A DNA stretch of 64,000 bases from Eledone cirrhosa (lineage: Eukaryota): assembly GCA_964016885.1 (NCBI GenBank), contig OZ024743.1:65410001-65474000 (forward strand), read 5' to 3'. A program made the translations under genes and the position numbers. The notes under the pieces are model-generated. The model was given only the letters and a program-made list of their open reading frames with translations, did not search any database and had not been told where the DNA came from. Below are positions 1 to 64,000 of the stretch, piece by piece; position 1 is the stretch's first letter; every line of letters starts with the position of its first letter.

Positions 1-1449
1 TTTCATTTTGTCCTTAATTGTAAGTTGTGATGTTGCTGTTCCACTCATATTTTCTATTTAATTTTGGTTGTAATTCTTTTATGTTTATTGCCTCTGTGAT
101 TTGTCTAAACATTGCGTCTTTTCTGTGTGTAGATTCTATTTTTATTTCTATGTCCTCTAATTTACCCTTATGTTCTATTTTAGCATGTTGGTAGAGAACA
201 GATGATTCTTTACTATCTTGAAGGTCTCGCCAGTGTTCATTTATCCGTTCCCCTACACTACGAGCTGTCTCACCTATGTACACTATATTTTTGTCTCTAC
301 ATTGTCCTTCAGTACATCTTATGCTATACACTACATTTCTAGTTTTACAGTTAATATGGGGTCTTATTTTACAGGTTATACATTTCTTATCTATACAGGG
401 GGGTCTTTGAAAAGGGTATGTCTTGCTAATAAGTGTTTTTACGGAGGTACCTGGTCTTTCTACTATCTTAATATTGCGTTTATGTTTATCTAGGGCCCTT
501 CTAAATTTGTAAGCTAATTCACTTCTAGGGGTTGTATCGATGAACATTACACTCTGGTATTTATTGCTATCATACCATGAGTTTATTTTATTAGCCTTAT
601 TCCTAGTTCTTTCTATTCTATTCCAAAATTTGCTCCTATACAAGGGGCAGGTCCCATTTGTGTCATTATTTACCATTTTTTCCCATTTGGTTCTGGCTCC
701 TCTATACACTCTGATTTTATCTCTCTGATTGTAACCAGAGAACTGCATACGGTGGATGAAGTGTTGTATGTGTCTCTCTAGTTCTTCGGGGTTGCACATG
801 CGGGACACGTTTATCATCACCCGTACCAAATCCGCAATCAGTATGTTGATTTTGGTATGGTCCGAAACAGCCGAGTTTCGGTGGATCAGATGTTTGGAAG
901 TCATGGGTTTGGCATAATGGGAATGGAGGATTTGTTTTTTGTTATTAATGGTATCTAACCAGAGCTTTGTGTCTAGTACAGGTAATCGATGGTTGGGGTG
1001 TTTACTTGGGTAGTCTATAGTAACTTTAATACTCTGGTGGATGGAGTTAGCTATTTGCTGGATGCTTTCCATTGTGTTTTTCTCTAGTTCCTGACTGTTC
1101 TCTAATGGGGGTGTCTTAACTACGATGTTTATATCATCAACGTAGCGGGAGTACATTATCAGGGTTAAGGGGTCTTCTAATTGTTCTTTAAGTTTAAGTT
1201 TAAGTTTACTGTCCCACCATACCATGAATAAGTTAGCTATGTCGCCTGCAATGCTAACACCAATGGCTGCTCCTTCCTCTTGGGCATATGTTTTTCCATT
1301 AAATTTGAACATATGTTCCTTAAGGGTTAGTTTTATGCTGGCCCCTACCGCATGTGCAATCATTTTCTTCAGTTCATCGTGGTTTTCGGGTGTCCGTATG
1401 GCTCTGGTCCACCCGTTCCATCTATCTGTGTGGGTTTTCTTGGCCATTG
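1..1449 (-). mobile_element. PLE family A (Naiad-like), 3' half: RT C-terminal part, linker and GIY-YIG endonuclease; 3' UTR runs off the window start
   Basis: ORF 14..1621(-) contains GAAIGVSIAGDIAN, YSRYVDD, LPVLD, CxxxxCxxC, NVVYSIRC...YIGETARSVGERINEH and EAINIKELQPKLN. The N-terminal part of that ORF is antisense read-through across the inversion junction. Confidence 0.93.
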
Positions 1450-2179
1450 ATGCCCATATGGTGATGTGGACGAATATAATGCAGCCCAACAAAAGGACCG
1501 CCAACAACTTCCAGGCCTGGAAGAATGACGTGCCGGCGTTGTATGGGCTTCGAAAAGACCATAAAACGGGCAGTGACCCTGTCACGGGACCACCAACACG
1601 GCCAGTCTGTGGAGCTAACATTGCTAGTAACTACAGAATGTCCTACTTCCTCTCCCTGATCATACGCCCCATCATTGAAATGTCCCCAGATGTATGTGAC
1701 AGCACGGAGGACCTCCTCAGCAGAATCGGCGAGAGTAACCGATCTAGGGACCTAACAAACTGCATAATAGGTAGTATGGATGTTGTGTCCCTGTATCCAT
1801 CTATTGACGTGGATTTTGCTGTGGAGAAATGCGTAGAAATGATCAGTGAGAGCAATGTTGAGTTCCGTGGGATTGATACCAGTGAGCTGGGACTCCTACT
1901 TAAACTTACCTATAGTAATAATTACCTAGACACATATGACCTTAGAAACCTGTGCCCTACAAGACCAGCAAGAGGCAGACCACCTACCATTACCTCAATG
2001 GCCAAGAAAACCTACACAGATAGATGGAACGGGTGGACCAGAGCCATACGGACACCCGAAAACCACGATGAACTGAAGAAAATGATTGCACATGCGGTAG
2101 GGGCCAGCATAAAACTAACCCTTAAGGAACATATGTTCAAATTTAATGGAAAAACATATGCCCAAGAGGAAGGAGCAGC
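1445..2179 (+). mobile_element. PLE family A, inverted upstream RT segment
   Basis: ORF 1224..2381(+) gives LYGLRKDHK, PTRPVCGAN and GSMDVVSLYPSID (PLE RT motifs). Bases ~1995-2179 are an inverted copy of ~1266-1449. Confidence 0.9.
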
Positions 2180-3445
2180 GGCGGATAGATTCACTGACAC
2201 CTCCGGGATATTCGTCTTGGTGGTAGTTCCCCCATCACCCGCCACTTTGGTGCCCCTGGACATTCCGCACGCCATCTCACAGTCTGTGGCCTACTCCAAT
2301 GCCACGGAACACCCGCCAATCTCCTCAGAGTTGAACAAAGAACCATCTTCATCTTACAGACCCACACCCCCCCCGGCCTGAACTCCCCACCCTTATTCCT
2401 TTAGCCTTCGACCGCCCCCTCCTCCCACACATACCCTCACTAACACTACTAACACACCCCTCCTTTTCACCACCCACCCCACAACTAACAATACTAACAC
2501 CTCCACTCCACCCCTCATCCGACCAGCCTTCCCCAACTAACATACTAACATCCCTCCCTTCTTCTCCTCCCCCTCTCCTTATCACACGCACACACCCACC
2601 GGCACATATATACACGCGCTCACACTAAACACACACCCTACTACCACCACTAACCCTCACCCCCACACATCCACCCCACCACCCCGCAACTAACATCACT
2701 AACACCCCCTGACCCCAAGCACACGAACACACTCACCCACTTACACCACCCACCCTACACGCAACTAACATCACTAACACCCCCAACCCCACGCACACGT
2801 ACACACACACCCTCTTACACCATCAAACTACACACACACCAGTACACCACACTCCCTCCATCGACCCCCACATCATTCTCTCCCCGCTCCACCCACACCC
2901 TTTCTCAAACACTCACTCATCCCACTAACACCTCTACTAATACACCCCCCTCCTCACTCCAACTTTCACACCTACCCATCCTCGCCCCTTTACCATTCCA
3001 CCCTACTGCTGCTATGCCCTCTGACCACCTCCCAGCACACACAGACACACAGCACTCCTACTGCCTTGACCACTTCCTGTTGCGCGCGCACCCCACATCT
3101 CCCCTCTTCCGACCAATCTCTTCACGGATTACTCGTATGTGGACCTTGACCGTGGAATCAACTACCATCCTAGGATTTTACTAACCATTCCACCACATCT
3201 TACGGAATCACCTTTTTGACTCACCCACACACACACCCAAACATTTTTTTTCCCACACGCCACCTACACCCACAACACGCTTAAACCCCACACACACGTG
3301 CGTTCCACCACATATTTACACATTCAGCCTCCAGATTCCTCTCCCCCCACCCCTCTATCCACACACGCACTCACACTCCGACCTACACCCCACTTCACAC
3401 ACACCTCTTCCTGAACATGCAACCCCGTTCTTCCCCCAACCCTTG

Positions 3446-3480
<35 letters not shown>

Positions 3481-3851
3481 ACACCTACACACACACACAC
3501 CACCTTCAGCCCTCCCCGCACGGACACCCCGTCTCTCTCTCCCCACTCCACCCGCCACCACCCCTACACGCCCCACACCCTTCCACCACCTGTTTTACCC
3601 CATTTTAATTTTATTTTGATCATGTTTTTATTTTTAATTTCATTCGCACCGTTTCCTCCCACCCCCTTTTCGCTATATGTCTCTCCACCACTCCTCTACA
3701 CACCCTTTGAACTCTCTTCCCACACACTTTTCACCTGAAGAAGGGCTTATGCCCGAAACGTCGTTCCCCACCACCACCCCACTCTCAAGAGCGCGAAATT
3801 AATAAACATTCGTTGTACTGACTCTCTGTTTTGTTCCTGTTCAAATTTTCC

Positions 3852-3856
<5 letters not shown>
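2180..3856 (+). mobile_element. PLE family B, 5'-truncated: GIY-YIG C-terminus, long C/A-rich 3' UTR, HHR, ends in (TA)n
   Basis: Manual translation with one frameshift: ADRFT/HLRDIRLGGSSPITRHFGAPGHSARHLTVCGLLQCHGTPANLLRVEQRTIFILQTHTPPGLN. HHR core at 3735-3762, AATAAA near 3801, (TA)n at 3855-3901. Confidence 0.82.
3730..3766 (+). ncRNA. Minimal type I hammerhead ribozyme in the PLE B terminus
   Basis: CTGAAGA-a-GGGC-ttat-GCCC-GAAA-CG-TC: palindromic ACGT stem III, GUC triplet; stem I weak. Confidence 0.72.
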
Positions 3857-3901
<45 letters not shown>

Positions 3902-3902
<1 letters not shown>

Positions 3903-4224
3903 TTCGTTTTTGAATTCGTTTTGCAAGATTTCTTATCTGAAAACGTGTCGTGTGTTGAAACAGATATTGTTATACTTTGGAAGGGTCATATTGCCAACAA
4001 AAACACACGCACCTGTCGGTTTTCACTTCAATTTATTATAAATTTCCGGGTTAGTTGGTTGGTTCGATAATCGGATGGTTGTTTAGATATTTTCAAAGGA
4101 AGTCACTGAGGAGGTGACATAACGTGTGCCAAAAGATATTTGAAAATATATAAACAACCACCCGGTTATCGAACCAACCAACCAACCAACGAACCAACCA
4201 ACCAACCAGAAATTTGTAATAAAA
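3902..4224. mobile_element. Fold-back PLE family A terminus with degraded HHR (4101-4140); right arm cut off by the LINE 3' UTR
   Basis: Inverted arms ~4033-4097 and ~4139-4224. Sequence matches 53070-53290, the terminus of a coding family A copy. Confidence 0.75.
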
Positions 4225-6033
4225 TAACAATTGAAATCCTCAGTAGGGGGAACGTTACTGCAGGGTTGTTTTACACCCCGTGGATAGAACAACCCGTAAC
4301 ACCAGGAACACGTTTTGTAGGTGTTCCTGACTTCCCTCTGTTTATCTTCCTCAACCTACAGGTTTATATACAGAGAAGGCCCATTCACTCGTGCCATTTT
4401 TGCCACATTCACCCACCTTTCAGCGAATTTACTGGGGTGTAGCACCTCTCTCTCCACTCTCACCTTCCTTCTGAAGTGATACTTAAAGAAGGGGATAAGT
4501 TGTTGTCCGGAGAGAAAGGTGTTTGTCCTCAGTCCTTTTAACCTCGTCCACCATATTACCTCTTTCGCCATAGCCACTAGACAGAGGAAAACCGCCTCTC
4601 CCTCGTTCTTAAATGAAGGCGGCGGGGTGATCCTCACGAAGGACTCGGCTGACAACTGGATGCTTCCCACACGTGACAGCAGCTGTACGACATAATTCCA
4701 CAGGTCGGTCACCCCTGGGCACTGAACAATTGCGTGCAGAACGGTTTCGATGTCCTGCTCGCATCTTGGACAGGTCCTTTTGGCAGGATCTCTGCCAGGG
4801 CGTCCGTGCCTGTCGATTTTGTCTCGAACTGGTAGAGCTCCTCGGTAGTATTGCCAAGCCAGAGACCTCTAGAAGTTATCCATAGGCCCTGGACGGAAAG
4901 TCCTCCCGAACAGACTAGTCAGTTCGTCCTCCTCGATGCCTAGAGTTTCCCCGAGAACGTCGTCGCATTTATCCTCCACTAATCCCCTATAGAATGTCGA
5001 AGTGGAATCTCCGCTGATTGCTGTTTCCGCTTGGTAGAGTGCTGTGAGCGCCTGTAGGCTCTCGAGGTGCCAGGCACCCATTTTCGGTCTTCGCTTGACG
5101 CAGGACTGCAGCTCTCTTAGTGAGACGAGTTGTGGAAGAGTTTGTCTTACAAACGACAGCCACACCGGTTCACCGGTCAGGAATACCTGGAGATGGCGTA
5201 GCCTCAGCGCATGTTTGTGCATCATCAGCTACGGCATGCCCAGCCCTCCGTTAGAAGGGTGTTGATAGCAGATGGATCTCCTCACCAATGGAGCCTGTTT
5301 CTTCCAGAGGAACTTGAAGAGTAGGCGTTCCCTTTTGGTAAGGTAATCGCGGGGGCAAGGCACGACTGTCAAGCGGTAGTAGTTGACGGACGCTATGTAA
5401 GTGTTCGCCACCTCCGCTCGACCTTTCAAGGAGAGTTTGCACTCAGCCAACTTCTGGGTGAGTGCAAACACCTTCGCCGGGACTTCGTTCCAGTTCTTGT
5501 CCTCTTGGGGGTCTGGACCGAACCATACCCCGAGCAATTTCACCGGTCCTTCCGTCTAGCGTCCAACGACACTGTCGGAAGGCATGGGTTTGTCTCTCCA
5601 TGTGCCGAGTTGCAAACCGACAGTCTTGTTTGGGTTTAGTCTTGCTCCGGTCAACGTTTCGTATTCCTGTAATAGGTTACCGATTACTCTGATTTCCGAG
5701 GTTTTCGACACCATTACGGTTATGTCGTTGGCATAGGCTGACGCTGCTTTCCGCAGTCCTGGTTCGATCGGGATGCCCTGCAACAGCTCCAATTTCCGTA
5801 GTAACGGCTCGAGAGTCATTACATACAGAATGGAGGAGAGAGGGCATCCCTGACGGGTGGAACACATGATTTGGAATGGCTCTGATAGGTAGCCATTCAC
5901 ATTGACTGCCGAGCAGATGCTGGTGTGCATGGCAGCGATCCAGCCTCTCGAAGCCGGCCACCTTGAGAACTGGGCCAGCCGCCTTGTGAACTGGGCCGGC
6001 CGCCTTGAGAACTGAGCCGGCCGCCTTGAGAAT
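4225..6033 (-). mobile_element. L1/Tx1-type LINE fragment a (RT C-terminus, zinc-binding tail, partial 3' UTR), degraded
   Basis: Split ORFs give TRQGCPLSSILY, AYANDIT, KLLGVWFG, LSLKGRAEV and GGLGMP, collinear with 63.3-64 kb. A ~21-bp tandem duplication lies at the 5' break (5955-6030). Confidence 0.9.
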
Positions 6034-6035
6034 TG

Positions 6036-6980
6036 AACACGTTTTGTAGGTGTTCCTGTCTTCCCTCTGCTTATCTTCCTCAACCTACAGGTTTATATAC
6101 AGAGAAGGCCCATTCACTCGGGCCATTTTTGCCACATTCACCCACCTTTCAGCGAATTTACTGGGGTGTAGCACCTCTCTCTCCACTCTCACCTTCCTTC
6201 TGAAGTGATACTTAAAGAAGGAGATAAGTTGTTGTCCGGAGAGAAAGGTGTTTGCCCTCAGTCCTTTTAACCTCGTCCACCATATTACCTCTTTCGCCAT
6301 AGCCACCAGACAGAGGAAAACCACCTCTCCTTCATTTTTAAATGAAGGCGGCGGGGTGATCCTCACGATGGACTCGGCTGTCACTGGATTTGTCCCACAC
6401 GTGACAGTAGCTGTTCTACATAGTTCCACAGGTCGGCCACCCATGGGCACTGTACAATTGCGTGCAGAACGGTTTCGATGTCCTGCTCGCATCTTGGAAA
6501 CTTCCTCTTGGCAGGATCCCTGCCAGAGCGTCCGTGTCTGTAGATCTTGTCTTGAACTAGTAGAGCTTCTCGGTAGTATTGCCAGGTCAGAGATCTCTGG
6601 AAGATATCCACAGGTCCTGGACGGGAAGTCCTCCCGAACCGACTGGCCAGTTCGTCCTCTTCGACGTCTAGAGTTTTCCCGAGAACGTCGTTGCACTTAT
6701 CCTCCACTAACCCTGTATAGAATATTGACGTTGAGTCCCCGATGATTGACCTGTCCGCCTGATAGAGGACAGTGAGCGCATTCGAGGTGCCAGGCACCCA
6801 TTTTTGGTCTTCGCTTGACCCAGGACTGCAGCTCCGTTAGCGAGACGAGTTGCAGAAAAGCTTGTCTCACAAACGACGACCACACCGGTTCACCGTTCAG
6901 GAATACCTGGAGATGGCATAGCCTCAGCGCGTTTGCGCACCATCATCCACAGCATGCCCAGCCCGTCGTTGGATGGGACA
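6036..6980 (-). mobile_element. L1/Tx1-type LINE fragment b
   Basis: Second copy of the ORF2 C-terminus (CPRC-like motif, ETVLHAIVQCP, ERWVNVAKMARV). Its 5' end abuts (GATA)n at 6983. Confidence 0.9.
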
Positions 6981-6982
6981 CA

Positions 6983-8350
6983 GATAGATAGATAGTCAGA
7001 TTGATAGATAGATACATAGTCAGATAGATAGATAGATAGACTGATAGATAGATAAAGATAGATATACAGATAGATAGATATATTTCTTTATTTGCCACAG
7101 GGGCGCACAAGGTTAAGGGACAATACAAAGACTCATGCCGGGGATTTTACATACAGTCGTGTAAAAATATTGAAACAAACAATTATAACAATCGAAATCC
7201 CCAATAGGGGGGAAGCGCCACAAATGGGTTGTTTAATACCCCGTCGATAGAACAACCCTCAGCTTCAGGAGCGTGAGTGCTCCCTTCTTCCTTTTGCTCT
7301 CTTCTTTAACATACTGGCTTATAAACAGAGAAGGCCCAATCACTCGGGCCATTTTCGCTTCATTCACCCACCTTTCAGTAAATTTACTGGGGTTCAGTGC
7401 CTCTCTATCCACTCTGATTCTCCTTCTAAAGTGATACTTAAAGAAGGGAATCAATTGTTGTCCGGAGAGAAAGGCATCTGTTCACAGTCCTCTCAATCTC
7501 GTCCACCATATAACCTCTTTCACCATAGCCACTGTACAGAGGAAAACCGCCTCTCTTTCGTTTTTGAAAGAGGCTGGCGGTTTGATCCTTACTATGGACT
7601 CGGCAGTCAATTGGATTTGTCCCATACGCGACAGAAGTTGTTCTGCAGAGTTCCACAGGTCGCTTACGCCCGGGCAGTGTACAATTGCGTGCAAGACGGT
7701 TTCAATGTCCTGCTCGCATCTTGGACAGGTCCTTTTGGAAGGATCTCTGCCAGGGCGTCCATGCCTGTCGATTTTGTCTCGAACTGGTAGAGCTCTTCGG
7801 TAGTATTGCCAAGCCAGAGACCTCTAGAAGTTATCCATAGGCCCTGGACGGAAAGTCCTCCCGAACAGACTAGTCAGTTCATCCTCCTCGATGCCTAGAG
7901 TTTCCCCGAGAACGTCGTCGCACTTGTAAAGTACTAACCCTCTATAGAATGTCGAAGTGGAGTCTCCACTGATTGCTGTGTCCGCTTGACAAAGGACTGT
8001 GAGCGCCTGGGCGCATTCAATGGGCCAGGCGCCCATCTTCTTCGGTCTTCGCTTCACCCAGGACTGCAGCTTCGTCAGCGAGACAAGTTGTGGGAAGGCC
8101 TGTCTCACAAACGGTGCCCACACCGGTTGGTCGGTGAGGAATACCTGGAGATGCCGTAGCCTCAGCGCATGTTTGCGCATCATTAGCCACGGCATGCCCA
8201 GCCCTCCGTTGGAAGGGTGTTGACAGCAGACGGATCTCCTCATCAGTGGAGCCTGCTTCTTCCACAGGAACTGGAAGAGCATGCGTTCCATATTTGTGAG
8301 GTATTCACGGGTACAAGGCACGACAGTCAAGCGGTAGTAGATGACGGACG
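6983..8350 (-). mobile_element. L1/Tx1-type LINE fragment c with complete 3' end and (TATC)n tail
   Basis: ORF2 C-terminus, 3' UTR ending GTGGCAAATAAAGAAATA followed by (TATC)n (6983-7080). Its 5' end abuts (GATA)n at ~8352. Confidence 0.9.
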
Positions 8351-8351
8351 T

Positions 8352-9056
8352 AGAAAGATAGATAGATAGATAAATATACAGATAATTAGAAAGATAGATA
8401 TATTTCTTTATTAGCCACAGGGGCACAAAAGAAGGGGACAAATACAAAGGGGGAAGTTTACATACAATAAAAACGTGTAAAATGTTATCACAGATGGAAT
8501 TTAAAAGTTAGTCGATTTTCCCCAATAGAGGGAGACAGTTTATATGGGTAACACATACCCCCGAAAAAAATGTGCAACCCTCATCTCCAGGAGTACGAAG
8601 AGCTTGTACTCCTTTCCTCTCCTCCTCCTTTTCCTCAACCTACAGGCTGATATAGAGAGAAGGCCCATTCACTCGGGCCATTCTCGCCACTTTCACCCAC
8701 CTTTCATAAAACTTGCTGGGGTACAGCACCTCTCTCTCCATCCTGATTCTTAGAGAGATAGATATGTTTCTTTATTAGCCACAAGGGCACAAAAGAAGGG
8801 GACAAATACAAAGGGGGAAGTTCACATACAATAAAAACGTGTAAAATATTATCACAAATGCAATTTAAAAGTTAATCGATTTTCCCCAATAGGGGGAGAC
8901 ATTAAATATGAGTAACACAAAAAGTGAACCATCATCTCCAGGAGTATTAAGAGTTCGTACCCCTTTCCTCTCTTCCTCTTTTTCTTCAACCTACAGGCTG
9001 ATATAGAGAGAAGGCCCATTCACTCGGGCCATTCTCGCTACTTTCACCCACCTTTC

Positions 9057-9100
<44 letters not shown>
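8352..9100 (-). mobile_element. Two further short LINE 3' ends (d 8401-8750, e ~8764-9058), each bounded by GATA repeats
   Basis: Repeated TTTCTTTATTAGCCACA..GGCACAAAAGAAGGGGACAAATAC termini; (GATA)n at 8352-8400, ~8752-8763 and 9057-9099. Confidence 0.88.
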
Positions 9101-9354
9101 AGAAATAACTATGAGGAAATCGAACAGTTAATCTGTATCCGAGATAAGGAAGTGATAAAAATCAATGACAGTCATAGAATGAGAGAATTGAGATGATTGT
9201 AAGTAATCCGCTGAAGAGATATTCTTTAAATCTCTTTTGATAGAATAAGTAATTCAGAATATCTAACAAAGCCACCATGATAGCTTTGAAGTTGCTGGCT
9301 TAAACGTTTTAATAGTCTTATTTGATCCCTGATTAGGACATGTATGGATATAGG

Positions 9355-9443
9355 TTATGTGTGCGTGTGTATATATAACTGTGTATAGGTGTGTGTGTGT
9401 GTGTGTGAGTGTGTGTGTGTATGTGTGTGAGAGTGTGTGCATG

Positions 9444-9483
<40 letters not shown>

Positions 9484-9753
9484 TGAGAGAGTGTATTTGT
9501 GCATTAGTGTGTGTGTGTATGTGTATATATATGTGTTTGTATATATATATGTTTGTATATGTATGTGTGTGTATGCTTGTGTGAGTGTGTATGGATATGA
9601 GTGTGATAGAGATGGAGATAGAAATACAAAGAGATAAGAGAGAATAAGAGAGAGTAAGAGAGAGTAGAGTGATAAAGAGAGAGAGAGAGGGAGAAAGTAA
9701 GAGAGAGAGAAAGAAAGAGAGTGAGAGAGAGAGGGAGATAGTACGAGAGAGTA

Positions 9754-9803
<50 letters not shown>

Positions 9804-9813
9804 CGAGAGAGTA

Positions 9814-9884
<71 letters not shown>

Positions 9885-10373
9885 GTGAGAGAAAGGGAGA
9901 GAGAGAATACGAGAGAGTATGTGAGAGAAAGAGAGAGAGCGAGAGAGAGATTGGCAGAAGTCATAGTAAAATAAATATCAGTCATTAGGTTAATAAGATA
10001 TTGTGTTTACCATAGACCCCCCCATTACCACTGTTATATGGCAGTGGTAGTAGAGAGAAGGGGAGTGGAAGAGTGAGAGAGAGAGAGTGAGGCAGAGAGA
10101 GAGAGGGACAAAGAAAAGAAAGAGTGAGAGAGAGTGAGAGAGGGAGAGAAAGAGTGAGAGAGAGGGAGAGAGAATTATTGTTTTTATCATAGATCCATTC
10201 TCATTGCCACTGTTATATGGCAGTGGAATTAGAGAGAGGGGGAGTGGGAGTGGGGGAGAGAGAGTGATTGAGAGAGGGAGAATGAGGGTGAGAGAGATAG
10301 AGAGAGAGGTAGATGGTTATTGAGGGGGAGAGAAGATTATATTTACAATATCACTGTTATTTGGCTGTAGAAT

Positions 10374-10419
<46 letters not shown>

Positions 10420-10455
10420 GAGAGAGAGAGCGAGGGAGAGTGGGTGTGAGAGAGG
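9355..10455. repeat. Compound (GT)n/(TA)n/(GA)n microsatellite block with an internal degenerate duplication
   Basis: Simple repeats; CCACTGTTATATGGCAGTGG recurs at ~10028, ~10208 and (degenerate) ~10352. Confidence 0.9.
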
Positions 10456-10759
10456 ATTAGAAAGGTGTTTATAATTGTTAAACTTAATTTATTTAAGTTT
10501 TATTAAATATTAAAAACGTTATTTCTCATATTCTGTGGCAGTCAGAACATTTGTTCTTTTTTTAATATTTGATAAAATTGACATACCTATCGAAACCGGT
10601 AATATTTGACGAAACTTAACTTAATTTAATATAACAATTATAAAAATATTTATTCTGTCGGTTTAAAGAAGAAAATAAACTTTTAATATAATCTTGTGCT
10701 TTTCCACTTACTTAATTCCCATTTAATCTCCCTCTCTCTCTCTTCCCCCCTCTCTCTTT

Positions 10760-11062
10760 CTCTCTCTTTCTTTCCCTATGCGAATAAATTGCTGCTGACA
10801 GAAAGGACTGGAGAGAAAGGTGCCATAGTGCCAACAAGAGCTTTGAATCCAGTCGCATAGAGAAATTGTGTGTTAACTGAACCGGGACGAAGCAACGGGC
10901 CTTGATATCTGCAAGGCTCTCCAAAAACTCTTGCTCTTGCGACCTATATGGCTTGGTCTGTGGGTCACTGGCGAGATTAAAATGTTACATGAGACACCGC
11001 CATCCAGGGAGCTGAACTTTTGTTGGACACTCAGAAGTCGGATATCGACGGGAGAGTCCATT
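10760..11062 (+). mobile_element. RTE-type LINE 3' remnant
   Basis: Manual translation IAADRKDWRERCHSANKSFESSRIEK, then a degenerate C-terminal zinc finger; ends ATCGACGGGAGAGTCCAT. Confidence 0.6.
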
Positions 11063-11080
11063 ATATATATATATATATAT

Positions 11081-11498
11081 AGGAACAAGTAAGACCCCGA
11101 CGGCTGAGCTCAAGCCGTTTCGACGGCTAATTCTGTACTGTACAGAATTAGCCGTCGAAATGGCTTGAGCTCAGCCGTCGGGGTCTTACTTGTTCCTATT
11201 ACCCACTCTACTACCCTAAGTATTGAGTACTTTGGTGCGTTATGGTCCACCTGGTTCCTTACCACATTTCCTTCGTTATATATATATATATATAAATATA
11301 TATATATGAAGGAGATGGGACCCAGACGGCTGAGCTCCTGTCATTTCAACAGCTAGATCCGTTCGGATAGCTGTTGAAACGACAGGATCTCAGCCGTCGG
11401 GGTCTCGAAATCTTCATATTACCCACTCTACTACCCCAAGTATCGAGTACTCTGGTGAGTAATGCTCTAACTGGTTTTTACTGCATCCATTCTGATTT
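11081..11498. mobile_element. Two fold-back PLE-terminus miniatures, family F (11081-11278) and a diverged relative (11308-11498)
   Basis: Inverted arms centred at ~11139 and ~11363, flanked by (TA)n. Retain the HHR 3' half GAAA-C/TGGCT-tgagctc-AGCC-GTC. Confidence 0.75.
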
Positions 11499-11505
11499 AT
11501 ATATA

Positions 11506-11912
11506 TACAGAGGTATCCACTGTAAGTTGTGGGGTCTATTCTGTATGAAGAACTCAATGTAGTCCATATATTGAAAATGTTGTAGGTTAAGATAAATCTC
11601 AGAAAACAATAAAACATTAAAAGGAAAGTAGAGTCATGATATAAGTTAAAACAATGAAATAAAAAATCAAGTCATTAGAGATATACTTCACTGCTTTACG
11701 ATCGTTTCTAGATGGTGATAATACAAAACCTTTTGAAAACAGCTGGTGATATGCATGTAAGTAAATATTCTCTCTATCTGATAGTTTGTAAACTTACATA
11801 GATCAATAACTGAGTATAGATACAATGTATTATCACCATCTAGAAACGATCGTAAAGCAGTGAAGTATATCTCTAATGACTTGATTTTTTATTTCATTGT
11901 TTTAACTTATAT
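11506..11912. mobile_element. Fold-back element (family I) with ~85-bp perfect inverted arms, ending in (TA)n
   Basis: ~11640-11725 is the reverse complement of ~11828-11911. PLE origin inferred from architecture only. Confidence 0.6.
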
Positions 11913-12060
11913 ATATATATATTTTTATTAAGGTTAAATAGTGATGCTTGTTATTCTGGAGTTTCACCTGTTTATCACAGGGTCATCACACAAGAACAAA
12001 CACGCACACATACATACACACAAACACACAAACACACGCACACATACACACACGCACGCG

Positions 12061-12140
<80 letters not shown>

Positions 12141-12409
12141 TTGTGTGTGTATGTGTGTGTACATTATGGTGATATATATATATATATGAAAATGCAGCCT
12201 TACAAATACATCTAATATTTTTATTCATCCTTTTCCACATAATTTAGGGTGGATTAACTTAAATACCTCCTACTCTCCTCTTATTTAAGGAGCATTAACT
12301 TTTTAGGTAGATTCATTGAATGAAGGTTATAGTTTTTCTGCTTTTGTTTTCTACGAATGACTTCATTTAATGGTTGTGTCATTGGATTTTTACTAAATTA
12401 TATTACATT

Positions 12410-14378
12410 ATATGAGAACGTCTGATAGAATGCTTTGATGCAATCGTTCCGACTCTCTGCATTTGAGTGCAAAACCCGCCCTGGCCAACTTTGCTTTTTA
12501 TCATTTCAATGTCGATAAACAAAGTACCAGTCAAGTATTGGAGTCGATTTTAAGAATACCGCCTCAATAGAATTTAGTCGACCATATTAACCTCAATTTA
12601 TGGCAACAAATATGCAGCTTCGTCGTTAGAACGTCGGATAGAATGCTTTGTACACTCATATCCTATCGAGGTCAACTTTGCGTTGCATTCTTTCGAGGTC
12701 GATAAGACGTACCAGTGAAGTGCTAAGACGATTCTACTCCATATCACTTTCTCACTTCTGATCCTCTTACTGTCTTTCCTTCTCTGGAAGAACTCGGCTG
12801 TGTTCAGACCTGGAGAGGTGAGGAGCTCCACCAAGTTTAAAGTGCCCAATATACGCCGTATGCCCCCTATGGCGCCCATACGACTCCATTAAGGGCTTAG
12901 GCTCTATACATACATACCATGTCTTCGTTAGATCCTTGGTGTCTATCTACGCGACCGAATCTCAAACAACAACATCTGAGAACACTGTCAGCGTCAGCCG
13001 ACCATTGGTTTAGCTACAGTGGCTTAGTTACGTCTGTGGGATGAGCGCTGGAAGACTAACACACCAACTTTTGTCACGACAGCGACCCATGCACTGGAGA
13101 ATCCAGCGAAGCACACCAAAGAAGACATGGGCGAAAGAAATCGAGGAAGACCTGAAATCGTAGTGTCTCTACCTCGACCATGCTAAGGTCAGCGCCATGG
13201 ATAAGAAACGCGTGGAAGAACATCATCATAGGAGTCCATCATCCAGTGGCACCAACAGCACCATATTGGTTGAGAGAACAGCTCCCCCCCCCCCAATCGC
13301 CAGCTAGGGATTGAAGAAGACAAACATACTTTACATTGTATGCATGGTCCCGTAACTTCTGATGGAGTCGTAGGGTCATCGTATTGACGTATGGCGTTTT
13401 AAGGGAATTTTTAAAAACCTGGCAGAGCTTATCTCGTCTCCAAGTCTGAATACAGCAGATTTGAAAGAATGGAAGTGAGAAAGAGATATAGAGGAAGAAT
13501 CGGTCCCAGTACCTGATTGGTACTGTTTTAAAATCGACCTCGAATGAATTAAAGGTGAAGTTGACCTCAGCGGGATTTGAACTCAGAGAGAAGAGAGCGG
13601 AAATGAATACCACAAAGCATTCTATCTGGCGTTCTAATGACTCTGTCAACTCACCGTCTTAGTCTATTGTGTACATATCTATACAAAGCAGTTTGAATGA
13701 AATATTTACCTGAGTAAGTAAGACAGGTAGTTGTGATACTGATCAAAGCATTAATTTCACTAATGACATTGATGTCATACTACAATAATGTGTCAGAAGA
13801 TTCTCGTATTTAATATCTTCAGTATATTGATTATACAGCTACTAGATTCGGAAGGGCGTACTAAGTAGAATCGATAATTGTTTCTACTTTAAGCACAAGG
13901 CCAGCAATTACCCAGTGCATTACTGGTACTTTATTTTATCGACCCCGTAAGGATGAAAGGCAAAGTCAACCTCGGCGGGATTTGAACTCAGATCGTAAAA
14001 AGGACATAACTATGCTGGAAAGCATGACGTCCGACCCTCTACCAATACTGCCAATCCACCGCCCACTAAGTAGAATCGATAATCTATTGTAGTTGTAAAC
14101 GGAGTGGTCAGTAGTTCGTATTTCACAACAGTCATTGTGGGGTGTTTGTGAAGAAATGACCCTCAAAGAAACCATTCCACTTTGCCTTCAATGTTTACAG
14201 AAAGACGGGAAAATGAAGGAAGGAAAAGGCAGTGTAATAATAATGGTTTCTACTTTAGGCACAAGGCCAGAAATTTGGGGGAGAAAAAGTTGATTATATC
14301 GACTCCAGTATTTGACTGGTACTTTATTTTATCGACCTCGGAAGGATGAAAGGCAATGGTGTTCTCGGTGGGATTAAA
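12410..14378. mobile_element. Cluster of tRNA-derived SINE copies (about 12410-12560 +, 12600-12920 +, 13340-13660 -, 13879-14064 -, 14240-14378 -)
   Basis: B-box-like GAGTTCAAATCC followed by the conserved core TTTGCCTTTCATCCTTACGGGGTCGATAAAATAAAGTACCAGT. A 19-bp TSD flanks the 13879-14064 copy. Confidence 0.8.
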
Positions 14379-14387
14379 TATATATAT

Positions 14388-14572
14388 ATAGAAATGGCTT
14401 CTACAGGACTAGAACTGTTTCATTCGAAGGAAATCATCAGGAAATCATCAGGAAAACCTTCGAATGAAACAGTTCTAGTTCTGTAGAAGTCATTTCTATT
14501 TTAAGCATTTAAACTCTACTATGTATTTGAATACCTTACTTACTGTGGTTACACCCGATTGAACCCAGGATA
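14388..14572. mobile_element. Fold-back PLE miniature, family G
   Basis: Inverted arms around an HHR core (ATCATCAG on +, i.e. CTGATGAT on -); long arm ends GAACCCAGGATA. Confidence 0.75.
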
Positions 14573-14621
14573 CACACACACAAGCACAAACACACACAAA
14601 CACACACAAACACACACAAAC

Positions 14622-14801
<180 letters not shown>

Positions 14802-14944
14802 CGAGAGAGTCTGCGGTGCTGATACCGAAGAGACCACTAATCATCGGAGTACTCTATGCATGGGGAAAGGGTGGGTAAACAGATAGGAAGAATCCCGATT
14901 GCTTAGAGCCGCGGTCGGGATTTAACCCCCCCCCCCACTCTCCC

Positions 14945-15000
<56 letters not shown>

Positions 15001-15007
<7 letters not shown>

Positions 15008-15160
15008 ATGAGAGTCAAGGACACAAGAAACGAACAAATAAGACGATGCAATAACAAGCAGTGTATTAGTTTCACGCGTAGAGGAAGAAGAATGAGTTAC
15101 ATAGTCAACGTATCGGGCATTTGCCCTTCATCAGCAAAAACTCAAAACTCAACAGTTTAT
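15001..15160 (-). mobile_element. PLE terminus related to family B, with a mutated HHR
   Basis: Minus strand CTGATGA-a-GGGC-aaat-GCCC-GATA-CGTT (15105-15134), then a downstream motif resembling 3790-3815; between TA tracts. Confidence 0.6.
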
Positions 15161-15719
15161 ATATATATATAAACAGCTTAGATGTGGATCTAATGTAAAC
15201 TCACATATCTGAGGTGATGTCGAAGAAGAGTCGAGCTTCGATCTCCTTGATCACACTCTTTGATCACGTATTGAAACAATTTTAATATGCAAATAAAGTT
15301 GTTACACAAACTGCATATCCATTATTTTCACTATATCTACACTCTGCAACATACAGCAGCCTTAAACCTGGAGCACAACCCAACGAGGGACGGACCCGTG
15401 TAGGCATCAAGTGCTTCGAGCAGCACGACGCAAATAAAGGGTAGTTACTTATATATATATATATATATATATAGAATAATCGAGTATCGGAAAATCAGCT
15501 CACGAATTAACGATAAACAAATCCGATATGAGTGGCAGAGGGCTCAATAATTTGGATAAATCAGAGCTATAACTATCGTTAAATTACCAACACATAAAGA
15601 TTATGCCTAAAATCACCCGCGCAGCCGAAAAAGAACGACCAGGAGGATTCGGGTCACTCAAATAAAATATCAATAAATCAATAATTTAAATGAATGTAAA
15701 AAACTTATATATATATAAA

Positions 15720-15828
15720 TCTAAAGTTTGTCTTAAGCCAGAAGGTTCATTTGGCTGGTGCTTATCCCGGTTTCATGGCGTGAAGCGACTGAGAGTACAA
15801 GACTCCCCCCTGGACAGGACGCCAGTCA
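15720..15828 (-). mobile_element. SINE 3' fragment
   Basis: GACTGGCGTCCTGTCCAGGGGGGAGT...GTCGCTTCACGCCATGAAACCGGGATAAGC; a relative lies at ~40365-40470. Confidence 0.5.
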
Positions 15829-15840
15829 TATATATATATA

Positions 15841-15992
15841 TAACGAAAGAAGTGTGGTAAGGAACCAGATGGACCATAACGCACCAGAGTACTCAATACT
15901 TAGGGTAGAGTGGGTAATTGGAAAAAGTTTAACCCCGACGGCAGAGCTCAAGCCGTTTCGACGGCTATTTCTGGACTAAATTAGAATTTTTA
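15841..15992 (-). mobile_element. PLE family F terminus (single arm)
   Basis: Reverse complement of 11146-11278. Confidence 0.75.
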
Positions 15993-16282
15993 GCGTGGTA
16001 AATAAAAAGCTTTTCAATAAAAAACTTTTCAAGGGGTAATTCCTTATATGGGAAGATTGTATTTGTCAAAAGGATTGGTCAAACTTTCTTGTAAACACAA
16101 TTAAATCTTTCATGGCAGTGGGTGGGAGGTGGGGTTGACTGAACTTGCCTGTAGAACAATGAGGGAGTGGGTGGAGCCGGTCAAGCGTTGAAAGTGAATT
16201 CTATACAGCAAATTCTAAGGTGTGTATGAAATTAGGCTAGATAGGAAGCAGGCAAAAAAGGATTTTGGAGGAATTAGAGAAT

Positions 16283-16430
16283 CATTCGGGAGAAATCATC
16301 AGGGGCTTCGTGATGATTTCCCCCGAATGAAACAGTTCTAATCCGGTAGAAGCCATTTTTATATTAAATATTTATACTCTGCTATGTATTGAGTACCTTA
16401 CTTACTGTGGTTACCCACGATTTTACGCAT
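16283..16430 (+). mobile_element. PLE family G terminus with a short inverted arm
   Basis: GCTTC-GTGATGA...GAAACAG...GTA-GAAGC followed by the G tail GTATTGAGTACCTTACTTACTGTGG. Confidence 0.7.
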
Positions 16431-16460
16431 AGAGGAATTGTTGGGCTAGTAATAATAGCT

Positions 16461-16527
<67 letters not shown>

Positions 16528-16696
16528 ACCTACCTTCCCGTCTCTCTCTCCCTCTCATCCCTCTCTATCTGTCTACCTACCCATTTCCCTCCCTCTCTAC
16601 CTATCTATCTACCTACCTACATACCCTCTCTCTCTGTGACTACCTATCTACATCCATACTTATCTACAAGCATACGTTCCTTATCTATCTATCTAT

Positions 16697-16821
16697 CTGG
16701 GGAAAATCGATTAATTTTTAAATTGCATTTGTGATAGTATTTTACACGTTTTTATTGTAAGTAAACTTCCCCCTTTGTATTTGTCCCCTTCTTTTGTGCC
16801 CCTGTGGCTAATAAAGAAACA

Positions 16822-16878
<57 letters not shown>

Positions 16879-16888
16879 GTCTATCTAT
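16697..16888 (+). mobile_element. Isolated L1/Tx1-type LINE 3' end in a (TCTA)n tract
   Basis: Reverse complement of ~8764-8888; TATC repeats on both sides. Confidence 0.85.
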
Positions 16889-17194
16889 CTCCTCCCCTCT
16901 CTATCTACATATCTACCTACCATCCTTCTGCCTCTCCTCCTTCTCTCTGTGACTACCTACCTACATCCCTACTTATCTACATATATACGTTCCTTATCTA
17001 TATGAGTTTAATTCTTAATCCGATATTCTGTATAATTTCAGAACTAGGTTTTCATATAACAGTGCAATATGTAATACAATGATTCAAGTCTCACCTGGAC
17101 GAGAAAATTTAAACGAGACAATCAAATTAGCCACTGAAACGTCGTAATAAACCAGAGAGAAGGGAGTTTAGTGAAATGAGAGGCTTATAAGTAC

Positions 17195-17481
17195 CAACAG
17201 CAACAGCAGCACGACGACGACCACCACCACCAGCACCACCACGACCACCACCACCACCACCAACACTATCAGCAACACCACCACCATCACCACCACTATC
17301 AGCACCACCACCAACACCAACAACACCACCACCACCAACACTATCACCACCACCACCACCAAAAACACCACCACCACCACCACCACCACCACCACCACCA
17401 CCACCACCACCACCACCACCACCGCCACCACCACCAACACTACCACCACCACCGCCACCACCACCAACAACAACAACAACA
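17195..17481. repeat. Imperfect (CAC/CAA)n trinucleotide repeat
   Basis: Direct inspection. Confidence 0.9.
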
Positions 17482-17544
17482 TACTTGAAACATTTATTTA
17501 CATTTAATATTGATTATTGTAAATCCCTGAAATATACACAAACA

Positions 17545-17575
<31 letters not shown>

Positions 17576-17599
17576 CTCTAACTGTCTATTTGTCTGTTT

Positions 17600-20500
17600 G
17601 TCCGTCTGACCTTATGTCTGTCTGACTGTCTGACTGCCGGTTTCTGTCTCTTTGTCTACTCTGTCTGTCTGTCTGACTGCCGGTCTCTGTCCCTTTGTCT
17701 GACTGTTTGTCTACTCTGTCTGTCTGACTGCCGGTCTCTGTCCTTTTGTCTGACTGTTTGTCTACTCTGTCTGTCTGACTGCCGGTCTCTGTCCCTTTGT
17801 CTGACTGTTTGTCTACTCTGTCTGTCTGACTGCCGGTCTCTGTCCTTTTGTCTGACTGTTTATCTACTCTGTCTGTCTGTCTGCCTGTCTCTGTCCTTTT
17901 GTCTGACTGTTTATCTACTCTGTCTGTCTGACTGCCGGTCTCTGTCCTTTTGTCTGACTGTTTGTCTACTCTGTCTGTCTGACTGCCGGTCTCTGTCCTT
18001 TTGTCTGACTGTTTATCTACTCTGTCTGTCTGACTGCCGGTCTCTGTCCCTTTGTCTGACTGTTTGTCTACTCTGTCTGTCTGACTGCCGGTCTCTGTCC
18101 TTTTGTCTGACTGTTTATCTACTCTGTCTGTCTGACTGCCGGTCTCTGTCCCTTTGTCTGACTGTTTGTCTACTCTGTCTGTCTGACTGCCGGTCTCTGT
18201 CCTTTTGTCTGACTGTTTATCTACTCTGTCTGTCTGACTGCCGGTCTCTGTCCTTTTGTCTGACTGTTTGTCTACTCTGTCTGTCTGACTGCCGGTCTCT
18301 GTCCTTTTGTCTGACTGTTTGTCTACTCTGTCTGTCTGACTGCCGGTCTCTGTCCTTTTGTCTGACTGTTTATCTACTCTGTCTGTCTGACTGCCGGTCT
18401 CTGTCCCTTTGTCTGACTGTTTGTCTACTCTGTCTGTCTGACTGCCGGTCTCTGTCCTTTTGTCTGACTGTTTATCTACTCTGTCTGTCTGACTGCCGGT
18501 CTCTGTCCCTTTGTCTGACTGTTTGTCTACTCTGTCTGTCTGACTGCCGGTCTCTGTCCTTTTGTCTGACTGTTTATCTACTCTGTCTGTCTGACTGCCG
18601 GTCTCTGTCCTTTTGTCTGACTGTTTGTCTACTCTGTCTGTCTGACTGCCGGTCTCTGTCCCTTTGTCTGACTGTTTATCTACTCTGTCTGTCTGACTGC
18701 CGGTCTCTGTCCCTTTGTCTGACTGTTTGTCTACTCTGTCTGTCTGACTGCCGGTCTCTGTCCTTTTGTCTGACTGTTTATCTACTCTGTCTGTCTGACT
18801 GCCGGTCTCTGTCCTTTTGTCTGACTGTTTATCTACTCTGTCTGTCTGACTGCCGGTCTCTGTCCTTTTGTCTGACTGTTTGTCTACTCTGTCTGTCTGT
18901 CTCTGTCCTTTTGTCTGACTGTTTATCTACTCTGTCTGTCTGCCTGTCTCTGTCCTTTTGTCTGACTGTTTGTCTACTCTGTCTGTCTGTCTGACTGCCT
19001 GTCTCTGTCCTTTTGTCTGACTGTTTGTCTACTCTGTCTGTCTGTCTGACTGCCTGTCTCTGTCCTTTTGTCTGACTGTTTGTCTACTCTGTCTGTCTGC
19101 CGGTCTCTGTCCTTTTGTCTGACTGTTTGTCTACTCTGTCTGTCTGTCTGACTGCCTGTCTCTGTCCTTTTGTCTGACTGTTTGTCTACTCTGTCTGTCT
19201 GTCTGACTGCCTGACTCTGTCCTTTTGTCTGACTGTTTGTCTACTCTGTCTGTCTGCCGGTCTCTGTCCTTTTGTCTGACTGTTTGTCTACTCTGTCTGT
19301 CTGTCTGACTGCCTGTCTCTGTCCTTTTGTCTGACTGTTTGTCTACTCTGTCTGTCTGTCTGACTGCCTGTCTCTGTCCTTTTGTCTGACTGTTTGTCTA
19401 CTCTGTCTGCCTGTCTGACTGCCGGTCTCTGTCCTTTTGTCTGACTGTTTATCTACTCTGTCTGTCTGACTGCCGGTCTCTGTCCTTTTGTCTGACTGTT
19501 TGTCTACTCTGTCTGTCTGTCTGTCTCTGTCCTTTTGTCTGACTGTTTATCTACTCTGTCTGTCTGCCTGTCTCTGTCCTTTTGTCTGACTGTTTGTCTA
19601 CTCTGTCTGTCTGTCTGACTGCCTGTCTCTGTCCTTTTGTCTGACTGTTTGTCTACTCTGTCTGTCTGTCTGACTGCCTGTCTCTGTCCTTTTGTCTGAC
19701 TGTTTATCTACTCTGTCTGTCTGCCTGTCTCTGTCCTTTTGTCTGACTGTTTGTCTACTCTGTCTGTCTGTCTGCCTGACGGTATCTGTCCCTTTGACTG
19801 ACTGTTTGTCTACTCTGTCTGTCTGTCTGACTGCCTGACTCTGTCCTTTTGCCTGACTGTTTGTCTACTCTGTCTGTCTGCCGGTCTCTGTCCTTTTGTC
19901 TGACTGTTTGTCTACTCTGTCTGTCTGTCTGTCTGCCTGTCTCTGTCCTTTTGTCTGACTGTTTGTCTACTCTGTCTGTCTGTCTGACTGCCTGTCTCTG
20001 TCCTTTTGTCTGACTGTTTGTCTACTCTGTCTGTCTGTCTGACTGCCTGTCTCTGTCCTTTTGTCTGACTGTTTATCTACTCTGTCTGTCTGTCTGACTG
20101 CCTGACTCTGTCCTTTTGTCTGACTGTTTATCTACTCTGTCTGTCTGCCTGTCTCTGTCCTTTTGTCTGACTGTTTATCTACTCTGTCTGTCTGCCTGTC
20201 TCTGTCCTTTTGTCTGACTGTTTATCTACTCTGTCTGCCTGTCTCTGTCCTTTTGTCTGACTGTTTGTCTACTCTGTCTGTCTGTCTGACTGCCTGTCTC
20301 TGTCCTTTTGTCTGACTGTTTATCTACTCTGTCTGTCTGCCTGTCTCTGTCCTTTTGTCTGACTGTTTGTCTACTCTGTCTGTCTGTCTGACTGCCTGTC
20401 TCTGTCCTTTTGTCTGACTGTTTGTCTACTCTGTCTGTCTGTCTGCCTGACGGTATCTGTCCCTTTGACTGACTGTTTGTCTACTCTGTCTGTCTGTCTG

Positions 20501-21160
20501 ACTGCCTGTCTCTGTCCTTTTGTCTGACTGTTTATCTACTCTGTCTGTCTGCCTGTCTCTGTCCTTTTGTCTGACTGTTTGTCTACTATGTCTGTCTGTC
20601 TGACTGCCTGTCTCTGTCCTTTTGTCTGACTGTTTATCTACTCTGTCTGTCTGCCTGTCTCTGTCCTTTTGTCTGACTGTTTGTCTACTCTGTCTGTCTG
20701 TCTGACTGCCTGTCTCTGTCCTTTTGTCTGACTGTTTATCTACTCTGTCTGTCTGACTGCCTGTCTCTGTCCTTTTGTCTGACTGTTTTTCTACTCTGTC
20801 TGTCTGTCTGCCTGACGGTATCTGTCCCTTTGACTGACTGTTTGTCTACTCTGTCTGTCTGTCTGACTGCCTGACTCTGTCCTTTTGCCTGACTGTTTGT
20901 CTACTCTGTCTGTCTGTCTGCCTGACGGTATCTGTCCCTTTGACTGACTGTTTGTCTACTCTGTCTGTCTGTCTGCCGGTCTCTGTCCCTTTGTCTACTC
21001 TGTCTGTCTGTCTGCCTGTCTCTGTCCTTTTGTCTGACTGTTTGTCTACTCTGTCTGATTGCCTGACTGTCTCTGTCCTTTTGTCTGACTGTTTGTCTAC
21101 TCTGTCTGATTGCCTGACTGTCTCTCTCTCTATCTGTCTGTCTGTCTAACTGCCTGTCTC
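17600..21160. repeat. Minisatellite array, modal unit 51 bp, built from (TCTG)n
   Basis: Unit CTCTGTCCTTTTGTCTGACTGTTT(G/A)TCTACTCTGTCTGTCTGACTGCCGGT (e.g. 17991-18041); length variants differ by 4-nt steps. Confidence 0.95.
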
Positions 21161-21597
21161 TGTCTGTTTGTTTCAGTCCTCCTGTCTGTATATCTGACTA
21201 ACTGTCTGTCTCTACCTGCCTGTCTAATTCCTGTCTGTCTGTCTATCTGTATGTCTATCTGATTGACTGTCTGTCTGTTTCTTTTTCTATATGTCTCTTT
21301 GTTTGTTTATGTAGTCTCTCTGTGTCTCTGTCTGTCAGTCTCTCTTCCCTTCTCTCGTTTAGATCCAGTGAAAACCCAGTACATCCGACGAACTTTCGCA
21401 CCGTTTCCGTCAACACAATTTCACTCCCAAGGCTGAGGCTGACTAGAGACAATAGTTGAAGACACCTGCTCATTGTGGCACATAGTGGGCTCAAACTCGA
21501 AACTATGTGTTAACGAAGTGATCTTCTTAACTATACAGCCATGTCTGTGTGTGAACCAGAAGCCTGTTATCGCTCTGTAGTATTCGCATTACATTTT

Positions 21598-22250
21598 AAG
21601 GGCGGTGGATTGGCAGTATCGGTAGAGGGTCGGACGCCATGCTTTGCAGCAAAGAGTTACGGCCCTTTATAGTCTGAGTTCAAATCCCGCTGAGGTTAAC
21701 TTTATCTTTCATCCTTACGGAGTCGATAAAATAAAGTACCAGTAATACACTGGAATAATTTCTGGCCTTGTGCCAAAAGTAGAAACAATTATATTTTAAG
21801 ATTGCTCCAGTTTACGCAGTTGCAGAAATGTGTGGCGAGCTGTATCGGCCATTGTCTTTCCCTTGGATAACATCGGTGGATAACATCGCTGACATGGAGA
21901 GAAGGGAGATTGACATGCATAGGCGACTGCTGGCCTTCCACAAAAATACCTTGCCCGGACTTGTGCCTCGGAGGGGGAACTTTCTAGGTGCAAACCCATA
22001 GTTATTCGCGACCGGACGGGGTCTACGCCAACGATACGAGGGTAGGGGATTAGCAGAATCGTTAGAACACCAGACAAATCCTTAGTAGTATTTGTTCCGG
22101 CCATTTGTTATCTGAGTTCAAATCCTAGTGAGCTCAACCTTGCCTTTTATCCTTGCGAGGTAAGTACTGAGGAGGGGCGATAGAATCGACTTTCCCCGCT
22201 CCCCACAACTCGCTGGCCTTGTACCAAATTTAGAAACTATTATATTTTAA
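21598..22250 (+). mobile_element. Adjacent SINEs: tRNA-head copy 21598-21795, CORE-like 3' part 21800-22025, tRNA-head copy 22040-22245
   Basis: A/B-box-like heads and conserved core; the middle part aligns by eye to 42725-42950. Confidence 0.75.
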
Positions 22251-23144
22251 GACTATTTCTACTTATGAAACAGAACATTGGTGCATCTTAAACATCTTTC
22301 TTCTGCTGAACTAGTCTACGTAAGAAACTGGAGTAGATGCACCATAGTAAAACAGTTATAAGGAAACAAATCTTTCAGTAAAAAATATTCCATTAGGACA
22401 GTTAATAGACAGGAATAGAAATATATATTGCAATAATATTTCTTTATTTCCAATATGCTAAAAAGTAAGTTAAGAGAGTTCTTCTCATTAAAAAAAAATC
22501 CAGAAAAATATATTCAGCAGGAAGAATGCTACTTCATGCACCTACCAAGCTATTTCCATTTCACCATTCCATGGGAATTTTGGTGCCAAAACATTTCTCC
22601 AACATCTGCTTATTACTTATGAAAAAGACTTAAAAATACAATTTGTCGATTCCAACCGTGTATGTTTGCTGTAATTATATACAGGAAATATTTTCAAATC
22701 CATCCTTTCCACTATAAAGAGAAAGCAAGGAAGAGAATTAAAAAATAAAATACGCACAATATGCAAGTTTTTCATTATTTTCCCCTCACTATAGCTTCCA
22801 TTAAAAAGAAAACACACACGCACACGTACACACACACACATACACACACACGCACACACACATATACACACACACAGCGGGAAAGTTATGTAAATGATGT
22901 TTGTATAAAAAGAACAAAACAATACAAAAAAAATACAGAACAAAGAAAACAACAATTAAAAAACAAAAACAGCAACGGTTGTAGATATTTTAAACGATGT
23001 TATTAAAATGGTCTAGAATGCATAGGGAGAGTTTAAAATGCACTCCCGTTGCTTATAACAAATATGTCTGCCACAGAATCTCATAAAGAAGAAGCAAAGT
23101 AGCTAGAGAGCTAAATATATGACTTGTTTTCACACCACAGTTTT

Positions 23145-23207
<63 letters not shown>

Positions 23208-23245
23208 CGTCTATCTCTCTCTCTATATATATATACCTCTCCCCC

Positions 23246-23283
<38 letters not shown>

Positions 23284-23299
23284 ATCTATCTCTCTGTCC

Positions 23300-23347
<48 letters not shown>

Positions 23348-23429
23348 ATATATATATATATATATATACACACACATATATATATATATAGTAATAATAA
23401 CTGGGAAGAACCAACATCAGCAGAGGGAT

Positions 23430-23556
23430 ATATATGTGAGTCTCGGGCTCAATTGGGGGGTAACCACAGTAAGTAAGGTACTCAATATATTAGTAGAGTG
23501 TAAACATCAAATTTAATATAGCTTCTACAGGACTAGAACTGTTTCATTCGAAAGAA

Positions 23557-23605
<49 letters not shown>

Positions 23606-23790
23606 ATATAGAAAAGCTTCTACAGGACTGTTTCATTCGTGAGAAATCATCAGGAGGCTTCCTGATGATTTCTCACGAATGAAACAGCTCTAGGCCTGTA
23701 GAAGCTTTTCTATATTAAAACATGTATACTCTGCTATGTATTGAGTACCTTACTTACTGTGGTTACTCCCGATTGAACCCGGAATAACTT
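23430..23790. mobile_element. PLE family G termini: minus arm 23430-23560 and fold-back 23606-23790
   Basis: Same sequence as 14388-14572 and 27232-27432; TA tracts at the ends. Confidence 0.78.
23657..23705 (+). ncRNA. Complete type I hammerhead ribozyme (family G)
   Basis: Stem I GCTTC/GAAGC, CTGATGA, short stem II, GAAA, stem III ACAG/CTGT with a CTAG-containing loop, GUA triplet at 23698-23700. Confidence 0.8.
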
Positions 23791-24009
23791 ATTTTATATT
23801 ATATATATATATATTTATATAGAACTAGTTTAAAACTAGTTAGATCATTACTCAACAGAGTACTCGATATTTAGGGTAGTATAGTAGAGTGTGACTGTAT
23901 TATAAAGAGTCGAGATGCAAACGTCCCACGCTGCTAAAGTCTGGAACTGGCTGTCATATATTAGAACTACTCACAAAATACATGAAAAGACATTTAAAAA
24001 AAATGTTTA

Positions 24010-24512
24010 ATATTTAATAAGATTTTTACACCAGTCGAAACCGGTTATATTTAATGCAATAATTATAAAATTATTCATTCTCACGGATTAAAGAAAAATA
24101 ATCTTTAAGTATACTTCTGTGCATTTTCACCTTCACTTGTGTATTTACTCCACTATCTTGTTGAGTCCTTTATATCAGTTATAAAAATGTTTAAGCTCCC
24201 GGATAAGTGAAGGTGAAAATGCACAGAAGTATACTTAAAGATTATCCGGGAGCTTCCAACCGACATGGTCGCATTCTTTAAGGGTATGTCAATATTTGTT
24301 TATAAAACTGATCTATATTATATTTTATCTGATGAAAGCTCACCATAATTTGCTTTGGTGTCCTTGAAATATGTATAATGAAATAAATATGGGTTTATAA
24401 ATATAATTTCCATTTGTTAATATATTGTATTTTTACTCCAAAAATTTGTTGAGTGCTTTATATCAAAAAATATTTGCTTGTTGTATCCCAACAAATTAAA
24501 TATAACTTCTAC
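24010..24512. mobile_element. Rearranged composite of related PLE termini (J, inverted J piece, H)
   Basis: CGAAACCGGTT at ~24036; 24205-24243 inverts ~24098-24137; H-type HHR at ~24320-24385. Confidence 0.6.
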
Positions 24513-24663
24513 ATATATATATACATATATGTTTGATGATTAAGAACTTTTCTACCTTAAAGTATGTACTTCTTTCTAAATATTATATGTAAAAAATAAT
24601 GTGTTTCTCAAACGATATGTTTCTTTATCTCTCTCAATATACATATATCTTTTAATTTCAAAT

Positions 24664-24757
<94 letters not shown>

Positions 24758-24761
<4 letters not shown>

Positions 24762-41786: not shown

Positions 41787-42627
41787 CTTTAGACTATCTA
41801 GGTGCAGTCAGATGGGAAATAGATGTTTTGCAATTGTCATTCTATAAATATTTATTTTACACAGACACGAGTCTCCCGGTATATAGTCAGGTAGATGGAA
41901 AATTACGTGACTTTTAGGGTAAAATGAAATAAAGATGTTGTGGCTTTCATGCATTCTCAAACGTTGTAAAGTATCAGCGTAAATGAAGCAGTATGATCCA
42001 GAAATGGAAACGGAGCCAGTGATATCTCCTATGTTCTCTGCTTCCTTTGTTATCGTGTAACAACACTGACAAATGGAACATAGCTCCAATGATACAATGT
42101 TGTGACTGTTTTTGTTTAACCCCAGGCAGACAGGCACGTGTAAATCTAATAACAGGACCTGGTCAGATATGTTATATATAGACACTCAGTTGTTAATAGG
42201 CCCAGGACAGGTATACAATGTTGGCTGCATCTCAAGCTGTTCAATATGACCTATGTATGGCGCGTGGCTGTGGTTAGAGTACCTGTACCTGTATTAGTGG
42301 CGGCGTTTACCTGGGGTAGGTTGAGCCGGCTCCACTGAAGGAATTCACTGTGTAAGTTCATTTCAATGGAGTTTCTTCGAGCGATTGGTTTCACAAGCAG
42401 TGTCCAGTCGCAAGTATATACACTTTAGGATAGTGCAATCCAAGCATTACATCGGTTATAGCCCCAATCTCTCTCTTTCACACCAAACCAAATTGGGTGG
42501 AGCCAGTGCACCGACGGGGACATATGAGAGGAAGTTTGGCCGGCAGAGATGATAAACAACCTATTTGAGCAATTTTGTAGACCAACAGGAGCTCACCTCA
42601 CTGCCCAGCTCAGGCATACCGACCTTT

Positions 42628-42960
42628 GGCACCAGTGGTTAGAGTGTTGCATTCAAAATCGTGAGGTTGAGAATTCGATTCCCAGTCAAAGAGGTACGTT
42701 GTGGCCGTGAGCAAGACACTTTGTTCCCATTGTTCCAGTTTACACAGCTGGAAAAATTGAGTTGCGACATCACTGGTGCCAATCTGTATCAGCCTTGGCC
42801 TTTCGTTTGGACAACATCGGTGGTGTGGAGAGGGGAGACTGATATGTACGGGCGACTGTTTATCTTCCACAAAAACACCTTGTCCTGTCTTGTGCCATAG
42901 AGTGAAACTTTCTAGGTAGAAAACCCATGGTCATTCGTGACCAAAGGGCTTTTTTACTTT
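42628..42960 (+). mobile_element. tRNA-derived CORE-type SINE, near full length
   Basis: AGTGGTTAGAGTG...GAATTCGATTCCC...GAGCAAGACACTTT; 3' part matches 21800-22025. Confidence 0.75.
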
Positions 42961-43125
42961 ATAGCTTAGGACAATAAATTAATCGTCGCAGGAATGCTAC
43001 CACTTAAAATAAAATTTCACCGGATATAGATTAGTAGAATTAAAATAAGCGGGTAGGGAAGCTAGAATAAGAGTAGGGGTGGTGGAAAAAATTTGAAAAA
43101 TTAATAAGCGTGGTGTGGTGTGTGT

Positions 43126-43156
<31 letters not shown>

Positions 43157-43267
43157 CACGATCATTCGATACTCGAGAGCACGCCTTTTATGTTCTCAAG
43201 TCCTGCCAGAATTGACTCGGTTTCCCTCCTACAGTGGATGAAAACACCAGAGAATTATTGCACTTTA

Positions 43268-43782
43268 GTTCATCGGCTGACCAAATGAGGTTTATTTTTC
43301 AACAAAGCCCCTGGAAAGAAACAATGCAGTTATTAATAAAGAGTTGAAATTAAGGCATGCAAGATTTCACAGCGCTAGCATTACTCCTTCATAGGCTGAC
43401 CAAGATACTCTCATGGAATGACCAAATGAGGTACATTTTTCAACATAGCTCCTGGAAAGAAACAATGCAGTTATTAATAAAGTGTTGAAATTAATGCATG
43501 CAAGATTTCACAGCGCTAGCATTACTCCGTCATAGGGTGACCAAGATACTCTCATGGAATGACCAAATGAGGTTTATTTTTCAACATAGACCCTGGAAAG
43601 AAACAATGCAGTTATTAATAAAGAGTTGAAATTAATGCATGCAAGATTTCACAGCGCTAGCATTACTCCTTCATAGGGTGACCAAGATACTCTCATGGAA
43701 TGACCAAATGAGGTACACTTTTCAATATAGTCACAAACAAAAAAAAAACAATGCAGCTATTAATAAGAAGATTGAAATTATT
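43268..43782. repeat. 141-bp tandem array (~3.7 units) derived from the interior of the mariner-like MITE
   Basis: TTACTCC recurs at 43381, 43522 and 43663; the unit matches 27655-27803. Confidence 0.88.
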
Positions 43783-44259
43783 GGAGACACGAGAATACAC
43801 AATTAATATAGTTTATTATAGGAGAGGAGATGAGACTGGATATAAAATAAGATATTTATGATGTTCAAGATAGATATCTTCCATTCTGTAAAATGACTTC
43901 CATGTTGAATTATAAGATATCAGGATTTGTTGGCAGAGGAGTATATCTTACCGGAAGTTAATTAATAGATAAACCGGGGAAATTGAAAAGATTACAAAAT
44001 ATAGGAATTCTTTAGGAAATGAGCATACATACATACATACTTACTTGCACACACAGACACACACACATATATATATACATACATACTTACATACTTACTT
44101 ACACACACATACACACACACGCACACACACACACATGTATATATATATATGGACATACATATTTACATACGTACATACATATATACATACATACATATTT
44201 ACGTATATATTTACATACATACATATTTACATACATATTTTTTACTTACATATATACAT

Positions 44260-44317
<58 letters not shown>

Positions 44318-44563
44318 ATACAAATTCAGAAACGATATATATATATATATATATATACGTATAAACATACACACACAGACACACACACATATACATATAT
44401 ATATATACTTACATACATATATATTTACAATACATACTTACATATTTAAACACATACTTATACACTCTCACACATACATACATATTTATATACTTACCTG
44501 CATATATACATACATACATATATATTTACATACATACTTACTTACGTACATACACATGCACAC

Positions 44564-44650
<87 letters not shown>

Positions 44651-44818
44651 CATACATACACGTATACATACGTGCTTACATACATACGTACACACATAAA
44701 TACATATATACGGTCATACTTTGTGTGTGTGTGTGCGTTGCGTGTTCAAAATAAGTGAGTCAGTTATGTATGTAGTTGGAGATGTAGGGACATTAACATA
44801 AACTTAGTATTTAGCTCA

Positions 44819-45156
44819 GACATATGATGTCAGTATAGCGACAGCTCAACTTAAACTTCTGTTAAGTTGATTGACACCAGAAGGAAACGTACGATAAACG
44901 TACAGTTCATTTCTGACATATGATGTCAGTATAACAACAGCTCAACTTAAACCTCTGTTAAGTTGACACCAGAAGGAAACGTACCATAAACGTACAGTTC
45001 ATTTCTGACATATGATGTCAGTATAACAACAGCTCAACTTAAACCTCTGTTAAGTTGACACCAGAAGGAAACGTACGATAAACGTACAGTTCATTTCTGA
45101 CATATGATGTCAGTATAACAACAGCTCAACTTAAACCTCTGTTAAGTAGACACCAG
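44819..45156. repeat. 92-bp tandem array (~3.6 units)
   Basis: CATATGATGTCAG at 44821, 44917, 45009 and 45101. Confidence 0.92.
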
Positions 45157-45879
45157 GACGGTACAGATGAGTGAGGAGAGCTCTCTAGTTCCGGGAAAAT
45201 AGATTAGGTAAGTGTTTGATTTATGTGGTGAGTGAGATATGGTAGTGATGAAGGGGTTGAGGGTTGTGTTGTTTGATGTGGTGAGTAAGACATGATAGTG
45301 ATGGGGGTTATGTGGTGAGTGAGACATGATAATGCTGAGTGAAACATATGTGATGAGGGGGGGGGGGGCAGGTTACGTGGTGAGTGTGGCGTAAAAGTGT
45401 TGAGGGAGGTTGGTGTTGTTTTATGTAATGAGTGAGACGATAATGATGAGTGAGACTTGATAGTAGTGGTGAGTAAGACATAATGATGAGGGTGGTGGTG
45501 GCGATGTTGTTTTGATACGTCAGATTAAATTCCAGTTCTGTGCTTAAAATTTAAATCCCACTAGACGCAAATTTGCCGCATATGTTTCGGGTCGATAAAT
45601 AAAGTACCAGTCTAGCGGGATCAGTAGATTGGCTAAAGTATTAATGAGTCAAATAAGATGCATAATGGTCTGAGTTCAAATCCGGCCCCTCCTCTGTCAG
45701 GAGTTGTGATCAGCAGATCAGTATTAGCAATAGAAAGACCAATGTAGTTTCCTCAGTTAGATCTGACAATCGGATCCGTTTTGTTTTAATCCCAGGTCAA
45801 CCCCGATTGAGAAGACCTTATTACCATATCAGGCAAGATATTTCTTTGGTTACATTTTTTCAGATTTTACAAATCAGTT

Positions 45880-46250
45880 TGGGACAACGTTACTTGATAG
45901 AGTGCTTAACTCGGAGATCTGGGAGTCACTGCAGGTTGAGTCACTACTTCTCCAAATTGAGAGCCCACAGCCCCGATACTATGAGCATGTGGTTATAATG
46001 TCTCAGGAAAGAATCGCTAGACAGATTTTACGGGTAAAACAAACCGACGGGAGACCCAGGGGAAGACTTCGAGCAAGATCGTTGGATAACATCCATGAGC
46101 TTAGCTGGTCTCGGGGATCCAGCCGTTACAGTTAGAGAGGGTTGCTTCTGATAGGACCTGCTGGAAAGAGTGTTTAAGGACTTTGCCCCCACGACACTCT
46201 CAGGATAAGTGAGAGAAGAAGAAGAAGAAGAAGAAGAAGAAGAAGAAGAA
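45880..46250 (+). mobile_element. RTE-type LINE 3' remnant with (GAA)n tail
   Basis: MSQERIARQILRVKQTDGRPRGRLRARSLDNI followed by (GAA)n; a relative lies at 49755-50020. Confidence 0.75.
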
Positions 46251-46701
46251 ATTTGAACGAAAGATCCTGAATTCGGAATACCATTGCGAAATATATTCCA
46301 GCTCTTTGTGTCTTGAGTTCGAATCTAGGCGAAGTTCACCCTGCCTTTCATTCATTCACAGTCAATAAAGTAACAGTCATTAGATGACTGGTTAGGACGC
46401 CATGGTATTTTTTTCCAGATCTTAGCATTGTGATTTCAACTCCTGGCAATACTTACTTGGGTGGTAGACTTAATCTGTCACCTAGTTTAACACTACCACT
46501 TGGTTCATAGATAGGTTTAGCGGAGTCCACTCTGTTGCAGGTATCCGGGAGTCGTCTTCAGCTTGAGGACAACCCCTCTCTCCCTTTAGTCATGAGCACT
46601 GCTCTTCCCTTTCCCTAATCGGTAAATTTAAATAAACAAATAGACACATAGATAAATGAAAGAAAAATTGTCATTCTGATATCTGTATGTATATATGTAT
46701 G

Positions 46702-46767
<66 letters not shown>

Positions 46768-46940
46768 TACAATATCGGAGAAAGCATTTTAGCGATACTC
46801 CGGCCAAATTCCAACTCACTCGACAAACATTAGGAAATAAGTGATTATATTCCCAATTATGCATTCGGGGTGCTAACTAAAAGTATTACGTGGAAAATTG
46901 GCTGTATTATTTCATATGAGACATATCTAATATCTCTCTC

Positions 46941-47109
<169 letters not shown>

Positions 47110-47997
47110 GTGTGGGTGCGTGTCGGAGCAGGTGCGTGCGTATATGTATGTAATTAAGACCGCCAATTGCCTAAACTTAAACGTTGGTACATCTAGAATA
47201 AACGAAAGCTATCCATGAGCTGAAGCAAATGTAATACACACGACTTTACTAACCAGACCCACACCACACAAGGAAAAATAAAAATCACAGAGCTAATGTG
47301 ATAACAGACGTCATCAAACTGCAGCCGTTGTATTATGTATTTTCTATAATATAAATCTGCAGCGACTACAATGTGTATGTATGTGTATGTATATATATAT
47401 AAAATCTACCCAACGGTTTATTACTGAGACATTCTAACCACTTGCCTGTAATATCGGAATTATATTAATATCTCTCAATTCAGTGAAATAGGGATCTTTG
47501 ATATTCGAGTTACGTACTTTATTGAATCAAGTTACTCCAAAGACCAAAAACGTTATTTTGATGTTCTTTATATTTGGTTTTATTTTTTATAATTTAATTT
47601 TAATTTAATTATTTTTATTTTTATTCTATTATTCAAATCTGTTTTGGATATTTTTTTATAAGCTCTTGGCGTAAGTACAAACACATAAACGAAACTTATT
47701 AAAATCTGCCACTTAATAACATGTCTATTACTGGTTCAAGGCTGCAGTAATCCACTGAGATTTAAGTGTAAAATAATCTATATCATTTTACTTATTAAAC
47801 CCAGAGATAGGATGCCGAATATGATGGTTGCTGCTGCTTATAACTCTTGCTCTCCTTTTTATGTTTAGTTGCTTTTTTTGTGTCTATGTTTTCTTCCTCC
47901 AGTAGAGGTGGAGGGTGTTTATCCACTCTGCATCATACCATATATCGAGTACTACTCGGATTTGTGGTTTTGCCGGCCTTCGAACCGCAGACACTAC

Positions 47998-48068
<71 letters not shown>

Positions 48069-48071
<3 letters not shown>

Positions 48072-48593
48072 CGAAGGAAATGTGGTAAGGAACCAAGTGG
48101 ACCATAACGCACCAAAGTACTCAATACTTAGGGTAGTAGAGTGGGTAATAGGAACAAGTAAGACCCCGACGGCTGAGCTCAAGCCGTTTCGACGGCTATA
48201 TCACCCCCGAGACCGCTCCTCGTACCGGGTTTCCTCCCATGGTTATGCGTACGCGTGCCCCTCGCCAATGTGGTGGTGTCGGGTTCATGGTGTTTAGTTG
48301 TTTTCACTCTGCTTGTATTGTTAGGGTCCCTCTCCCAGATCCCGTGAGTCGGGGTATCCGTTGGGCTATCCCCGTCATGGTGCCTTGGATTATATGATAT
48401 ATTTTGGCCATGCGCCGCCTTATTTAGAGCTGCGTTGTAATATTCCGCGTTGCTATCGAAGATATCCTTATTTGCGGACCGGCTGGAGATCCTGTCCGAG
48501 ACACTCTTCACTACGGCCTTAATTATGGATCTAAGGTGGTTTGACTTCCATCGAAACGGCTTGAGCTCAGCCGTCGGGGTCTTACTTGTTCCT

Positions 48594-48596
<3 letters not shown>
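48069..48596. mobile_element. Fold-back family F element enclosing a PLE ORF fragment
   Basis: Arms 48069-48199 (-) and 48551-48595 (+). The insert on the minus strand reads [46 protein letters not shown] (PLE post-RT helical region). Confidence 0.8.
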
Positions 48597-48654
<58 letters not shown>

Positions 48655-48667
48655 TATATATATATAT

Positions 48668-48717
<50 letters not shown>

Positions 48718-48720
<3 letters not shown>

Positions 48721-49098
48721 GAGGTTATATTTAATTTGTTGGGATAAAACAAGCTTAAAAATATTTTTATAACTGATATAAAGCACCCAACAGATTTTGG
48801 AGTAAATATACAATATATTAACAAATGGAAACTATATTTATAAAACCATATTTATTTTATTATACATATTTCAAGGGCCACCAAGGCAAATTATGGTGCG
48901 CTTTCATGACTATCCAGGAAGCTCCAACCGTTAAGGTTGTTTTTTTCAGGGTATGTCAATATTTATTTATAAAACTAATCTGTATTGTATTTTATCTGAT
49001 GAAAGCGCACCATAATTTGCATTGGTGGCCCTTGAAATATGTATAATAAAATAAATATGGTTTGATAAATATAGTTTCCATTTGTTAATATATTGTAT
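48718..49098. mobile_element. Fold-back PLE miniature, family H
   Basis: Matches 24758-25210; HHR core CTGATGA at ~48996. Confidence 0.8.
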
Positions 49099-49291
49099 AT
49101 ATATAAATATATATATCGTTTTCGATCGTTTACACAGCTGATGAACATTTCTTTTCTTCACTTATTTCGTCCATACTACCATCTTAAACTTTGTTTACAG
49201 TAACCACACACCTCCTTTCGTTTCTTATATATATATATATATAAATATATATATATGTATGTATATGTATATATGTATATATATATATAAG

Positions 49292-49352
<61 letters not shown>

Positions 49353-49754
49353 TGAGAGTGAGAGAAAAGGTGAAGTTCGAAATAGCACGGAAAATATATT
49401 TAAGGGTCTATTTTTCTTTTTTTATCTTTTCTTTGATTCGTCATTAGTTCAAATCCCGTCGAGGTTAACTTTGCCTTTCATCCTTACGGGGTTGATAAAA
49501 TAAAGTACCAGTAATGTACTGGATGATTGCTGGCCTTGTGCCAAAAGTAGAAACAATTATTGAAAAGATGACATTATAGAAAAAATGAGAGGGACAATTC
49601 TTTTAAAAAAGAGTTTTATAATGTATATAAAGTATATAAAGTATTACCGGTTTCGATGTATAAATATATTTTCGTGCTATTTCCAACTTCACCTTTTCTC
49701 TATATCCACTGTTTTGTATAGAACCTTACTTCCCTTTACTAATATATATATATA

Positions 49755-50022
49755 TTCTACTATCCGAAGATCTTACGGGCAAAACCAACCGACAGGAGAC
49801 CCACGGGTAGACTCTGAACAAGATCGTTGGGTACCATCTATGAGATTGGCTGGTCTCGCTTAGGGATCAAGCCGGATTAGTTGGAAACAGTTGCTTCTGA
49901 CAGGACCCGCCGGAAGGAGTGATTGAGGACTTTGCCTCCACGACCCTTTCAGGAATAAGTGGGTGAAGAAGAAGAAGAAGAAGAAGAAGAAGAAGAAGAA
50001 GAAGAAGAAGAAGAAGAAGAAA
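49755..50022 (+). mobile_element. RTE-type LINE 3' remnant with (GAA)n tail
   Basis: Similar to 46015-46250. Confidence 0.7.
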
Positions 50023-50264
50023 CAACGGGAAAACAACACAGATACACAAGACAACACAACACCGACATAAAATAAACAAAGAAACTAAATAACAAGAAAT
50101 TATCTTTAGATATATTTTAATAGTTGAACTCTGATTAACGTTTTAATGTTTTTACTGTCTCAGAATTTCACTTAATTTTGAGACTAGAAAGAAATCAAGG
50201 TTTAAATCAAGATCTAACTGTATTAATGAAGTCTTGGTGTTTTCAATATTAGTTCTAGTATTAA

Positions 50265-50930
50265 TGATGGTGGTGGATTGACAGAGTTATTAAAGCATCG
50301 GACAACAGGTTTTATGGCATAGGGTTACACCCCTTTACGATCCGAGTTCAATTCCTGCCAAGGTTAACTTTGTCTTTCATCCTTACGTGGTCGGTAAAAT
50401 AAAGAACCAGTAATGCACTGCGGTCGATTTTATTCGAATTTCCCCTTCTCCAAAATTGTTGGCCTTGTGCCTAAATCAGAAACCATTATTAATTTTAGGA
50501 TTAATAATAGTGCTGGATTGACAGAATTGGTAGAGCATCGAATAAAATATCATTTTGCTATTTGTTCTGGCTCTTTATATTCTGAGTTCAATTTCTGCCA
50601 AGATCAACTTGCCCGTTGATCCGGTTGGGATGATAAAATAAAGTACCAGCTAAGTACTGCTCAACCCTCTATATATGTAAGGTGGTGGATTGGCAGAATT
50701 GGTAGGGCGCTGGATAAAATCAATTTAGGTGTTTCTAACTCTATATATACCGAGTTCCAATCCCGCCGACATCAACTTTGTGCTTCCCTTAAGTTAGAAA
50801 TCAATGTTAGTTTTAGGGTTATAAATCTGGTGAGATGGCAGAAAGAGTTGGAATATCAGACTGAAATCTTTGTGTATTTAGTTACAATATTCTGAGTTCA
50901 AATTTCATCAGTCGAAGTTGATTTCACATA
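50265..50930 (+). mobile_element. Four co-oriented degenerate tRNA SINEs
   Basis: Repeated GGTGGATTGRCAGA...GAGTTCAA heads at ~50270, 50512, 50682 and 50828. Confidence 0.65.
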
Positions 50931-51511
50931 CTAGAAAGATACAAACAACATTTAAAAAAAGACGATCACACATTATGCCAAGGCGAGTTATACCATTTCT
51001 GTAAGACTGTGTGAACATGTATGAAAATCTGAAACAATTTATTTCAATCTTTTAGTAAATTTATGAAGGGATTAAAATTATATACTGCACGAAATATACT
51101 AACTGTATACAAAGCTCATGGTGGTCCATTCTTCCTATGTATTTCTTTTTATCACTTGAAGAAATAGGCTGTTCCGACTTAGATAGGGATGGGCTCCACC
51201 GGGCTTAAAATGCCCACGTACAGCAAAAAAATACGATTCTATCAAGAACGGCGTCCCCATGACACGGTCAGGAGTTAAGAGCCCTTTACAAAGTTCATGA
51301 CTCACAATGGAATACTGATCCCAAATATGGGACAGTGATGCACGGACATTTTAGGCCGCACCCAAAGAAAGGCCAATCGACTACTTGGCATGAAGCGCCT
51401 CCTCACGATTACATTTCTATATTTACATATAACATTAAACTAATATTTATCTTCATTGCAGTTTGGGGTATCAGACTAATATGTATGTGTGTGTGTGTAA
51501 AGGCAGTTCCT

Positions 51512-52011
51512 ACAAACCAAAATTGAGATACAGGGATTGTATTAAAAGCACACTAGAGAAGATGAAAATATCGGAGAATGACTGGGAGAACCTCGCTTTT
51601 CTGGAGGAAGGTAGTACGTGATGGGAGGGGAGAATTTGAAAGAAACTGTGTTGAGTATGAACAGCTCAAGCAGTGTGCTTGTAAGGGCCTTGAGGTTGGT
51701 TTGTTTAAGTATCTTGGCATGCAGGTTGATTTAACCTGAAACGAATGTGGCCGGTTATGTGTAAAGGGGTGGGCCTGGGAAGTCATTGGAGAAGCCACGT
51801 ACACGAGGACTCTGTCAACTGTGCCTTGTATGGCATTTCTGTTTATGGGGAGTGTGGAAGTGTGCTACAGTTGGTGGACTGAAATTTTATTTGAAAGTGC
51901 ACCAAAACATGACTGTAACACCTACTGCAAGGGGCTCCTATTGTTGCAGCGTCTGTTGTGCATTACCGAAATCGAATTGCAACCATCATCATCATCATCA
52001 TCATCATCATT
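51512..52011 (+). mobile_element. RTE-type LINE 3' remnant with (CAT)n tail
   Basis: Manual translation KPKLRYRDCIKSTLEKMKISENDWENLA../WRKVVRDG..ECGRLC; (CAT)n at 51984-52010. Confidence 0.65.
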
Positions 52012-52202
52012 ATATATATATATATATATATAGTAATAATAATTGAAGACCAAAATCCGGATTATATATATATATATACATACATATATATATATATCAC
52101 GATACATTAACGGAGCCATGGACTCTCGCCGTTCCCTGTAAATAATGTGCTCAAAGGAGAGGAAATCCTGAGCACTTTAAAATACAATATGTTGAAAACA
52201 GG

Positions 52203-52250
<48 letters not shown>

Positions 52251-52274
52251 GTAGAGCAAATACACACCCACACA

Positions 52275-52319
<45 letters not shown>

Positions 52320-52321
<2 letters not shown>

Positions 52322-52750
52322 CGAAGGAAGTGTGGTAAGGGACCAGATGGACCATAACGCACAAGAGTACTCAATACTTAGAGTAGTAGAGTGGGTAATA
52401 GAGTGGATGTTCAAAAGACCCCGACGGCAGAGCTCGAACCGTTTCGACGTCCAGAAATAGCCGTCGAAACTGCTTGAGCTCTGTCGTCGGGGTCTTGAAC
52501 ATCCTATATATATATATATATAGGAACGAGTAGGACCCCGACGGCTGAGCTCAAGCCGTTTCGACGGCTAATTCTGGACTAAATGAAAATTTTTATCCTA
52601 AATTTTCATTTAGTCCAGAATTAGCCGTTGAAACGGCTTGAGCTCAGCCGTCGGGGTCCTACTCGTTCCTATTACCCACTCTACTACCCTAAGTATTGAG
52701 TACTTTGGTGCGTTATGGTCCACCTGGTTCCTTACCATATTTCCTTCGAT
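52320..52750. mobile_element. Two adjacent fold-back family F miniatures (52320-52506, 52521-52750)
   Basis: Same sequence as 11081-11278, separated by (TA)n. Confidence 0.8.
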
Positions 52751-52870
52751 ATATATATATATATATAAAATTATATATAATTTCATATATATGCATATAT
52801 ATGCATATATATGTATATATAATATAATTATATATAATTACATATATATGCATATATATATATGTATATA

Positions 52871-52979
<109 letters not shown>

Positions 52980-53011
52980 GTGTATATATATATATATGTA
53001 TATATACATAC

Positions 53012-53067
<56 letters not shown>

Positions 53068-53075
<8 letters not shown>

Positions 53076-54180
53076 ATACTTTGGGAGGGTCATGTTGCCA
53101 ATAAGAAACACACGCACCAGTTGCTTTCACTTCAATTTATTATATATTTATAAATTTATAAATTTACAAATCTACAAACTTATAAATTATAAATTTCTGG
53201 TTGGTTGGTTGGTTCCACAACCAGATAGTTGTTTATATATATAGTCATAGTCCTTTCGTCCACACACTCTGTGACCTCTTCAGTGACTGGGGATTCCTTT
53301 CTTCGTTTCTGTGCCTTTTCTTTCTTCTATCCTACGCCATTTTGTTTCTGTGTGTGTGTTGTGTGCTCAGTTTGCGCATGTGCCACATCCGGGTGTCTGT
53401 GTGTGTTTGTGTTCATTTTTCTATTTGTTTATTATTTATTGTTGGTTGGTTGTTTGTTCTATGTGTGTGTGTGTTTTCATTTTGTCCTGTGTGTGTTTTC
53501 ATTTTGTGTGTGTTTTCAATTGTAAGTTGTTTGTTCTATGTGTGTGTGTGTTTTCATTTTGTCCTTAATTGTAAGTTGTGATGTTGCTGTTCCACTCATA
53601 TTTTCTATTTAATTTTGGTTTTAATTCTTTTATGCTTACTGCCTCTGTAATTTGCCTAAACATTGCGTCTTTTCTGTGCGTGGATTCTATTTTTATTTCT
53701 ATGCTCTCTAATCTACCCCTGTGTTCTATCTTAGCATGTTGGTAGAGCACAGATGATTTTTTATTATCTTGGAGGTCTCGCCAGTGTTCATTTATTCGTT
53801 CCCCTATACTACGAGCTATCTCACCTATGTACACTATATTTTTGTTTCTACATTGTCCTTCAGTACATCTTATGCTATACACTACATTTCTAGTTTTACA
53901 GTTAATATGGGGGCTTATTTTACAGGTTATACATTTCTTATCTATACATGAGGGTCTTTGGAACGGGTATGTCTTGCTAATAAGTGTTTTTACGGAGGTA
54001 CCAGGTCTTTCTACTATCTTAATATTGAGATTATGTTTATTTAGGGCCCTTCTAAATTTGTAGGCTAGTTCGCCTCTAGGGGTTGTATTGATGAACATTA
54101 CACTCTGGTATTTATTGCTATCATACCATGAGTTTATTCTATTGGCCTTGTTCCTAGTTCTTTCTATTCAGAAACGAAAT
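53068..54180 (-). mobile_element. PLE family A, 5'-truncated copy: GIY-YIG domain, 3' UTR, HHR, terminus
   Basis: ORF 53565..54098 closely similar to the C-terminus of 14..1621; (TA)n on both sides. Confidence 0.93.
53243..53288 (-). ncRNA. Minimal hammerhead ribozyme in the PLE A terminus
   Basis: AGTCA-CTGAAGA-ggtcac..gtggac-GAAA-GGA-CTA-TGACT: stem I AGTCA/TGACT. Confidence 0.7.
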
Positions 54181-54774
54181 ATATATATATATATATACAA
54201 AAATCGAAATTAAGAGTATTCCGCAGTTCACTGTAATAATAATAATAATAGTATTATTAGCTCAAAGAAGAATAGAGAATTTCCTTCCGAGCTCAAATGT
54301 AAGTATATATTACACAAAGAGAAATGTGTTACACAGTGAGAAGTGTGTAAAGAATTATTACAAGTGATTTTATCGTTATTGTATAGGGAACAATATCTAC
54401 AGGTAAGCACTTAAATAGAAAAAAAACAGATCAGAATCAAATCTCTGGATTGGAATTTTAAATCACAAACCTTATAACTATATTTTGCTGATACGAACCT
54501 AGTTTTTCGTTTCACCACTTATATGTGTCACCACCTATATGTGTAGAATAATAGTCCAACATAGATCATCAGTCAGCAAAATGCGAGACTGAATCCTGCA
54601 CATCTAACCTTCATAGCTGGAGAGATTGCAAATAGACACGCGGGCCAGAGTGGGCGAAATCACGTGTTATTCGAATCAAATAACGGCTCTCATGGATTAA
54701 CGGTAAAATCACTTGTAATAATTCTTTACACACTTCTCACTGTGTAACACATTTCTCTTTGTATAATATATACT

Positions 54775-54965
<191 letters not shown>

Positions 54966-55029
54966 AAACATTGAATGGGAACAAAACAGAGAGGCAGTAC
55001 GAACAAAGGTTTATTAGTTTCACGCTCTT

Positions 55030-55068
<39 letters not shown>

Positions 55069-55648
55069 TGTATATATATATAACCAAAGATTAATATGGT
55101 TCGTTGATTACTCAATGAATACAATTTTACAATAGATTAAAAGCACTCAACAAAAAAGTTTTCCTGGAGTTTCTAATATTATTCAAAATATTAACAAATG
55201 AAAGATATTCACATAATCAAAATATATGCTTTATTATATATATTTTAAAGGTACTGTGTTGTTTTTTTTCAGTACGTCTTCATCAGATAAAATATATGAT
55301 TTGATATATGACATACCGCTACGGTCTTGATTATACAATTCCAGTATTGGCAGTCAATACTGTAATTGTATAATTGTTTCTACTTTCGGCACAAAGCCAG
55401 CAATTACCCAGTACATTACTGGTACTTTATTTTATCGACTCGTAAGGATGAAAGGCAAAGTTAACCTTGGCGGGATTTGAACTCAGGTCGTAAAGGGACG
55501 TAACTATGCTGGAAAGCATGTCCAACCCTCTACCAATTCTAGTGGTATGTCATATATCAAATCATATATTTTATCCGATGAAGACGTACTGAAAAAAAAA
55601 AAACACAGTACCTTTGAAATATATATAATAAAGCATATATTTTGATTA

Positions 55649-64000: not shown

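Follow-up and report, generated by a model that had tools for sequence, protein, structure and literature searches.

A Tx1-type LINE family associated with (TATC)n microsatellites on both flanks in an octopod genome window

The truncated LINE copies and GATA/TATC repeats alternating at positions 4225–9100 of the window (the whole 64-kb stretch of Eledone cirrhosa DNA analysed) raise the question of whether these elements select the microsatellite as a target, rebuild it as a tail or simply accumulate within it. Across three loci, the window contains nine pieces belonging to a single Tx1-type LINE family, probably an octopod branch within a Tx1-type (L1 group) clade of cephalopod LINEs. Members of this branch would insert, in a fixed orientation, into (TATC)n that is already present. 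The first locus is composed of the following features:

4010–4224, no strand assigned: MITE-like inverted repeat next to the broken 3' end of A; approximate coordinates, placed by eye
4225–5950, minus strand: copy A, 5'-truncated Tx1-type LINE with the C-terminal part of the RT, zf-RVT and part of the 3' UTR
5953–6032, minus strand: 21-bp x3.8 tandem repeat at the B/A junction, consisting of RT-coding sequence from A's own 5' end, without TATC
6035–6977, minus strand: copy B, 5'-truncated, frameshifted, with a shortened 3' UTR
6978–7080, minus strand: imperfect (TATC)n spacer between the 3' end of C and the 5' end of B
7081–8350, minus strand: copy C, 1270 bp, intact 3' end
8351–8400, minus strand: imperfect TATC spacer (D/C), 50 bp, with the same 14-mer at its start and end
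8401–8750, minus strand: copy D, 350 bp, intact 3' end, 14-nt target-site duplication (TSD) with one mismatch
8751–8764, minus strand: spacer (E/D) of 14 nt that immediately adjoins the 3' end of E and represents the 5' copy of D's TSD
8765–9059, minus strand: copy E, 295 bp, intact 3' end
9060–9099, minus strand: (TATC)10, outer 5' flank of the array

The initial annotation of five co-oriented, 5'-truncated copies was borne out, with A–E all on the minus strand at 4225–9059. GATA repeats had also been reported at four junctions. TATC is indeed present at three of the four copy-to-copy junctions, but the B/A junction carries the 21-bp repeat, and the TATC near 9057 forms the outer flank of the array rather than a junction between copies. 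Both A and B have lost their 3' ends; A lacks the last ~105 nt and contains three in-frame stops. The window subfamilies are only ~70–80% alike, and C and D share 232 of 330 aligned bases at their 3' ends. The other two loci contain the following features, and a scaffold gap (58246–58445) is located near the third locus:

16698–16821, plus strand: solitary copy, 124 bp, with (TATC)4 before and (TATC)14 after
58970–59098, plus strand: ~130-bp copy within a compound array of (TTTC)n and (TATC)n, flanked by two TATC units on the 3' side and by TTTC on the 5' side
59362–59413, plus strand: copy of 52 bp from a further subfamily, preceded by (TATC)13
59414–59433, plus strand: spacer of (TATC)5 separating the 52-bp copy from the long copy
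59434–64000, plus strand: near-full-length copy with 5' UTR, ORF1 and ORF2, its 5' end abutting (TATC)5, reaching the window end

The near-full-length copy was absent from the earlier list of copies. Its ORF1 is open from 59951 to 61477 and encodes a CCHC-type knuckle and a Pro/Thr-rich region, whereas ORF2 (from ~61474) shifts frame in a G-run near 61680 and is interrupted by a single in-frame stop at 62319. Profile searches of the family identified PF03372 (APE; E 2.8e-9), PF00078 (RT; E 1.4e-24) and, slightly below the cut-off of 27.5 bits, PF13966 (zf-RVT; E 5.8e-6, 27.3 bits). Two ORFs, with an ORF2 composed of an N-terminal APE, an RT and a C-terminal cysteine-rich zinc domain, constitute the organization of the L1 group, to which the family conforms. 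An ORF2 profile (A1) compared with solved retrotransposon proteins was closest to human L1 ORF2p (E 1e-119), followed by R2 (E 1e-37); a single APE fragment yielded no match to solved structures, the profile matching instead. The reported tree comprises 41 chosen rows out of 240 listed homologues and 110 loci, with neither labelled Tx1 references nor an L1 outgroup. In this tree the window family formed a clade (100/99) with Argonauta and Sepia proteins, inside an unresolved 37-row group including a protein named 'Transposon TX1' (P0113) and the U2-flanked, Keno-like loci L001 and L006. The nearest relatives that are labelled or diagnosed by their target are Tx1-type: L001 and L006 (36% and 32% identity, respectively) end in U2 snRNA, and L105 adjoins U1. 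The clade joined no fish group, its placement relative to the named fish Tx1-like proteins being unresolved in a tree with no labelled Kibi or Koshi rows. An RNA gene as the target of the window family was rejected, since no copy had an snRNA, rRNA or tRNA next to it in an Rfam search, which matched the window only once, at a marginal tRNA (28465).

The association with TATC was examined at both ends of the copies. All six intact 3' ends (7081, 8401, 8765, 16821, 59098 and 59413) read AATAAA(A)GAAAYA followed by TATCTATCT in the element sense, without poly(A), and the orientation and phase of the TATC were constant at these ends, across subfamilies. The initial claim that every intact 3' end precedes co-oriented TATC instead of poly(A) was therefore confirmed. 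At the opposite end, TATCTATC was found within 16 nt of the 5' end in 7/9 copies, whereas its background frequency is 0.004 per oriented position (441/109,068). The nine copies are not independent; with only the four outer insertions considered, three have 5' TATC (P ~3e-7). The 5' ends without TATC are those of A and of the 58970 copy, which abuts (TTTC)n. Furthermore, a copy end was located within 10 bp of a perfect run at all five AGAT clusters of the window, but at none of its 83 other microsatellite clusters, and the AT, AC and AG runs of the window, which are far more abundant than TATC, were untouched by copies. The presence of the same repeat flank in more than 20% of genomic copies has been used as a threshold for microsatellite specificity (PMC4494074); the corresponding window values are the above 7/9 (5') and 6/6 (3'). 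Together with the AGAT clusters, these counts indicate that TATC targeting by this Tx1-type LINE is well supported locally (three loci, nine copies, one 64-kb window), and the strong association with (TATC)n on both flanks that had been proposed holds within the window.

Such loci might also arise with no targeting at all, if copies accumulated passively in repeat-rich DNA, were tandemly duplicated in place or were mis-assembled beside the scaffold gap. Stretches of A show 97% identity to C and 97–99% identity to B, D is identical to the 58970 copy across 131 bp, and the gap is close to the third locus, as this explanation would predict. However, array members are 70–93% alike overall and have five different 5' truncation points, the far commoner dinucleotide runs carry no copies and the 3' ends are fixed in orientation and phase, making this explanation very improbable.

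We then considered whether the TATC is a duplicated target or a regenerated tail, as the initial annotation had suggested. The 14-mer after D recurs before D with one mismatch. Of the rare repeat interruptions, TATCTGTATAT is confined to 7062 and 8374, one on each flank of C, and TTTCCTTCTTTCTTTC to 58953 and 59147, one on each side of the 58970 copy. A TSD of ~14 nt was therefore shown for D, and TSDs are probable for C and for the 58970 copy, in which the duplication is possibly long (55–70 nt). These duplications are imperfect and fall within low-complexity DNA; the automatic TSD alignment, dominated by low complexity, gave no clean result for C or for the copies at 16698 and 58970. The 16698 copy sits in an old ~180-bp duplication, the other unit of which holds an empty (TATC)3 at 16515. 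With rare interruptions on both sides of three copies and this empty paralogous TATC run, a regenerated tail is unnecessary, and the flanks behave like duplicated genomic target. It is thus most likely that the TATC was duplicated and split by insertion rather than built as a new tail.

In tandem-repeat-tailed L2, CR1 and RTE elements, the tail is rewritten by the reverse transcriptase at insertion. In the version of the initial annotation, an encoded TATC tail would be rewritten in this way at each insertion, and most genomic TATC runs would be old tails attracting copies. The absence of poly(A), the presence of a copy at every TATC locus in the window, the two 3' units of C unmatched in its 5' flank and the filled 16698 site, ~15 units longer than its empty paralogue (~18 versus 3), all fit this version; the occupied loci and the length difference are also what would be expected if the element seeded or expanded TATC. 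However, the perfect 3' run is only 2–3 units long at 4/6 ends, after which the sequence duplicated on the 5' side begins, TATC runs without a preceding 3' end are found at 16515, 58809, 59211 and 9060, and the sister branch lacks a tail altogether. Moreover, tandem-repeat-tailed LINEs are recognized by a 3' microsatellite and a 5' flank without the same repeat, whereas most 5' flanks in the window carry TATC and the interruptions are common to both flanks. An encoded tail therefore appears quite improbable. In a search for the stable stem-loop that may precede such a tail, three window 3' ends folded no better than shuffles (z −0.3 to −0.7). In three of the six cases, the 3' end lies precisely two units away from where the perfect run stops, as expected from an RNA-borne stub but not from uniform nicking in a long run; such a stub would contain at most ~2 TATC units.

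The sister branch provides a second view of targeting. Its RT is 45% identical to that of the window branch, and its ORF1, which carries PF00098, aligns with the ORF1 knuckle region of the window family (E 1.5e-10). Sister elements form arrays of up to 13 copies, with TATC at none of 67 ends; array building is therefore independent of TATC. A 17–18-nt spacer directly follows AATAAA; it differs between arrays and is never TATC or poly(A). Some sister-element arrays were found in a bacterial genome bin, probably as host contamination. A tentative and rather unlikely reading of these arrays is that, throughout this clade of coleoid cephalopods, the target is programmed by the last ~15–20 nt of the element's own read-through RNA. 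A transcript cut ~15–20 nt past AAUAAA would carry the donor flank, and its 3' stub would pair with the nicked primer, favouring matching sites such as the flank of an existing copy. The octopod TATC would then be mainly a captured flank rather than a new endonuclease preference, conferring genome-wide microsatellite specificity and perhaps seeding much of the host GATA, whereas the sister branch would build locus-specific arrays of 13 or more mostly full-length copies with private spacers. One sister spacer family occurs 26 times on five contigs, two of which have different outer 5' flanks without the spacer, and annealing of the RNA 3' end to the target has been proposed for SART1Bm and R1Bm (PMC7265360). 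In the window, the ~15 nt that follow AATAAA are invariant and end in TATCTATCT, and two of the newer copies start 14 and 20 nt beyond the 3' end of an older one. However, the outer 5' flank of two sister arrays does contain the spacer, as expected for an ordinary TSD, and spacers can also spread by concerted evolution or template jumping. The outer, first insertions of the window (9060, 16682 and 59310) lie in TATC runs without a preceding copy, and the endonuclease loop, which we take to be the specificity loop, has eight residues in the window branch and 10 in the TATC-free sister branch.

Under the preferred reading, insertion into pre-existing (TATC)n, the APE endonuclease would nick the (GATA)n strand. 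Reverse transcription, primed at the nick, would copy no poly(A), consistent with the junctions observed, and a short read-through TATC stub on the RNA may pair with the primer and aid priming. Second-strand cleavage downstream would duplicate the target (~14 nt in the clearest case), thereby leaving TATC on both sides of each insertion, and the site would survive. Later copies of other subfamilies could then land again, giving the observed head-to-tail arrays of mostly 5'-truncated copies; A and B would subsequently have been eroded by deletions, the MITE-like insertion and local sequence exchange. The origin of the tandem arrays by repeated insertion, as first suggested, is supported because the copies differ in subfamily and 5' truncation point. 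The accompanying idea of a self-feeding landing pad corresponds to the double-insertion mechanism already published, and longer arrays are built by the TATC-free sister branch.

The family was abundant and diverse in four public sequencing runs. Words of the window stretch were present in 18 public runs, with half or more of them in 3/18. Among the 15 joints listed (of 572), three, in public contigs of two organisms, connected an intact 3' end by way of the TATC spacer to a 5' truncation point not seen in the window; the sides of these joints are short (22–27 nt at 80% likeness) and were flagged unreliable. None of the 24 listed loose ends of assembled runs (of 3591), a set from which ends at the repeat itself had been filtered, was at a 3' junction. 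The 3'-end DNA pattern had no match in viral or genome contigs, and protein alignment revealed no relative in viral contigs. The 66 metagenome loci retrieved were distant, and no TATC run of four or more units was found among the first 45.

These results add a TATC/GATA target and a cephalopod host group to the microsatellite-specific APE LINEs, the targeting mechanism of which a review describes as poorly understood (PMC3812793). A TATC-bound and a TATC-free array-forming sister, with different loops, make it testable whether the endonuclease or the RNA 3' end determines the target. RNA-programmed target reading, if true, would represent a natural LINE target switch by flank capture and not by endonuclease change. 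In addition, octopod GATA microsatellite markers may often adjoin this LINE.

L1-Tx1 elements have expanded in coleoids and were recently active in Octopus vulgaris (13 families, 421 insertions; PMC13282606, PMC8967140), and the window family may well be among the published cephalopod L1-Tx1 consensus sequences. The cited passages name no target sequence for these elements, and neither 'GATA' nor 'target' occurs in the main text of PMC13282606. A literature search that left most subscription papers outside its range found no TATC/GATA-targeting Tx1; compared with the literature, and not with Repbase/Dfam entries, this is a known strategy with a target not found described for the group. Other microsatellite-specific non-LTR elements, Waldo (ACAY), Mino (AC), Dong (TAA) and Togen (TG), belong to other clades and use other repeat units, TATC/GATA not being among the targets given in the sources cited (PMC3812793, PMC4640811). 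SART1Bm and R1Bm, for which it has been proposed that the RNA 3' end pairs with the nicked target and thereby determines where reverse transcription begins, are likewise repeat-specific APE elements, but belong to the R1 clade and have a telomeric or rDNA target, and SART1 junctions carry poly(A), unlike those of the window. Tandems attributed to double insertion, such as R1 arrays, P and jockey dimers (bioRxiv 10.1101/158386) and tandem SINEU-3 sandwiching a TSD (PMC4494074), resemble the window arrays in that insertion keeps and duplicates the target and later copies adjoin, 3' end to 5'-truncated start. However, the target kept in the window is a microsatellite, which can grow by slippage, and several subfamilies share an array. 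Among the closest counterparts are also Kibi (TC)n, Koshi (TTC)n and the crocodilian Tx1 families (TTCC)n/(TTTC)n (PMC4494074, PMC3812793), which, like the window family, are APE- and RT-bearing Tx1-type LINEs in sense orientation at a pyrimidine-rich microsatellite; likened by description, the window family differs from them in its TATC unit and its cephalopod host.

One LINE family accounts for nine pieces at three loci, and self-BLAST, a sensitive nucleotide search and tblastn identified none elsewhere in the window:

4225–9059, minus strand: LINE copies A to E, five pieces at one locus
16698–16821, plus strand: a single LINE copy
58970–64000, plus strand: three LINE copies, the last near-full-length, with a 5' UTR, ORF1 and a damaged ORF2

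The Pfam domains of this LINE were an APE-type endonuclease, a reverse transcriptase (RT) and zf-RVT. A profile built from its relatives matched human L1 ORF2p (E 1e-119), and the top named homologues were proteins of Argonauta hians (67% identity) and of a cuttlefish, Acanthosepion pharaonis (48%), which makes an octopod the probable host. The 3' ends of copies A and B are missing, and the 5' junction of A carries, instead of TATC, a 21-bp unit repeated from A's own RT sequence. Copy A is a mosaic (window 4300–4970), with 97% identity to C at about 4770–4970 and 97–99% identity to B at about 4300–4570, versus 77–92% elsewhere in A; either gene conversion among neighbours or template switching could account for this pattern.

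The window background is repeat-rich animal DNA. It includes Penelope-like elements with RT and GIY-YIG (14–2381, 34508–35707 and 36074–38023), the first of which contains an inverted partial duplication (1266–1450 versus 1995–2179) and has a second copy at 53552–54169. There are also MITE-like families of short inverted repeats (4010–4224, 11062–11507, 24137–25226, 48001–49113 and 52205–52875), some adjoined by (TA)n runs, and a marginal tRNA match at 28465–28535 (29.2 bits, cut-off 29), perhaps a SINE head.

All six intact 3' ends consisted of AATAAA(A)GAAAYA followed directly by TATCTATCT, in phase in every case and with no poly(A), as the initial annotation had claimed in stating that TATC replaces poly(A); the subfamilies owning these ends are only about 70–80% alike at the 3' end. 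The 5' end was found no more than 16 nt from TATCTATC in seven of the nine copies, against a background of 441/109,068 oriented positions in which the repeats themselves are counted, and in three of the four outer insertions taken alone (P ~3e-7). AGAT clusters touched a copy end in 5/5 cases, at three loci, as compared with 0/83 clusters of other repeat units in the window under a 10-bp, perfect-run rule, which overlooks the TTTC flanking the 58970 copy at its 5' end, an exception that speaks against strict TATC specificity. The TATC-associated LINE is a real feature of the window, and integration with no targeting at all appears highly improbable. The interval 58246–59361 opens with a 200-N gap, after which comes a compound array of (TTTC)n and (TATC)n that has higher-order units. 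A 51-bp satellite at 17545–21345 (about 68 copies), built of TCTG units that differ little from TATC, holds no LINE copy.

A freshly written TATC tail would be expected to form a clean repeat without a 5'-side counterpart. However, the 14 nt 3' of D reappear immediately 5' of D with one mismatch, the interruption TATCTGTATAT occurs just twice in the 64 kb, flanking C on both sides, and TTTCCTTCTTTCTTTC is confined to the two sides of the 58970 copy. Given this recurrence on the 5' side, a true rewritten tail seems quite improbable. The 16698 copy sits within an old duplication, the other unit of which retains an empty (TATC)3. The repeated flank sequences and the empty paralogue fit target-site duplication (TSD) of a pre-existing repeat, and the earlier proposal that the LINE regenerates its target as a tail is both unproven and unnecessary. 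Several points count against the TSD reading. None of the duplications is perfect, and for three copies no clean TSD was recovered automatically; three 3' ends lie exactly two units from where the perfect run stops, and the occupied 16698 site exceeds its paralogue by about 15 units. These points make a short RNA-borne TATC stub possible, and such a stub would even be expected if RNA cleavage falls 10–30 nt beyond AAUAAA. According to the main rival explanation, which we consider unlikely, a read-through RNA end guides targeting and the TATC is captured flank; annealing of the RNA end to the target has been proposed for SART1Bm and R1Bm (PMC7265360).

The junction structure is established, and we regard duplication of an existing target as the probable course of events in the octopod branch. 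The LINE would nick the GATA strand of an existing microsatellite and prime cDNA at the nick without copying poly(A), and insertion would duplicate at least some 14 nt of target; this duplication would leave a reusable site on both sides of the copy. The stretch was partly present in eighteen public runs from 14 organisms, three of the runs holding half or more of its words. Among 15 joints listed of 572 in four of these runs, three, from two organisms, link an intact 3' end via a TATC spacer to a truncation point absent from the window, constituting weak evidence because of their short sides; the remaining 12 resemble switches between subfamilies or deletions inside the element.

Prokaryotic genome bins, when scanned, yielded 44 related loci; 40 of these, at about 45% identity, come from contigs of a single bin, G001:

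L067–L104, L107 and L109, on G001 contigs C3–C19: sister-LINE loci

These loci are head-to-tail arrays of 6.4–6.9-kb elements with ORF1 and a 1158-aa ORF2, the ORFs being intact in several elements. The arrays are almost surely animal host DNA inside a bacterial bin, the host probably being a cephalopod. Neither TATCTATC nor an A-run was found within 25 nt after any of the 67 sister-LINE 3' ends in G001 (16 contigs, up to 13 ends consecutive). Among the sister junctions listed, AATAAA was followed by an array-specific spacer of about 17–18 nt. The spacer corresponded to the outer 3' flank in all three arrays with a visible 3' edge; at the outer 5' edge, it was present in two arrays and absent from three. 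Certain members were 5'-truncated or had differing 5' ends, indicating that the sister arrays also contain separate insertions. The L090 array begins (L090:1000–1050) within an antisense remnant of another coding element, presumably LINE-like, whose sequence supplies the 17-nt spacer.

In an RT tree of 41 rows, the window copy, Argonauta and protein P0207 grouped together (100/99), as sister to a group of the cuttlefish protein and the G001 arrays (100/96). The whole 13-row clade was strongly supported (100/99), but this tree gave it no settled place among Tx1-like groups, including the U2-flanked Keno-like loci. The endonuclease loop aligned with the L1 hairpin, a putative determinant of target specificity, is 8 residues long in both the window copy and human L1, and 10 residues long in the sister. 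Two Tx1-like relatives terminate in U2 snRNA (L001:4675–4885 and L006:5815–5977; Keno-like), a complete U1 gene lies about 160 bp before the ORF1 of another (L105:3036–3199), and the 3' terminus of L009 is (AT)27. Array formation is a trait of the clade that does not require TATC, since the TATC-free sister branch also builds arrays. The contrast between this branch and the TATC-bound one is the most useful new lead.

No TATC-targeting Tx1 element was listed by the literature searches, the scope of which excludes Kojima and Fujiwara 2004 as well as Repbase and Dfam, and the available text of cephalopod repeat papers names L1-Tx1 without a target (PMC13282606, PMC8967140). A TATC target in this cephalopod Tx1-type clade is probably undescribed. 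Microsatellite targets listed in the accessible part of one review are ACAY, AC, TC, TTC and TAA (PMC3812793), to which another adds TG (PMC4640811). The array-building mechanism proposed here for the window LINE is already known: that a target preserved by insertion makes tandems possible has been stated outright (bioRxiv 10.1101/158386), and tandem SINEU-3 copies enclose a TSD (PMC4494074). Kibi (TC), Koshi (TTC) and the crocodilian TTCC/TTTC families are microsatellite-resident Tx1 elements (PMC4494074), and the window LINE resembles Kibi and Koshi in its mode of working, which does not imply that it belongs to their lineage.
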